Of a stretch of 64,000 nt of DNA, positions 1 to 64,000 are shown piece after piece (position 1 is the first letter of the stretch; the number at the start of each line of letters is the position of its first letter). Source of the DNA: an uncultured Verrucomicrobiae bacterium (GTDB lineage Bacteria; Verrucomicrobiota; Verrucomicrobiia; Limisphaerales; Palsa-1400); NCBI GenBank assembly GCA_963702845.1, contig OY969763.1:2592001-2656000 (forward strand), written 5' to 3'. A program made the position numbers and the translations under genes. The notes below the pieces were generated by a model. That model was not told the DNA's origin, ran no database searches, and saw only the letters and a list, made by a program, of their open reading frames with translations.

Positions 1-1333
1 CAGCCACACCGTAGGCGAGCACTGCCAACGCCGCCGCGCATGCGCTCACGTCTTTCGCATTCAACTTATCCACTGTGTCCGCTTCCGTGTGGTGATACCA
101 AAAATATCGCTCGTCGTGGACCATCAGGTCCGCGATCGGAACGCCGTCGTGGGCTAACTCCGCCACATCCGCCTCATCTGCGTCGCCTTTAAATTCCTTC
201 ACACCGATTGACGCGAGCGGGCGGCTGATCTTTTTGATGCGCGCAAATGCCGCGTCCGTTCCCTTGAACTCAAACCCGCGCGGCGCAAACGGACCCTGGT
301 CCGACTCAATCGCCAGCACGTGTTTGGCGAGCTCAGCCTTGTGATCCTTCACATAAGTGCGCGCGCCCCGAAGTCCATTTTCCTCGTTCACCCAGAGCAC
401 CAAACGAATCGTGCGACGCGGTCGCATCCCAAGATTCTTCATCGCACGAACCGCCTCCCATGCCGCCAAACAACCGCCGCCATCATCCATCGCCCCCTGT
501 CCGACGTCCCACGAATCAATGTGTCCACTGACGATAACGATCTCCTCCGGCTTCTCGCGCCCGACCCATTCCGCCACCACATTGCGCGACGGCGCATCCG
601 GCAACATCTGCGCATTCATTTTCAATTTCACGACAACCCGTTCGCCGCGCTCCTGCATCCGCTGCATCAAGTCCGCGTCCTCCGGCGTGATCGCCGCGTG
701 CGGAACTCGCACCGTATCATTCGAATAAAGCATGCCGCCCGTATGCGGCGTCTGCATCGAAAACGGCGTCACCGACCGAATCAAACTCGCGACACCGCCG
801 ACCCGCGCCGCTTCAATCGCGCCACGTCGCCGAATCTGCACCGTCTCGTGATATGTTTTGAACGGTTCGTTGAAGAGAATGATTTTGCCACGCGCCTGAT
901 CGCTGTGCTGATGCAAGTCATCAAAACTCTTCACCACCAGAACCTCCGCCGTAATCCCCTCGGCCGGGGTCGCGACACTTCCACCCAAACCCAACATCGG
1001 CAACACCCGATGCCGCGGCGCAATCAACTCCGCCGATTCCTCACCACGCACCCAATGAGGCACCATCACCAGCTCGCCATGGACATTTTGCAACCCGTCC
1101 TTCTTCATCTCTGCCAAAACCCAATCAATCGCCGCCTCGAGATTGGTCGAACCGCTAAACCGCGACCCAAACATGTCACACAAAGTGGCCAGCCGTTTGT
1201 AAGCAAAATCCGTCTTCGTCGTTTCGTCCATCAACCGGCTCGCATCCGAAGCGGACGCTGTGGACGGCATCAACATGCAAGCGAGGGCAGCAGCAACAGC
1301 GAGGCAAGAGTTAGTCATTCGCATTTGTGTCAT
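1..1333 (-). CDS. M28 family metallopeptidase (carboxypeptidase Q-like), 3' end runs off window
   Basis: Not in ORF track because it is open at the window edge. Manual translation from ATG at 1333: MTQMRMTNSCLAVAAALACML (signal peptide) ... AYKRLATLCDMFGSRFSGSTNLEAAIDW ... VMVPHWVRGEES, typical of the CPQ/M28D N-terminus. Confidence 0.85.
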   Translation of the reverse strand, partial: MTQMRMTNSCLAVAAALACMLMPSTASASDASRLMDETTKTDFAYKRLATLCDMFGSRFSGSTNLEAAIDWVLAEMKKDGLQNVHGELVMVPHWVRGEESAELIAPRHRVLPMLGLGGSVATPAEGITAEVLVVKSFDDLHQHSDQARGKIILFNEPFKTYHETVQIRRRGAIEAARVGGVASLIRSVTPFSMQTPHTGGMLYSNDTVRVPHAAITPEDADLMQRMQERGERVVVKLKMNAQMLPDAPSRNVVAEWVGREKPEEIVIVSGHIDSWDVGQGAMDDGGGCLAAWEAVRAMKNLGMRPRRTIRLVLWVNEENGLRGARTYVKDHKAELAKHVLAIESDQGPFAPRGFEFKGTDAAFARIKKISRPLASIGVKEFKGDADEADVAELAHDGVPIADLMVHDERYFWYHHTEADTVDKLNAKDVSACAAALAVLAYGVA

Positions 1334-1353
1334 ATAAACGGATAACAATCGGA

Positions 1354-1388
1354 TTTCATATTTCAAATTTGATATTTCATATTCCAAA
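1354..1388. repeat. Degenerate 7-mer tandem repeat (TTTCATA-like x5)
   Basis: tttcata tttcaaa tttgata tttcata ttccaaa read directly. Confidence 0.75.
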
Positions 1389-1488
1389 TTGGCGGTGGCG
1401 GCGAGTTGGGTGAAAATATTTTTCAGAAACCGCTCAAAATCTTACCCAGACTTGGACCAACCCACGCACGACAGTCGCGACTTGGATG

Positions 1489-1668
1489 AACTCCGTTAGG
1501 AGTGCCATGTCTATAGATCGAATGTGTGTCACCATCCCAATTTGTTTTTCGGCGGCGCGGGATTTGCGGCCAAAACAATCCAACGGCTTTCCCCCGCGCC
1601 GCTGAAAAACAAAATCAAATGTGGCTGGGTGTGCCGTTCTATAGATATGTCACTCCTCCGGAGTTTCG
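1489..1668. mobile_element. ~180-bp palindromic REPIN/MITE-like element, copy 1
   Basis: Terminal inverted repeats AACTCCGTTAGGAGTGCCATGTCTATAGA ... TCTATAGATATGTCACTCCTCCGGAGTT, with inner IR TTTGTTTTTCGGCGGCGCGGG ... CCCGCGCCGCTGAAAAACAAA. A similar copy lies at 5781-5960. Confidence 0.8.
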
Positions 1669-1723
1669 GAACCGTCCAACTTTGCCCCTTGAACGACGCA
1701 CCTTGAGCTGCAACCCTCGTCCC

Positions 1724-2644
1724 GTGAGGCGACGGTCGAAAATTTTGCTCCTGGGCGCGTGTATTCTGATTGCGCTCATTGCCGTCTGCTTCTTCTGCCT
1801 TCGCGATAACGAGCCTTCCTACAATGGACGGACGTTGAGTGCTTGGTTGCGAGTTTATGGCGATGCTTCCGTTCAATCGGAACAAAAGGAGAATTCCAGA
1901 CAATCGGTTATCGCAATTGGTACAAATGCGATACCCGCTTTGTTGAAATGGACGACTTTTGAACAACTTCAACGCGACCGACGGTATTTCGCACTGTGGC
2001 GCAGGCTTCCCCACAGAATATTGAAAAACCATTTCATCATCTCCGTAGCCTTGAGAACCATGGAACATATCGCGATTGCACAAGATGGTTTTTCCATCCT
2101 TGGTACCAACGCTATTCCCGCGATACCGGAACTCAGTCGCCGGTTCTGCAATACCACAAATCGTGAGCAGGCCGATATTGCCGCCATTTCGTTGCAATGC
2201 ATGGGCGAACCTGGTTTTCAATTTTTTACAAATGCGATCGTGGCCGGATGGACGAAGTCTCAAACACTGATGGCCATTGGCGCAATCGGTCCGATGCGTC
2301 ACAGGCTGGGAACGAATGTGTTGTCTGCGGTTCCTTTGCTGATCGCTACTGCAAATACATCTGATGTCGAGATCGCGGACAAAGCAGCAAGCACTCTCGC
2401 CGACCTCGGAGCCTGTGCTGACCAAGTCGTTCCGGTAATTGTCCGGCGGCTTAATTCGACTAATGCTGCGGTACGTTCGCACCTGATTTATTGTCTGTTG
2501 GACTTTGGTGATGCTGCAAAAACAGCAATACCAGCCGTGCGTGTTGCTGCCATTAACGGGGATGATGACGTCCGCCATGCCGCCGAATATTTTCTTTCGC
2601 ACGTCGGGCAGGTGCGAACAAACGTTTCCTCGTCGTATGAATAG
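1724..2644 (+). CDS. HEAT-repeat membrane-anchored protein
   Basis: Likely GTG start at 1724, since the upstream part of ORF 1526 is the repeat element. N-terminal TM, then EPSYNGRTLSAWL and IGTNAIPALL motifs and HEAT-like repeats typical of Verrucomicrobia. Confidence 0.75.
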   Translation: MRRRSKILLLGACILIALIAVCFFCLRDNEPSYNGRTLSAWLRVYGDASVQSEQKENSRQSVIAIGTNAIPALLKWTTFEQLQRDRRYFALWRRLPHRILKNHFIISVALRTMEHIAIAQDGFSILGTNAIPAIPELSRRFCNTTNREQADIAAISLQCMGEPGFQFFTNAIVAGWTKSQTLMAIGAIGPMRHRLGTNVLSAVPLLIATANTSDVEIADKAASTLADLGACADQVVPVIVRRLNSTNAAVRSHLIYCLLDFGDAAKTAIPAVRVAAINGDDDVRHAAEYFLSHVGQVRTNVSSSYE

Positions 2645-2689
2645 CTAGATTCCTTCATTCATCTTCATAAAAACTCTTTCTCTTTATTT

Positions 2690-2769
2690 GTCGGAGACGG
2701 ACGTGAGGAGTCTCTAATTTCTCAGCGCTTTGACTCAAAAAGTCAGAGCCTCCTCACGTCGGCTGCTAC
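2690..2769. repeat. REP doublet, GTAGCAGCCGACGTGAGGAGGC family
   Basis: GGAGACGGACGTGAGGAGTCTC ... GAGCCTCCTCACGTCGGCTGCTAC are inverted. Related singlets occur at 4507-4528, 7931-7954 and 38524-38548. Confidence 0.7.
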
Positions 2770-2853
2770 ATGGTTTTTGTTTCTGTGTTTCGTATCGCAG
2801 GCCTCCGAGCCGGTTCGCGGGAGCGAACAGCAAAATAATTTGTTCTAATCTCC

Positions 2854-2967
2854 CGTATCGCAGGTTTCCAAACCTGCGTGCCGTCGAAATTCGGACGCGC
2901 GTGGATATTTTCACGCGCAGCCGATTTAGAAATCGGCGATACGGCAGGTTTCGAAACCTGCGATACG
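2854..2967. repeat. Palindromic REP/REPIN element (GTATCGCAGGTTTCCAAACCTGC family)
   Basis: CGTATCGCAGGTTTCCAAACCTGC ... GCAGGTTTCGAAACCTGCGATACG with inner hairpin GCCGATTTAGAAATCGGC; abuts the terminase stop codon. Confidence 0.75.
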
Positions 2968-2968
2968 T

Positions 2969-4489
2969 TCAATACCCAATCGTAATTTCCAACGGCGCAG
3001 ATTTCCGTTTCGTCGCATGCAACGCCAGGGCCAACGCCCAGAACCGATCCGCATGCCCGTTCTGCCCACGATCAGCGCTGAACCGCACATTCCCACTCGA
3101 CGTATGCTCCTTGCGGATCGCCCGCAAATCAGTGCGCAACAACCGATCATTCGGAATCCGAATCGTCCGATCCTCAAACGCCATCCGCACCGGGTAAGCC
3201 AATTCTTCCTTCACGGCAGGAGTGAAATGGACACCTTCCACTTTGTATTTGCCGAAGCGTTGTTGGGCGCGTTCGGCAAATTGACGGCCGATGCCGGTCT
3301 GGTCGATGCAACAGCGCTTCACTTGCGGCAACGCGAGCAAGTCGTAGAGGCACTTCTCCTGCGCTTCGAACGACGCCTTCTCCATCACCTCAATTCCACG
3401 CGTGTAATAAACGCTGCCGGCCTTTTCCAAAACGTGGATGACCGTCAGATCGCGAGCACGACCGACGTCCACGCCGACAAACAATTCCGGATCGGTCAGG
3501 TTCGCCGGCATTTCCCAATCTTCACCGCTCGGGTATTCGCACGACCCGATCAGGTCATACGACAAAAACGCGCTCTGCTCATCGCACGGAATGCACATTT
3601 GTTCCTGCAAAAACGTTTCCTCATCCGGCGCCTGGTGCTTGAGATAATCGAAATACTCCGCCTCATCCATCTGCTGGCGCTGATCACTCTCCGCCAACTT
3701 CATCTGCATTCGGTACAACAACCCCTGCTCCAGCGCATCCTGCAGCGTCACCTTGTGGAAGCTGAACCCCTTCGGATTCCCTTTGTGCAGAATCTCATCA
3801 ATCAGCTCCTGGAAATAATTCTGCCCGCCGCGCGCCGTCGAAAATATCTCCATCGTTCCACCCCACGCCAACCCCGGCCCGGCAATCGCAAAAAGCTGTC
3901 GCGGATCCCGATGCAGCGCGAACTCATCCAAAATGCGATCCCCGCGCTTGCCCGCCTGAGCATTTGGCGACGAACTCATCGCATGAATCTTCCGCCCATT
4001 CCGAAACTCCAACACATGCGCCTTCCCTCCCTCCTCATCCACGATCGACGTCCCCAAATACTTCGCCGTGATATTCATCGCCGTCGCAAACGACTTGCAC
4101 TCCTGCACAAAAGCCAACGCTCCCGCCTCATCCCGCGACGCCACCCAGGCATCACAACGCGCGCTCTTCACGCTTTTGCGTCCGACCGTTTCCAACTCCG
4201 TCATCCACGTCCACCCGATCTGCCGCGCCTTAACCGCCAACTTGAACGCCGACCGATCCAACACCCAATTCCGCTGATACGGCAATAAAAGCGCCCCACC
4301 CGGCTTCACCTTCGCCTTGCCGAAAAACGGTCCCTTCAACAAATCCGGATACATTGCATCCAGCCTGACATCCGCGAACGGCTTCAACTCCACCCTATCC
4401 ACAAACCGCTCCACCGTTTCCACCGACACCAACTGCGACGCCAGCAAAGCTGCCTGCGCCGTCACCTTCTGTTTCAAACTCATCTTCAT
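2969..4489 (-). CDS. Mu-like (FluMu gp28) terminase large subunit
   Basis: PYQRNW Q-motif, KARQIGWT Walker A, ILDEFA Walker B, FSTARG motif III, and nuclease motifs VGVDVGR, IDQTGIG and GHADRFWALAL. Confidence 0.92.
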   Translation of the reverse strand: MKMSLKQKVTAQAALLASQLVSVETVERFVDRVELKPFADVRLDAMYPDLLKGPFFGKAKVKPGGALLLPYQRNWVLDRSAFKLAVKARQIGWTWMTELETVGRKSVKSARCDAWVASRDEAGALAFVQECKSFATAMNITAKYLGTSIVDEEGGKAHVLEFRNGRKIHAMSSSPNAQAGKRGDRILDEFALHRDPRQLFAIAGPGLAWGGTMEIFSTARGGQNYFQELIDEILHKGNPKGFSFHKVTLQDALEQGLLYRMQMKLAESDQRQQMDEAEYFDYLKHQAPDEETFLQEQMCIPCDEQSAFLSYDLIGSCEYPSGEDWEMPANLTDPELFVGVDVGRARDLTVIHVLEKAGSVYYTRGIEVMEKASFEAQEKCLYDLLALPQVKRCCIDQTGIGRQFAERAQQRFGKYKVEGVHFTPAVKEELAYPVRMAFEDRTIRIPNDRLLRTDLRAIRKEHTSSGNVRFSADRGQNGHADRFWALALALHATKRKSAPLEITIGY

Positions 4490-4506
4490 AATATTTTTTC
4501 CTTTCA

Positions 4507-4528
4507 GTAGCAGCCGACGTCAGGAGGC
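4507..4528 (+). repeat. REP singlet GTAGCAGCCGACGTCAGGAGGC
   Basis: Near-identical to the reverse complement of 2748-2769. Confidence 0.7.
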
Positions 4529-4615
4529 ACCAACCCCCTCACCTCGACCGCCTTTCATTGTTTCGTTTCCATCTGCTCTTCCCTATCTGCCATTCCCGCC
4601 TTTCTTCCATTCGAT

Positions 4616-4713
4616 GTTGGACGTTGGAATGCGATCCGGACGTTCCGGTTGGACGTTGGACGTTCGCCTTCCCACTCACCGACTCACCGACTCACCGACT
4701 CACCGACTCACCC
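4616..4713. repeat. Short tandem repeats: GTTGGAC 7-mers, then (ACTCACCG)x5
   Basis: GTTGGAC units at 4616-4664; ACTCACCG x4 plus ACTCACCC at 4674-4713. Confidence 0.85.
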
Positions 4714-4724
4714 ACTTTCGATTC

Positions 4725-5513
4725 TCAGAGCAACCGCATCGCCTTATGAATCTCCGCCAACCCCTCCTCCGAAATCCCCTCCGCCTTCTCCACCGCGCTA
4801 ACCAGCTCCTTCTTCTGTTTCGCCACATGATCGCGATACCGTTGAAACGCCAGTTCCATGCGCTTGCGCCGTCCCCGATCCCGCGCCTGATCACTCGCCG
4901 CCCGCGCAATCCGAAAGAAAACCTCCGGTTTACTCTGGATAAGCGAAGCCAACTTCCCGCTCTGCAAATCCTGCAACGCGTGCAAAATCTGCGTCGCAAT
5001 CAGCAACTCATTAAACCGCTCAAACCCTTCCCTCTGATTTTCGTCGATTTCACCAAGCGCATTAAAAACCCGTCCCAAATCCGCCTGCAATGCCGCAACA
5101 CGTTCCTGTTCCTGCAACCAGTCTTGATGACCTCCGTGGCGCCACCTCGACAAATCCCACTTCTTCAAACCAGAAAACCCCTTCTCCGCAAGCCTCGCTA
5201 AAATCTCCGAATACGTGCGCCCATCCCTCATCTCCGCATTCACCCATTCACGCACCTCAAACGGCAAATTCGCCACCTTCCCCCAGCGTTTATGACCCTT
5301 GAGCACTCCAGCCACCCCGCCGCTCATTGAAGCCGGCCCCTCTGCATCACCACTCGACGCCACGCGACCGCGATCCACGCCGCCTGACGCAGATGACTCC
5401 ACTTGAGGAATTCTTATTCCCAATGCGTGATCTACTCCCCCGAACCGATTGGTAGCTTCGTCAGGCGCACCACCCTCACCACCCATATTTTTGTTATCGT
5501 TATTCAAATTCAT
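4725..5513 (-). CDS. DUF3486 / Mu gp27-like protein (putative terminase small subunit)
   Basis: GKVANLPFEVREWVNAEMRDGRTYSEILARL ... LSRWRHGG HTH-like N-domain and C-terminal GISEEGLAEI; lies directly upstream of the gp28-like gene as in Mu. Confidence 0.75.
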   Translation of the reverse strand: MNLNNDNKNMGGEGGAPDEATNRFGGVDHALGIRIPQVESSASGGVDRGRVASSGDAEGPASMSGGVAGVLKGHKRWGKVANLPFEVREWVNAEMRDGRTYSEILARLAEKGFSGLKKWDLSRWRHGGHQDWLQEQERVAALQADLGRVFNALGEIDENQREGFERFNELLIATQILHALQDLQSGKLASLIQSKPEVFFRIARAASDQARDRGRRKRMELAFQRYRDHVAKQKKELVSAVEKAEGISEEGLAEIHKAMRLL

Positions 5514-5519
5514 GCCAAA

Positions 5520-5548
5520 GTTTTACATATAAAGCTACGACCCGTCAA
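5520..5548 (-). promoter_or_regulatory. Putative sigma70-type promoter giving a leaderless gp27-like mRNA
   Basis: TTGACG-17 bp-TAAAAC with the ATG 7 nt downstream; the -10 is imperfect. Confidence 0.4.
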
Positions 5549-5780
5549 AAACTGTAGGGAAAGGAAGGAAGCCAGGGAAAGGAGGGAAAGAAACAGCACT
5601 TTTATATGACAAAATGTGGCTATTAAGGCACTAAGGCACAAAGATTGCTGAGGCTGTTTTTAACCACGGATCAAACACACGTATCGGAAAAACCAAAGGG
5701 GAACGGAGGACACAGAGCTGATGCAAAGAGTTACTGATAGCTTGATGAAATATCTTGATACCATGAACCAACGCGTTTTG

Positions 5781-5960
5781 AACTCCAGAGGAGTGACATG
5801 TCTATAGATGGATGTACCCCACCGCCCCAATTTGTTTTTCGGCGGCGCGGGATTTACGGCCAAAAACCATTCGAACGGCTTTCCCCCGCGCCGCCGAAAA
5901 ATAAAATTAGATATAGGTGGTCGTGCAGTTCTATAGATATGTCACTCCTATGGAGTTTCG
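5781..5960. mobile_element. ~180-bp palindromic REPIN/MITE-like element, copy 2
   Basis: AACTCCAGAGGAGTGACATGTCTATAGA ... TCTATAGATATGTCACTCCTATGGAGTT with the same inner IR as 1489-1668. Confidence 0.8.
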
Positions 5961-6511
5961 AAGACCCACAGAGGTTGCTGGAAAAGATTCGCTGAAAGCT
6001 TGAGGAAATATGTCAGCTTCACGAAATTGTCGAACGCAATTTCTGGCCTCTCCTCGTGGCTGTAACCGGTCATCTCTTTGGCCAAATCAACCGGAATATT
6101 AAAGATGAAATCAGCGCCCCCCTCTTCCTCTTGCTGCTTGGTTAAGCGCTCGCGAATCGCGGCGAAGACAGCGGGGGGCTGACCCTCAACCTCCAAATGC
6201 CCATCGCCCTCTTGGGCGTCATGAGTGACTGACCAAATCTGCTTGCCGTCTTTCCAGCCGGCTGCACGGCTGACCATAACATGCTCCTCAACAAAGCATG
6301 CGACGACCTCACAACCACGCGACACTTGCCGTGCCTCGTCGTTTGTGAGTTCATGCTGGCCATGGATCACCAGATACCAACCGCTCGGCAACGAGCCTCC
6401 GCAGTATGGTGCCTTGCAATACTCCTTGCCGATATTCTTCAGTCCGAAGTCGTGCAAGACCGCCACCGACGGTTTTCCACGAACTGCAAACCAAGTTAGT
6501 GATGCACCCAT
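5948..6511 (-). CDS. Hypothetical protein, integron cassette 2 (3' end runs into the repeat element)
   Basis: ATG 13 nt downstream of the attC R' site GTTCGCT; 187-aa ORF with no recognisable catalytic motif. Confidence 0.65.
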   Translation of the reverse strand: MGASLTWFAVRGKPSVAVLHDFGLKNIGKEYCKAPYCGGSLPSGWYLVIHGQHELTNDEARQVSRGCEVVACFVEEHVMVSRAAGWKDGKQIWSVTHDAQEGDGHLEVEGQPPAVFAAIRERLTKQQEEEGGADFIFNIPVDLAKEMTGYSHEERPEIAFDNFVKLTYFLKLSANLFQQPLWVFETP

Positions 6512-6516
6512 ACGCG

Positions 6517-7032
6517 TTACGATAGCGAACGTCCCGAATCAGCTACAGCCGCCAGGCCGAGATTTCCGAATTGCCAACGACTGTCACGGCGGCTGTTAGC
6601 TGCATGCGGCTTGTTCGGCAGAGCTGGTTTGAATTGTGTATATATGTTTCTTTGTGGAAATCTTTTCGCAAGCTCCGCTTCCAGATCATGAAATAGCTTT
6701 TCAAAATCTTTAATCGAATCTTGGTAGCAACAGCCGTTTATGGCCAGCGACTCGATGTTCGGGCCTTCCCCCAGACTGATTATGACAAACGTACGCTGCA
6801 GTGCCTGATAGGACATGCCCCGCAATTTGTGCCGGTTATCGTATATGCCTCCGTCTTTTGAAAATGAGCGCTCGGAAAAAAAGCCATCCAACATGGAAAC
6901 GGGTTCTGCATTCGTCTCCCTGATAAGGTCCATGCTTATCAAAAAGGTGGCTTTTGGCACCGTGTTCGATGGGGTCTTCGAGCAGGACGACAAAACGACA
7001 GCTAACAAAAAAAGACTGATATAGAATCTCAT
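6517..7032 (-). CDS. Hypothetical lipoprotein, integron cassette 1 (ORF reads through attC)
   Basis: Lipobox LSSC; C-terminus PNKPHAANSRR...AVADSGR is a translation of the attC. Confidence 0.65.
   Translation of the reverse strand: MRFYISLFLLAVVLSSCSKTPSNTVPKATFLISMDLIRETNAEPVSMLDGFFSERSFSKDGGIYDNRHKLRGMSYQALQRTFVIISLGEGPNIESLAINGCCYQDSIKDFEKLFHDLEAELAKRFPQRNIYTQFKPALPNKPHAANSRRDSRWQFGNLGLAAVADSGRSLS
6524..6619 (-). mobile_element. Integron attC site (96 bp)
   Basis: Minus strand: R'' GCCGAAC, 5 nt, L'' GCATGCAG, CTAACAGCCGCC ... GGCGGCTGTAG, L' CTGATTC, 5 nt, R' GTTCGCT. The stem has extrahelical bases, and the cassette begins with TTCGGC, complementary to R''. Confidence 0.8.
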
Positions 7033-7044
7033 GTAGCGAGGTAG

Positions 7045-7106
7045 GCCGAATAATTAATATGCGACAACTGTTCGCATAGTTTTAATTGGCGAACAAGGGT
7101 TTTATA
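7045..7106 (-). mobile_element. attI-like site, copy 1 (no integrase adjacent)
   Basis: TGTTCGCCAATTAAAACTATGCGAACAGTTGTCGCATATTAATTA/TTCGGC immediately before cassette 1; homologous to 46453-46514. Confidence 0.6.
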
Positions 7107-7169
7107 GGTGGCGCGTCGGTTTGGAATTGCAAACCGGATGGCGTAACCTGCTTGTCCTGAGTCCTGTAA

Positions 7170-7508
7170 TTATTTCTCGCGAAACTCAGTCGCCTCCCCC
7201 AATGCCTCTACGGCGACCGCAGCGATGAGAGCGGTCAGCAACAGGCCGCACAGCCCTATGGTTACCGCCAGCAGGCGCGTGAGAAAAAACTTTGGCGCGA
7301 TATCGCCGTAGCCAATGGTCAGGCCGGTCACGAATGCGAAATAGATCGACTCATGGATGGACCAGCCTTCGCGCAGACCGACCACCAAGCCGAGCCCGAC
7401 AATGAGCATGAGGATGGCTGACAGGATCGGCCACACCACGCCCAAGCCACTGAATAGCCCCTTGAGGAATTTTCGTCTCAACGTGCGTCGATCCATACTG
7501 TCTCCCAA
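7170..7508 (-). CDS. Minimal 2TM potassium channel family protein
   Basis: YFAFVTGLTIGYGD selectivity filter between two TM helices. Confidence 0.9.
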   Translation of the reverse strand: MGDSMDRRTLRRKFLKGLFSGLGVVWPILSAILMLIVGLGLVVGLREGWSIHESIYFAFVTGLTIGYGDIAPKFFLTRLLAVTIGLCGLLLTALIAAVAVEALGEATEFREK

Positions 7509-7610
7509 TCTACCACCTGAAACCCATTCTCGACGGCCTGTCCAATCAATAATACGCTGGAATTTCCATAGGGGGAAATCAAGGCGCTGCTTTGGGTTGA
7601 CTACACAACA

Positions 7611-7638
7611 TTGACACGCCGTTGCTTCACGTTATAAT
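7611..7638 (+). promoter_or_regulatory. Consensus sigma70 promoter
   Basis: TTGACA-16 bp-TATAAT, both hexamers exact. Confidence 0.65.
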
Positions 7639-7958
7639 CCCTTCGGCCGCCGGTCCTTACCGGCATTCGGTGAAGTGCAACCCGGATATGATCTTTGACA
7701 AAAGTTGCAGGATTTCCTGCTCCAAAACCGCTCCACTTTGCAACTAATTGCAGGAAGGAAGCGGAAGTTGCAGGAAGTTGCAACATTCCGATGATATTTT
7801 TTGTGCGGGGCGGATTGGACGAATCCCATTGTGATAGATTAAGGGGAGCGACCGTCCCTAGCTGGAGTTTATGGGCCGCTTCGAAACAGGGCTTTTGTTT
7901 TCGAGTCAACTACGACAATCTCGCTACTTATCCGCTCATCACCTCGGCGGCTACAATT

Positions 7959-8756
7959 ATGAAATTACGCTGTTTTAAACAATCAAAGCCCATCATCGGC
8001 ATGATCCACGTCGGCGCTCTGCCGGGCACGCCGCGCAATCGGGAACCGTTGAGCAAGATCATCAAGAGCGCGGTCGCGGAAGCGAAGATTTACCGGCAGT
8101 GCGGCATCGATGGCATCGCAATTGAAAACATGCACGACGTGCCCTTTTTGCGCAGCGCGGTCGGCCCGGAGATTACGGCCGCGATGGCTTTGGTCGGAGC
8201 AGCGGTGAAGACGGAGTTCGGCGGGTGTGTGGGCGTGCAGGTTCTGGCGGGTGCGAATAAGGAAGCGATGGCGGTGGCGCACACGGCAGGACTCGATTGG
8301 GTGCGCGCGGAAGGTTTCGTTTTCGGGCATGTCGCGGATGAAGGCTACATCGAATCGTGCGCGGCGGAGTTGTTGCGTTATCGCAAACAGATCGGCGCGG
8401 AGAAGATCGAGGTTTGGACGGATATCAAAAAGAAACATTCTTCGCACGCGATCACGGCTGACGTGTCGCTCGCTGAGACGGCGCATGCGGCGGAGTTTTT
8501 TGACGCCGACGCGGTCATCGTTACCGGAAACATGACCGGCGCTTTGCCCTTGCCTGATGATTGCCAGGCGGCGCGGGATGGTTGCGAGTTACCGGTGGTG
8601 ATTGGCTCAGGGATCGACGAGCAAACTGTGCGCGAATTTTTGCACATGGCCGATGCGTTTATTGTCGGCTCGTATTTTAAGAAAGATGGGAAATGGTCTA
8701 ATGGCGTTGAAGCCAAGAGAGTAAGTGGGTTGTTGAAGGCGGCGCGAGGTCGGTGA
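7959..8756 (+). CDS. BtpA/SgcQ family protein
   Basis: IIGMIHVGALPGTP, ENMHDVPF, DIKKKHS, IVGSYFKKDG motifs; ATG at 7959. Confidence 0.9.
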   Translation: MKLRCFKQSKPIIGMIHVGALPGTPRNREPLSKIIKSAVAEAKIYRQCGIDGIAIENMHDVPFLRSAVGPEITAAMALVGAAVKTEFGGCVGVQVLAGANKEAMAVAHTAGLDWVRAEGFVFGHVADEGYIESCAAELLRYRKQIGAEKIEVWTDIKKKHSSHAITADVSLAETAHAAEFFDADAVIVTGNMTGALPLPDDCQAARDGCELPVVIGSGIDEQTVREFLHMADAFIVGSYFKKDGKWSNGVEAKRVSGLLKAARGR

Positions 8757-8762
8757 CTTTTT

Positions 8763-8871
8763 CGGAGTGCGCCCGTCTCGGGCGCAGCAACGTAAAACTC
8801 ACCGCGGGGTTAATTCGAACGTTCAGTCGATGCTTGGCACTGCTGCGGGCGAGGTCCCCGTCCGCACTCCG
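8763..8871. repeat. REP doublet (CGGAGTGCGCCCGTCTCGGGCGCAGC family)
   Basis: CGGAGTGCG ... CGCACTCCG inverted termini; overlaps the 3' end of the permease ORF. Confidence 0.65.
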
Positions 8872-10461
8872 GAAACCGTTTCAGTATGCGCGGCTGTCGC
8901 GGCTCTGCTGCCCTTGGTGAAGGACAGCACGAAGATCATCGCGGCGAGCACTAGGTAAGCGGAGGTGAATTGGTATGGCACAAGGCGCGTGGGATCGGTG
9001 AGGTGCCATGGGAAATACATGTTGCCGTCGGGCATGGCCGAATGGATGACGCCGAAGAATGTGAACGCCGCGAGGACGAAACAGTAGATGACGGCTTGTC
9101 GTAACGTGCCGTTGATGAGGCAAGCGATGAGCGCGCCCCAAAGCATGCCGGTCAATATGAAACCGTTGCCGAGCGCGACGATGATTTGCAAATCGGGCAA
9201 ACCTTTTTCCACTTTGACAATCAGGGTGGCGAAGGTCGCGGCAGGCAACCACATGCCTAATTTGATTTGGAGCAGTCGAGCGACAGTTGGGAAAAAAGAG
9301 AACGCAACGGCCGGCGCGTGTTTTGGTGGTGAGGCGAGGAACGCCTGGCAGATGATGTCCAGCGCGACGAAGATCAGAATGGGCGCGAGCACGGCGCGCG
9401 GGATGAGGTCGACGATGAAGCTTAGATAGCCGAGGATTCCGCCAAGACCAACGAAGACTCCAGTGAAAATCGTGTAGCCTATGCGGCTGCCCATCGCTTT
9501 GTACGCCGGTTGGCCGATGTATGGTGTGCTTTGCGCAACGCCACCGAAGACGCCGGCGAGCAACGTCGCGCAGGCTTCGACAAGGAGAATGTCGCGGGTC
9601 TTGTAGTCGTCGCCAGCGACGCGGGCACTTTCGTTGACGTTAACACCGCCGACGACGGTGAGCAGTCCGAACGGAATGGCGATGGGCAAATATTTGAGTG
9701 CCTCGCGAAAACCGTGGACGAAGCCGAGTGTTGGCTGTGGCATTGCGAAATGGAGGTTATCCATTTTCGGATGCGCCATCTCGACACCCCAAATGCCAAA
9801 GTGGCCGAGCGCATAATATATAATGGTGCCGAACCCGACGGCGATGAAGCACGCCGGGCGCATTGCCGGGCAATCGGCGTTGCGCGACGAGGTTGTAGAG
9901 GATGAGGCCGAGTGAAATCATCCCGACAACCGGCAGGCTGAAAATATCCTGCAGCGGCAGGAAGCCGATGAGCGCGAGGCCAATGCCGGCGAGTGAACCG
10001 AGCAGGCCGGCTTGTGGAACGATTTTTTGGACCCAGCCGCCAAAGAACGAGAGCACGAGTTTGAGCGTGCCGATCATGATCATGGTGGCCATGCCGACTT
10101 GCCATGTGAGAATGGCAGCGTCGTGTTCGGCCATGCCGCGTTGTTTCAGCGCGACAAAGCATGGCCCGAGAACCGTGAGCGCGAGACCGATGGTCGATGG
10201 AGTATCGAGCCCAAGCGGCATGGCGGTGACATTGGGGTTGCCGGTGCGCTGGCGCAATTTCACCGCCATCCAGGTGTAACAAAGATTGCCGAACAAAACC
10301 GCCAGCGCGGTGCCGGGCAGCATGCGTTGATAAACGATGTCAGCAGGGAATTGAAAAGCGAAGATGAGAATGCCCGCGAGGAACGACAAAACGGTGACGT
10401 TGTCAAACATCAGGCCGAAGAAGCCGTTGACGTCTCCCGCGGCGAACCATTTTTTGTTCAT
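8823..10461 (-). CDS. NCS2/AzgA-like xanthine/uracil permease, frameshift near 9850
   Basis: ORFs 9757..10566 (WFAAGDVNGFFGL, AMPLGLDTPST) and 8823..9863 (ESARVAGDDY, TPYIGQPAYKAMG) join into one protein. Confidence 0.85.
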
Positions 10462-10587
10462 GTCGGTTGGAGTTATGACGTGTCGTTTCTTAACACTACG
10501 CGCGCATCGGGTCAATTGACGATTGACGGTGACGCGAGCCGAGGCGTAGTCTCGGAAACGTCCCATAAGTGTAATTAACGACTGTTT

Positions 10588-11439
10588 ATGAAAAAAGTTT
10601 TAAAAAACGCTTCGTTGCTCATCGCGCTCGCCATCATTGGTGGCTGTTCTGAACAAGCCACCAACGATTCTCCGGCTGCAGACAAGGACAGCGTCGTCCT
10701 TCGCGGCTCGAACACCGTCGGCGAAGAACTCGCGCCGCGATTGATCCAGGAATATTCGAAGGCACATCAGGGCGTGAAGTTCGACACGGAGTTTAAAGGC
10801 TCCAGCTACGGACTCGGCGCGTTGATGGTGGACCGTTGCGACGTGGCGGCAACTTCGCGCGTGGTGAACACAAACGACGTCGCGTTCGGCAAAGATCGCA
10901 ATGTTAATTTCGAAGACCATTCGATTGGCGCTTACGCGGTCGGCGTCGTGGTGAATGCGCAAAATCCGACGGCGAATTTGAGCCGCCAACAGGTACACGA
11001 TATTTTCGTGGGCACCATCAAAAACTGGAACGAAGTCGGCGGACCGGATGCGCCAATCAATATTTATATCCGTAATCCTGTGTCCGGCACGCATATGGGA
11101 TTTCAGGAATTGGCCCTGGGCACAAATTCGTATGCGCTGAATGCCAAGACGTTCATCGATTACAAGGCGCTTGTGGCGGCGATCAAAAATGATCCAAACG
11201 GGATTGGCTATTCCAGCCTGAAGACGGCAACAGAAGGCGGCGCGAAATTGGTTTCGGTCGACAACATCGCACCAAGTGACCAAGCGGTGCAAAAGGGTTC
11301 ATATCCTTACGCGCGCGGCTTGCACCTCTACACCAACAAGAATCACGACAAAAAAGCGGCGTTGGACTTCATCAATTACGTGACCTCGGCGGACGGGCAG
11401 AAGGTGCTCGCCGAAATGGATTTTGTTCCGCATTCTTAA
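10588..11439 (+). CDS. PstS-family phosphate-binding lipoprotein
   Basis: Lipobox; RGSNTV, GSSYG, SGT and NGIGY motifs of the PBP/PstS domain. Confidence 0.85.
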   Translation: MKKVLKNASLLIALAIIGGCSEQATNDSPAADKDSVVLRGSNTVGEELAPRLIQEYSKAHQGVKFDTEFKGSSYGLGALMVDRCDVAATSRVVNTNDVAFGKDRNVNFEDHSIGAYAVGVVVNAQNPTANLSRQQVHDIFVGTIKNWNEVGGPDAPINIYIRNPVSGTHMGFQELALGTNSYALNAKTFIDYKALVAAIKNDPNGIGYSSLKTATEGGAKLVSVDNIAPSDQAVQKGSYPYARGLHLYTNKNHDKKAALDFINYVTSADGQKVLAEMDFVPHS

Positions 11440-11442
11440 GGC

Positions 11443-11883
11443 GTGTCCGCAAAGCATCTGTTACCTGAAATCAAGCCGGCGCCGCCTCATGGACATTGGG
11501 TCCGTTTTTTGCCGGACGAAGAACCGGTGCTCGTGCAGAAGGGCCACTGGATTGGCTTCGATCTGGATGGGACGCTAAGTCGCACGGATAATCCCGGGCA
11601 TTTCGAACCGCCCTACCCGATCGGTGAACCGTTCTCTGAAATGTTGGACGTGGTGAGCGCGTTAAAGAATGCGGGTGTGCAGGTTAAAATTTTCACCGCA
11701 CGCGCCTGTGAACCAAGCAACGTGCCATTGGTGAAGGCTTGGGCGCAAAAGCACGGCCTGGGTGATCTCGATGTAACGCACCAGAAGGATTACGATTTAT
11801 TGCGCTTTTACGATGATCGCGCGATTCAAATCCGTTGGCCGGGCACGATGATTACCAGCCCCCTCAAGAGCCAGCACGTTTAA
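11443..11883 (+). CDS. HAD-superfamily small phosphatase-like protein
   Basis: WIGFDLDGTL motif I, IFTAR motif II, YDDRA motif IV. Confidence 0.75.
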   Translation: MSAKHLLPEIKPAPPHGHWVRFLPDEEPVLVQKGHWIGFDLDGTLSRTDNPGHFEPPYPIGEPFSEMLDVVSALKNAGVQVKIFTARACEPSNVPLVKAWAQKHGLGDLDVTHQKDYDLLRFYDDRAIQIRWPGTMITSPLKSQHV

Positions 11884-11938
11884 CCGCACACTGCACAAGA
11901 TTCTTGGCAAATGGCGGGTCGCAATGTTGAATGACGCG

Positions 11939-14894
11939 ATGAAATGTTGGTTTTGTGCCCTACTGCTTTCTCCGATTCTCGCGCTTGCCGCCGAGCTTTC
12001 CGATAAAGACCTGCCGCGTTATCCTGCGATCCCGTGCGACAAGGCCGTCGAGTCAATCAAGATCAAGACCGGTTTCAAAGTCGAGCTCATCGCGTGCGAG
12101 CCGTTGGTGACAGACCCGATTGCGCTCTCGATCGATGAGAACGGCAAGATGTATGTCGTGCAGATGAATGATTATTCTGAGTTGCGCGACGTTCATCCGC
12201 ACCTCGGCAAAATCGTTGTGCTAGAAGATACCGATGGCGACGGCAAATACGACAAGTCGCACGTGTTTGCGGATGATTTGCCGTGGCCGACGGGCGTGTT
12301 TTGTTACGACGGAGGAATTTTCGTCGCGGCTTCGCCCGATATCATTTACTTGAAGGACACGAAAGGCACGGGCAAGGCGGACGTTCGCAAAGTCATCTAC
12401 AGCGGATTTGGCACGAAGAAAGATAAGTTGAACGTGCAAGCGCTGGTTAATGGATTTAATTGGGGTTTGGACAACCGAATTCATGGTTTGGCGGCGGGCA
12501 ACGGTGGTTTTGTGACGAATGTTGCGCTCCCGAACTCAAAGCCGCTCGACTTGGAGCGCCGCAATTATTCTTTTAACCCGCACACTTACGAATGGCGCGC
12601 GGAAGCCGGCGGCGGACAGTATGGACTGGGCTTCGACTCGCGCGGGCGCAAGTTCACGTGCAGCAACGCCGACCATATCGACACGTTCATGTATGAGCTT
12701 CGATATGATCGCAACCCGCTTTATTCCATGCCGGCGTCGATGGTGTCGATTCCGGTCGACGGTGGAGCCGCGGAAGTTTTTCGGATCAGCCCTGAAGAAC
12801 CGTGGCGGCAGGTTCGGACGAAGTGGCGCGTCAGCGGTGTGCATCCAGGGATGATTGAAGGCGGGGGCAAGGCTTCCGGTTATTTCACCAGCGCGTGCGG
12901 CATCACGATGTATCAAGGCGATATGTTCCCGGATGGATTTGAGGACAACGCGTTCATCGCGGAACCTTCGGGCAATCTTGTCAGCCGGAAACTGGTCTCG
13001 CACGTTTCGCCGGAGACGGTCGCGCTAAAAGCGGAACGCGCACCTGACGAAAAAACGAATGAATTTCTGGCGTCGCCGGATTTGTGGTGCCGCCCGGTGC
13101 TGTTCGCAAATGCTCCCGATGGCAGCCTTTATCTCATCGATATGTATCGCGAGATCATCGAGCACCCGTGGTCCTTGCCTGAGGAGTTGAAGGCGAAGTT
13201 GGACCTCAACAGCGGCAATGATCGTGGCCGCATCTATCGGATTATACCGGACAACTTTAAACAACGTCCGTTCCGTCCGTTGGGCAAAGCGTCCACTGCT
13301 GAACTCGTGTCGACTTTGGACGATGCGAATGGTTGGTATCGCGATACGGCAGCGCGTTTGCTGTACCAACGGCAGGACAAATCCGCGGCTCCTGCGCTCG
13401 CGAAATTGTTGATGGATGGCAATCGTTATGGACGGTTGCACGCGTTGCACGCCCTGGATGGATTGGGTGTGTTGCGCCAGAGCCACGTCATTGCTGCGAT
13501 GGGCGATTCGGATTGGACAGTGCGAGCGCATGCGATCGAGCTTTCGGAAAAGTTTTTGAAAAAGCCGAGCACACAGCTTTGGACGCGACTGGCGTCGTTG
13601 ACTTCGGACAGCTCGCCTGAGGTGCGTTATCAATTGGCGTTCACGCTCGGCGAGACAACCAAGCCGGAACGAATCAAATTGTTGGAAGAGATTATCGCGC
13701 GCAGCCCATCGGATTCGTGGATGCAAGCAGCGGTGTTCAGTTCGCTGGCACAGGGTGCCGGTGAAATGTTCACGATGGCGGCGGCTGATCCGCAGTTTCG
13801 CGATGGCGGGAAGGATTTTATCCGCCAACTGGTCGAGTTGATCGGAGCGAAGAATAATTCGGATGAAGTGAAGCAAGTGATTGGCTATCTCGCGTCTGGC
13901 AACGATCCGGCGTTGAGTTTCGCGGCGGTGCGAGGGCTTGGCAAAGGACTGCAACGATCGGGGACTTCTCTGGCGGCAGTCGATACGGATGGAAAGATGG
14001 CGACGATCATGAAATCGGCTGAGGAAACAGTCGCGAATTCACAGGCTGACGCGAAGCAGCGCGTGCAGGCGATTCAACTTCTCGGCGAAACGAGCTTTGA
14101 TCGTGTGGGCACGAAACTTCTTTCGTTGTTGAATTTGGATGAACCCGAGGCGGTGCAGTTGGCGGCGTTGTCGACCGTGGCGAAGTTTTCAAATCCGCAG
14201 ATTGCATCTGACCTGACGAATCGTTGGGCAACGCTGACGCCGCGCGTGCGGGCCGAAGCGCTGAACGTGTTACTGTCACGCCCGCAACGCGCGTTGGTGT
14301 TGCTACAGGCGGTGCAGGGCAAGATCGTTGGCCGCGCTGAACTCACGACTGCGCAAATCAAGTTTTTGAACAATAGCCGCGACAAGAACGTGCGCACGGA
14401 AGCGCAGAAAGTTTTGGCCGGACTAAATGTGGCTAAGCGCCAGGATGTCGTGAACCAATTTATGCCTGCGCTTAGCCTAAAGGGAGACGCGGCGCACGGT
14501 AAGAAACTGTACGAAGAACGTTGTTCCTCGTGCCATCGTCTCGGCGGCGAAGGGCATGCACTTGGGCCTGACCTGGTCACGGTGCAGGCGACCGGCAAAG
14601 AGAAAATGCTCGGAAACATTTTGGATCCGAACCGCGAAGTGGCGCCGCAATTCCAGGCTTATGAAGTGGAGTTGAAAGATGGCGACAGCTTGATTGGGTT
14701 GGTCGGCAATGAAACGGCTTCGAGCATCACCGGTACGACAGGCGTTCGGCAAAGAAGAAGTTGTGCCGCGTTCGAACATCGCGCGTATTCGTAATCAAAA
14801 TCAATCGCTCATGCCCGAAGGGCTTGAAGCGGGTTTCAAACCGCAAGACGTCGCGGATTTGTTGGAATACGTTTCCACCGCGAAAGGGAACTAA
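11939..14894 (+). CDS. PVC-type heme-binding CxxCH protein (membrane-bound dehydrogenase domain), frameshift near 14735
   Basis: EPLVTDP, LEDTDGDG, DMYREIIEHP, HEAT repeats, CSSCH; C-terminus SLMPEGLE is in ORF 14694..14894. Confidence 0.88.
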
Positions 14895-14901
14895 CGCGTT
14901 C

Positions 14902-16494
14902 ATGAACGCGGACTCGGGCAAGAACGCTTTGATCGTTTTCGAGGACGAGCATTTGCTGGTGATCAACAAACCAGCCGGGCTCAACACTCACGCGCCGAGT
15001 CCGTACGCAGGTGAGGGCATTTATGAATGGCTCAAGAACCGTGAACCTCGTTGGGCGCGGCTCGCGATTATTCATCGGCTCGACAAAGATACTTCGGGGC
15101 TGATGGTGTTTGGGAAATCCAGCATTGCAAACAAATCCCTGACAGCGCAGTTCGCCACGCGGCGTGTTCGTAAAGCTTACATTCTCGTCACGGACAAACC
15201 TGTCTCGTTTCAGCAGTTCACGGCGCGAACTAAACTCGTTCGGATCAACGAACGTTATGCGAGCAGTAAGGAAAAGGGGGATTTGGCTGAGACAGTGTTT
15301 CGAAAACTTCCGCCTCAGAATGACAATCCGTGCCTGACGTGGGTTGAAGCACAGCCGCTCACAGGGCGCACGCATCAGATTCGGGTTCACGCGACGGAGA
15401 AAGGGTTTGCGATTTTGGGCGATCCAATTTACGCCGGGTCCCCTGCTCCACGGCTGTGTTTGCATGCAGCAGAATTGAGCTTTGAACATCCAGCTACTCG
15501 GAAAATTGTCAGCTTCAAAGCCGAACCGAATTTCTTCGAAAACCCACGGCTTGCGATTCGGCAGCAGCTAATCGATCCGCAATTGACGAATGCGTTTCGT
15601 GTCATCCATGGCGCCGCCGACGGCAATGCCGGTTTGTTTGTGGAACGATTTGGCGATTGGTTGCTGGCGCAATCGGAACGGCCTCTTACGTCGCAACAGC
15701 AGACACAACTGGCAACGCTCCTGCGCGATCTGTCGTGCCGGGGCGTTTATCACAAGCTGCTCAGGAAAGAAGTGCAGAAGGCCGGGTCGGATGCGTCGCC
15801 ACAGCTCATTTGTGGTGATGCCGCGCCAACGCAATGGACGATTCGCGAAAATGGAGTGCAATACGCCATTCGCTTCAGCGAAGGTTATTCGGTTGGAATT
15901 TTTCTGGATCAGCGCGACAACCGTCGCCGATTGCAAAGCGGATACATTGCGCCGGAATTTGCGTTGCCGGCTCGAGGTGAAATTCTGAATTCATTCGCAT
16001 ACACGTGCGCCTTTTCTGTGGCGGCCGCGAAGGCAGGCCATCGTGTAACCAGTCTTGATCTGTCACGAGGCTATCTCGAATGGGGCAAAGAAAACTTCCA
16101 ATTAAACGGCCTCGACCCTGCGCAGCACGACTTTATTTATGGTGACGCATTCGATTGGTTTCGGCGGCTGGCGAAACAGAATCGGCTGTTTGATGGGGTG
16201 TTGTTGGATCCGCCAACCTTTTCGCGGTCGAAGGAAGGGACGTTCCAGGCTGAAAAAGATTACGGGAAATTGGTCGCGGCGGCGCTGCCACTAATTAAGC
16301 GCAACGGCGTGCTATTTGCTTCGACGAATGCAGCGAAGTTGAAGCCGGAAGACTATTTGAAAAGCATCGCGCAATCGGTCGCCAGCGCGAACCGCAAGAT
16401 CGTGCAGCAGCACTATGTCCCGCAAACACCGGATTTCCCGATTACTCGGGAGCAGCCGGGTTATCTGAAGACGGTTTGGATGCGCCTGAGCTGA
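14902..16494 (+). CDS. RluA-family pseudouridine synthase fused to an RlmI/RlmK-like SAM methyltransferase
   Basis: INKPAG, HRLDKDTSG and GRTHQIRVH, followed by GIFLDQRDNRR, LNSFAYT and LLDPPTF. Confidence 0.88.
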   Translation: MNADSGKNALIVFEDEHLLVINKPAGLNTHAPSPYAGEGIYEWLKNREPRWARLAIIHRLDKDTSGLMVFGKSSIANKSLTAQFATRRVRKAYILVTDKPVSFQQFTARTKLVRINERYASSKEKGDLAETVFRKLPPQNDNPCLTWVEAQPLTGRTHQIRVHATEKGFAILGDPIYAGSPAPRLCLHAAELSFEHPATRKIVSFKAEPNFFENPRLAIRQQLIDPQLTNAFRVIHGAADGNAGLFVERFGDWLLAQSERPLTSQQQTQLATLLRDLSCRGVYHKLLRKEVQKAGSDASPQLICGDAAPTQWTIRENGVQYAIRFSEGYSVGIFLDQRDNRRRLQSGYIAPEFALPARGEILNSFAYTCAFSVAAAKAGHRVTSLDLSRGYLEWGKENFQLNGLDPAQHDFIYGDAFDWFRRLAKQNRLFDGVLLDPPTFSRSKEGTFQAEKDYGKLVAAALPLIKRNGVLFASTNAAKLKPEDYLKSIAQSVASANRKIVQQHYVPQTPDFPITREQPGYLKTVWMRLS

Positions 16495-17770
16495 GGCGCT
16501 CACGAGTCATCGATTGGGAAATAAAACTTGGACCTTTGGGAGCGCTCGATTTTCTAACAAAGAAAATGATTAGACCAACCAACAGCGCCAACACTCCAGA
16601 TCCGGCCGCGATCCACATTGTTTTCGGTTGAGCGGGAGTGACGACGGCTTGAGCGGGCGTGACCGACGGTGCAGACGCGGTTGTCGGCATTGCCACGGCG
16701 GAATTTGACGCGGGCGCAGACGCTGCGGCAAGGGGTGTGTTTATTTTAGCAACAACGGCGACGGGAGCGGAGGTTGCGGTAGCAGGCTGCGTGATGGGAA
16801 CAACCGCATTCGATTGGACTGACGGTGGTGTCACAGCTATGGGCTTTGCAACAGTCGTCGGTGTTACGATAGGAGCGTTCGTCGTGCTCTCTGCTTTTGC
16901 AACGGCAGCAGCGTTTGTCGCGGACTGCTGTGTCACTGGAGTGGCGGTGACAGCATTGGTTTGCGCTGCTTGAACAGCGGCGATTGCGGCATTCGACTTC
17001 TGTTGAATCAAATCGGGTGAAGGACCGACGTGAATAATCAGCGGCGGTTTTTTCTCCAGGGGGGCTGGGGCGACTACTTCGGCTGGGGCCGGAATGCTTT
17101 GAGGCACCTGTGAAGCGGCGGTTTCTTTTTCCATCACTTCAGGTAGCCGGATTTTAGCGTCTGCGGGGTTAACCGTAAAATCGGCCAGCGCACCTTTGCG
17201 TACTGCGAGGAGCGTCACGAATGGAATGTGTTGTTTACGAAAACCGTCGCGGAATTCTTTTTGTAACTGATCAATTTCGTTATCGAAGGGCAGGCCGGTG
17301 AGACGATCATTCCCAGTCGTTATCCAGATGATCGTCAACTTTTGTGAAGCTTTGACGATGTTTTGCAATAGAGGCAAGGCTTTGCTGAGGTCAGAACGAT
17401 GGACAAATTTTTGCTTGGACATCCAGAACTCGATGGCGCTCTCGACATCTTGAACATGCTCGTTTCGCCAGATGACCATTGGGAAATCGGTGGTCAACTT
17501 GTCATTGTAGGTCCACAGGCCAACCGTATCGCCATACTTCATCTGGCCATTCAGTCCGGATTCAATGATGGAACGAATAGATTTTCTTAGGACCGTCTTG
17601 TCGGCATCCATCGCCTGGCTGGTTTCGATGAGGAAAAGAAATCGACCTCCCTGTTTCTCGGGAACAGCTTTTTCAGGCGTCGTTGTTTCGGGGGCCGCAA
17701 AGAGTGACACACGCAGCCCGATGAAGAGCGCGGCGCAAAGGAGGTAAAGGCAAAACCGTAGGTTCTTCAT
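16442..17770 (-). CDS. Secreted/membrane protein: vWA-like N-domain, Ala/Pro/Thr linker, C-terminal TM
   Basis: Signal peptide, FLFLIETSQAM (degenerate MIDAS-like), low-complexity linker, TM plus basic tail. Confidence 0.6.
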   Translation of the reverse strand: MKNLRFCLYLLCAALFIGLRVSLFAAPETTTPEKAVPEKQGGRFLFLIETSQAMDADKTVLRKSIRSIIESGLNGQMKYGDTVGLWTYNDKLTTDFPMVIWRNEHVQDVESAIEFWMSKQKFVHRSDLSKALPLLQNIVKASQKLTIIWITTGNDRLTGLPFDNEIDQLQKEFRDGFRKQHIPFVTLLAVRKGALADFTVNPADAKIRLPEVMEKETAASQVPQSIPAPAEVVAPAPLEKKPPLIIHVGPSPDLIQQKSNAAIAAVQAAQTNAVTATPVTQQSATNAAAVAKAESTTNAPIVTPTTVAKPIAVTPPSVQSNAVVPITQPATATSAPVAVVAKINTPLAAASAPASNSAVAMPTTASAPSVTPAQAVVTPAQPKTMWIAAGSGVLALLVGLIIFFVRKSSAPKGPSFISQSMTRERLSSGASKPSSDNPAAPE

Positions 17771-18237
17771 TTGGGCATTTTGAATTTCTGGCGCTCGCGC
17801 CGATTTCGGTCAGTGATTTCCCGCTGCTGTTCTTTCAATGCGCTCTCGATATCCTGGATAAAATTCAGACAGCTCGAGGCCATGCCGCCGAAGGATAGAA
17901 CTGTGTCACGCTCTTTGAAATCATCGGTCACCACCAATACTTCGCCGTATGCGCCAAGGCGCGTTGCGACTCGTTCGATGATGTCGTCGGCGGTTTGGCC
18001 GGCGCCTGAATAGAGGACTTCCAGTTCGGGCGTGGAAATTGGTTTGGGAGTTCCGGGCGGCGCCCCTGCTCCATCAAACACAATGGTGATGGGAGTGCCG
18101 ATGGCGTCGCGATACTGCGTGAGCCAATGGATCAACTCATCACGGGCCGTAGCGGAATGCCGCGCCTTGCCGGGCGCGAGTTCCGGCCAGTTGTGCAGCA
18201 GGCTATAGCCGTCGACGAGTATGCGCACCAGTGGCAT
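17767..18237 (-). CDS. YacP-like NYN domain RNase
   Basis: ILVDGYSLLH, IVFDG, TADDIIER, VVTDD. Confidence 0.88.
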   Translation of the reverse strand: MPLVRILVDGYSLLHNWPELAPGKARHSATARDELIHWLTQYRDAIGTPITIVFDGAGAPPGTPKPISTPELEVLYSGAGQTADDIIERVATRLGAYGEVLVVTDDFKERDTVLSFGGMASSCLNFIQDIESALKEQQREITDRNRRERQKFKMPK

Positions 18238-18589
18238 GCAGCATGGTATGCCGGATTTGCCCGAGAGAATAGAGATTTTGCAAAAAGCAGCATTTGTGAG
18301 GGAACGCCGTTCAACGCAGTCGGCAACCTTGCGATGGCCAATTGCCGCACTACGCCTAGTTTCCAAAATTAGAAGAATTGATAAAGTCGGAGTCGACCCA
18401 AGGGAAGAGACGGAGGGTAATGTGCAGTTTAGAGAACAGGGATGGTCGGGAATTGAAAAAGTTGAATTAGCTGTAATCGTCGCACTTGCGTCATTGCTTT
18501 TGTATTTAATCGTGACGTAAACGAAGTGTTTTCATAGACAAAGCCAGCATCGGCACATACGATGCCGCGCAGAAGTCGCAGCCGCGTCT

Positions 18590-19189
18590 ATGAGTATCGA
18601 ACTGCAAGAAAAAGTGCTGGTTGTTCCCAGCGAAATCATCAATTCGCTTTGTCCGAAGCCGTTTTCGCGGAATACCGAGGGCGTCATCGATGCCGCGATT
18701 AAAAACGCGCAGTTTCTCGCGCGCAAAATCGCCGAGACAGATTTCAATTTTAAACAAATAATTCCATACGTGCTGGTTCGGCATGAGAACTGTTACGTGT
18801 TGATGCGGCGCACGACCAAACAAACGGAAGCGCGCCTGCACGATAAATATTCCATCGGCGTCGGTGGTCATATCAATGACGAGGACATGGCGAAGGGAAT
18901 TGAGAACATCATCCAGCACGGGATGCGGCGCGAGATTGAGGAGGAGATGCTCATCAAATCAGAGCAGTCGTGCGAATTGGTTGGTGTCATCAATGACAAT
19001 TCCAGCGAGGTATCCCGCGTCCACATGGGGCTGGTTTACGTGCTGACCACGGGTACGGCGGAGTTCGAGATCGCAGAGAAGGACAAATACACTGCGAATT
19101 GGGCGAGTTTAGAAGAGATGGCTGCGGTCTACGACAAGATGGAATCGTGGACGCAGATTGTTTACGACAATTTGTTGAAGCGAAGCTAG
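18590..19189 (+). CDS. NUDIX-family phosphoesterase (YmaB-like)
   Basis: KQIIPYV, SIGVGGHIN, RREIEEE, VHMGLV, MESW. Confidence 0.85.
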   Translation: MSIELQEKVLVVPSEIINSLCPKPFSRNTEGVIDAAIKNAQFLARKIAETDFNFKQIIPYVLVRHENCYVLMRRTTKQTEARLHDKYSIGVGGHINDEDMAKGIENIIQHGMRREIEEEMLIKSEQSCELVGVINDNSSEVSRVHMGLVYVLTTGTAEFEIAEKDKYTANWASLEEMAAVYDKMESWTQIVYDNLLKRS

Positions 19190-19192
19190 AAG

Positions 19193-20050
19193 TTAGGACC
19201 TTGCGGTCTTTACTAACGACCGTAATGCGCTGAGGTTTTCCACGTCTTCTTTGAGGTCTTTGCCTTTTGGGGTTTCCAAGCAGCCGGGTGTGTTTTTGAA
19301 ACGAGCGTCGTTTACGATGTGTTTGAAACCTGCGCGGCCGATCTTCCCCTGCCCTATGTGCGCGTGACGATCAACGCGTGAACCCAAGTCGGTTTTGGAA
19401 TCGTTGAGGTGAAAGGCCAAAATCTGCTTGCGACCGATAAGTTTTTCGATGTCCCCCATCGCTCCATCCCAACCTTTTGGCGTGCGGACGTCATAACCAG
19501 CAGCGAACAAGTGGCAGGTGTCGATGCATAAGCCGAGGCGCTCTGGCTTGTCAACACCATCAAAAATCTCCGCGAGGTGTTCGATCCGATTGCCGAAACA
19601 GGAGCCTTGCCCCGCTGTATTTTCTAATGCAATCCGAACATTGGCATCGTGCGTGGTAGTGAAGACTTCGTTCAAGCCTTCAATCACTTGCTTGAATCCG
19701 TGCGCCTCGCCCGCTCCGAGGTGTGCACCCGGATGCATTACGAGAAAAGGAACTTCGAGCAGATCTGCAATTTGGATTTCCTGAATGAGCGACTGCAGGG
19801 ACTTGTCGCGATTTGGTGAAGGATCTGCGGCCAGATTGATGAGATAACCGGTATGCCCGAAAATTTTTGCGAACTTGTACTGCTTTTTGGCGCGTGCGAA
19901 TTCGTCAATTTCCGATTGAACCGGCAGGCGCCCCATCCATTGCATGTTGTTTTTGACGAAGATCTGGATGACCTCGCAATTGACCGAAGAGCCGCGTTCG
20001 AGGGCGCGCCAGTATCCGCCTGCAGTCGAACAATGCGCGCCGAATTTCAT
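19193..20050 (-). CDS. nfo: Endonuclease IV
   Basis: FGAHCS, HTGYLINL, HPG, LENTAGQG, DTCH, HLNDSK, DRH, LETP. Confidence 0.95.
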   Translation of the reverse strand: MKFGAHCSTAGGYWRALERGSSVNCEVIQIFVKNNMQWMGRLPVQSEIDEFARAKKQYKFAKIFGHTGYLINLAADPSPNRDKSLQSLIQEIQIADLLEVPFLVMHPGAHLGAGEAHGFKQVIEGLNEVFTTTHDANVRIALENTAGQGSCFGNRIEHLAEIFDGVDKPERLGLCIDTCHLFAAGYDVRTPKGWDGAMGDIEKLIGRKQILAFHLNDSKTDLGSRVDRHAHIGQGKIGRAGFKHIVNDARFKNTPGCLETPKGKDLKEDVENLSALRSLVKTARS

Positions 20051-20059
20051 CCGCAGAAT

Positions 20060-21256
20060 TTACAGCTTTTCCGGCGACTGTAACAGTTCGGCGATTCGGG
20101 CAAGCAAACGTCCGGCGGCGCCGCCGTCGAGCACACGATGGTCGAAGCTGAGGGTCAGATTTGCTTCCGTGACGGGAACGAATTGACCTTTCTTCTCATC
20201 CCAGCGCGGCACTTTCCGCCCAGCGCCTAAACCCAGAACGATCGTTTGTTCGGGGAGCGGAATCGGGGTGGCGAACGTCAGGCCAAATGTGCCGAAATTG
20301 GTGACTGTGGCAATCGAACCGCCAGTCGCGTCACTCGGGAGCCGACGCTGCCTAGCCATCTCAACTAATTCATTGTAACGAACCATCATGTCGCTCAGTG
20401 GCTTTTTATCGGCGTTGCGCAAGACAGGAACCAGAACGCCATCGGTCACTTCAACGGCAAAGCCGACATCGATCGCGGGCGGATGAACGATTTTATTTCC
20501 AACCAATCGACCAGCGGGTGCGCTATCTTCAGCCAATGCCAGGGCAAGAGCGCGCAAGGAGTAAAGAGCAGGCCCTGGTTTCAGCGTGTTTGTTTTGCGA
20601 TGAGCAAGTACTGCATCCAACGGAACAGGCAAAGCAACCGTCGCAAGTGGACGCGTCCAACTACGGCGCATCGCGTCAGCCACCGCCACGCGCATCGAAG
20701 AGGCACCTGTCAGTTTGTGCTTCTCAAGGTTTGAAATGAATTTCTCGAAGTCCTGGATAGTGACCCGTCCAGCCGCGCCACTGCCGGCGATTCCAGCAAG
20801 ATCTGCGGCATGCAAACCCAATTCGTGCATGCGAGCTTTCATGCGCGGCGACATGTAGCTAGCGCCGGCGGCATGCGCTGGAACAGGCAATCCGCGAACC
20901 GTTGGTTCGACATTCCTGCGGGCTTCGATGGTCCTCTCGACTACTTCGGTGTCATTACCGTTGGCCGGAGCAGTGGGTTGATGTTCACTCATCCCGAGGC
21001 GATCGGCGACTTCCTTTGTGACTTCTAAATATCCGAGTGTCGTGCCAACGGCATAACTCTCTTTCAACTTGACCAGCAACTTACCAACTTTCCCGGCGCA
21101 CGGCGACGAGACGTTCATGGTCGCTTTGTTGGTTTCAACTTCAATGATGTCCTGGTCGGCCGCGACGGTGTCGCCGACTTTAATCAAAAGGTTAACAACG
21201 GTCGCCTCGGCGATTGATTCGCCGAGCTGCGGCATGATGATGGGAACGTGACGCAT
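20060..21256 (-). CDS. 2-oxo acid dehydrogenase E2 (dihydrolipoamide acyltransferase)
   Basis: Lipoyl domain EVETNKA, PSBD-like GSGAAGRVT, catalytic DHRVLDG. Confidence 0.9.
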   Translation of the reverse strand: MRHVPIIMPQLGESIAEATVVNLLIKVGDTVAADQDIIEVETNKATMNVSSPCAGKVGKLLVKLKESYAVGTTLGYLEVTKEVADRLGMSEHQPTAPANGNDTEVVERTIEARRNVEPTVRGLPVPAHAAGASYMSPRMKARMHELGLHAADLAGIAGSGAAGRVTIQDFEKFISNLEKHKLTGASSMRVAVADAMRRSWTRPLATVALPVPLDAVLAHRKTNTLKPGPALYSLRALALALAEDSAPAGRLVGNKIVHPPAIDVGFAVEVTDGVLVPVLRNADKKPLSDMMVRYNELVEMARQRRLPSDATGGSIATVTNFGTFGLTFATPIPLPEQTIVLGLGAGRKVPRWDEKKGQFVPVTEANLTLSFDHRVLDGGAAGRLLARIAELLQSPEKL

Positions 21257-21257
21257 G

Positions 21258-22223
21258 TTAGGAGCGCAATAAGTTGCGGGCAGCCACAGCGATACTTCTA
21301 GCTGTCGGCCTATGGGTTGACCAAAGATTCGGGTGATACGGGATCGGCGTGTCTTTCGCGTTCAACCGTTGCGGAGGCACATCGAGCAGGCCGAATCCCT
21401 CGGTCGCAACGCGTGCGATGACTTCCGCGGTAACGCCGCCCCACGGCCAGGCTTCACCAACACAGAGCAGTCGACCGGTGCGCGCCACTGACGCCATCAC
21501 GGTGTCGGTATCGAGCGGTTTAATCGTGCGTAGATCGACCACTTCAATTTCGGTGCCTTCGCTCGCAAGTTCTTCGGCGACTGCCAAGGCTTCATGGAGC
21601 ATCGCGCTATAGGCGACGATGGTGAGGTCGCGACCGGCACGAGCGATGCGAGCTTTGCCAACGGGCATGGCTTCGGTCGGAAGTTTGTCGGCCTTTAAGT
21701 GGTAATATAAATATTTGTGCTCGCAGAAAATAACGGGGTCATCAATGGCTACCGCTTCAAGCAACATGCTGTAGGCGTCTTCAACGGTCGCAGGCGTCAT
21801 GACAATCACGCCGGGGTAATGCGCGTAAATCGCTTCCATGCTTTGGCTGTGGAAGGGACCGCTGCCGGATGTGCCGCCGGATGGGAGACGAATTGTAATC
21901 GGGCACGGAGTTTGCGTGCGCCAGTAAAGTGTCGCGGCGTGATTGATGATCTGATTGAAACCGGGCGTCGAAAAATCGGCGAATTGCATTTCAATGATTG
22001 GCCGCATTCCTTCAATCGCAGCGCCGATGGCAGCGCCGACCATTGCGTCTTCGCTGATGGGCGAATCGATGACGCGGCCGGGAAATTGCTCCGCGAGATT
22101 TTTTGTTGCTTTGAACGCACCGCCGAATGCGCCGACGTCCTGCCCGTAAATAAACACGCGAGGGTCATCGGCGAGAGCTTTCGCCTGCGCTTCGCGAATG
22201 GCTTCAAGGTAGGTGATGCTCAT
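21258..22223 (-). CDS. 2-oxo acid dehydrogenase E1 beta subunit
   Basis: GQDVGAFGGAF, DSPISE, EMQFADF, GPFHSQ. Confidence 0.93.
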   Translation of the reverse strand: MSITYLEAIREAQAKALADDPRVFIYGQDVGAFGGAFKATKNLAEQFPGRVIDSPISEDAMVGAAIGAAIEGMRPIIEMQFADFSTPGFNQIINHAATLYWRTQTPCPITIRLPSGGTSGSGPFHSQSMEAIYAHYPGVIVMTPATVEDAYSMLLEAVAIDDPVIFCEHKYLYYHLKADKLPTEAMPVGKARIARAGRDLTIVAYSAMLHEALAVAEELASEGTEIEVVDLRTIKPLDTDTVMASVARTGRLLCVGEAWPWGGVTAEVIARVATEGFGLLDVPPQRLNAKDTPIPYHPNLWSTHRPTARSIAVAARNLLRS

Positions 22224-23263
22224 GGAATGTCGTTGGCCGGGCCTTCAAAACCTTCGCTCAAATGACGCGACGCAAGAGCGCACCAATTCTCGCGGTATGG
22301 GTCTGGAGTCGGCTCGCGTTGAACGATGGCCAGGGCGTCCTCGACTTTTCGGATCGCATCCAGACGCATTTGTTGAACGGCAGCGGTGTCAGCCCAGCTT
22401 TGTTGAAGCAAATATTCTTCAGCGACCTTGAGGCAATCACGGCCGATTGGTGAATTTTTTAGCCGTGCATCAATGTAATGCGCATCGTCGTGTTCGCCGT
22501 GTCCACAAAGACGAAGCAGTTTGGCAACGACCATTTGCGGCCCGCCACCTTCGCGCGCCTGTTTTACGGCAGTGCCCACGGTGTTCAGACAAGCCAGTAA
22601 ATCGGTGCCATCGACGTGATGAGCAGTGACGCCGTAGCCAACGGCTTTGTTGGTCAGATTGCTGCAAGCGAACTGCTTCGATGACGGAGTGGAATAGGCG
22701 TAATGATTGTTTGCAATGACTAACACGAGCGGCAGTTTTTCGACGGCGGCTTGATTGATGGCTTCGTGAAACGCGCCGGTGGAAGTTGCGCCTTCGCCAA
22801 TGCACGCTGCGCCGACCGCACCGGTAATTTTTTTGAAACGCTTGGCCATGAGCGCGCCGTTTACGACGGAAATCATTGCGCCAAGATGGCTGATCATTGC
22901 GAGATAACCTTCACGTGGACGGCCACGATGCACGTTGCCGTCGCGACCGCGCATCGGTCCAAGTGCTGAACCTAAGTAATTGCGCAAGGCGTCGATGACA
23001 GGTTCACCGAACGCAAGGCGTCCGGCACCATCGCGAATCAAAGGGGCGTAAACGTCGCCTTTGTGCAAAGCGAGTCCCAGGGCAACGCTCAAAGCCTCCT
23101 GCCCTTTACCAAGAAAAACTCCGCCATGGATTTTGCCGCCGCGATAGAGGCTGGCCAATTTTTCGTCCAGAACTCTGGACAAAATCATGAACCGAAACGC
23201 CTTCAAATATTCATCGCGAAGAGTGGAACCCACTGACTCACGGCTCTCCACTGTCTGCAACAT
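22220..23263 (-). CDS. 2-oxo acid dehydrogenase E1 alpha subunit (TPP-dependent)
   Basis: GQEA, GEGA...NNHYAYST TPP motif, RLCGHGEHD. Confidence 0.92.
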   Translation of the reverse strand: MLQTVESRESVGSTLRDEYLKAFRFMILSRVLDEKLASLYRGGKIHGGVFLGKGQEALSVALGLALHKGDVYAPLIRDGAGRLAFGEPVIDALRNYLGSALGPMRGRDGNVHRGRPREGYLAMISHLGAMISVVNGALMAKRFKKITGAVGAACIGEGATSTGAFHEAINQAAVEKLPLVLVIANNHYAYSTPSSKQFACSNLTNKAVGYGVTAHHVDGTDLLACLNTVGTAVKQAREGGGPQMVVAKLLRLCGHGEHDDAHYIDARLKNSPIGRDCLKVAEEYLLQQSWADTAAVQQMRLDAIRKVEDALAIVQREPTPDPYRENWCALASRHLSEGFEGPANDIP

Positions 23264-23313
23264 ATCCTTATTTATCTAGGGTTTAGGGGTTTGGAGCAAT
23301 CCGTTTCTTTTGA

Positions 23314-24450
23314 CTAGCGCGCCGCCTCGACGCGAGCCCACGCGTCCGCCTCGAGAATTTGTTCCAGGGTTGGATGGTCCACCACCTTGTGGGAGCCCAT
23401 CACGCGCGACACGGTTTCTGTAATTTGCACAAAAGTTTTATGCCGATTGACGAACGCATCTACAGCAACTTCGTTGGCGGCATTCAATACTGCCGGCAAC
23501 GTCCCGCCAATCTCTCCAGCGTGGCGGGCCAATTTCAAAGATGGAAATCGATCTTCATCGGGTTCTTCAAAGGTCAATTGGCCGAGTTTGGCAAAATTCG
23601 TTTGCACGCGTTCGCTGGGCATTCGGTTTGGATAGGTCAACGCGTATTGGATGGGCAGGCACATGTCAGGCGTGGAAATTTGAGCGAGGATTGAGCCATC
23701 GACGAATTCGACCATCGAATGAACGATGCTTTGCGGATGGACGACGACCTTTACCCGGGCCATTTCGATATCGAACAGCCACCGGGCTTCGATCATTTCG
23801 AGTCCCTTATTAAATAGTGTGGCGGAGTCGATCGTGATCTTGTTACCCATGACCCACGACGGATGTTTAAGCGCGCGTTCGACGGTGATCGCTGCAAAGT
23901 CTTCTTTCGGAGTTTTGCGGAACGGACCGCCCGATGCGGTGAGCCACAATGCGCGAACGGAATCGGAAGGTTTGCCATCGAGGCATTGAAAAATTGCTGA
24001 ATGTTCGCTATCGACGGCTAGCACCTTCACACCGTGTTTGCGCGCCTCGTTCATGACAATCTCGCCGGCCATGACGAGGATTTCCTTGGACGCGATCGCG
24101 ATATCTTTTCCGGCACGAATGGCGGCGAGCGCTGGCTGCAGACCCGCGGTGCCAACGATGGCGATGAGCACGACATCGGCTTCGGGGAGCGTTGCCAATT
24201 TAATCAACCCTTCGTTCCCCGAATAGACCTCAACGCCCCCGCCAAGCGTTTGACGGAGCGCTTCCGCTTTCTTCGGATCGGCGACGGAAATGGCCTTTGG
24301 ACAATGACGCAACGTTTGCTTGGCGAGTAAATCAACCTGATTACCGGCACCAAGCCCGATCAGGCGGATTTTGTCCGGCAAATCCTCGGCGACTTTGACG
24401 GTGCTGGTGCCAATGGAACCGGTGGAGCCCAGTAGAACTACATTCTTCAT
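23314..24450 (-). CDS. dxr: 1-deoxy-D-xylulose-5-phosphate reductoisomerase
   Basis: LGSTGSIG, DSEHSAIFQ, HPSWVMGNKITIDSAT, NKGLE. Confidence 0.97.
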   Translation of the reverse strand: MKNVVLLGSTGSIGTSTVKVAEDLPDKIRLIGLGAGNQVDLLAKQTLRHCPKAISVADPKKAEALRQTLGGGVEVYSGNEGLIKLATLPEADVVLIAIVGTAGLQPALAAIRAGKDIAIASKEILVMAGEIVMNEARKHGVKVLAVDSEHSAIFQCLDGKPSDSVRALWLTASGGPFRKTPKEDFAAITVERALKHPSWVMGNKITIDSATLFNKGLEMIEARWLFDIEMARVKVVVHPQSIVHSMVEFVDGSILAQISTPDMCLPIQYALTYPNRMPSERVQTNFAKLGQLTFEEPDEDRFPSLKLARHAGEIGGTLPAVLNAANEVAVDAFVNRHKTFVQITETVSRVMGSHKVVDHPTLEQILEADAWARVEAAR

Positions 24451-25364
24451 GGATGAGTCAGCACGTGACGCAAATACAAATACATCAGGGGTGCATTGAA
24501 CAACAAACTATCGAGCAAGTCGAGAATCCCGCCAATCCCGGGAAAAAGCTGTCCCGAGTCTTTTAGACCCGCTTCGCGTTTAAAGAGCGATTCGATAAGG
24601 TCGCCAATGACCGCGGCAGCGCTGAGAATGACGCCCAAAATGATCGCGTGCTTCATCGTCATGCCATACAAATGAGAGCCGGCTAATTTCAGAAAAACCA
24701 CGCTTGCAATCGTTGAAACGACAATCGCACCACCAAAACCTTCCCACGTTTTACCAGGGCTGATGCGCGGAATCATTTTGTGTTTACCAATCAACGAACC
24801 GACGAGATACGCACCGCAGTCGCTGAACTTCGTGACGAGGATGAAATAAAGAACGTAATAATGGCCTTCAACGCCGGGGAAAAAGTTGATCTTTTGAATG
24901 AAGTTCAGCAGCCAGGCGACGTACATCAGTCCAAACAGTGTCGTTGAAATCGCCACCACACCGGCAGTCGTTTGCTTGGATACAAATTGGCGAACGCACA
25001 GGCCGAGCACGAAGAAAATCAGTAAACTCGTTTCGAAATCGTTTACTCGCCCAGGAGTTGAGTCTTTGCCAAGGCGCTGGGTGAAGAAGAGGAACGTCGC
25101 GCAAATCAGAAGCAGTCCGGCGAAAATTCCCCACTTGCTATAACAGGAGAGCCCCAGCTTGCGAACAATGCCGTAGAACTCGACCAATCCGGCCCACGTC
25201 AGCAGCGCCATGATGACGAGGAAGACAGAGTCGGAGATAAGCTTGTTCCCAGAGAACAGCGCGCCGAGCACAACCGCCCAGAGCACAACGAAACTCGTCA
25301 GACGGCGAAGGAAGACGACTCCCTTTGACGGCCCGGATTTTGATTGTGGAATTGACTCAGCCAC
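24447..25364 (-). CDS. cdsA: Phosphatidate cytidylyltransferase
   Basis: ISPGKTWEG, GDLIESLFKR, KDSG, GGILD. Confidence 0.95.
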   Translation of the reverse strand: MAESIPQSKSGPSKGVVFLRRLTSFVVLWAVVLGALFSGNKLISDSVFLVIMALLTWAGLVEFYGIVRKLGLSCYSKWGIFAGLLLICATFLFFTQRLGKDSTPGRVNDFETSLLIFFVLGLCVRQFVSKQTTAGVVAISTTLFGLMYVAWLLNFIQKINFFPGVEGHYYVLYFILVTKFSDCGAYLVGSLIGKHKMIPRISPGKTWEGFGGAIVVSTIASVVFLKLAGSHLYGMTMKHAIILGVILSAAAVIGDLIESLFKREAGLKDSGQLFPGIGGILDLLDSLLFNAPLMYLYLRHVLTHP

Positions 25365-25425
25365 TGCGGAAGAAATTACCCGACTAAAGGAATGTGTCTA
25401 GCCTACAGTCTGTAGACATCAAAAA

Positions 25426-27567
<2,142 letters not shown>

Positions 27568-27777
27568 CGTGATTTGACGCACGGCGCAAAAAACGAATGC
27601 AGATGGATTTTTCATGAAACGTGAACGATTGTTCCTCGACGGGTTGTGCGGTGGAAAGATTCGAATGGGCTTCGGCCTCGCTATTGCAAGAAAGGCGCGG
27701 GAAACAATGGGCGGGAACATACAACTTGGATTAGAACCAGGCAAAAGGAGCCAGTTCTGCATTTAGCTACCAGCAGT

Positions 27778-28230
27778 ATGAAACCAAACTATTTGATCTT
27801 GGTCGTTGAAGATGACGACTCAGATTATTTCCTGCTCGAACGCGCGTTTCGAAAAAACAAAATAGAAAACCCGATTATCCGCGTAAAAGATGGTTTGGAA
27901 GGGTTGCATTATCTGCAAGGCTCCGGCGACTACACCGACCGCGAGAAATTCCCATTCCCTGACGTGATCATTCTCGATTTAAAAACGCCACGCATGTCAG
28001 GCCTGGAATTGCTGGCGTGGATTCGTGAACATCCGGAATGCCGGGTGATTCCAACTGTTATCATGAGTTCGTCGCAGCAGGAGTCGGACGTTTCCAAGGC
28101 TTACGAACTTGGAGCAAATACGTATTTCGTTAAACCGACCACGTTCGAAGACTTAATCCAATTGACGAAGACGATTCAGGATTACTGGTTCAAAGGACAA
28201 AGACCTGGCTTGAATAGAAAGGCGGGCTAA
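27778..28230 (+). CDS. Single-domain response regulator
   Basis: ILVVEDD, IILDLKTPRMSG, FVKP. Confidence 0.9.
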   Translation: MKPNYLILVVEDDDSDYFLLERAFRKNKIENPIIRVKDGLEGLHYLQGSGDYTDREKFPFPDVIILDLKTPRMSGLELLAWIREHPECRVIPTVIMSSSQQESDVSKAYELGANTYFVKPTTFEDLIQLTKTIQDYWFKGQRPGLNRKAG

Positions 28231-28240
28231 TCACGACTGC

Positions 28241-29365
28241 TTACGGGTTCGCGATTCCACGATAAAACGACCACGGCACGGCATTCGTATCCACCACTAG
28301 AAACGGCGACGGATTGGTCAGCATCGGAATCCAATCCAGAAGATTGCTCGATGCCTGCACGACGTAATTCGTTCCGGCGGTTCCAGTGACGTTGAATTGA
28401 AAATGTCCGCCATTGAATTGGCATGAAGACAACGTGGCATGGGTAATCGGCAGTGAACTCAAAAACAAATCCGACAAGTCGGTAGCATTTGCGGCATCGC
28501 CCAGATAAGGCCGGACGTCGAAAATGTTCTGAAACGTGCGCAGCAACGAACTGTGTGTGTAATGAATTGTGTTGGAATAATTATTTTTACTGAGCGGCGA
28601 CAAAATCATACAACCAATCGGACCATCGCTCGTCCCTGCCCCTTCATCCCAGACGATCACGACCATGCCGTTGTTGGTGTAAGCGCTCGACTTGAAAATA
28701 GCCGGCAAGTTGTTCGCCAGCCAGGTGTCGCCAGTTAGAAGTTTGTTCGTGCTGCCACAACCACTGCTGTTGTGCATGTCACTGCACAGGTTCGGAACGA
28801 CCCAGTTGAACCGCGCGACCGTGCCGTTTTGCAGGTCGGTCGCCAATTGAGAATACGGGCGCACGTTCGAGGTACACGTTGCCGAGTTGGCGTTGTTCGT
28901 GTTCGTGACATCGTAAAAATAAACGATTGGATTGTGGCGCGGCACGTAAAGATTGGTGTTCGCAAGCGGACAATTACATCCGCAGATATCTTCGTCGTAA
29001 GAACGCCAGGAAATTCCGGCAGCTTTTAAATATGCGCACAAGTGATTGGTCGTGCTCTGCCCGCCAGTTGACGGAAGAATATCCGACGTAATTCCAAAAT
29101 TTGTGCCGGCCTCCAGCCAAAGATAATTCGGCAAGCTCGGGTGCATGGTGGGCGGATTGTAGTATTGCTCCGCATGAGCGCCACTGGTCAGAAGCGTGTT
29201 ATTGATATATGGGGCGTTAGGACTGCCTTTGATCGATGACCAGTTGTAGTTCTCCATCGGGATGATGAAGACTGTCTGAACGGATTGGAGGACCGTAGCA
29301 GCATGTGAACACACGGTCACAACAAGCATGAGTAAGAACGAGCTGAGACGTAAGGGCGCGGTCAC
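28241..29365 (-). CDS. Secreted phosphoesterase (acid phosphatase/PLC family)
   Basis: MENYN, HPSLPNY, RHNP, NLCSDMH, WDE; C-terminal YVVQASSNLLDW...FYR module. Confidence 0.85.
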   Translation of the reverse strand: MTAPLRLSSFLLMLVVTVCSHAATVLQSVQTVFIIPMENYNWSSIKGSPNAPYINNTLLTSGAHAEQYYNPPTMHPSLPNYLWLEAGTNFGITSDILPSTGGQSTTNHLCAYLKAAGISWRSYDEDICGCNCPLANTNLYVPRHNPIVYFYDVTNTNNANSATCTSNVRPYSQLATDLQNGTVARFNWVVPNLCSDMHNSSGCGSTNKLLTGDTWLANNLPAIFKSSAYTNNGMVVIVWDEGAGTSDGPIGCMILSPLSKNNYSNTIHYTHSSLLRTFQNIFDVRPYLGDAANATDLSDLFLSSLPITHATLSSCQFNGGHFQFNVTGTAGTNYVVQASSNLLDWIPMLTNPSPFLVVDTNAVPWSFYRGIANP

Positions 29366-29437
29366 AAGTCAATGGCCAACGATATATCATCCCGTTGCGC
29401 GAACCACGACCACAAAATTCAGGATTCAGCCCAAGCG

Positions 29438-30604
29438 TCAACCGCGATCGTCAGTGATCAGTGATGCTTTGACGCGCGCCGAGAGAATTTTCCGCGAAGG
29501 CGTGTAGTTCGCAATGAACTCCCGTCGAAAATCTCCGAACGTCCCCGCCGCCAAATGAGCGCGCATGTCGGACATAACGTTCAAATACATGTGGGAGTTA
29601 TGAACGCTCACAAGACGCAAACCGAGAATTTCATTCACATTGAGCAGGTGGCGAACGTAAGCGCGCGTGAAATGCTGGCAGCAGAAACAGGTGCAATCGG
29701 CTTCAATTGGAGTGAAATCTTTTTTGTAGGATCCGCCTTTAATGCTCACTGCGCCCTTTTTAGTGAACGCAGTTCCATTTCGGGCAACGCGAGTCGGCAG
29801 CACGCAATCAAACATGTCCACACCACGCGCGACCAACTCCACCATTTGCGCAGGTGTGCCGAGCCCCATTGCGTAACGGGGTTTGTTCGCCGGAAGAAAT
29901 GGTTCGGTTAGTTCAACGGCTCGCATCATTTCAGGCTCAGGCTCGCCCACGCTAACACCGCCAATAGAGTGACCGTCAAAATCCATCGCCACGATCTCTT
30001 TTGCGCAATGTTCGCGCAACTGCGGATTCACCCCACCCTGACAAATGCCGAAAACGAACTGCCCCTTGGCGCGAGGTTGTACGCGGCATTCTTTTGCCCA
30101 GCGGATCGTGCGTTCAACGGCTTCTTGTTGCATTTTCGCCGGCGCGTCATGCGCAGGGCATTCATCAAAACACATTGCGATATCCGAGCCGAGAATGCGT
30201 TGGATCTCCATCGCTTCCTTAGGTCCAAGAAAGAGCGCAGACCCATCCAGGTGCGACCGAAACTCCACTCCGTGCGCCTTTACCTTCCGGATTTTTGCGA
30301 GGCTGAAAACCTGGAATCCGCCGCTATCCGTCAAGATCGGCAGGGGCCAATTCATGAACTGATGCAAGCCGCCGGCTTCGCCGATGATCTCCATGCCGGG
30401 GCGGATGTTCAGGTGATACGTGTTTCCCAAAATGATCTGCGTGCCCATCTCGCGCAGTTCGCGAGAGTCGAGCGCCTTCACACTCGCTTGCGTGCCGACC
30501 GGCATAAAGACCGGCGTCTCGATCGTTCCGCGCGTGGTGTTGATACGTCCAAGCCGCGCCTTCGATGAGGTATCAGTTTTTAATAATTGGAAAAATTCAG
30601 TCAT
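29438..30604 (-). CDS. tgt: tRNA-guanine(34) transglycosylase
   Basis: TPVFMPVGT, NTYHL, TDSGGFQV, DMFDCVLPTR, CTCFCC zinc site. Confidence 0.96.
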   Translation of the reverse strand: MTEFFQLLKTDTSSKARLGRINTTRGTIETPVFMPVGTQASVKALDSRELREMGTQIILGNTYHLNIRPGMEIIGEAGGLHQFMNWPLPILTDSGGFQVFSLAKIRKVKAHGVEFRSHLDGSALFLGPKEAMEIQRILGSDIAMCFDECPAHDAPAKMQQEAVERTIRWAKECRVQPRAKGQFVFGICQGGVNPQLREHCAKEIVAMDFDGHSIGGVSVGEPEPEMMRAVELTEPFLPANKPRYAMGLGTPAQMVELVARGVDMFDCVLPTRVARNGTAFTKKGAVSIKGGSYKKDFTPIEADCTCFCCQHFTRAYVRHLLNVNEILGLRLVSVHNSHMYLNVMSDMRAHLAAGTFGDFRREFIANYTPSRKILSARVKASLITDDRG

Positions 30605-30730
30605 TTACGTGCGCTTCTAACAAAAGCCTATTGAGCATGACGGAAGACATTTTAAAAAACGACCATTTCGTTGCAGGTTGCGAAACCAACGATGCCGCGG
30701 CCAACCAATGATACAGGCCAGGATACAGGG

Positions 30731-32101
30731 TTACCGTGTCAAAATCTTGTCCAGCGATTTGCCTTGCGCGCTCGGCAGTTCCACTTCCAGAACTTTCGCA
30801 ATTGTCGGAGCGACATCGATGTTTCGAATCTCTCCGAGTCTCGCACCGGACTTGATGCCGACTCCCCACGCCACAAACGTCGCATGCAAGTCAGGTTCAA
30901 GCGGATCATGTCCATGGCTTCCGTGACGTTCCGGCTTTTCACTGGCCGGAATCTTTCCGCTCGACGTGTCCCCGAATGCGTAACCACTCCCCGCCAAAAT
31001 AAAAATGTCTGGCGCATGCGGATCCTCCTCGGGCGTGGCCAGTCCGTTCGCTTTGAATTGCACCGACGTTAACACTCGCGTAACGCCTTTCTCTTTGGCG
31101 AATGCCTTCACAATTTTCTTTTCAATATCCCGACGATGAGCCCGATCCATTATATAAAGCATCACCGAACCACCTTGCGTCACGCACTCGACTCGATTCG
31201 TATGCGCTTTGGTGGTGGTTTCAAAACCTAACTTACGTAGTTCCGAGTGAATCGGAATATAACGGTCGTTTGACGAAAATCCATGATCCGAAACAACGAA
31301 CAGCGTCGCCCGCCCGGGATAATCGGATTGAAGTTCTTTCCAAACTTTCCCCAACTGCACATCGACCGCTTTGATCGCCACATACGCTTCTTCCGAACGC
31401 GGCCCATGCTCATGCTGCGCATGGTCGCTATTGCCGATGTGCAACATCGCAAACTGCGGCCGATGATTTTTCAACACCAGATCGAAAATGTCCGTCGAAA
31501 GAGCATCAGAAAACTCGCCCGGTTGCCGTTCACTAACCGCCGGATCAACAATCATAATTCCGTTTTCCGCGCATTCCTTGATCAACGATGGCGTGGTGAA
31601 CTCCCGTTGCATCGCGATCGACCGCGTTGCTGGAACCTGCCAATCCAAATTCTTCGCATTGCGCGTTGCCGGCCAGTGAATGCCCGCCGTCTTTAAGCCT
31701 GCCGCCTTCGCCACATCATAAATCGTCGGCACTTTGACAATTTGCTCTTTATCGAAAACGGGATCCTGAATCAGCGTCACCACCGCCTTGGTCTGACGAT
31801 CGAAATAATTATTCCCGACCACCCCGTGCAATTCAGGAGTAACCCCAGTGACTAACGTGGTATGATTCGGCCACGTCACCGTTGGAATCACCGCCATCAT
31901 CGAACTCGCCTTCGCCCCCTGCTGAGCCAACGCATGCAAATTCGGCATCTCCGCCTTCGGATCATCAAAATAAAACGCCGCCAAACCATCGAGGCTTACA
32001 AGCACCACAATTCGATTGGTATCGAACGCCGCGCGCGAATTCAGCGCAAAGAAAACAACAAATAGCGAGCAACAGGCAAAAACAAATTTAGCAAACTTCA
32101 T
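30731..32101 (-). CDS. Alkaline-phosphatase-superfamily nucleotide pyrophosphatase/phosphodiesterase
   Basis: SLDG, PTVTWPNHT, DHAQH, SDHGF, GSHG. Confidence 0.9.
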   Translation of the reverse strand: MKFAKFVFACCSLFVVFFALNSRAAFDTNRIVVLVSLDGLAAFYFDDPKAEMPNLHALAQQGAKASSMMAVIPTVTWPNHTTLVTGVTPELHGVVGNNYFDRQTKAVVTLIQDPVFDKEQIVKVPTIYDVAKAAGLKTAGIHWPATRNAKNLDWQVPATRSIAMQREFTTPSLIKECAENGIMIVDPAVSERQPGEFSDALSTDIFDLVLKNHRPQFAMLHIGNSDHAQHEHGPRSEEAYVAIKAVDVQLGKVWKELQSDYPGRATLFVVSDHGFSSNDRYIPIHSELRKLGFETTTKAHTNRVECVTQGGSVMLYIMDRAHRRDIEKKIVKAFAKEKGVTRVLTSVQFKANGLATPEEDPHAPDIFILAGSGYAFGDTSSGKIPASEKPERHGSHGHDPLEPDLHATFVAWGVGIKSGARLGEIRNIDVAPTIAKVLEVELPSAQGKSLDKILTR

Positions 32102-32235
32102 TCAAATATGGAGGAATACCTCGTCCTTACGAGACTTGGACGAAGCAGAAAAGGTTACGATTCGAAAATTAGAAATGGCGCCGCCCCATCGACTCTATCG
32201 GCACAATTACCCTGGCTCATCACCTTTTTACCGAC

Positions 32236-34494
32236 TCATTGTCGAATCGATCCGTAGACTGCCATCGTGTTCGTGAAACCCGCTGAATAAAAAGTGCCGA
32301 ACGCGCCAGTTTTAATCCAGCTCACGTTGCCGGTCAGTTTGTAGTCGAGTGAGTTGGTGAATGTGATCCATCCAAGCGCGGATCCGGCGCCTTTATACAG
32401 CCGAATGTAAAAAGGCCACTGTCCTGCTTTGGAAAGAATGGCAGTCTGGGCGAGAGCAACATCGTCAGCCAGTTGCCCACTCAGAGCGATGGATCCCGTG
32501 GACTTCACTTTGACAATACCTCGCGTTCCGAAATCAGGAGCGCTGGTCCCGTTACCGACGCCGAGGAACGTCATCGCATAATTACCCGCCTGCGGACAAG
32601 GATTCGTCAAACTATAGAAGTTCTTATATCCCATTAACGACGCGTTCCATACTCCGTCCGATACCGAACCCGAGACACTTCCGCTTGAACCGTCAGACGA
32701 AAGTTGCAAATTCACCGCCAGAGTATTTGTCCCGGTGCGCAGGACCGAAACGCTGGCCGCAGCCGAATTTGTATTGAACGTGCCTGTTAAAGGATAGCTG
32801 CCACCTTCGATGAAAATCCTGCCGCCAATTTTCCATTTGGCATCAATCGTCAAACTGAAATAACCGGAGCTTTGATGCGTGACATGGTTCGATTCGTAGA
32901 AAAGTCCCGCGTAGGCGCCTTTGGCGAGCGCGTTCGGTAATAATGTGATGATGAGATTAGTCGCGGTACTGCCCTGATAATTGGAGTCGTTAACCGCTGC
33001 AACAACAGCGTAATTGCCGACAGCACTCGGAGCACTAGGTGAACCATTGTAAGTTACATCCACTGGCAAACCCACCGGAACCGTGACAACGGAAACGCTT
33101 TTAATTGTTCCATCAAAGTATTGCAGCAAATTACCCAAAGCTACCGGTGCCGTCGCCTTATTGATAACCAATGTCCCGGTAGCCTTGCCGTAATAATCCG
33201 AGTCAATGCCCGTTGCAACGACTGCGTAACTTCCCTGGTTCACAGGTCCATTGGCCGAACCGTCGTACGTCACCGTGACCGAAAATCCCGACGGAACAGT
33301 CGTCACCGGCACAGTCTTTGGTGAGCCGTCATATGTTTGGGCAAGCGAATTCAACGTAACCGTTGCGGTGAGCAGCACTTTGACCATGTTGGGTTGATTA
33401 TCGGTCGTCCCATTCGCGAGTTGGCCTCCATTATTACTGCCCGAATCCCAAACTGAACCGTCAGACTTCAGCGCGACTGTGTGAAAGAGTCCGGCGACCA
33501 ATCCCGTCCAGTTGGTTTCCGACCCAATCTGAAACGGGGCGTGCGCATCATTAGTTGTCCCATTACCCAATTGGCCGTAGGCGTTAAAACCCCAAGCCCA
33601 AATCGAGCCGTCCGTAGCCATCGCTACGCTATGCGTTTGTCCTGCTGAGATTATTTGCCAATTGGTCGCAGAACCGATTTGTGTCGGACTGTCTAACTCA
33701 TTTATTGTTCCATCACCCAATTGGCCGTCGAAATTGCCACCCCAGGCCCAGAGCGTACCATTTGTCTTCAGTCCCAGCGTGTGGAAAAAACCCGCGGCAG
33801 CGATGTTCCAGTCTGTATCTGCACCGATCTGCTCCGGACTATTCGTCTGCGTTGTGGTCCCATCTCCCAACATGCCAAAATTATTTTTGCCCCACGCCCA
33901 AAGCGTGCCGTTGGTCTTCACTGCCAGCGAGTGCGCCTGTCCCGCGGTAACAAACGCCCAATCCGTATCCGAGCCGATCTGAATCAGGCTATGCTCTTCC
34001 GCAGTCGTTGTGTCACCCAATTGCCCCGTACTATTCGCGCCCCATGCCCAAAGCGTTCCATTTGTTTTGATTGCTAAACTGTAAAACGCGCCTGCGGCCA
34101 CTAACTTCCAGTCCGTTGCCGACCCAATTTGAATCGGGCTAAGCGCATTAGCGGTCGTTCCGTCGCCCAACTGCCCGTTGCTGTTGTTACCCCAGGCCCA
34201 AAGAGTGCCATCGGTTTTCAAAGCGAGATTGTGAAATTCTCCCGCGGAGATCGACTGCCAATGATTATCCACCCCGATCTGCTCAGCGCTGACCCGCGAG
34301 GCGGTCGTCCCATCGCCTAATTCACCAAATGAGTTCGTGCCCCACGCCCACAACGTGCCGTTACTAGCGATTGCCAACGAATGATAGCCACTCGCCGATA
34401 TTTTCTGAAAAACGCCGGCTCCAAAACTTAAGAACGCGCCACAACCGAGTGCGAGACACACAAGCACGAATTTGGGGTTGATTGATTTCATCAT
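32236..34494 (-). CDS. Secreted RCC1/BLIP-II beta-propeller protein with MBG-like domains
   Basis: Seven GTLWAWGxNxxGQLGDGT repeats, then two YDG...VTY.G...G.YAVVA (MBG-like) repeats. Confidence 0.85.
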   Translation of the reverse strand: MMKSINPKFVLVCLALGCGAFLSFGAGVFQKISASGYHSLAIASNGTLWAWGTNSFGELGDGTTASRVSAEQIGVDNHWQSISAGEFHNLALKTDGTLWAWGNNSNGQLGDGTTANALSPIQIGSATDWKLVAAGAFYSLAIKTNGTLWAWGANSTGQLGDTTTAEEHSLIQIGSDTDWAFVTAGQAHSLAVKTNGTLWAWGKNNFGMLGDGTTTQTNSPEQIGADTDWNIAAAGFFHTLGLKTNGTLWAWGGNFDGQLGDGTINELDSPTQIGSATNWQIISAGQTHSVAMATDGSIWAWGFNAYGQLGNGTTNDAHAPFQIGSETNWTGLVAGLFHTVALKSDGSVWDSGSNNGGQLANGTTDNQPNMVKVLLTATVTLNSLAQTYDGSPKTVPVTTVPSGFSVTVTYDGSANGPVNQGSYAVVATGIDSDYYGKATGTLVINKATAPVALGNLLQYFDGTIKSVSVVTVPVGLPVDVTYNGSPSAPSAVGNYAVVAAVNDSNYQGSTATNLIITLLPNALAKGAYAGLFYESNHVTHQSSGYFSLTIDAKWKIGGRIFIEGGSYPLTGTFNTNSAAASVSVLRTGTNTLAVNLQLSSDGSSGSVSGSVSDGVWNASLMGYKNFYSLTNPCPQAGNYAMTFLGVGNGTSAPDFGTRGIVKVKSTGSIALSGQLADDVALAQTAILSKAGQWPFYIRLYKGAGSALGWITFTNSLDYKLTGNVSWIKTGAFGTFYSAGFTNTMAVYGSIRQ

Positions 34495-34776
34495 GATATT
34501 GCTTGGGGCGATTGGCCTGAAATGCACTGTGAGAGCGCGGGCGCAGGCGATGCTTTTATACGTAAAAGGTCTGACTCTGGTGTTATCTCCCTGTCAAATC
34601 AATTCATTTGTTTCAAAGAAGATGTGCCATCAGTCGCCGAAATTTGGAGGTATTCAAGCGAAAATCGAAGAATTGCTCCTCACCAATCGGGAGAACCTAT
34701 AGCAACACACGGTTAATCACGAATCGAGACTCAATGATTGAACAATGTTGTGATTGTTAGAGGAGGAGATAAAAAA

Positions 34777-34851
34777 TGGCTCCAGAGGTAGGACTCGAAC
34801 CTACAACTTCGCGGTTAACAGCCGCGCGCTCTACCATTGAGCTACTCTGGA
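34777..34851 (-). tRNA. tRNA-Asn (GTT)
   Basis: TCCAGAGTAGCTCAATGGTAGAGCGCGCGGCTGTTAACCGCGAAGTTGTAGGTTCGAGTCCTACCTCTGGAGCCA; cloverleaf with encoded CCA. Confidence 0.97.
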
Positions 34852-34892
34852 TTCCCTTCCTCCAGCAACCTTCCGGTCACCAAAGGGCGGAT

Positions 34893-34921
34893 AATCTACA
34901 AATCGACCCACACACCGTCAA
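34893..34921 (-). promoter_or_regulatory. sigma70 promoter of tRNA-Asn
   Basis: TTGACG-17 bp-TAGATT. Confidence 0.6.
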
Positions 34922-35173
34922 CATTTGCGTGAGGAATTATTTTCATCTCTCACTTGACGCTCTCGTAACGCACGTCCTAGCCAGTATTTCGTACCAGCTC
35001 GTGTCCGCCTCTGTCCTACATAACAATGAGACGTTTCATCACAAAATTGCTTTAGAACTACCGTTTCAATGCTGCTAATATGCCAGTTGATCCGAAGCGT
35101 TCCCCAAACAACATAGGGGACGCAACGGACCAGCGTATATGGATGCAGCCTCAAAACCAACAGTGTTGCCATT

Positions 35174-37633
35174 ATGAGCGGAGATGCCGTGCAATCTCTT
35201 GCGCATGACGACCTGCGTCTGCAGGCGCAGCTGCTTGCCGAGAGCGAGGAACGCTTTCGGCAGCTGGCTGAAAATGTCAGCACCGTCTTTTGGATTTGCG
35301 AGTGGCCCTCGCGCAAAATCATTTACGTCAATCCATATTACGAAAAGGTGTTTGGTAAAAAGTGCCAAAACCTGCTCGATAACCGTGAAAGTTGGGACGA
35401 CTCGATTCATCCTGAAGACGTCGAACGATTCATGGCCTCACAGCCGAGACTGGCCAGCGATACGTTCGATGAGACATATCGTATCGTGCGACCCGACGGC
35501 AAAGTCCGTTGGCTTCGCGACCGCGCGAACCCCGTTCGTGATGAAAACGGCAAAATCTACCGCATTGTCGGAACTGCGCTGGATGTAACTGAAAAAAAGC
35601 GCAGCGCACAACGCTGGACCGCCCTTTCGCGCCTCGGCCGCGCCCTTAATTCAGCAACTTCAGCCAAAGAAGCCGCCCAATCCATCGTCGACGCCGCGGA
35701 TGAGTTATTCGGTTGGGACGCGGCAACCCTCGATTTGTATGATGAGGAGACTGACATCACTGCATCCATCCTCGCCGTCGACACGATCGATGGCCAACGG
35801 ACCTCATGTCGCCCGAGTGTTCACTGGTCTCAGCCTTCTAAACTTGCCCGGGCTGTGCTCGCTCACGGCGCGCGATTAATCCTCCGCAAACCCGAGGACT
35901 TTCCAGACGCGCAAACGCATATGTTCGGTGATGCCTCAAAACCGTCCCGGTCATTGATGCTCGTCCCCATTCGCCAGGGAGCTCACACGATCGGCATTTT
36001 ATCCGTCCAGAGCTATCGCCTGAACGCCTATGGCAAATCAGATCTGGAATTGTTCCAGATGTTTGCCGATTACGCTGCCGGCGCGTTGAACCGCATTGCT
36101 GCTGAAGAAGAACGCAGCAGGGTCGAACAGCGCCTCAAAGAACAAGCCGCTTTGCTCGACATTGCGCAGGACGCGATTTTAGTAAAGGACCTCGAGGACC
36201 GCATTATTTACTGGAACAAAGGCGCCGAACGCACCTACGGATGGACTGCACTCGAGGCAGTCGGACGCAAAGCCGCCACGATCCACAAAGACCACGCCAA
36301 GTTTTGTGAATCGATGGACGCCGTTCTCAAACACGGCGAGTGGACCGGCGAAATGATGCAACACACCAAGGATGGCCGCGACCTCGTCGTCCAGGTGCGT
36401 ATGACCCTTGTCCGCGACCACAACGAGAACCCAAAAGCGATTCTCGCCATCAACACCGACGTCACCGACAAGAAAAGGCTTGAAGAACAAATTCTGCGCG
36501 GCCAACGCCTTGAGAGCATCGGAACCCTCGCTGGCGGCATCGCCCACGACCTCAACAACGTCCTCGCGCCCATTCTGATGTCTGTGCAGATGCTGCGACA
36601 AATCGTCAACACTTCTGAAGGCCAGGCGATGCTCGACACGCTGCAGACCAGCAGCCAGCGCGGCGCTGATCTTATCAAACAAGTGCTTTCATTTGCACGC
36701 GGGGTCGAAGGAAAACGCGGCCCCATCAACGTCAGTCACCTCACGCGAGATCTTGAGAAAGTTGTCCACGACACCTTCCCCAAAAATATCCAGTTGCAAA
36801 TCGAGGCGCCAAAAGAACTCTGGACGATTGAAGGCGACCCCACGCATATCCATCAAGTCTTGATGAATTTATGCGTGAACGCGCGCGACGCCATGCCGGA
36901 TGGCGGCAAACTGACTCTCAGCATCAAAAATATAAAAATCGACGAGGCCTATGCCCGCATGAATCCGGACGGCAAAGCCGGATCACACGTCGTCGTGACC
37001 GTTGAGGACACAGGCGCGGGAATCCCTGCATCGATTCGCAACAAAATCTTCGATCCATTCTTCACGACTAAAGAATCGGTAAAGGCACCGGTCTCGGCCT
37101 TGCCACCGTGCTCACGATCGTCAAAAGTCACCACGGATTCATCAACGTCTACAGCGAACCCGGCAAGGGAGCACAGTTCAAAATCTATTTCCCGGCCAGC
37201 CCGCATCAAGCTGTTACCGAGCAAGTCGTCACCGCAGAAGACCAACTTCCGCGCGGCAACGGCGAATTAATCATGATCGTCGACGACGAAGACGCCATCC
37301 GCAGCATCACGGAACAGACGTTGCAATGCTTCGGCTATCGCACAGTCACTGCTTCAAACGGCGCTGAGGCAGTCGCGCTCTATGCCCAACGGCCAACCGA
37401 AATCGCTGTCGTGCTCACCGATATGATGATGCCGGTGATGGATGGGGCCGCTGCCATTGTCGCCCTTCGATCAATTAATCCGACCGTAAAAGTCATCGGC
37501 TCCAGCGGACTTGGATCGAACGACGGCCCCGCCAAGCTCGATCAGCGGTGGCGTCCACGAATTCATCGCCAAACCCTACACCGCCGAACAATTGTTGAAA
37601 GCTCTCGACAAAGTGCTCCATCAAATGTCCTAG
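35174..37633 (+). CDS. PAS-GAF-PAS hybrid sensor histidine kinase/receiver, frameshifts near 37075 and 37545
   Basis: PAS/PAC motifs, GIAHDLNN H-box, NARDAM, DTGAG, FFTTK; receiver (VDDED, TDMMMP) in ORF 37108..37650; true end IAKPYT...* at 37633. Confidence 0.88.
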
Positions 37634-37712
37634 CCGCCGCCGTTCGTTGAGGACCGTTTGCCCGTTTGCCATCGGGGTATTCCCCTGCTATCGTTACACG
37701 CTTTTACGGACC

Positions 37713-38519
37713 ATGAGCACATCTTCTAAAAACAATCCCAAGGTTGAGGTCATGCACGACAAACAGAGCGAGCGCGACCATCGCAAACTGCGCATCGACA
37801 AAGTCGGCGTTCGTGGCCTGCGTTTCCCGATTCAAATCCGCGACAAAGAAAAAGTCGTGCAAAACACAGTCGCGACCATCGGCATGTTTGTCGACCTGCC
37901 CCACGAGTTCAAAGGCACCCACATGAGCCGCTTCATCGAGGTGCTCAACTCCCACGGCAGCATGGTCCACGTCGAAAACATCAACGACATTCTCCACGCC
38001 ATGCAGGCGAAGCTCAACGCCGCTACTGCGCATCTGGAAATGGAATTCCCATTTTTCCTCACCAAAAAAGCGCCCGTCTCGGGAATGGAAAGCGTGATGG
38101 ATTACACCGCGCGCTTCGATGCCACCGCCTGCGCCAAAGACATCGATTTCGTGCTCACCGTCAAAGTCGGTGTCACCACGCTCTGCCCCTGCTCCAAGGC
38201 AATTTCCAAATACGGAGCGCACAATCAACGCGGCCTTTGCACCGTCCAGATTCGTTCTCGGAAAGCGATTTGGATTGAGGACCTGATCGCTCTCGTCGAA
38301 GCAAGCGCCAGTTGTGAACTGTATTCCTTGCTCAAACGTCGTGACGAAAAAGCCGTCACCGAACGCGCTTACGAAAATCCCGTTTTCGTCGAAGACCTCG
38401 TCCGTAGCGTCGCCGAAAAACTCAACGCCCATCGCGATGTCACGTGGTATAAAATCGAAGCCGAGAACTACGAAAGCATCCACAGCCACAACGCCTACGC
38501 CTCCATCGAAAAAGGTTAA
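37713..38519 (+). CDS. folE2: GTP cyclohydrolase IB
   Basis: KGTHMSRF, TLCPCSK, GAHNQR, LLKRRDEK, NPVFVED, ESIHSHNA. Confidence 0.95.
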   Translation: MSTSSKNNPKVEVMHDKQSERDHRKLRIDKVGVRGLRFPIQIRDKEKVVQNTVATIGMFVDLPHEFKGTHMSRFIEVLNSHGSMVHVENINDILHAMQAKLNAATAHLEMEFPFFLTKKAPVSGMESVMDYTARFDATACAKDIDFVLTVKVGVTTLCPCSKAISKYGAHNQRGLCTVQIRSRKAIWIEDLIALVEASASCELYSLLKRRDEKAVTERAYENPVFVEDLVRSVAEKLNAHRDVTWYKIEAENYESIHSHNAYASIEKG

Positions 38520-38746
38520 CCTCGTAGACGCCGAGGTGAGGAGGCGGATCTTCATTCCACTCGGCGCGCGGACAATCACGTTTGCGTCTTCATAGCGTTG
38601 CGTTAGATCCGCTCTGGTCAATCTCAGCAATTCGCCCACAACCGAATCGTTCCCTCTCCTAGTTGCCCCTAAACCATCCTGAGCGATGGAAAGGTATGGA
38701 CTAATTCCATCCGGTCGTTCCGACCGGCAAATCACAAGGAGAAATC

Positions 38747-39274
38747 ATGAAGAAGATTGTTACTACCATTGGGTGTTTCACACTCGCGACTTCCCTCGCC
38801 TTGGCGCAGGCCGGCGGTGGTGGTGCAGGCGGGGCTGCTGGTGCAGGCGGCGCCGGCGCTGGCGGAGCGGGAGCCGGAACAGGTGGAGCGGGCGGAGCCG
38901 GTGTCTCTGGCACTGGAACAGCTGGCACGGGAGCGGGCGTTGGGACCACAGGTTCAGGCACAAGCACGGGCGCTGGTGTCTCAGGCACCACCGGCAACAA
39001 CAGTGTTAACCCCAACGGAACCGGCGTCGGCGGAGTCGGCAGCAGCTCAACCGGACTAGGCACCGGAAACACTACAGGAACTGGCCTTAACACTGGAACC
39101 AGCGCAGGCACAGGTCTGAATAATGGCACCGGAACCGGCACGATCATCGGTGGTTCCGCGGGCGCAGCCGGTGCAAGCATTTACACGAATAACAACAACT
39201 TGAACGCCAACCCAGGCCTTCAACAAAACGGCACCGCCCCGAGTCCACTGAACACGACTCCGCGTAATCCTTAA
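38747..39274 (+). CDS. Secreted Gly/Thr/Ala-rich low-complexity protein
   Basis: AAGGAG RBS, signal peptide MKKIVTTIGCFTLATSLALA, GAG/GTG repeats. Confidence 0.7.
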   Translation: MKKIVTTIGCFTLATSLALAQAGGGGAGGAAGAGGAGAGGAGAGTGGAGGAGVSGTGTAGTGAGVGTTGSGTSTGAGVSGTTGNNSVNPNGTGVGGVGSSSTGLGTGNTTGTGLNTGTSAGTGLNNGTGTGTIIGGSAGAAGASIYTNNNNLNANPGLQQNGTAPSPLNTTPRNP

Positions 39275-39298
39275 CAACAGGCACGCTGCGTTGCGGCA

Positions 39299-41135
39299 TT
39301 ACCACCGATCCAGCGGCAGCACCTCTGTCCGCTGGGTCGAGTCTGGACTCAGGAGAATTGCCAGACGCACACGCGCCACTTCAGGCAAATGAACGGCGAG
39401 TTTCGTTACGCCGCCGTTCTTTGCCTGAACCGGCGGCTGCGGTGACGTCGGCAAAGGTTCCGGCTTCATCACTTCAAACTTCGCATTCGCTGGACTCAAA
39501 ATCCGCGCGAACAATTTTTTACCATTCAGTTCCAACACCGCTTCCGCGCCCTTCGTATTAATCGCAGCCACCGTGTGCAGGAACCACCAGACGTTACCTG
39601 ATTGTTTCCGATCAATCTCATCTTCCACCAACACATCGCGTCGATTCAACAGCGCAACCCCGCGCAGCACCTTGCTCGCATTCGTGTAGGACGCGGTAAT
39701 ATCCGCAATTGCAAAAACCCGCTCCGGTTTCGATTCGAAACGAACAATTCGAGTGTCCGCTTTTGGATTTTGATCCGGACCTTCCGCCGGATCGATCAGC
39801 AAGGTGTTATGACCTTCCGCGCGCAGTCGATAATATGTCAGTCGTTTGCCGCCGAAATATCCCGGCAAATTGTAATCATCACTGCCCAGATCCAACGCCC
39901 ATCGCTCGCCGAGCGCATCGAGCACGAACGAACCGATATCCAGATGTGCATGATTCGCGCGGTTACTGCCCGCTTTGAAACTCACGCACACCGCATTCGC
40001 GTCTTTCCAATCACCTCGAAACGTAGCGACTTCCGCCGCACGAAAATATTTATCCAACGGCAGGTTGGGACCGTCGCGCTGCGCGGTCCGTTCTACGCCT
40101 CGAATACCAAATCATGTCCTGAGGGCTACCACCCGCGTATTGCTGGCCGAAAACCGCGTATTCAGGTCGATTAAATTTCTTCGCCAGCCAAAACAACTGA
40201 GGCATATCGCCGTCGCGCCCATCGTGACAATCAGCAAAATCGAAGATATGCCCGTTGGGCGCAGTCATATAAATCGGAAACAAACCACAGTTCGAAAAAC
40301 CGGGGATTTGCGACAAACCAAAATCAGTCCCGAGCGCGCTCTCAAGCCCCGCGAGAAACGTCACATTATAAATCGTCGCATAATTCCAATAACCCGGCCC
40401 TTCATTCCACGCTCCATCCGGCGCGAACTTCACCATCGCCAACTGAATCGATTCCAGCGCATCGTGCAAAAGTTCGCCGCATACCACCGGTTCCTCATCC
40501 GCAATCGCCAACGCGCCCATGCCGGTGCCACCGTTGCACACCTGGTTCCAATTGTGCGTCATGCGCGTCCACGTGCCGTGATTGCGATGAAGAGCTAAGG
40601 CCATGTTCAATCCTTTTTCCACAATCGCGCGTTTTAAAAACGTCCGCTGTTCGGGCGTCCAATAGTCGTAAAACCAGTCATACCCAATTCCAAACGCATG
40701 CGTCATCTCCGCCGTGTCGAGGAAATGTCGCGGATTCCAATCCTTGAACTCCCCTGCTGCCTTCAACTCCGCCCACGCGCGCTCCGCGAATTTCTTGTCA
40801 CCCGTCATCCGATACATCATTCCCAAGTCGTAGATCCGATTCATCACCCGCCGGCTCGTCGCCAGCAACCGCAACCCATCCGGAATTTCATACTTCGAAG
40901 GCGCTTCGTTCAAAATTGCATTCGCACGATGCTGCACATTTCCATACCACCCCTTCAGCGTCTCATTCGTCTGCACCGCTTGTTTCAACCGCTCGAAATC
41001 CGCCGCGTTCGCCAACAATCGCGGATGCTCGTGCCGCAACGTTTTTAAAACCGACGAACTCTCCGGCACCGGAACCGGTTCTGCCGCGAGGCATCGCACG
41101 GAAATAAAGAGCGCCAACAACAATCGTAATCTCAT
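39299..41135 (-). CDS. Heparinase II/III-like (DUF4962) polysaccharide lyase family protein, frameshift near 40085
   Basis: HPRLL, FLDTAEM, HNWNQVC, EGPGYW, FADC; C-part HAHLDIGSF, HNTL. Confidence 0.85.
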
Positions 41136-41219
41136 CGCCTCAACCAGACGCCACTCGCACAACAAGAGTTTCACGACGCCAATCATTGCGGCGCCTGCCG
41201 GCCCACGCGATGACAAAAA

Positions 41220-42104
41220 TCAAACAAGCAACCGACGCAAATCTTCCGGCAACACCGGCGTTGCGCCAGCATCACCGCAAACGAAACCAGCAATCTGATT
41301 TGCCATCGCATTGATGCGATCCAAATCCAGCCCCCGTAATAGCCCAAGACAAAGCGCCGCCGTAAACGCATCCCCTGCCCCAATCGTATCTTTCACTGCG
41401 ACTGTTACCGCACCGTGATCCGACCAGCGTCCCTCCTGAAATAACAAGCTCCCTCCACCACCACGCGTTAATGCCACAACGCGCAAATCAAATCGCTGCG
41501 CGAAAAACTCAATCTGAGATTTAACATTTCCAGCAGCACCAAACAGTTTCGAAACGATCGGCAACTCCGCATCGTTCAGCTTGAGAACATTCGCCAACTT
41601 CAACGAAGTCTCGATTACTTCGCGGCTGAAATAATGCTGCCGCAAATTGATATCGAAAATCCGCCAGGCCTCCGCGCGCGCCGCCGACACTAAAGTTTGA
41701 ATACTTTCACGTGAAACGCGCTCCCGCTGAGCGAGACTCCCAAAACAAACCGCATCAGCCGCCCGCAGCAAATCCAACGCTTCCGTCGTCACCGCGATGT
41801 GATCCCATGCGACACCTTCATGGATGACATATTCCGGCGCGCCATCAGTCGACACTTCGACACTGACCGTCCCCGTCGGATGCGCAAAATCCGTTTGCAC
41901 GAATTTGTCTGCCAGACCCATTTGAACGAGACGTCGCCGGATTTCATTGCCCCGCTGATCATCGCCAACGCGAGAAATAATCTGCGACCGAGCCTCCAGT
42001 GCGTGGGCATGCCAGGCAAAATTGGCAGGCGCACCACCAAGTTGAGCTCCCGAAGGCAACAAATCCCACAGCACCTCTCCAATGCCAACAACGCTTAAAG
42101 TCAT
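41220..42104 (-). CDS. PfkB family carbohydrate kinase (fructokinase-like)
   Basis: GEVLWD, GGAPANFA, DTIGAGDAF. Confidence 0.92.
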   Translation of the reverse strand: MTLSVVGIGEVLWDLLPSGAQLGGAPANFAWHAHALEARSQIISRVGDDQRGNEIRRRLVQMGLADKFVQTDFAHPTGTVSVEVSTDGAPEYVIHEGVAWDHIAVTTEALDLLRAADAVCFGSLAQRERVSRESIQTLVSAARAEAWRIFDINLRQHYFSREVIETSLKLANVLKLNDAELPIVSKLFGAAGNVKSQIEFFAQRFDLRVVALTRGGGGSLLFQEGRWSDHGAVTVAVKDTIGAGDAFTAALCLGLLRGLDLDRINAMANQIAGFVCGDAGATPVLPEDLRRLLV

Positions 42105-42238
42105 AAAGATTCTGTGCAAGTTTAGAGTCGATTGCCAAGACACCAAGGCGCAAACCAAAAACGAATCGGAACATAATCTCGAACCGATCGTTTAGTCTTT
42201 TCTGACGAATTCTAATCAGGTCTACTTCGCCCTGAGGC

Positions 42239-43735
42239 ATGACACCACGCACTAAAGGCAGGTCGACCATTATTGTGGCAATTATTGTCGTCGCGATCCT
42301 GCTGTCATTTGCGGTCGTTCCAAAACTTTTTCCTCCATCCCCATTCAAATTACCCGCCGGACCGCGCGCGCCGGCAGTCGCCATCGGGAATTCCCATGGC
42401 GTTATTCTCGCGCCAGATGGCACGCTTTGGACCTGGGGCGATTGCACACTACACGGATGGAATGTTTTAGGGTTAGGCCCGAACGTCGTAAAACAACCCA
42501 CCCTCCGCCAAATCGGCACCGACACTAACTGGGTCAATGTCGCCGTCGGTGGCTCGACCACACTCGCCCTCAAATCCGACGGATCCATGTGGGGTTGGGG
42601 CGAGAACGTTTCCGGCCAGGTTGGAGATGGAACCAGTGCGCGCGAGCGCCTCACACCAGTGCGCTCTCTGCCGGGCAACGATTGGAAACAGGTCGCCTGC
42701 GCCGGCCCGCACTCCTTAGCGCTCAAACGCGACGGCTCGCTCTGGTCCTGGGGCAACAATTGGGCAGGACAACTAGGCGATGGAACCACCAGTTCCAGCC
42801 GCACTCCGGTGCAAGTCGGCGCTTCGACAAACTGGACCCGCATTTGGGCCGACCTCATCGAAAACGTCGCGCAACAAAACGATGGCAGCCTCTGGTTCTG
42901 GGGTTGGGACTACAGCCAGTCCAGCAAAGGCTCAAGCATCTCTGTTCCCACCCGTGTCTCGCCTGACACAAATTGGGTCGACGTTGGCATGGGCGATTGG
43001 ATGGTTTTTGCGATCAAATCCGACGGCACATTATGGGCGTGGGGCCGACAGTCCAACCGTTTTAGCACCGCGCAAACCCCGGCCCTCAATTCATCGCCTG
43101 TCCAGGTTGGCCGCGACACCGACTGGCGCGCCTGCGCCCACTTTCAATCCTCAACTCCGCTCTTGATGAAGCGCGACGGCTCCCTTTGGTGCCTCGACGG
43201 CGGCGATCATCGCGGCGTCGCCGTCGTCACAAAACTCGTCCAGAACCTCGTCACCAACAATCAACTGACCTGCATCGCCAACAGCGACACGTTGGGTGGC
43301 GATTCGGAATTCGGCGAAGTCAAACATTTGCAAATCACATACCAACTCAACGGCACCAATGCCGTTGCGGATTTCCGCGAGGACTCAACCGTAAACCTCG
43401 GCCACGCTGACTCGACGCTCACCATCACCCGCGCACTTTACGGCGACCCGAAAAAGTTTGCCGACCTCGACCATCTGTCGCCACAAGAACTTCTCTACCA
43501 ACCCAGCCGACTGCGCCGAGTCAATCTCAACAAAAACATCGTCGCCTTTTGCGGTGGCCGCCACGGCCTCGGCGTCGCGTTAACAACCGATGGCGAAGTG
43601 TGGCACTGGGGCGAAGCTTTGGGTCTGTCCCGTGAACCACTGGCCTCGCTGGGACGTACCCTGAGATCGTTCGGCATCAAACCACCTTGGACCGAACCTC
43701 CTGTAGTCCTTAAGGTCCCCACGCCGTTAGAATGA
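42239..43735 (+). CDS. Membrane-anchored RCC1/BLIP-II repeat protein with inserted small beta domain
   Basis: N-terminal TM, DGSLWxWG repeats, insert GGDSEFGEVKHLQITY...ITRALYG. Confidence 0.8.
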   Translation: MTPRTKGRSTIIVAIIVVAILLSFAVVPKLFPPSPFKLPAGPRAPAVAIGNSHGVILAPDGTLWTWGDCTLHGWNVLGLGPNVVKQPTLRQIGTDTNWVNVAVGGSTTLALKSDGSMWGWGENVSGQVGDGTSARERLTPVRSLPGNDWKQVACAGPHSLALKRDGSLWSWGNNWAGQLGDGTTSSSRTPVQVGASTNWTRIWADLIENVAQQNDGSLWFWGWDYSQSSKGSSISVPTRVSPDTNWVDVGMGDWMVFAIKSDGTLWAWGRQSNRFSTAQTPALNSSPVQVGRDTDWRACAHFQSSTPLLMKRDGSLWCLDGGDHRGVAVVTKLVQNLVTNNQLTCIANSDTLGGDSEFGEVKHLQITYQLNGTNAVADFREDSTVNLGHADSTLTITRALYGDPKKFADLDHLSPQELLYQPSRLRRVNLNKNIVAFCGGRHGLGVALTTDGEVWHWGEALGLSREPLASLGRTLRSFGIKPPWTEPPVVLKVPTPLE

Positions 43736-43745
43736 GGCGGTGGCT

Positions 43746-44510
43746 TTAAACGAACCGCAAGCCACCCTGCTCGCTGCACACCCGTTCCAACGCGCTCACT
43801 GCGCTTTGCGGTGTGTAGGCGCCGGTCACCTTTCCACCAGCTTCACTGCTGACCTCAATGTTAAAACGATAACCCGTGCCGCCCACCTCAACGAGATGGC
43901 TGTTCGTATTCACCTTCGGGTCAGCAACAATTCGCGACACCGTGCGATCAAATCCCAGGCCTGCCAGCGCAATCATCGCGTGGACATTCACATTGCGCGG
44001 AAACTTTTCGCACGCGCCACGCGTCGGTCCGTCATAAACAACTTTGTAATCCTGCGGCGGCAATCCAAGACTCGCCGGGCTCTTCGTCGTCGTAATCGTA
44101 ACGGACTGAAGAGTCCGCCCCGCATCGACAAGTCCGTCGATCCCGACAATCGCACCGTGCGGCAAGAATACGCGGTGTCCCGCTTTCATCGCTGCATTTT
44201 GCAACTCATCACGAAATGCATCATCGGCGAGCGCAGTCACAGAGAACAACATCAGATCCGAGTTTTGCACAATTTTCGTGGCAACAGCCCTCACCAAATC
44301 AGAATGCGCCGCTTCCACCACGAGATCAGCATGGCGCGCCGCAATTTCGTCTAACGATGTGATGCGCAGATGTTGTGGAACTTCCTTGAGCCGAGCGTCG
44401 GTCCTGGAAAAAACGAATGCCAGCTCAAGCGAAGGATCAGCAACAACTGACCGGGCCAACACGGCGCCGATCGAGCCACAGCCGATTATCCCCACACGTT
44501 TTTGATTCAT
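43746..44510 (-). CDS. L-aspartate dehydrogenase family (NadX/DUF108)
   Basis: GIIGCGSIG, LVVEAA, GAIVGID, FPRNVNV, NSH. Confidence 0.85.
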   Translation of the reverse strand: MNQKRVGIIGCGSIGAVLARSVVADPSLELAFVFSRTDARLKEVPQHLRITSLDEIAARHADLVVEAAHSDLVRAVATKIVQNSDLMLFSVTALADDAFRDELQNAAMKAGHRVFLPHGAIVGIDGLVDAGRTLQSVTITTTKSPASLGLPPQDYKVVYDGPTRGACEKFPRNVNVHAMIALAGLGFDRTVSRIVADPKVNTNSHLVEVGGTGYRFNIEVSSEAGGKVTGAYTPQSAVSALERVCSEQGGLRFV

Positions 44511-44752
44511 GCCTGAGATTATCGAAAACTTGCGCAAAGAAAAGAGGTCGGTTCGTGACTTGGTGAGCTCATGGCAAATACCACGAGGGGTCTGCCGTAA
44601 GACTGAGGAAAACGAAACACAGATCGGAGGAAAGTATATGGATGGATTAAGTCGCATTGCATTTAACGTGGTGGAATCGATCGCGCATTTGCCCCTTGCC
44701 TCGCTTGCAACCAGTTCATACCGTCGCGCTAAGATTTCGAAACGCATTTCCT

Positions 44753-46108
44753 ATGAGCTTCACAATTAATCGCCGCCGTTTCCTCCAAACCTCTGCCGCG
44801 TCGCTCGCCTTCTCGGCCCTCGGCAGCTATGGCGTCGAACTCATCAACCAAAAACCCAAACGCGTCGGCCTGATCGGCACCGGCTGGTATGGCAAGAGCG
44901 ATCTGTTCCGCCTCATCCAGGTCGCGCCCATCGAAGTGATCTCGCTGTGCGACCCGGACAAACATCAGCTCGCGGAAGCGGCGACCATGGTCAGCCAGCG
45001 CCAGAAATCAAAAAAGATTCCCCGCACCTACACCGACTATCGAAAGATGCTCGCGGAAAAAGACCTCGACATCGTGCTCATTGGCACGCCCGACCACTGG
45101 CACGCACTGCAAATGATCGCCGCCGTCGAGTCAGGCGCAGACGTTTACTGTCAAAAACCCATCAGCGTCGATGTGATGGAAGGCGAAGCCATGATCGCGG
45201 CGGCACGCAAGCACAACCGAGTCGTGCAAGTCGGCACTCAACGCAAAAGCACGCCGCACCTCATCGAGGCCAAGAAAAACATCGTCGAAGCCGGCCTGCT
45301 CGGAAAAATCGCCCACGTCGACATCTGCTGCTACTACCACATGCGCGCCAACGGCAACCCGCCGGTCACCGCCGTCCCCGATTACTTCGATTACGACATG
45401 TGGACTGGCCCAGCCCCGCTGCGGCCGTTCGACGGCATGCCGCACACCCGCTGGTGGCGCACCTTCATGGAATACGGCAACGGCATCGTCGGCGACATGT
45501 GCGTGCACATGCTCGACACCACGCGCTGGATGCTCAAGCTCGGTTGGCCGAATCGCGTCACCTCCTCTGGCGGAATCTTCGTCGACAAAACCGGCAAGTC
45601 CAACATCAGCGACACCCAATCCGCCACGTTCGACTACGACAACCTCACGGTGAATTGGCAGCACCGCACCTGGGGCGCTCCGCCCGATCCGCAATACGAT
45701 TGGGCCCTCGTTCTTTACGGCGACAAAGGCACGCTTAAAGCAAGCACCTGGAAATACGATTTCATTCCGAACAAAGGCACGACCATCCACAAAGACTGCG
45801 TTTTCGAGCGCGAGAAATTTCCCGAAGACGTGACCGAACCAAAAATCGAACTCAACGCCGCGCCCGCCACGCGTCTGCACATGCTCGATTTCCTCGCCGC
45901 CATCGACAAACGCAGCCGCCCCGTCGCCGACATCCAGGAAGGCCACATCTCCACGGCAAGCTGCATCCTCGCCAACGTCTCCATGAAACTCGGTGGCCGC
46001 CCGCTCGTTTACGACCAGGCCAAACGCCAGGTCGTCGGTGATCACGAAGCAACAAAACTTTTACGCCGTCCTTACCGCACCGGGTACAAACATCCCGAGG
46101 TGGCATAA
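44753..46108 (+). CDS. Tat-exported Gfo/Idh/MocA oxidoreductase
   Basis: RRRFL Tat motif, GLIGTGWYG, TPDHWH, QKP, GTQR, DMCVHMLD. Confidence 0.92.
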   Translation: MSFTINRRRFLQTSAASLAFSALGSYGVELINQKPKRVGLIGTGWYGKSDLFRLIQVAPIEVISLCDPDKHQLAEAATMVSQRQKSKKIPRTYTDYRKMLAEKDLDIVLIGTPDHWHALQMIAAVESGADVYCQKPISVDVMEGEAMIAAARKHNRVVQVGTQRKSTPHLIEAKKNIVEAGLLGKIAHVDICCYYHMRANGNPPVTAVPDYFDYDMWTGPAPLRPFDGMPHTRWWRTFMEYGNGIVGDMCVHMLDTTRWMLKLGWPNRVTSSGGIFVDKTGKSNISDTQSATFDYDNLTVNWQHRTWGAPPDPQYDWALVLYGDKGTLKASTWKYDFIPNKGTTIHKDCVFEREKFPEDVTEPKIELNAAPATRLHMLDFLAAIDKRSRPVADIQEGHISTASCILANVSMKLGGRPLVYDQAKRQVVGDHEATKLLRRPYRTGYKHPEVA

Positions 46109-46136
46109 TCGGTTGGGTCAAAGTTCAAGAAGCAAA
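46065..46136 (+). repeat. Oxidoreductase 3'-end/downstream repeat, copy 1 (72 bp)
   Basis: 65/72 identical to 46589-46660; partial copy at 55784-55829. Confidence 0.85.
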
Positions 46137-46154
46137 ACACCCTGCGGATGCCGT

Positions 46155-46445
46155 TTAACTCGAAGTGTTCTCAAAATAATCAGCACCGCACTTAGAACAG
46201 TGTGTGACCTCGACGGTTACCGTGCGCAATGGTTTTTTACACTTCGGACATACCAGTCGATTGTTGCCGAGGACAACAGCGAAAATGCAGAACACCACCC
46301 CGAAGCCGGGCAACATAGGGCCAATCCGGCCACTCGGCTGACCGAATTTCGACATCAGGAGACCGATGCCAACGAGCACTATCCCGGTGTGCAACAAGTA
46401 TCGAGATGTCTTAAGGCGGGATTTCGAAATGCGTGTATTGGTCAT
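46155..46445 (-). CDS. Small 2TM protein with zinc ribbon (cassette-like)
   Basis: Two hydrophobic segments, CPKC...CSKC; ATG 8 nt after the GTTCGGC core site. Confidence 0.65.
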   Translation of the reverse strand: MTNTRISKSRLKTSRYLLHTGIVLVGIGLLMSKFGQPSGRIGPMLPGFGVVFCIFAVVLGNNRLVCPKCKKPLRTVTVEVTHCSKCGADYFENTSS

Positions 46446-46452
46446 TGGTTCA

Positions 46453-46514
46453 GCCGAACAATTAATACGACATGTGTTCGCATATTTTTTAATTCACGAA
46501 CAGCGCCTTATATA
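46453..46514 (-). mobile_element. attI-like site, copy 2
   Basis: TGTTCGTGAATTAAAAAATATGCGAACACATGTCGTATTAATTG/TTCGGC; homologous to 7045-7106. Confidence 0.6.
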
Positions 46515-46588
46515 TCACCAACCCGCTGTTCGTTGAAGCATTCTTCACTTCAGCCTTTGTAGCCTTTAGAATTTAGCCTTCGTTCTGG

Positions 46589-46660
46589 GCCGTCCCTACC
46601 GCACCGGATACAAACATCCCGACGTGGCGTAAGCGGTTGGGTTAAAGTTCAACAAGCAAA
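46589..46660 (+). repeat. Oxidoreductase 3'-end/downstream repeat, copy 2
   Basis: Encodes RPYRTGYKHPDVA*; preceded by a TTTAGCC heptamer block. Confidence 0.85.
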
Positions 46661-46678
46661 GCAGAGTGCCGACGTAGT

Positions 46679-47035
46679 TCACTCTCTGGCACCGGTTTGA
46701 TACAGATGCTCCGCACAATAAACAACCCCTCGGACGCGAGGTTGATCGCATCCCTGCCGAATGCACTTCTCGTCCGTAAGTCCGCCTCGCGACCGTATTA
46801 AATAATCACGCCGCAACAACGTAGTGTCGAATTCTCTCCACCCATCTCGCTCGGGGATCTTAACAGCGAACTGTGTCTGAAGTTTGTCGAATTCGTCCAC
46901 CGACCAAAGCTGGTCGCAACACGGGCAGCGAAAGAGACGCACCCAATTACCTGTTTCCAATAGTTCGAAGCGCCCGATTTCCGGATGATTGTCCAGCTTT
47001 ACGATGTCTGGAAGCTGAGAGCATTTGCACGGCAT
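46679..47035 (-). CDS. Small Cys-rich putative metal-binding protein (cassette-like)
   Basis: CKC, CPCC, C..C...C..H motifs; GTTACGC core-like site 15 nt upstream. Confidence 0.7.
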   Translation of the reverse strand: MPCKCSQLPDIVKLDNHPEIGRFELLETGNWVRLFRCPCCDQLWSVDEFDKLQTQFAVKIPERDGWREFDTTLLRRDYLIRSRGGLTDEKCIRQGCDQPRVRGVVYCAEHLYQTGARE

Positions 47036-47137
47036 AGCGAATTCTGACGGCGTAACATGGTTCTCTGACCAGAGCCTTGTATATCACCAACCCGCCATTC
47101 GTTGAAGCATTCTTCACGGGACCAATTTGGTGGCGGC

Positions 47138-47210
47138 AGCTCCGTTAGGAGCGACATGTTTATAGAAACAACCCACAAAAAGACCAAACAAGCTCCGTAG
47201 GAGCGGCATG
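47138..47210. repeat. REP pair AGCTCCGT(T)AGGAGCG(A/G)CATG
   Basis: Related to the termini of the 180-bp elements at 1489 and 5781. Confidence 0.7.
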
Positions 47211-47289
47211 AGCAAAGAACAGAGCCGCGTGCATCAAAAGATCTCTTTTTTGTTTTAGCCTTTAGCCTTTAGAATTTAGCCTTCGTTCC

Positions 47290-48732
47290 ATGTCTCGATT
47301 GATGCGTTTATGCCGCTGGTGGTTGCTCGTGCTCGCTTTGAATGCCGGCGCGGCGGAAAAGCTCAACGTGCTCTACATCATCTCGGATGACTTGCGTGAC
47401 ACGGTGGGTTGTTATGGCAACACCGCGGTGAAGACTCCAAATATTGACCGGCTGGCGCAACGCGGCGTCTGCTTCGAGCGGGCTTATGCGCAATACCCCA
47501 TTTGCAACCCAAGCCGCGCTTCCTTTCTGACCGGCTTGCGTAGTGAGCAAACGCACGTCGTCGGCAACCGGACCATGTTCCGCACGAAGCTGCCGGACAT
47601 CGTCACTCTCCCACAACTGTTGCGGCAGCAAGGATGGCATGCGGCGTCTTTCGGCAAAGTATTTCATGTCGGAGAAAGCATCGGGGAAATTCGCGACGGC
47701 TGGATGGACCTGGGCAAATCGTGGGATGAAGCGGCTATGTTCCAGCCCACCGAGGCCGGGCGCGTCATCGAAGGCCGCAACCTGACCGGCGGCAAATTGA
47801 AATGGTGCGAATGGGGCGCGACGGCGGGCGGCGACGATGATCAACCCGACGGCCAGACGGCGCAACACGCCCTGGCAGTCATCGAACGGGAAACCAAGGC
47901 CGGCAAACCGTGGCTCGTCGCAGCCGGTTTTCATCGACCGCACGACCCGTTTATCTCGCCCAAAAAGTATTTCGACCTGTATCCGCCCGGCTCGATGAAA
48001 ATCTATCACGACCCGACCAACGTCACGAAGCTGCCGCCCCTATCCATAGCTGGTGGCGCGTTTACCGAGGCTTTCAATGCATTCACCGAGCGCGAGCGCC
48101 AGGAATTTCAACGCGCTTACTATGCCGGGGTTTCTTTTACCGACGCGCAAGTCGGCCGGCTCATGGAAGAATTGGATAAGCGCGGGCTTTGGGAACACAC
48201 ACTGGTGATTTTCTCGGGTGACAACGGTTATCATCACAACGAGCGGGGTTGGTGGAACAAAAACACCTTGTTCGAGCGCAGTTGCCGGGTGCCGTTGATT
48301 GTCGTGGCGCCAGGCGGCGCGCGGGGCAAAGTCTGTCACTCACTGGTCGAGCTTGTAGATATTTACCCCACCGTGGCGGATTATTGCGGGCTGCCGGCAC
48401 CGCATAAATTGGCCGGTCAGAGCTTGCGGCCCTTGTTGCAAAATCCCGCAGGCAAAGGGCGCGACGCCGCTTTCACCCTGGTTGTGCGCGGCAGAAACTA
48501 CGGCCAGGCGGTGCGCACCGAACGCTGGCGCTTCATTCAATGGAGCGATGGAAACATGGAACTCTACGACGAACTAAAGGACCCGGAAGAAACGCACGAC
48601 GTTTCCTCCGCGCGTCAGAACGGGGCTGTGATTACGGAATTGAAAACCCTGCTCAACCAACGCATCGGCCCTTACCAACCCGACGCCCCAGCCAAAGTCA
48701 GCCAGCAACGCAGAGGCAAAAAGACAACGTGA
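47290..48732 (+). CDS. Sulfatase (iduronate-2-sulfatase-like, S1)
   Basis: SDDL, CNPSRASFLTG formylglycine motif, GKVFH, RPHDP, GDNGY. Confidence 0.93.
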   Translation: MSRLMRLCRWWLLVLALNAGAAEKLNVLYIISDDLRDTVGCYGNTAVKTPNIDRLAQRGVCFERAYAQYPICNPSRASFLTGLRSEQTHVVGNRTMFRTKLPDIVTLPQLLRQQGWHAASFGKVFHVGESIGEIRDGWMDLGKSWDEAAMFQPTEAGRVIEGRNLTGGKLKWCEWGATAGGDDDQPDGQTAQHALAVIERETKAGKPWLVAAGFHRPHDPFISPKKYFDLYPPGSMKIYHDPTNVTKLPPLSIAGGAFTEAFNAFTERERQEFQRAYYAGVSFTDAQVGRLMEELDKRGLWEHTLVIFSGDNGYHHNERGWWNKNTLFERSCRVPLIVVAPGGARGKVCHSLVELVDIYPTVADYCGLPAPHKLAGQSLRPLLQNPAGKGRDAAFTLVVRGRNYGQAVRTERWRFIQWSDGNMELYDELKDPEETHDVSSARQNGAVITELKTLLNQRIGPYQPDAPAKVSQQRRGKKTT

Positions 48733-48816
48733 TCAACCACGCCCGCTCGTTTACGACTCTGGTCATCTTGTAATTTGTATTTTCCCCTCAACCCTCAACT
48801 ATCCCCCCTCTCACCG

Positions 48817-49890
48817 CTACTTTCCAAACGCCGTTTCAACAAACCGGTACGCTTCACGCCGGATTGTCGTCGGGAACGAATGTTCGCATTCCGGACTTGT
48901 GACCACAAAGCGATCGGCAGCGCCGAGAAGTTTGTAGACCGATTCGATCTCCGGTATCGCCGACCGCACGCCCGCGAATTCGAAGTTGGCGTCGAACTTG
49001 GGACTATTGGAAAAAACCGCGCGCGGCGCGATCGCCCCAATCACTTCCGTCAAATCAAACGGCACCTCATCCGGATTACTGTGATAAACATCGCGGATAG
49101 CCGGCATATACCGATCCTGCGCCCAGTTCGCCAACTTCTTCCCGCCATAATAATAATGGAACGGCGTCCACCCGCAGCTCGTCACCACAGCCGTGATACG
49201 CTCATCAAAGGCCGCTGTGAAAAGCGCGTTGTGCCCGCCAAGGGAATGGCCGATGACAGCGATCCGCTTCCGGTCCACATCGCTGCGCGCGAGCAAGACA
49301 TCGACGCATCGCATATTGTCTGCGATCGCCTTCATCGTTCCTGACCGATACGGCGAAGTTTTGAAGTTATAATTCGTCAGCTCGCCGAACGAAGAATAGT
49401 CCGGCGCAATGACAACGTATCCCAGCCGTGCAAGCTCGGTCGCATAGCCAAAATTGCGATCACCGGGAAACGTATCGTCACTGATATCTTTCCCAACCGT
49501 CGCAGTCTGCTGCACCGCCAACGCCGCCGGCCGACGCTCGTTTGGCCCGATGTCATTCGGAACGTAGAGATAAGCCGGAATATGTTCGTTAAACAGCGTA
49601 TCGATCGTCACCAATTCGCGGTGATAAGTGGCGAATGACAGCGACTGGCGGATCTGCACCACCGGCGCGGCGAGCTTCGAGCGATCGGGCAAGGGACCCA
49701 TCACCTGTTGCATTCCGGAAAGAATAGCTCGCCGCCGCAACTGCCAATCGCCAGGAGTCGCTATCGTTTTGATTTGTCCGGAAGGATTCGCAAACCAATC
49801 AAGCCTGGCATGATCAAGAGACCCGCCATTAACCGTGGCAATCGTTAGGAAAATTAAAAAAATGGAACCGATCAGAACAGACAGTTTCAC
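48817..49890 (-). CDS. Alpha/beta hydrolase (dienelactone hydrolase/acetyl xylan esterase-like)
   Basis: GYVVIAPD, GHSLGG nucleophile elbow, IAPR, HSF; GTG start inferred. Confidence 0.85.
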   Translation of the reverse strand: MKLSVLIGSIFLIFLTIATVNGGSLDHARLDWFANPSGQIKTIATPGDWQLRRRAILSGMQQVMGPLPDRSKLAAPVVQIRQSLSFATYHRELVTIDTLFNEHIPAYLYVPNDIGPNERRPAALAVQQTATVGKDISDDTFPGDRNFGYATELARLGYVVIAPDYSSFGELTNYNFKTSPYRSGTMKAIADNMRCVDVLLARSDVDRKRIAVIGHSLGGHNALFTAAFDERITAVVTSCGWTPFHYYYGGKKLANWAQDRYMPAIRDVYHSNPDEVPFDLTEVIGAIAPRAVFSNSPKFDANFEFAGVRSAIPEIESVYKLLGAADRFVVTSPECEHSFPTTIRREAYRFVETAFGK

Positions 49891-49991
49891 GGCGCGAGCA
49901 TAAAACAGTTGCCGGAAAGTGGTGAGAAATTTTTCGCGCCCGCGTCCTGAAGGGACAACACGAAACGCTCCGTCCTGAAACGGCTGGTCAA

Positions 49992-50888
49992 TCAATTCGC
50001 CAGGGGAGATGTGCACGCCTGGACACGGGGAAGGTCGTCCGAATTATCAGCGGTTTTATAATAACCTGTAAAAGTGAGCACAGCGGTTCCGTGCCACTTC
50101 CAATACTCAGCGTGGCCATCGGCAAAGGAAAAAGTGGTGCCTTTGTTGTGGCGGCTGCCCGGGTAATTCCACCATTGGCCGTCATGCGGCCCGCCCGGTA
50201 CGGCGATGGCAAAGTCGCCGTCATCCACGCTAAACTCATTCTCATCCACAAAGACAATCATCTTGCCAAACCCGTTGGTATGAGCACCGATTTGGGCGAA
50301 TTTCATAATGCTATTTTGTCCATTGAGCAGTATTCCACCTTGTGGACTACTGGCCGTGAACCCGCCAAGAGGATAGTTCATCGACACGGTACGTGCCTGG
50401 GGCCCCAGCGTAGCGGCGAAAGTAAACGGCGGGTTCGCCGGGTAGAGAATTTGCCTCGTATTGGCCGGACACGCATAAATGGAAAGTGACCCATTGTATG
50501 GAAAGAGAACCCCATTGGGGATCCAAGGCTTCGCCGGGTCAGTCTGCGCCCCGCCTTGAATCCACGAGTTTGGCAAACCGTTGCCACCCGGTCCGTTGAC
50601 GGGCGCGGCTCCGTTCAGTGGCAGATGATCGTTGTAGTCGCCAACATACATGTGCCAGCACAGTTGCAACTGCTTCATGTTGCTGAGGCATTGAGTGGTC
50701 TTGGCTTTTTCCTTGGCTTTGGCCAGAGCAGGCAACAATAACGAGGCCAAAATCGCGATGATGGCAATAACCACCAGCAATTCGATCAACGTAAAACCCG
50801 CCCGCTTGTCTGCGCCCGATTCCACCAATCGCGTCGGCGCGCCGGATTGATTTATCCCTCTATCCAACTTTGGTGTCATATCATTCAT
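49992..50888 (-). CDS. Prepilin-type N-terminal cleavage/methylation protein with H-X9-DG motif (DUF1559-like)
   Basis: [42 protein letters not shown]. Confidence 0.93.
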
Positions 50889-50900
50889 AACGCTCTTCAC

Positions 50901-53900
50901 TCAGGGTTGTTGAAAGAACATGCGATAAAAGACGTTAGTCTGGTTCGCATTCGGAGTGATGGTGATCTGGTTGGTCGAGGTCGAACCACTTACAGGGAAC
51001 CATGCGTTGGTTACCGCCACCCCTACCGAGTTGCTCTGTATCTGCCAGCCCGTGTGGTCAGCCGGCCACGAGAGCGTCAATTGATTGTTCGAATATGAGA
51101 CCGTCAGGTTTGTCGGGGTGGGATTAAACAACGTAAAATGGTGTTGCGCGCTGAGATAGTTGGCCAGGCTTGCAGCGTCGCTGCTGGACAAGGGCGAGGC
51201 AGCGACGATCAGTTCGGAAAGGTCGCCCGCCAGACGATTGAAACCATCAGACCGCGCGCCGATGTATAGCGGCTGTCCGTTATCGAAGCTATTCGACTCG
51301 TCGAAGTTGGCGCTCAACAGACCCGTTCCCGCAGGCTGGCCGTTAACATAGTGGCTGACGGTATTGCCCGTGTCGGAAGCTATCACGACGGAGGTATTGC
51401 CGATGGACGGCCCGCTCGTCGCGGGGTATGAGCCGTAATGAATACCTGCGACCGTGCCATTGCCATTGCCGCGGTAGAGTTGCGCCCCGGGGGTGCCAAG
51501 ATAGAAATCATACGGTGCGGCAATGTTTTTATTCGCGGTTCCAGTCTTTGAAACGAGATGGCCCGTTCTGCCGTTCAGAACCCTGGGGTTGACCACGGCG
51601 ATAATGGACATATCACCGGTGATACCCAGGGTGGAAGAACCGCCGGCCGTAGTCATGTAGTTCGTAACCAAATCGTTGGTGTTGAAACGGATCACCGGAT
51701 CTCCCGATGCATTGGTGGCAAGCTGTCGGTTGAATCGTCGGCCCGCCACCCCCGTAAATGGTGTTGTTATTTCCGGACAGGTCGCTCCATAAGACCACAC
51801 TGTTCGTCGTCGCATCGTGACGCCGGTATCGGCCCGGACCCAGAGAGCCGCGTTTGGATAAAGTCCTACCGGCGTTGAAGCGGGGTCATGGTAAGACCAA
51901 ACAGATCCTTCACATTTTGAATGGTCAGCGAGTAGAAGCCGGGGTTGGCATTGAAGGTCAAAGGCGAGGTGGTCAACACCACTTTGTTGGGCAGTGTCGC
52001 CCATCGCGGCGGAAAGGACACTAGCCCCGTTGTTCAACGAATAATTGCCGGCAACGGTGGCTGTGGCGGGGTCCACCGCTTCGTCAAAAGTGACAATGAC
52101 TTGATTCGTGTTCCAAATGGGTATTCCCGCCAACGTGACGAAGGGCGGCACCGTGAGAACCGTCAAGGTATTTGTGGTGCTATAGACAAAGGAACCATTG
52201 GGCAAGGTCACCTGCACATCGAACTTCGTCGCCATTGTCGTTGGGAGCCAGAATTGGCGTGGTGTAAGTCGAATTGGTGGCGCCCGAGAATGTTCGTGCC
52301 GTTTTCCTGCCATTGGAAGGAGAAGCCGTGAGCGCTCCCCGCGCCTGCCACAAACGTATAGGTCACGGAAAATCCATTGGAGGAGGTGGTGCTTGCGGGC
52401 AGGTCGGTGGTAATGGCAAAGGTGAAATATTTTACGCCCAGATAATTGTCCACAATGGTGCGGTCTGCGTCCGACAGGGCTGTGTTAAAGAGCATGATTT
52501 CCGCAATCTGGCCTCTCATTTTCGGATTCGCGGCTTGCAGATCGCTGCGCCCGCCGATCCATACTGGCGTCCCGCCGTCATAAATGCCCGGAGGGTTGCC
52601 GGTAACGGGCCGATGGGCCAGCTGCCGTTGTTTGCGCCGTTCAGCCAGAAGTTGAAGTTGTTCGTCGCCAGCCCGTTTTCTGGCGGAAATGACAGCATGG
52701 AGGCATAACGTAAGGAGTGTTGATCAAAATCGTGCCTCCGATGCCGCCAGCCGGGGCGTTATTGAAACCATTTCCATATTGCACAGTTTTCACTGGCGGC
52801 TTGGGTCCCAATCGAAAGGCGCCGGCAAATTGCCCCACGTTTTGTTGAACAAATCGTTGCCGGCGGTTGAATAAAATTCGGCGACGGCATACATCGTTGT
52901 GTTGCTAGTCATTGAATCCAGACTGGGTGAGGATGGCGCCTGCAGACAGTGAAGAACATTGGCGCCGCTGCCATGGTTGCCGAAGTCCAATGACGGTTGG
53001 CCATTGTTAATGATGTTCGTTCCCGGCCGGGCCGCGCTGCCGGTTAAACCGACTGAAGGAACACCGAAGAATTGGGAAGCGTTGTTGCGCGTTGGTGGTT
53101 TGGTCGAGCCATTGCACCACGTTGTTGTTGGCATCAAGCACCACACCCGAATCCCCTCTCAAAAAGAGCACCAAACCTGCGGGAAGCACCGCTTGGTGCT
53201 GGCAGTCATGGCGTTGCCAAACAAATCCTGGACGTTTTGAACTTTAAGATAATAGCCGGTGTTTGTGTTCAGCGTCGAAGTCGTGCAGGATGACGTTATT
53301 GGACGTACTGCCGAAACTGGCGGAAACAATGGAAGCCAGCACGGAGTCAGCGTGATAATTAGCGGGATTCAAGCCGGTCACCGGGTCAACCGCCTTGGAA
53401 AAGGCAACACGATGTTCGTCGCATTCGCCGTTTTCGTCACGGAATAAACCGTTGGCGGGCCGGATACGACGGCCAAAGTTGCGGTGGCGCTGTTCGTCGA
53501 GCCGTTCACGTTGGTGATAGTTACGCTGTAGTTTAATCCGTTGTATGACGGATCCAGCGACGGGGTGGTGTAGAAGGCATTGGTCGCTCCGGCGATCGGA
53601 GTGGTCGGGCCGCTCGCGCCATTGGTCATCCATTGGTATGCAGCCGCGGGATAATCATTCGTGACGCCCACCCAGAAAGTGGCGGTTTGACCGACCTGCG
53701 CCGTTCTATTCTGGGGTTGCTCGATAATCGTCGGCGCTCCCTGGCGCATCAGGACATCAGTCAAAGTAAATTCTTGGAAAAACCCTTGCGCGGCATCGGC
53801 ACCAATGCCCACGTACTGGATCATGGTCGGATTGACATTTGCAGTTGCGTAGGAGTCCACTTGAACCGAATTGGTAAAGAATCGATAGGTCCAGCCTCTC

Positions 53901-54553
53901 GCCGTCCCGGTTCCCGTAGTGGTGTCCAGAACGACTGTGAACAGATTGGTGGTGGTTCCAAACGTGGCTGCTTTTATGGCGGGGTTGCCCGAGCCGCCCG
54001 GGAATCGGTGAGGCTGAACTCCGGTACCGTCTCCGCGTATGAACATACATCCCGCACCGAGAGGCACAGTGCGATAGCTGCCATTGGTGAGCGGGTTCAC
54101 GGCGAAACCCATCGCCAGAAAATTGGTGCCGCCGGAGAGCGCGCTGACTTTGCAACTAAGAGTATAGATATGCCCCACTTGCGGAACAAAGGGGAGGAAA
54201 CCATTCAAAGAGAGGCCGTTAGCGGGTACATTGGTGAGGGCGATCTCCGATCCATCCGTTTGCAACTGAGCATTCAACCCTGGAGCGTTGCAGGCTGTCC
54301 ACGTGGCGCCGGGAGCATTCACTGTATCGGGAGCCGAACCATCCAATGGTCCCACCCGGGCGAAGGTGTCTCGATAAATGATATTGGTGACCTGCGCCTG
54401 CATCACGCCGGTCATGAACAATAACGGCAAAAGGAACGCTAACCGTTCCCACGTGCAACAACGGCACCAGGCGGTCATGACTTTTACCGCTGCTTTTTTT
54501 GATTTCGCATTTAATCGCGGGGTCACGAACGTATTGTGTAATGGCATTTTCAT
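50901..54553 (-). pseudogene. Large secreted Ig-like/LamG-like protein broken by multiple frameshifts
   Basis: Consecutive fragments (53378..54553, 53007..53189, 52790..53146, 52208..52519, 50901..52313) carry PTIIEQP Ig, VTFDEAVD, LWVRAD, IGARSD and C-terminal LSWP...FYR motifs. Confidence 0.75.
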
Positions 54554-55034
54554 GGCGTGATTCTGATGGTGGTTAAACTGATACTGAACTAATTACGAAA
54601 TTGCGTTTTGTACGCGGCGAGGCCAATGGCGAATTACTTTTCACAACGGCTGATTTCTGAAGATATTGCACATCCGAACCCGTCTAGTCAAGCGTGCGTC
54701 GCCGTTCAGAAGGGATTTTTGTAAATCAAATCAAAAATCAGGTGTCAAAAAATCAGGTGTCAGTCCTAACTATTGACGCAAACGCACTCCTTCCTTTTTG
54801 TTGGCTGCGTTTAGCAATCTCTCAAGATGTCCCATTTATTTTCCCGCATCACTGGTGAAACAGAAGAGCCGCCGCCTACGGATCTGGCACCCTCACCCCA
54901 CGACAAAAACAAACGCGAAGCGCATGGAGTGCGCCGTCATCCGGCGCTTTTCCCCTTTTTGCGTCTTTCGCGTCTTTCGCGGTTTTCCCTCTCTGCGTTC
55001 TATGCGGCGAAATACGCCTGCCTCAAGGCTGTGT

Positions 55035-55448
55035 TTACTCCGGCGAAACTCTCCTGCGGAATTCTTTTTTGGAAGAGTGGCGGGATTTGTTGGCGAGCAT
55101 GCGTTCCTTCGCGCCGCGGCTGCGGCGGAGTTTTTGGCGGCGCGCCTTTTCAACCCTGGCGCGTTCGGCTGCCGTGCGTTCCTTTCGCATCGACTCGATC
55201 TTGTCGAGAAGGAGTTTGCGGGCGAGGAAGCGATTGAGGCCCTGTTGTCGGGTCTCCTGGCATTTGACCTGCACGCCGCTCGGACGATGGAGGAGCATCA
55301 CGCACGTGGCAACCTTGTTGACGTTCTGTCCGCCATGACCACCGGAGCGGACGAAGGATTCGTCGATATCGGTTTCGCGGACGCCGAGGGAAGCCATCCG
55401 TTGGGCGAGTTGCGTTTGTTTATCGGTTGAGACCTCGGAGGTGCTCAT
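55035..55448 (-). CDS. Peptide chain release factor-like protein (ArfB/PrfH-like)
   Basis: RSGGHGGQNVNKV GGQ motif, ETRQQGLNR, basic C-terminal tail. Confidence 0.88.
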   Translation of the reverse strand: MSTSEVSTDKQTQLAQRMASLGVRETDIDESFVRSGGHGGQNVNKVATCVMLLHRPSGVQVKCQETRQQGLNRFLARKLLLDKIESMRKERTAAERARVEKARRQKLRRSRGAKERMLANKSRHSSKKEFRRRVSPE

Positions 55449-55521
55449 GGCGGGAGGGTAGTGGTAAGGGCATCCGCTTGGAAGAAAACTTAGTTTGGTC
55501 CGAAATCGGTGGTGGGCGGAG

Positions 55522-55758
55522 ATGGGCATCCGTAAACTGCTGCTGGATAATTGGAATGAGTGGAGTGAGGGCCACTATATCGCGCCTCATCGCCAATATG
55601 GCTTCGGCTATCTGGACGCGGTGCGTCGGGTATTTTCAAGTGCGCCAGACAAACATGCTGATTTGGTCCCATTAGACATCGGGCTCGGCCCATACGAGCG
55701 GCGCGCGAAGGACGCAGAGACACGAACCTTGCGAAACTCGGTCTCTGTTTTCCTTTAG
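55522..55758 (+). pseudogene. C-terminal fragment of a GH99-like glycoside hydrolase
   Basis: LLLDNWNEWSEGHYIAPHRQYGFGYLDAVRRVF with no N-terminal part. Confidence 0.6.
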
Positions 55759-55829
55759 CCTTTAGAATTTAGCCTTCGTTCCGCGCCGTTCCTACGGCAG
55801 CGGATACAAACATCCCGAGGCCGGCATAA
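55754..55829 (+). repeat. TTTAGCC heptamer block plus degenerate oxidoreductase 3'-end copy 3
   Basis: TTTAGCCTTTAGAATTTAGCCTTCGTTCC followed by CGCCGTTCCTACGGCAGCGGATACAAACATCCCGAGG. Confidence 0.8.
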
Positions 55830-55965
55830 AAGACGCGGTTCATAGCCGGAACGATTCACTTCATCTGGCGAGCGAACGCGCCACCGCGTCGAACTATCGC
55901 GGGGGCAGTCAAAGGCGTAAAACTTTTCTGTCATATTTTTGTCCGGGCCGACATTTAATATATGA

Positions 55966-57270
55966 ATGAGCAACCTCTCTGACGGCGAATTGTTGGCACA
56001 ATTTGTCCGGAACAATTCCGAGACGGCTTTTTCCACCCTGGTGGAACGCCATCTGGCTTTGGTTCATTCCGTCGCGTTGCGACAAACCGACAATCCCCAG
56101 GACGCCCAGGACATTTCACAAGCGGTATTCATGATCCTGGCGCGGAAAGCTGCCACGCTCCGCTCCGGAACAGTCCTGCCCGGCTGGCTTTATCAAACGG
56201 CTCTTTTTACCGCGGCGAATTTTCAACGGGCTGAATGGCGGCGCACCCGACGAGAACAGGAAGCAGCTATGCAATTAGACCCGAACGAAGGTGCGCACGA
56301 CGTCGCTTGGCGTGAACTCAGCCCGCACCTCGAATCGGCCATGGCACGACTCAACCCAATCGACCGTGACGCGTTGGTGCTGCGCTATTTTCAAAACCGC
56401 AGCATGACCGAGGTTGGTGCTGCTTTCGGTTGGACCCAAAACACGGCGCAGCAAAGGGTCGGACGTGCGCTGGAAAAGCTTCGAAAACTTTTCGCCAAGC
56501 GAGGTTGTGTGGTGGGCGTGACTGCTTTGGCCGGAGTCATTTCGGCCAATGCAGTTCAGGCCGCGCCCGCTGGTTTAATAGGAACGGTAGCGAGCGGTGC
56601 ATTGTCGTCTGGCGCGGCAGCAGGCAGTTCAGCATTCACCATGGCAAAAGGAGTTTCGAAGATCATGGTTTGGATGAAAATCAAAACCGCAGCCGTTGCT
56701 ACAATTGGACTATTGATGATCGGCGGAATCTCGACAGCAACGTGGGCCACCTTTTTTAAGCCGAGAATTGTTTTCAGTTCATTCGGCTCAACAGAAAAAT
56801 ACGACAAGTCTGGTTCCTGGGCTGTCTATGATACCGGCAAGCCTGGCAAACGCGATGGCTACCGCGGGCAGGCAGAATGGTTTTCGCCGAACATCAACGG
56901 ACGATTGAAAACGATTGAAGCCGCCATTCGCTGCGACCGGCGAAACGGCGGACCGCTTGATTTTTCCATTACTGAAGACGGAAACGGCATTCCGGGAAAA
57001 GTCCTGGAACATTTTTCAGTTTTACCATCCGCCGTCGGTAAAGGTTCGATACTTGTTTTGAATTCAACGGCAAAACCAAAACTGCAAGCGGGCCAAAAAT
57101 ATTGGTTGTGCGCCGAGCCTGTGGATTCGTCGAGCCAGTGGGGCTGGTCTTTCAACAATCAGAATCTGGCAACGGGTCATGCCTACGCGGTGGAACGAGG
57201 GGAAGGGAAATGGGAATTTTTCAAAGGCGGGCCCAACAATGGCGCGTTCAGCGTCGCCGTTTCTCCATAA
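55966..57270 (+). CDS. ECF sigma-70 factor with TM and C-terminal extracytoplasmic extension
   Basis: DGELLAQF, AFSTLVERH, VFMILARKA, LPGWL, ALVLRYF, RALEKLRK; TM, then beta domain. Confidence 0.9.
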   Translation: MSNLSDGELLAQFVRNNSETAFSTLVERHLALVHSVALRQTDNPQDAQDISQAVFMILARKAATLRSGTVLPGWLYQTALFTAANFQRAEWRRTRREQEAAMQLDPNEGAHDVAWRELSPHLESAMARLNPIDRDALVLRYFQNRSMTEVGAAFGWTQNTAQQRVGRALEKLRKLFAKRGCVVGVTALAGVISANAVQAAPAGLIGTVASGALSSGAAAGSSAFTMAKGVSKIMVWMKIKTAAVATIGLLMIGGISTATWATFFKPRIVFSSFGSTEKYDKSGSWAVYDTGKPGKRDGYRGQAEWFSPNINGRLKTIEAAIRCDRRNGGPLDFSITEDGNGIPGKVLEHFSVLPSAVGKGSILVLNSTAKPKLQAGQKYWLCAEPVDSSSQWGWSFNNQNLATGHAYAVERGEGKWEFFKGGPNNGAFSVAVSP

Positions 57271-57329
57271 AACCAACGTTTGAAAACAAACTTTAGATTA
57301 GAACAAAAACAAAAACCACAACACACATC

Positions 57330-58085
57330 ATGAAAAAATTCCAAACAATGTTGGCCTTGATGGCTCTGAGTTCGGCACTGACGGCATTCGCCGCTCCGGA
57401 AAAAGACGCGCCGGCGACCGCTGAGGATCTGCTAAAAAAATTCGACGCCGCTCTGAAAGCAAAAGACAAAGATGCAGTGCTGCACCTTTTCGATTGGCAA
57501 GGGGTCTCCGCCGAAATCAGGAGTATGCACGAGCGCGTCACTGTGCAAGTGCTGCTCAGAGCGCCCGTGAAGAGCATCAAACTCGCCCCGTTGCCAGCCA
57601 GCCAGATAACAGAGTTTGAACGCAATGGCGTTCGATACCGCCCCAACGTGACGATCGTTGGCATCATCGATGTTCAGTTTGCGACGCAAGGCACGCATTC
57701 GTCTGCAGCGCAGGTGCCCTATGGAAAAAAGGACGGTCATTTTTATCTGTCCAATACTATTGAAGAACGAGTTTCCACGGAGCCGGCAGTCAAAGAACAG
57801 CCATTAAACATCAGTATTCAGGGCACCATCTCGCCGAACCCGGCAATGTTCGAAGGCAGCTACGTCTATCTCAAGGGCGGTAAAGAGGTCAAAGAAAGCA
57901 TCGTTGACGAATTTCATCACGGGAATACGAGCAAAGCGTTTTGGGGCGACCGGATCAAATCCTGCACTGTGCGAAAAACCTCGGCCGATGGACAAATCAG
58001 ATTGATGATCTCCGAGGGCGGCAAAGAAATATTCAAATCGGAATGGGAGACAAGCGATAAGCCAATTGTGTATGCTCCAAAATAA
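57330..58085 (+). CDS. Secreted hypothetical protein
   Basis: Signal peptide MKKFQTMLALMALSSALTAFA; 251-aa ORF. Confidence 0.7.
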   Translation: MKKFQTMLALMALSSALTAFAAPEKDAPATAEDLLKKFDAALKAKDKDAVLHLFDWQGVSAEIRSMHERVTVQVLLRAPVKSIKLAPLPASQITEFERNGVRYRPNVTIVGIIDVQFATQGTHSSAAQVPYGKKDGHFYLSNTIEERVSTEPAVKEQPLNISIQGTISPNPAMFEGSYVYLKGGKEVKESIVDEFHHGNTSKAFWGDRIKSCTVRKTSADGQIRLMISEGGKEIFKSEWETSDKPIVYAPK

Positions 58086-58362
58086 ATGCGTCGTGTTTAG
58101 CGGACAAAGACCACCTGTACCCAAACGCGCCAAGTGTTTGGGGCTTTATTTCTGATCGGCTTCGTATTCCTTATTTGGTCTGGAAGGGTGATTCCGGCCA
58201 CGTCGGCGGCGATGTACCTTGAAGCTAACCAATCGCCGAACCCGACCGTCCGGGCGGCGATCGATAAACGCAGCCGGCCTATCGCAGATTCAAGGAAGGT
58301 CACATCTGCACTAAAGGCAAAAATTTGAATCCTTTTCGCATCGGCGGCCATATGCTTGTAAG

Positions 58363-59575
58363 ATGATCGGTGATGACATGGAGTTGGTCCGGGACTATGC
58401 CCGACGCGGGTCCGAGGAGGCCTTCGCCACGCTGGTGTCGCGCCATGTCAATTTGGTTTACTCGGTCGCGCTGCACCAGCTTCGTGACACTCATCTGGCG
58501 GAAGAAGTTACCCAGGCCGCTTTCATCATTCTGGCGCGAAAGGCCGGCTCGCTCGATTCGAAAACGATTCTCTCAGCCTGGCTCTGCCGCACCGCGCAAT
58601 ACTGCGCCGCCGATGCCTTGCGATCTCAGCGCCGCCGCCAAATCCGCGAACAGGAGGCCTACATGCAATCCACGCTAAATGAAACTGAGCCCGACTCGGC
58701 CGCATGGCAGGACATCGCTCCGCTGCTGAACGTCGCCATGGCGGGATTGGGCGAGAAGAATCACAGCGCACTCGTGCTCCGGTATTTTGAAGGCAAGGAT
58801 TGGAAACAGGTCGGGGCCGAACTGGGCATCGACCAACGAACCGCCCAGACCCGCGCCAGGCGCGCACTGGAAAAATTGCGCAAGTTTTTCGTCAAACGCG
58901 GAATCGACCTGGCGTCCACGGTCGATTGCCGGAGCGATTTCCACCAACACTGTCCAGGCCGCGCCGGTCGCGCTTTCAAAAACCGTAACGAGTATCGCGC
59001 TGGCCAAAGGCGCGACGGCTTCCGCATCAACCTTAACCCTTATCAAAGGAGCATTAAAACTTATGGCATGGTCAAAAACAAAATCGACGGTCGTCGTATG
59101 TGTGGTAACTCTACTGCTTGGAGGCGGGATCGCCACCATCGTCCTCAAGGCGAAGGCACGCGCGGCCCTCGCCAACGATCCCGTCGCCTACCAGTTCCGA
59201 AATCAATCGCCAATCGCAACCGACAAATTGAGAGAACAACTCATCGGGAATTGGGCGCTCGAAGCCAAGAGGCTGGGCGTCGATAAAAAATATAGCCATT
59301 TCAACGACAACAACCGCCTGAAAATGTGGACCGAGACCAATTGGGCCATCATCACTTACGATGCCAAGTCGAATGTCGTGTACTCGGCCAGCGGCTCCTA
59401 CGAATTGCAAGGCGACCTTTATACCGAAACAATCGAAAAGGCAACCGGCACCATGGCCAGTTACGTCGGCGCCCGTCCGAAATTCAGACTGCGCGTCGTT
59501 GGCGATAAATATTATCAAACGGCACTGGGCGACAAGCCCGGGCTTCAGGAAATTGGCCATCGCCTCCCGCAGTGA
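58363..59575 (+). CDS. ECF sigma-70 factor with TM and C-terminal extension, frameshift near 58925
   Basis: sigma2/sigma4 in 58363..59286; VQAAP...LIKGALKLMAW + TM + lipocalin-like LIGNW domain in 58787..59575. Confidence 0.85.
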
Positions 59576-59585
59576 CGCCCAATGC

Positions 59586-59629
59586 TCGGCAAGGAGACAC
59601 TTTACTTTTTTGGCCAATTCGAGATTCGC
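59586..59629 (-). repeat. Duplicated 3' end of the 61631..63001 gene
   Basis: 40/44 identical to 61635-61678 (ELAKKVKxLLA). Confidence 0.85.
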
Positions 59630-59689
59630 GAAAGGTCGCATTGGCTTTTTGTCATGCATTATCGTCAATTGCTGATTACGATTCTGCGA

Positions 59690-61507
59690 ATGGCTGTCAG
59701 GTTTCATCGCCTCATTCCAATAATTCTGGCCTGTCTTGTATGGGCGATTGGTATGTTCCCCGTGTTCGGTAAGGACGCGTTTGATGTCACGGCAAAACAG
59801 ATCGACAGAAAAAATTTGCGCCCTCTAGGGCCAGAATACGCTTGGGAAACTGTCACATGGGGGTTCTACCTCGATGGGCATGGATTACCAAATCATTACG
59901 GCACGTTCGTCGTAGTGAGGGTTCCCAATCAGCCAAAATCAAAGCGGGAGTTGATCTGGCCTGCGTTTGCCTATGGATACGAATCACCAAATGCCGCCGT
60001 GCTGGATGGCCGAATTGTTTTTACGGCGGCAATGCCGGACCACACACCGGTCTTGATGGCGCATAAACCAGGCAGCCCGCCAATGGTCATCTCACCTGCC
60101 GTCCTGCGATTGGCCGCTCGACGACTGGGACGAACCATCGTTGTCCCCGAAAAAGATTATTATTTCAGCCAGGTCCGACTTCCGCCCGGACGCATCTGGT
60201 TGAAAGCCTCAACGATGCCCTCCAAGTCATACTCTGGCGACACGGCGTTTATCGTGGAACTTACCAGCGCTGACCTCGATCACGTAATCGATGAAACGGT
60301 AGAACAAGGTCGCCCACTCAAAGCCAAAACGTTTAATTACATTGCCGAGGACGCTTATTTTACGCGGCTAAACCGGCAGTCCTATCCCACTGACGCGCCG
60401 ACTGCGCCAAACCCAAGCTTGCGCGTAGAAAACGCATATGTCCCCGAAGACGAGCGATTGTATGGAAACGGGTTGGTGGACGTCGTCAACCGCTTCGCCT
60501 ACTTCAGCACGGTTCATGAGCCGGGCCGGATTCTAAAAGTGTCGCCAGGCGACCAACAGACTGATCCACCACGAGTAGTCGGCGCGGTGGTTATGGAACC
60601 AGAGGAAAACGATTGTTTTTATGGAACGATCGAATCCGCGGGCGGCTATGCATATTACAATGCCAAGTACGGTCGCTTGGTGAAAATTGCGCTGGGCAAA
60701 GGTGATGCAGCACCCAAGCGCATCGGTTCGTTGCTCCTTGCAAAAAATGACAGCGTCGGCCCCGGTGTAGCCGATTCCGGTGCGGGTTACGGATGCTTTT
60801 CCGGTAGAGGCAAAATCTTCAAAATCAAACTTGGCAAAGGAGACGAAATGTCGAGCCTCATTTCGACGCTGGAGCTGCCCGATCGAGCAGAGGAGATCGT
60901 GTCAGCGGTCTTGGATCCATCAACGCACGAGGTGTTGCTGGGTAGTGAATACAACATGATTTATAAACTCGATCTGGGAACCAACGAGTCCCCTCCCCGC
61001 ATCATCGGCACGATCGAATTGCCGAGGGATCAGGGCGGTTTTCGAGGCGCGCTGCTGGACCCGCGAAAGAGGTGTTGTTGTTTCATTTCGCATTTTGGTT
61101 TCGTGATCAAAATTTCCATTGGAGATAAGAACCAACCGCCGAAACTTCTCGGAGTGATGCAGGTGCCCAATAGCTTTCGCTATCTTGAGCACACGTTCGG
61201 CAGCGACAATTCTGGTTACGGTTATCTTGGCGCGGACGGCTCCGGTGATTCGCAGGCAGCAATTTTGAAAATCGATCCAGGGAATGAATCTGCTGCATTG
61301 CCACGAATTGTCGCCACACTTCCGCTGAAGCCGGGCGAGGACTACATCGCCGGCGGCGTCACAGCCCCGTGGCAAGACGCGCTCTGTTTGGGAATCGGAA
61401 CCGGGCCTTGTACATTACAAAAATTGAGTCTCGGAAAAGCTGAAAAGTCCCCAACGATCGTATCCAAAACGAAACTTCTCGCCTACCCTTACGGGGAACA
61501 CCAATAA
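59690..61507 (+). CDS. Secreted protein with C-terminal beta-propeller-like repeats
   Basis: Signal peptide from ATG 59690; repeated (I/L)xKIxLG...PxxIG units. Confidence 0.65.
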   Translation: MAVRFHRLIPIILACLVWAIGMFPVFGKDAFDVTAKQIDRKNLRPLGPEYAWETVTWGFYLDGHGLPNHYGTFVVVRVPNQPKSKRELIWPAFAYGYESPNAAVLDGRIVFTAAMPDHTPVLMAHKPGSPPMVISPAVLRLAARRLGRTIVVPEKDYYFSQVRLPPGRIWLKASTMPSKSYSGDTAFIVELTSADLDHVIDETVEQGRPLKAKTFNYIAEDAYFTRLNRQSYPTDAPTAPNPSLRVENAYVPEDERLYGNGLVDVVNRFAYFSTVHEPGRILKVSPGDQQTDPPRVVGAVVMEPEENDCFYGTIESAGGYAYYNAKYGRLVKIALGKGDAAPKRIGSLLLAKNDSVGPGVADSGAGYGCFSGRGKIFKIKLGKGDEMSSLISTLELPDRAEEIVSAVLDPSTHEVLLGSEYNMIYKLDLGTNESPPRIIGTIELPRDQGGFRGALLDPRKRCCCFISHFGFVIKISIGDKNQPPKLLGVMQVPNSFRYLEHTFGSDNSGYGYLGADGSGDSQAAILKIDPGNESAALPRIVATLPLKPGEDYIAGGVTAPWQDALCLGIGTGPCTLQKLSLGKAEKSPTIVSKTKLLAYPYGEHQ

Positions 61508-61630
61508 AAATCGCGACGAGTGCCGAAAGCGGATCATCGGAATTGATGCTCGCCGCAGGAAAATGGCGGGAACGGCGGGGGCTCCAACCGATGCAAAACC
61601 AATAAAAGACACCACTAGTAAGCTAGAAAA

Positions 61631-63001
61631 TCAGTCGGCAAGGAGGCGCTTTACTTTTTTGGCCAATTCGGGATCCGCACCCATTTTCTCGAGCGCAAGT
61701 TTTCGGTCGCGGGTGGCGACGTCGCGCCTGATTGTTTCAAGGTCGGACTCAACGTGCGGCACCGCGATGAGACTGATGCTCCCCATCTCGTCTTTGGTTT
61801 GTTCGCCCCACTCGACATGGATAGGCGGGGTCGACGGGTTGTGCGGATTGTCCGCCGAGTTGTCCCAATGAATTTCCGACGAGAGCGTGGTTCCTTTGGG
61901 CAACGGAACGAAGTCTTTGAAATAATACCGGTCCTGCCAGGCGAAATCCCAGTCCTTGATGAGCAGAAGCGTCTTCACCTGGCCGTCCGGGAGCGTCGCT
62001 GTCATTTTCATTTGCGTGGCGAGGTAATGCGCGTGCGCGCTCACGCCGACTCCATCCACCGCGACCGGCAAGGTATAGGAATCGCGCAGGACAAAATCCT
62101 TTTGACCGGCGGGAATATCGAGTCCCGAAAAGAGCGAATAGTGCGGAGGCAATTGAATGCGGGTGATGTTTCGTTCGGGCGCTTTTTTGGCGAAGTAAAA
62201 TCCGATCCGCGATTTTTCAACCTCCGGCTTGCCGGTGGGATGGAAATGATATTGGACGATGAAGTCCGATCCCGCCGGCACTTTGAGCGCAAGGCCGTTC
62301 GGAAGGAAATGCGGTTGCGCACCGACTGCCCAACCGCCGAGCGGAAGCACCTGACGACCGCCGGGGCGCATACCGTTGAAGCCGGGTTCGGCGCCCTGGG
62401 ACGGGCGTAAGTGGGCGTGGCCGCTGCCGTCAGCGAAATAGAGAACGTGATGGACGACGGCGCGTGCAGAAGGCTTCATGTCAATGGCCGTGATCCATTT
62501 GTCCTCGGCCAAACCAAGTTGAACCGGAATATTGCGATAGATGTCCGGCCCGTCGGCGGGGACATGAAAACCCGCAGGCATCTCAATCACGAGGTCGGGT
62601 TCGCCCAGTTGCCAACCAGAGGCGAATTTCGGCGGCGTGGGTTTTTGGGAGGAATCGCCCTCGAGCATGCCGGCGGCGACCCAGGCTTTAATCGTGGCGA
62701 TTTGCTGCTCAGTGAGACGGCGTTCATCGCGATAGGCGTAGGAGGCAGGTTCGGCTTTCCACGGCGGCATGTTGTGCAACGAGACGGCCTTGCCGATCGT
62801 TTTGCCCTTTCGTCGCACATCCTCATACGACAACAGGGAAAACGGGGCCGCTTCGCCCGGACGATGGCACGAGGAACAGTTTTGATAAATGATGGGGGCG
62901 ACCTGGTTGTTGAACGTGACGGCGTCGCCCGCCTGAACGACTCGTGCCGCGAATGTCAGCGCGAGAAATACGGCGAACTTTTGAACACAGTGGGCTTTCA
63001 T
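61631..63001 (-). CDS. Cytochrome c domain + copper type II (PHM/DBH-like) monooxygenase protein
   Basis: CSSCHRPG, MPPW, VVHHVL, HAHYL, WDFAWQ, DEM. Confidence 0.85.
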   Translation of the reverse strand: MKAHCVQKFAVFLALTFAARVVQAGDAVTFNNQVAPIIYQNCSSCHRPGEAAPFSLLSYEDVRRKGKTIGKAVSLHNMPPWKAEPASYAYRDERRLTEQQIATIKAWVAAGMLEGDSSQKPTPPKFASGWQLGEPDLVIEMPAGFHVPADGPDIYRNIPVQLGLAEDKWITAIDMKPSARAVVHHVLYFADGSGHAHLRPSQGAEPGFNGMRPGGRQVLPLGGWAVGAQPHFLPNGLALKVPAGSDFIVQYHFHPTGKPEVEKSRIGFYFAKKAPERNITRIQLPPHYSLFSGLDIPAGQKDFVLRDSYTLPVAVDGVGVSAHAHYLATQMKMTATLPDGQVKTLLLIKDWDFAWQDRYYFKDFVPLPKGTTLSSEIHWDNSADNPHNPSTPPIHVEWGEQTKDEMGSISLIAVPHVESDLETIRRDVATRDRKLALEKMGADPELAKKVKRLLAD

Positions 63002-63004
63002 ATT

Positions 63005-63562
63005 TTATTGGATGACGCAGCCAATGGCTTTGGTTTCCTTGAGTTTTACCGGTTGGCCCGCGGCGATGGCGTCCAACGCGTCAATCAAATCATGTTGCCG
63101 AACCGATGCACGCTTTTTTCCAAACGCGGCATAGTTGTCATCGATGCGTCCCCGATATAACACCTCGCCGTTTTTTCCGAAGACGACGGCTTCCGGCGTT
63201 ACAGTGGCGCGCGCGAGTTTTACGAGCTGATGTTTGGGATCGAGCAAAACCGGCATGGAAAGATGATACTGTGTGGCGTGCTCCCGGGCGGCGGCAGGCG
63301 TGAGTTCCGGATCAACCTGGACGATATAAAATGCGCAGTTGGTGTGGCTGGCGGCGATGCGATTCAACTCGGGAGCGTAGCCATTTGAGACGGGACAATC
63401 CTGCCAGAAAAAAACCAGCACCGAAGCGTCCTTCTCCGCCGGCTTCAACGGGTGGCGAGCCACATCGGCCAAATCGCGGAAGACGACGTCAGGCAACGGG
63501 TCCGGCGCCGCAAGGCATAGACTCGCTGCGAAACAAAGGATGGCGCAAAGATATCGCATCAT
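63005..63562 (-). CDS. Redoxin/AhpC-TSA family protein
   Basis: DCPVSN, TVTPEAVV, YRGRIDD, AIGC. Confidence 0.88.
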   Translation of the reverse strand: MMRYLCAILCFAASLCLAAPDPLPDVVFRDLADVARHPLKPAEKDASVLVFFWQDCPVSNGYAPELNRIAASHTNCAFYIVQVDPELTPAAAREHATQYHLSMPVLLDPKHQLVKLARATVTPEAVVFGKNGEVLYRGRIDDNYAAFGKKRASVRQHDLIDALDAIAAGQPVKLKETKAIGCVIQ

Positions 63563-63607
63563 GATAAAAACATCCGGAGCCGGTATAACGACCTCAAAGG
63601 CCAGAAT

Positions 63608-63970
63608 CTAGTTCTTTGGCGCGTATTTTTGTATCCAAGGCTCTGGCTTATTGCCCAAATCTTCGCCCGTCTTCGTGCGCAAATACCCAATTATATCTCG
63701 AATGACATTCGTCCGCTGAAGATTACAAACCTGGTCGAGCGGTGACCCTTCTCTCTGCTTCATATTCAGGCCGTAGCTAGCGTACGATAGGCGCTTAGCC
63801 GCTTCTGGAACATTCGTGCCAAGCGCCTCATCGCGATACCGCTGCAAACCGAATACTTCTCTCTGGGCGTATGCAACTTCCACGTTTCGAGTCATGTCGC
63901 CGAGAAAGTGAATCACGACAATGAAAAACACTCCAAGCCCAGCCCATACTTTTATCCATCGAGGAATCAT
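63608..63970 (-). CDS. Small membrane-anchored hypothetical protein (cassette-like)
   Basis: N-terminal TM, C-terminal YLRTKTGEDLG..PEPW; preceded by ATTAATT/GTTGAGG. Confidence 0.65.
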   Translation of the reverse strand: MIPRWIKVWAGLGVFFIVVIHFLGDMTRNVEVAYAQREVFGLQRYRDEALGTNVPEAAKRLSYASYGLNMKQREGSPLDQVCNLQRTNVIRDIIGYLRTKTGEDLGNKPEPWIQKYAPKN

Positions 63971-64000
63971 AGGTTCAGTATGGCCTCAACAATTAATCCA

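Follow-up and report, generated by a model that had tools for sequence, protein, structure and literature searches.

The explanation that we regard as likely for a set of cassette-bearing loci in a Verrucomicrobiae chromosome is that the attI of one integron clade was uncoupled from its intI, multiplied and was loaded with cassettes in trans, and that these sites now lie dormant in a chromosome without intI. The usual description of an integron is a single attI next to a single intI. In this genome, the attI would have spread over a chromosome and gone on receiving cassettes without an adjacent integrase. The genome is a single 6.03-Mb contig, and the stretch analysed, which we call the window, comprises its positions 2,592,001–2,656,000 (64,000 nucleotides).

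Cassette loci in the window

An earlier sequence-only reading of the window placed a minus-strand motif at 7045–7106 and 46453–46514, and both full copies lie exactly there. Site 1 (7045–7106, minus strand; subfamily 1, profile E 4e-18) has a TGTTCG box beginning at 7095, a crossover at 7051/7050 and a core ATTCGGC whose first base is 7051; 12 nt past the core, the ATG at 7032 opens the first cassette ORF (6517–7032, minus strand, 171 aa), the product of which has a lipoprotein-like N-terminus (Pfam LPAM_1 below cut-off). The intact attC of this cassette (6524–6619, minus strand) comprises R'' GCCGAAC, a 5-nt spacer, L''/L' and R' GTTCGCT. Its bottom strand folds as the expected hairpin (−23.3 kcal/mol, z −2.44, equalled by 3 of 200 shuffles), and the R'' complements the TTCGGC behind the site 1 crossover. 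The canonical attC proposed for this locus is therefore present with its fold and complementarity, but the ORF does not end in it as had been stated: it reads through the attC to 6517, and its 50% identical paralog (genome 4,070,591) reads through its own attC as well. The proposed second cassette is found as an ORF of 187 aa (5948–6511, minus strand) without an intact attC; AGCGAAT at 5987–5993 (minus strand), noted by eye and matching the expected AGCGAAC at 6/7 positions, is a possible, weak R'' remnant. Atlas searches with both cassette proteins returned unnamed clusters only.

Downstream of this array lie a Mu gp27-like small terminase gene (4725–5513, minus strand) and a terminase large subunit gene (2969–4489, minus strand), and locus 1 sits within a prophage-like remnant. 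A general link to the terminase family of the window was not found (3/35 clusters within 20 kb versus 1.3 ± 1.1 at random). In one relative (G002), the gene orthologous to that upstream of locus 1 has different neighbours and no attI. A long, MITE-like inverted repeat occupies 5780–5960, between cassette 2 and the small terminase gene. On the other side of the array, a repeat with TTGACA..TATAAT-like hexamers (7590–7760) faces a BtpA-family gene, and a similar sequence comes after the site at genome 1,825,575.

Site 2 (46453–46514, minus strand), a hairpin-headed variant of subfamily 1 (profile E 1e-8), has its TGTTCG box from 46502, a crossover at 46459/46458 and a core GTTCGGC with its G at 46459, and the ATG follows at 46445, 7 nt past the core. 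The ORF behind it (46155–46445, minus strand, 96 aa) encodes membrane segments and a zinc-ribbon-like end, with all Pfam matches below cut-off. It has no attC and no matching R'' left (best 5/7), so that core/R'' complementarity is seen at window site 1 and not at site 2. Flank repeat A (46515–46546, minus strand) lies upstream of the site and flank repeat B (46060–46125, minus strand) downstream, beside a convergent oxidoreductase gene. A second copy of A at 47078–47117 (11 copies are listed genome-wide) heads another ORF (46679–47035, minus strand, 118 aa) with no attI core ahead of it, and since a second copy of B follows at 46590–46655, locus 2 is made of two stacked A–cargo–B units. In a congener (G001), the orthologous locus is bounded by the same A and B flanks but contains different cargo and lacks an attI; a HicA/HicB-like gene pair, recognized by eye, and another ORF stand there (L154:3400–3800) in the place of the attI unit. 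Short intergenic heptamer/octamer tandem repeats occur at 4640–4720, 46540–46580 and 47250–47280, and relatives of them recur in the genome and in congeners.

The third copy, described earlier as cut by the window edge, exists as a derivative. Its 3' end (63984–64000, minus strand) consists of flank A joined to GGATTAATTGTTGAGG and extends past the edge, but the copy is not full, being internally deleted with the central TATGCGAACA-GTCG part missing. The ORF behind it (63608–63970, minus strand, 120 aa) belongs to no Pfam family and has no attC-like match. No cassette footprint was found at window sites 2 and 3. The promoter that had been placed within the motif was not detected, as a consensus scan called no sigma-70 promoter at window sites 1 and 2; flank A contains a TTCAAC-17-TATATA pattern, noted by eye.

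Census of attI-like sites

Profile searches of the whole genome gave at least 76 attI-like sites of two subfamilies at 33 loci. Subfamily 1, that of the window, has 46 copies at E<0.01 and 56 at E<1 with an iterated profile, which has no match at E<1 on the reversed genome; subfamily 2 adds 30 further copies at E<1e-6 (best control match E 0.12). Mean identity within subfamily 2 is 0.92, and this subfamily is young. The core starts with GTT in 56 of the 76 sites (window site 1 has ATT, window site 2 GTT). The count of 76 is a lower bound because more divergent heads exist. An extra repeated head sequence at genome 4,070,510–4,070,590 and 274,570–274,630 stands before cassette-like ORFs, including the paralog of window cassette 1, and is possibly a third attI-like family outside the 76.

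The attI-like sites and 83 attC-like matches fall into 44 clusters, of which 33 contain an attI-like site. Thirty-nine sites head a unit and 37 are internal, behind another site or an attC, so the multiple solo attI sites that had been proposed are real as dozens of intI-less copies, but nearly half of the 76 are not solo heads. The attC profiles took the place of a first, strict heuristic that had missed most decayed sites. They were trained on 19 of 40 candidates, all from this genome, and thus score those 19 by construction; at 10 bits they give 68, 47 and 38 matches versus 1, 3 and 0 in controls. Half-site profiles were used at 9.5 bits, so a few of the 83 matches are false. The bottom strand is on the lagging-strand template for 61/76 attI-like sites, 67/83 attC-like sites and 22/33 clusters, with the origin placed by GC skew at about 4.75 Mb, a position different from that of dnaA (3.40 Mb). 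Passages of PMC5371416 report that most sedentary integrons (25/30) have the orientation opposite to that of these sites.

Homology to attI

Among relatives, an IntI scoring above the family cut-off is encoded in 16 of 61 genomes. A short IntI clade (6 of 21 loci), carried by Limisphaerales and other Verrucomicrobiota, has a motif-like site right before the intI start and facing away from it. The subfamily-2 profile matches two of these intI-adjacent sites at 38.3 bits (G048, E 6e-11) and 29.0 bits (G233), and the subfamily-1 profile matches the same two at 19.1 and 13.1 bits. Aligned with them, window sites 1 and 2 have the same boxes and the same end, and a phage intI (L066) has ATATGCGAACAGGTGTCGC directly 5' of its start codon. 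Judged by these alignments, the motif is an integron attI, homologous to the intI-adjacent sites of the short IntI clade, and subfamily 2 shows the stronger homology of the two. The identification of the motif as an attI is thereby upheld, and the profile scan of the genome and its relatives that the sequence-only reading had proposed turned up both dozens of copies here and kin sites next to intI elsewhere.

The nearest intI-linked sites are more similar to subfamily 2 than to subfamily 1. Nowhere was an exact subfamily-1 site found beside intI, and its exact pattern has no match in the genome, viral and metagenome contigs searched. With three mismatches allowed, the subfamily-1 pattern matches 3/61 genomes, each belonging to this genus, and the subfamily-2 pattern matches 6/401.

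Cassette loading

The tests of loading cover the 71 of 76 sites that have a recognizable core; the other five were dropped. An ATG-initiated ORF of at least 60 aa begins 4–32 nt past the core at 60/71 sites, versus 11.4% of 3000 random positions. For complementarity, the R'' was sought where the first ORF ends or in the first attC, and cores were shuffled among sites. A perfect 7/7 match between core and R'' is found at 26/71 sites versus 3.5 ± 1.6 in 3000 shuffles (maximum 11), and at 23/67 sites when restricted to the stop window. Since the shuffle retains the GTTAGGC consensus that the cores have in common, the excess is specific to individual sites. It is present in both subfamilies, with 9/43 versus 1.3 for subfamily 1 and 17/28 versus 3.0 for subfamily 2. 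In statistical terms, these matches show that cassettes entered at G|TT through IntI-type attI × attC recombination. The first ORFs (median 130 aa) are mutually distinct save for two homologous pairs, in agreement with the claim that the sites precede different cassette-like genes, and 44/67 of them have a hydrophobic N-terminus versus 699/2727 long ORFs.

The two subfamilies differ in what is left of their cassettes. An attC-like match stands behind 24/28 subfamily-2 sites and a near-full attC behind 20/28, versus 8/43 and 5/43 in subfamily 1, where a perfect R'' is absent in 34/43; subfamily 1 is largely decayed. Many attC remnants look like hairpin deletions, which, according to a passage of 10.1101/2022.09.11.507474, are expected from replication slippage. 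In the older subfamily 1, most attC sites would since have been deleted and the cassette genes fixed in place.

The motif holds two inverted repeats, and its boxes are more conserved than a spacer (0.87–0.95 versus 0.66 in 30 copies), which may be inherited rather than selected. The inverted repeats, together with the persistence of the motif where attC is gone and the occurrence of flank A at the head of ORFs without an attI core, would suit a transcription-factor site or promoter repeat before accessory genes, whose likeness to an integron is incidental. We consider such a repeat very improbable: core/R'' complementarity is far above the shuffles, the motif is homologous to the attI position beside intI, compensatory changes in the two repeats are few (4 and 1 versus 46 and 30 one-sided changes), a sigma-70 promoter was called at neither window site, and the spacing of the motif departs from that of the Verrucomicrobia LexA box, TGTTC-N4-GAACA. 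The motif may also have a secondary promoter role. A structured RNA was also considered and dropped on account of the few compensatory changes and of the Rfam search, whose sole match in the window is a tRNA gene (34780–34851, minus strand).

The missing integrase

No intI was found in the genome, where the best TIGR02249 score is 85.9 bits versus a cut-off of 265. Neither tblastn with 21 IntIs, nor a 77-sequence profile on six frames, nor the clade alignment detected a remnant, and only other tyrosine recombinases were returned, the two best of which we take, from length and score, as XerC/D-like. The 77-sequence profile, which does detect intI stubs in relatives, found none ahead of any of the 76 (best E 1.4). 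The absence of an integrase noted for the 64-kb window thus extends to the whole genome. The check that the sequence-only reading had suggested, a copy lying beside intI in this genome, came out negative, and a genome lacking intI was the very observation it had named as counting against its proposal. As the chromosome holds neither intI nor a remnant, no resident integrase serves the sites; of the idea that one integrase serves them all in trans, the trans loading stands for copies that carry a host-gene scar (see below), and the resident enzyme does not.

Relatives are better supplied. In the same family, 18/31 genomes carry 1–7 copies of their own attI type, and by tblastn, 30 attI loci retrieved from 17 relatives comprise 3 with an intact intI, 1 with a frameshifted intI, 17 with a decayed 5' stub and 9 with none. 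This pattern of stubs and decay indicates that integrons of the clade arrive repeatedly and lose intI. Four genomes (G015, G025, G027 and G013) each have one intact intI plus extra attI copies; in G013, an attC-like sequence lies directly before the intI start, at the usual attI position (L021). Solo attI sites of this type, with intI more than 1.5 kb off or absent, occur in three other families of the order (L176 in G164, L180 and L182 in G344, L177 in G064), and G164 has a clade IntI with an internal stop on a different contig.

The clade is also found on mobile elements. In three relatives, its intI adjoins an HUH Rep gene: intI and a small rolling-circle Rep gene (L018:414–2484, L020:1163–3317 and L050; PF23343, E 3e-7 in L018) stand tail-to-tail and are accompanied by small ORFs, an arrangement that may represent a small integron-bearing mobile element. 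There are also IMG/VR contigs on which a clade IntI is accompanied by phage genes and attC-like matches. In the phage-like contigs L066–L099 (e.g. L069, L079 and L083), the clade IntI is 46–63% identical to the query and a compact attI lies directly against the start codon of intI. ORFs between attC-like matches in L066, L069 and L083, including DNA methyltransferases and an HNH gene, read against the array direction. Phages or rolling-circle elements are a possible source of IntI. The IntI tree was built in a quick version only, and no donor is inferred from it.

The counts of intact, frameshifted, stub and absent intI among those 30 loci, at 1–7 copies per genome, match an account in which each locus is an independent arrival of a whole mobile integron (intI, attI and cassettes), loaded in cis, whose intI later decayed, and in which trans action is unneeded. 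Window locus 1, adjoining terminase genes, fits it as well. We judge this account unlikely for the present genome, because an intI stub is found at 0/76 sites, a Rep remnant is absent from the genome, and subfamily-2 copies share a host-gene scar yet carry different matched cassettes, the evidence being thinner for subfamily 1. The arrival of the first subfamily-1 copies may nevertheless be explained in this way.

A network that is active now, with intI on an unassembled plasmid or phage or in an assembly gap, would accommodate the youth of subfamily 2 (its 0.92 mean identity and 20/28 near-full attC sites), an estimated genome completeness of 89.76% and the four relatives that pair one intact intI with further attI copies. 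It has little probability in our assessment. Cumulative GC skew returns to about zero, 20 amino-acid tRNA types are present and the open frames at both ends of the contig are in register, so the chromosome is apparently closed, although an extra replicon alongside it is possible; two congeners, only 67–73% complete, have no IntI of the clade; and subfamily-1 cassettes are mostly stripped of attC. The attI family was loaded in trans in the past and is probably dormant now. The integrase would have come from a gene since cleanly deleted or from a visiting phage or rolling-circle element, and the set of attI sites would act as distributed integron entry points, dormant unless IntI arrives.

How the sites multiplied

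Subfamily 2 provides the clearest view of the process. A shared non-intI linker is present in 22/28 of its sites. Ahead of the linker, most of them have a scrap of the phosphoketolase gene of this genome, taken from its 3' end; the identity of this scar is about 91–100% both among copies and relative to the phosphoketolase end in the genome itself. A matched R'' is found in 11 of the 22 linker-sharing sites, with differing cassettes. The scar stands where intI should be, yet these 11 carry different matched cassettes, which indicates that IntI acted in trans and bears out the loading in trans that had been proposed. At the intact phosphoketolase gene, the adjoining scrap follows an attC via the junction G|TTAGACTGCTTCGC. 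Among the 20 other scar copies, compared by eye, 7 start at the TTA(G/A)AC-TGCT.. junction behind different attC ends, 1 starts at the junction behind non-attC sequence and 12 have lost the G|TT junction. The unit of junction, scar, linker and attI would be what IntI excises between an attC and a downstream attI. The subfamily-2 module has the features of an attI-type cassette, namely an upstream crossover, a downstream attI and a position inside an array, and fusions of R'' followed by attI are present in the genome, e.g. at genome 4,286,404. The window copies head their units and were not found as attI-type cassettes.

For subfamily 1, no common left junction was found and no intI stub marks its source. 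Its copies group by shared upstream flanks, including terminase-like and kinase gene 3' ends that are repeated on both sides of the unit, and flank recombination is the likely means by which the subfamily spread, window site 2 included. The attI would thus have been uncoupled from intI in this lineage and then multiplied to at least 76 copies by two putative routes. By the first, which is clear for subfamily 2, IntI would excise and re-insert the stretch from an upstream attC to an attI as an ORF-less 'attI cassette'. By the second, units of promoter, attI and cargo would be stacked and swapped via repeated flanks (gene ends, repeats A and B). A more far-reaching picture, which we offer tentatively and as less than even in probability, is that of a split integron: host-borne, genome-wide attI pads that spread as cassettes and are loaded in bursts by the IntI of phages or rolling-circle elements, a state that is stable because the enzyme is usually absent.

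Comparison with known systems and significance

The complete integrons of the clade, in Limisphaerales and other Verrucomicrobiota MAGs and in phage contigs, share with the present loci the site sequence, its length, the G|TTRRRY end and short cassette ORFs with the same attC type. They differ in that their site abuts the intI start and occurs 1–7 times per genome, mostly with intI or its stub, whereas here at least 76 sites stand without a trace of intI; cassettes with a folded attC are present, and an intI adjacent to attI is not. By their attC sites, the arrays here would be classed as CALINs or SALINs: several arrays elsewhere in the genome have two or more attC without a nearby intI, as CALINs do, while in the window locus 1 has one attC (SALIN-like) and loci 2 and 3 have zero. 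The CALIN and SALIN descriptions, in the passages considered, likewise concern cassettes and attC far from any intI (PMC4889954; 10.1101/2022.09.11.507474; 10.1101/2025.06.18.660453). According to these passages, half of the CALINs come from intI-free genomes and 95% have no intI pseudogene nearby (PMC4889954), and CALINs are stated to be mobilizable in trans (10.1101/2025.06.18.660453). However, both classes are defined there by attC only and SALINs are ascribed to attG sites (GWT), whereas the cassettes here stand behind full, homologous attI sites, the insertion sites being a conserved 55–60 bp family homologous to attI and not attG. As described in part of PMC4889954, IntegronFinder seeks exact class 1–3 attI only, and copies such as these would go unseen. 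The origin of some CALINs and SALINs can be tested on this basis: they may sit behind unrecognized attI copies, missed by standard tools outside classes 1–3. The genome also provides a natural set of 76 attI variants, each recording whether it was loaded or not, plus a candidate cognate IntI clade.

No paper on genome-wide attI multiplication was found in the open literature, the scope of our search. The attI-type ('unusual', Delta-attI) cassettes of class 1 and 2 integrons, as presented in passages of PMC12901181, which cites Partridge 2009, likewise have a whole or partial attI behind a cassette in an array and are moved by IntI; IntI1 is reported there to excise and insert attI-bounded cassettes, with immediate excision of attI1-ORF-attI1 in the presence of IntI1. 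Those cassettes are rare, occur singly in mobile integrons and mostly have an attI stub of 11 bp, whereas the full sites here are amplified across a chromosome and stacked in tandem, as would suit an integrase that is absent most of the time. The distinction from classical integrons and CALINs that the sequence-only reading had drawn therefore holds for full attI sites without intI but is less sharp than proposed, as CALINs mobilized in trans and attI-type cassettes were already described. Closest in another respect are phage-borne integrons and CALINs: passages of PMC9892861, from which Verrucomicrobia are absent, report a second attI heading a CALIN in one prophage, that is, two attI in a single prophage, compared with dozens in the host chromosome described here.
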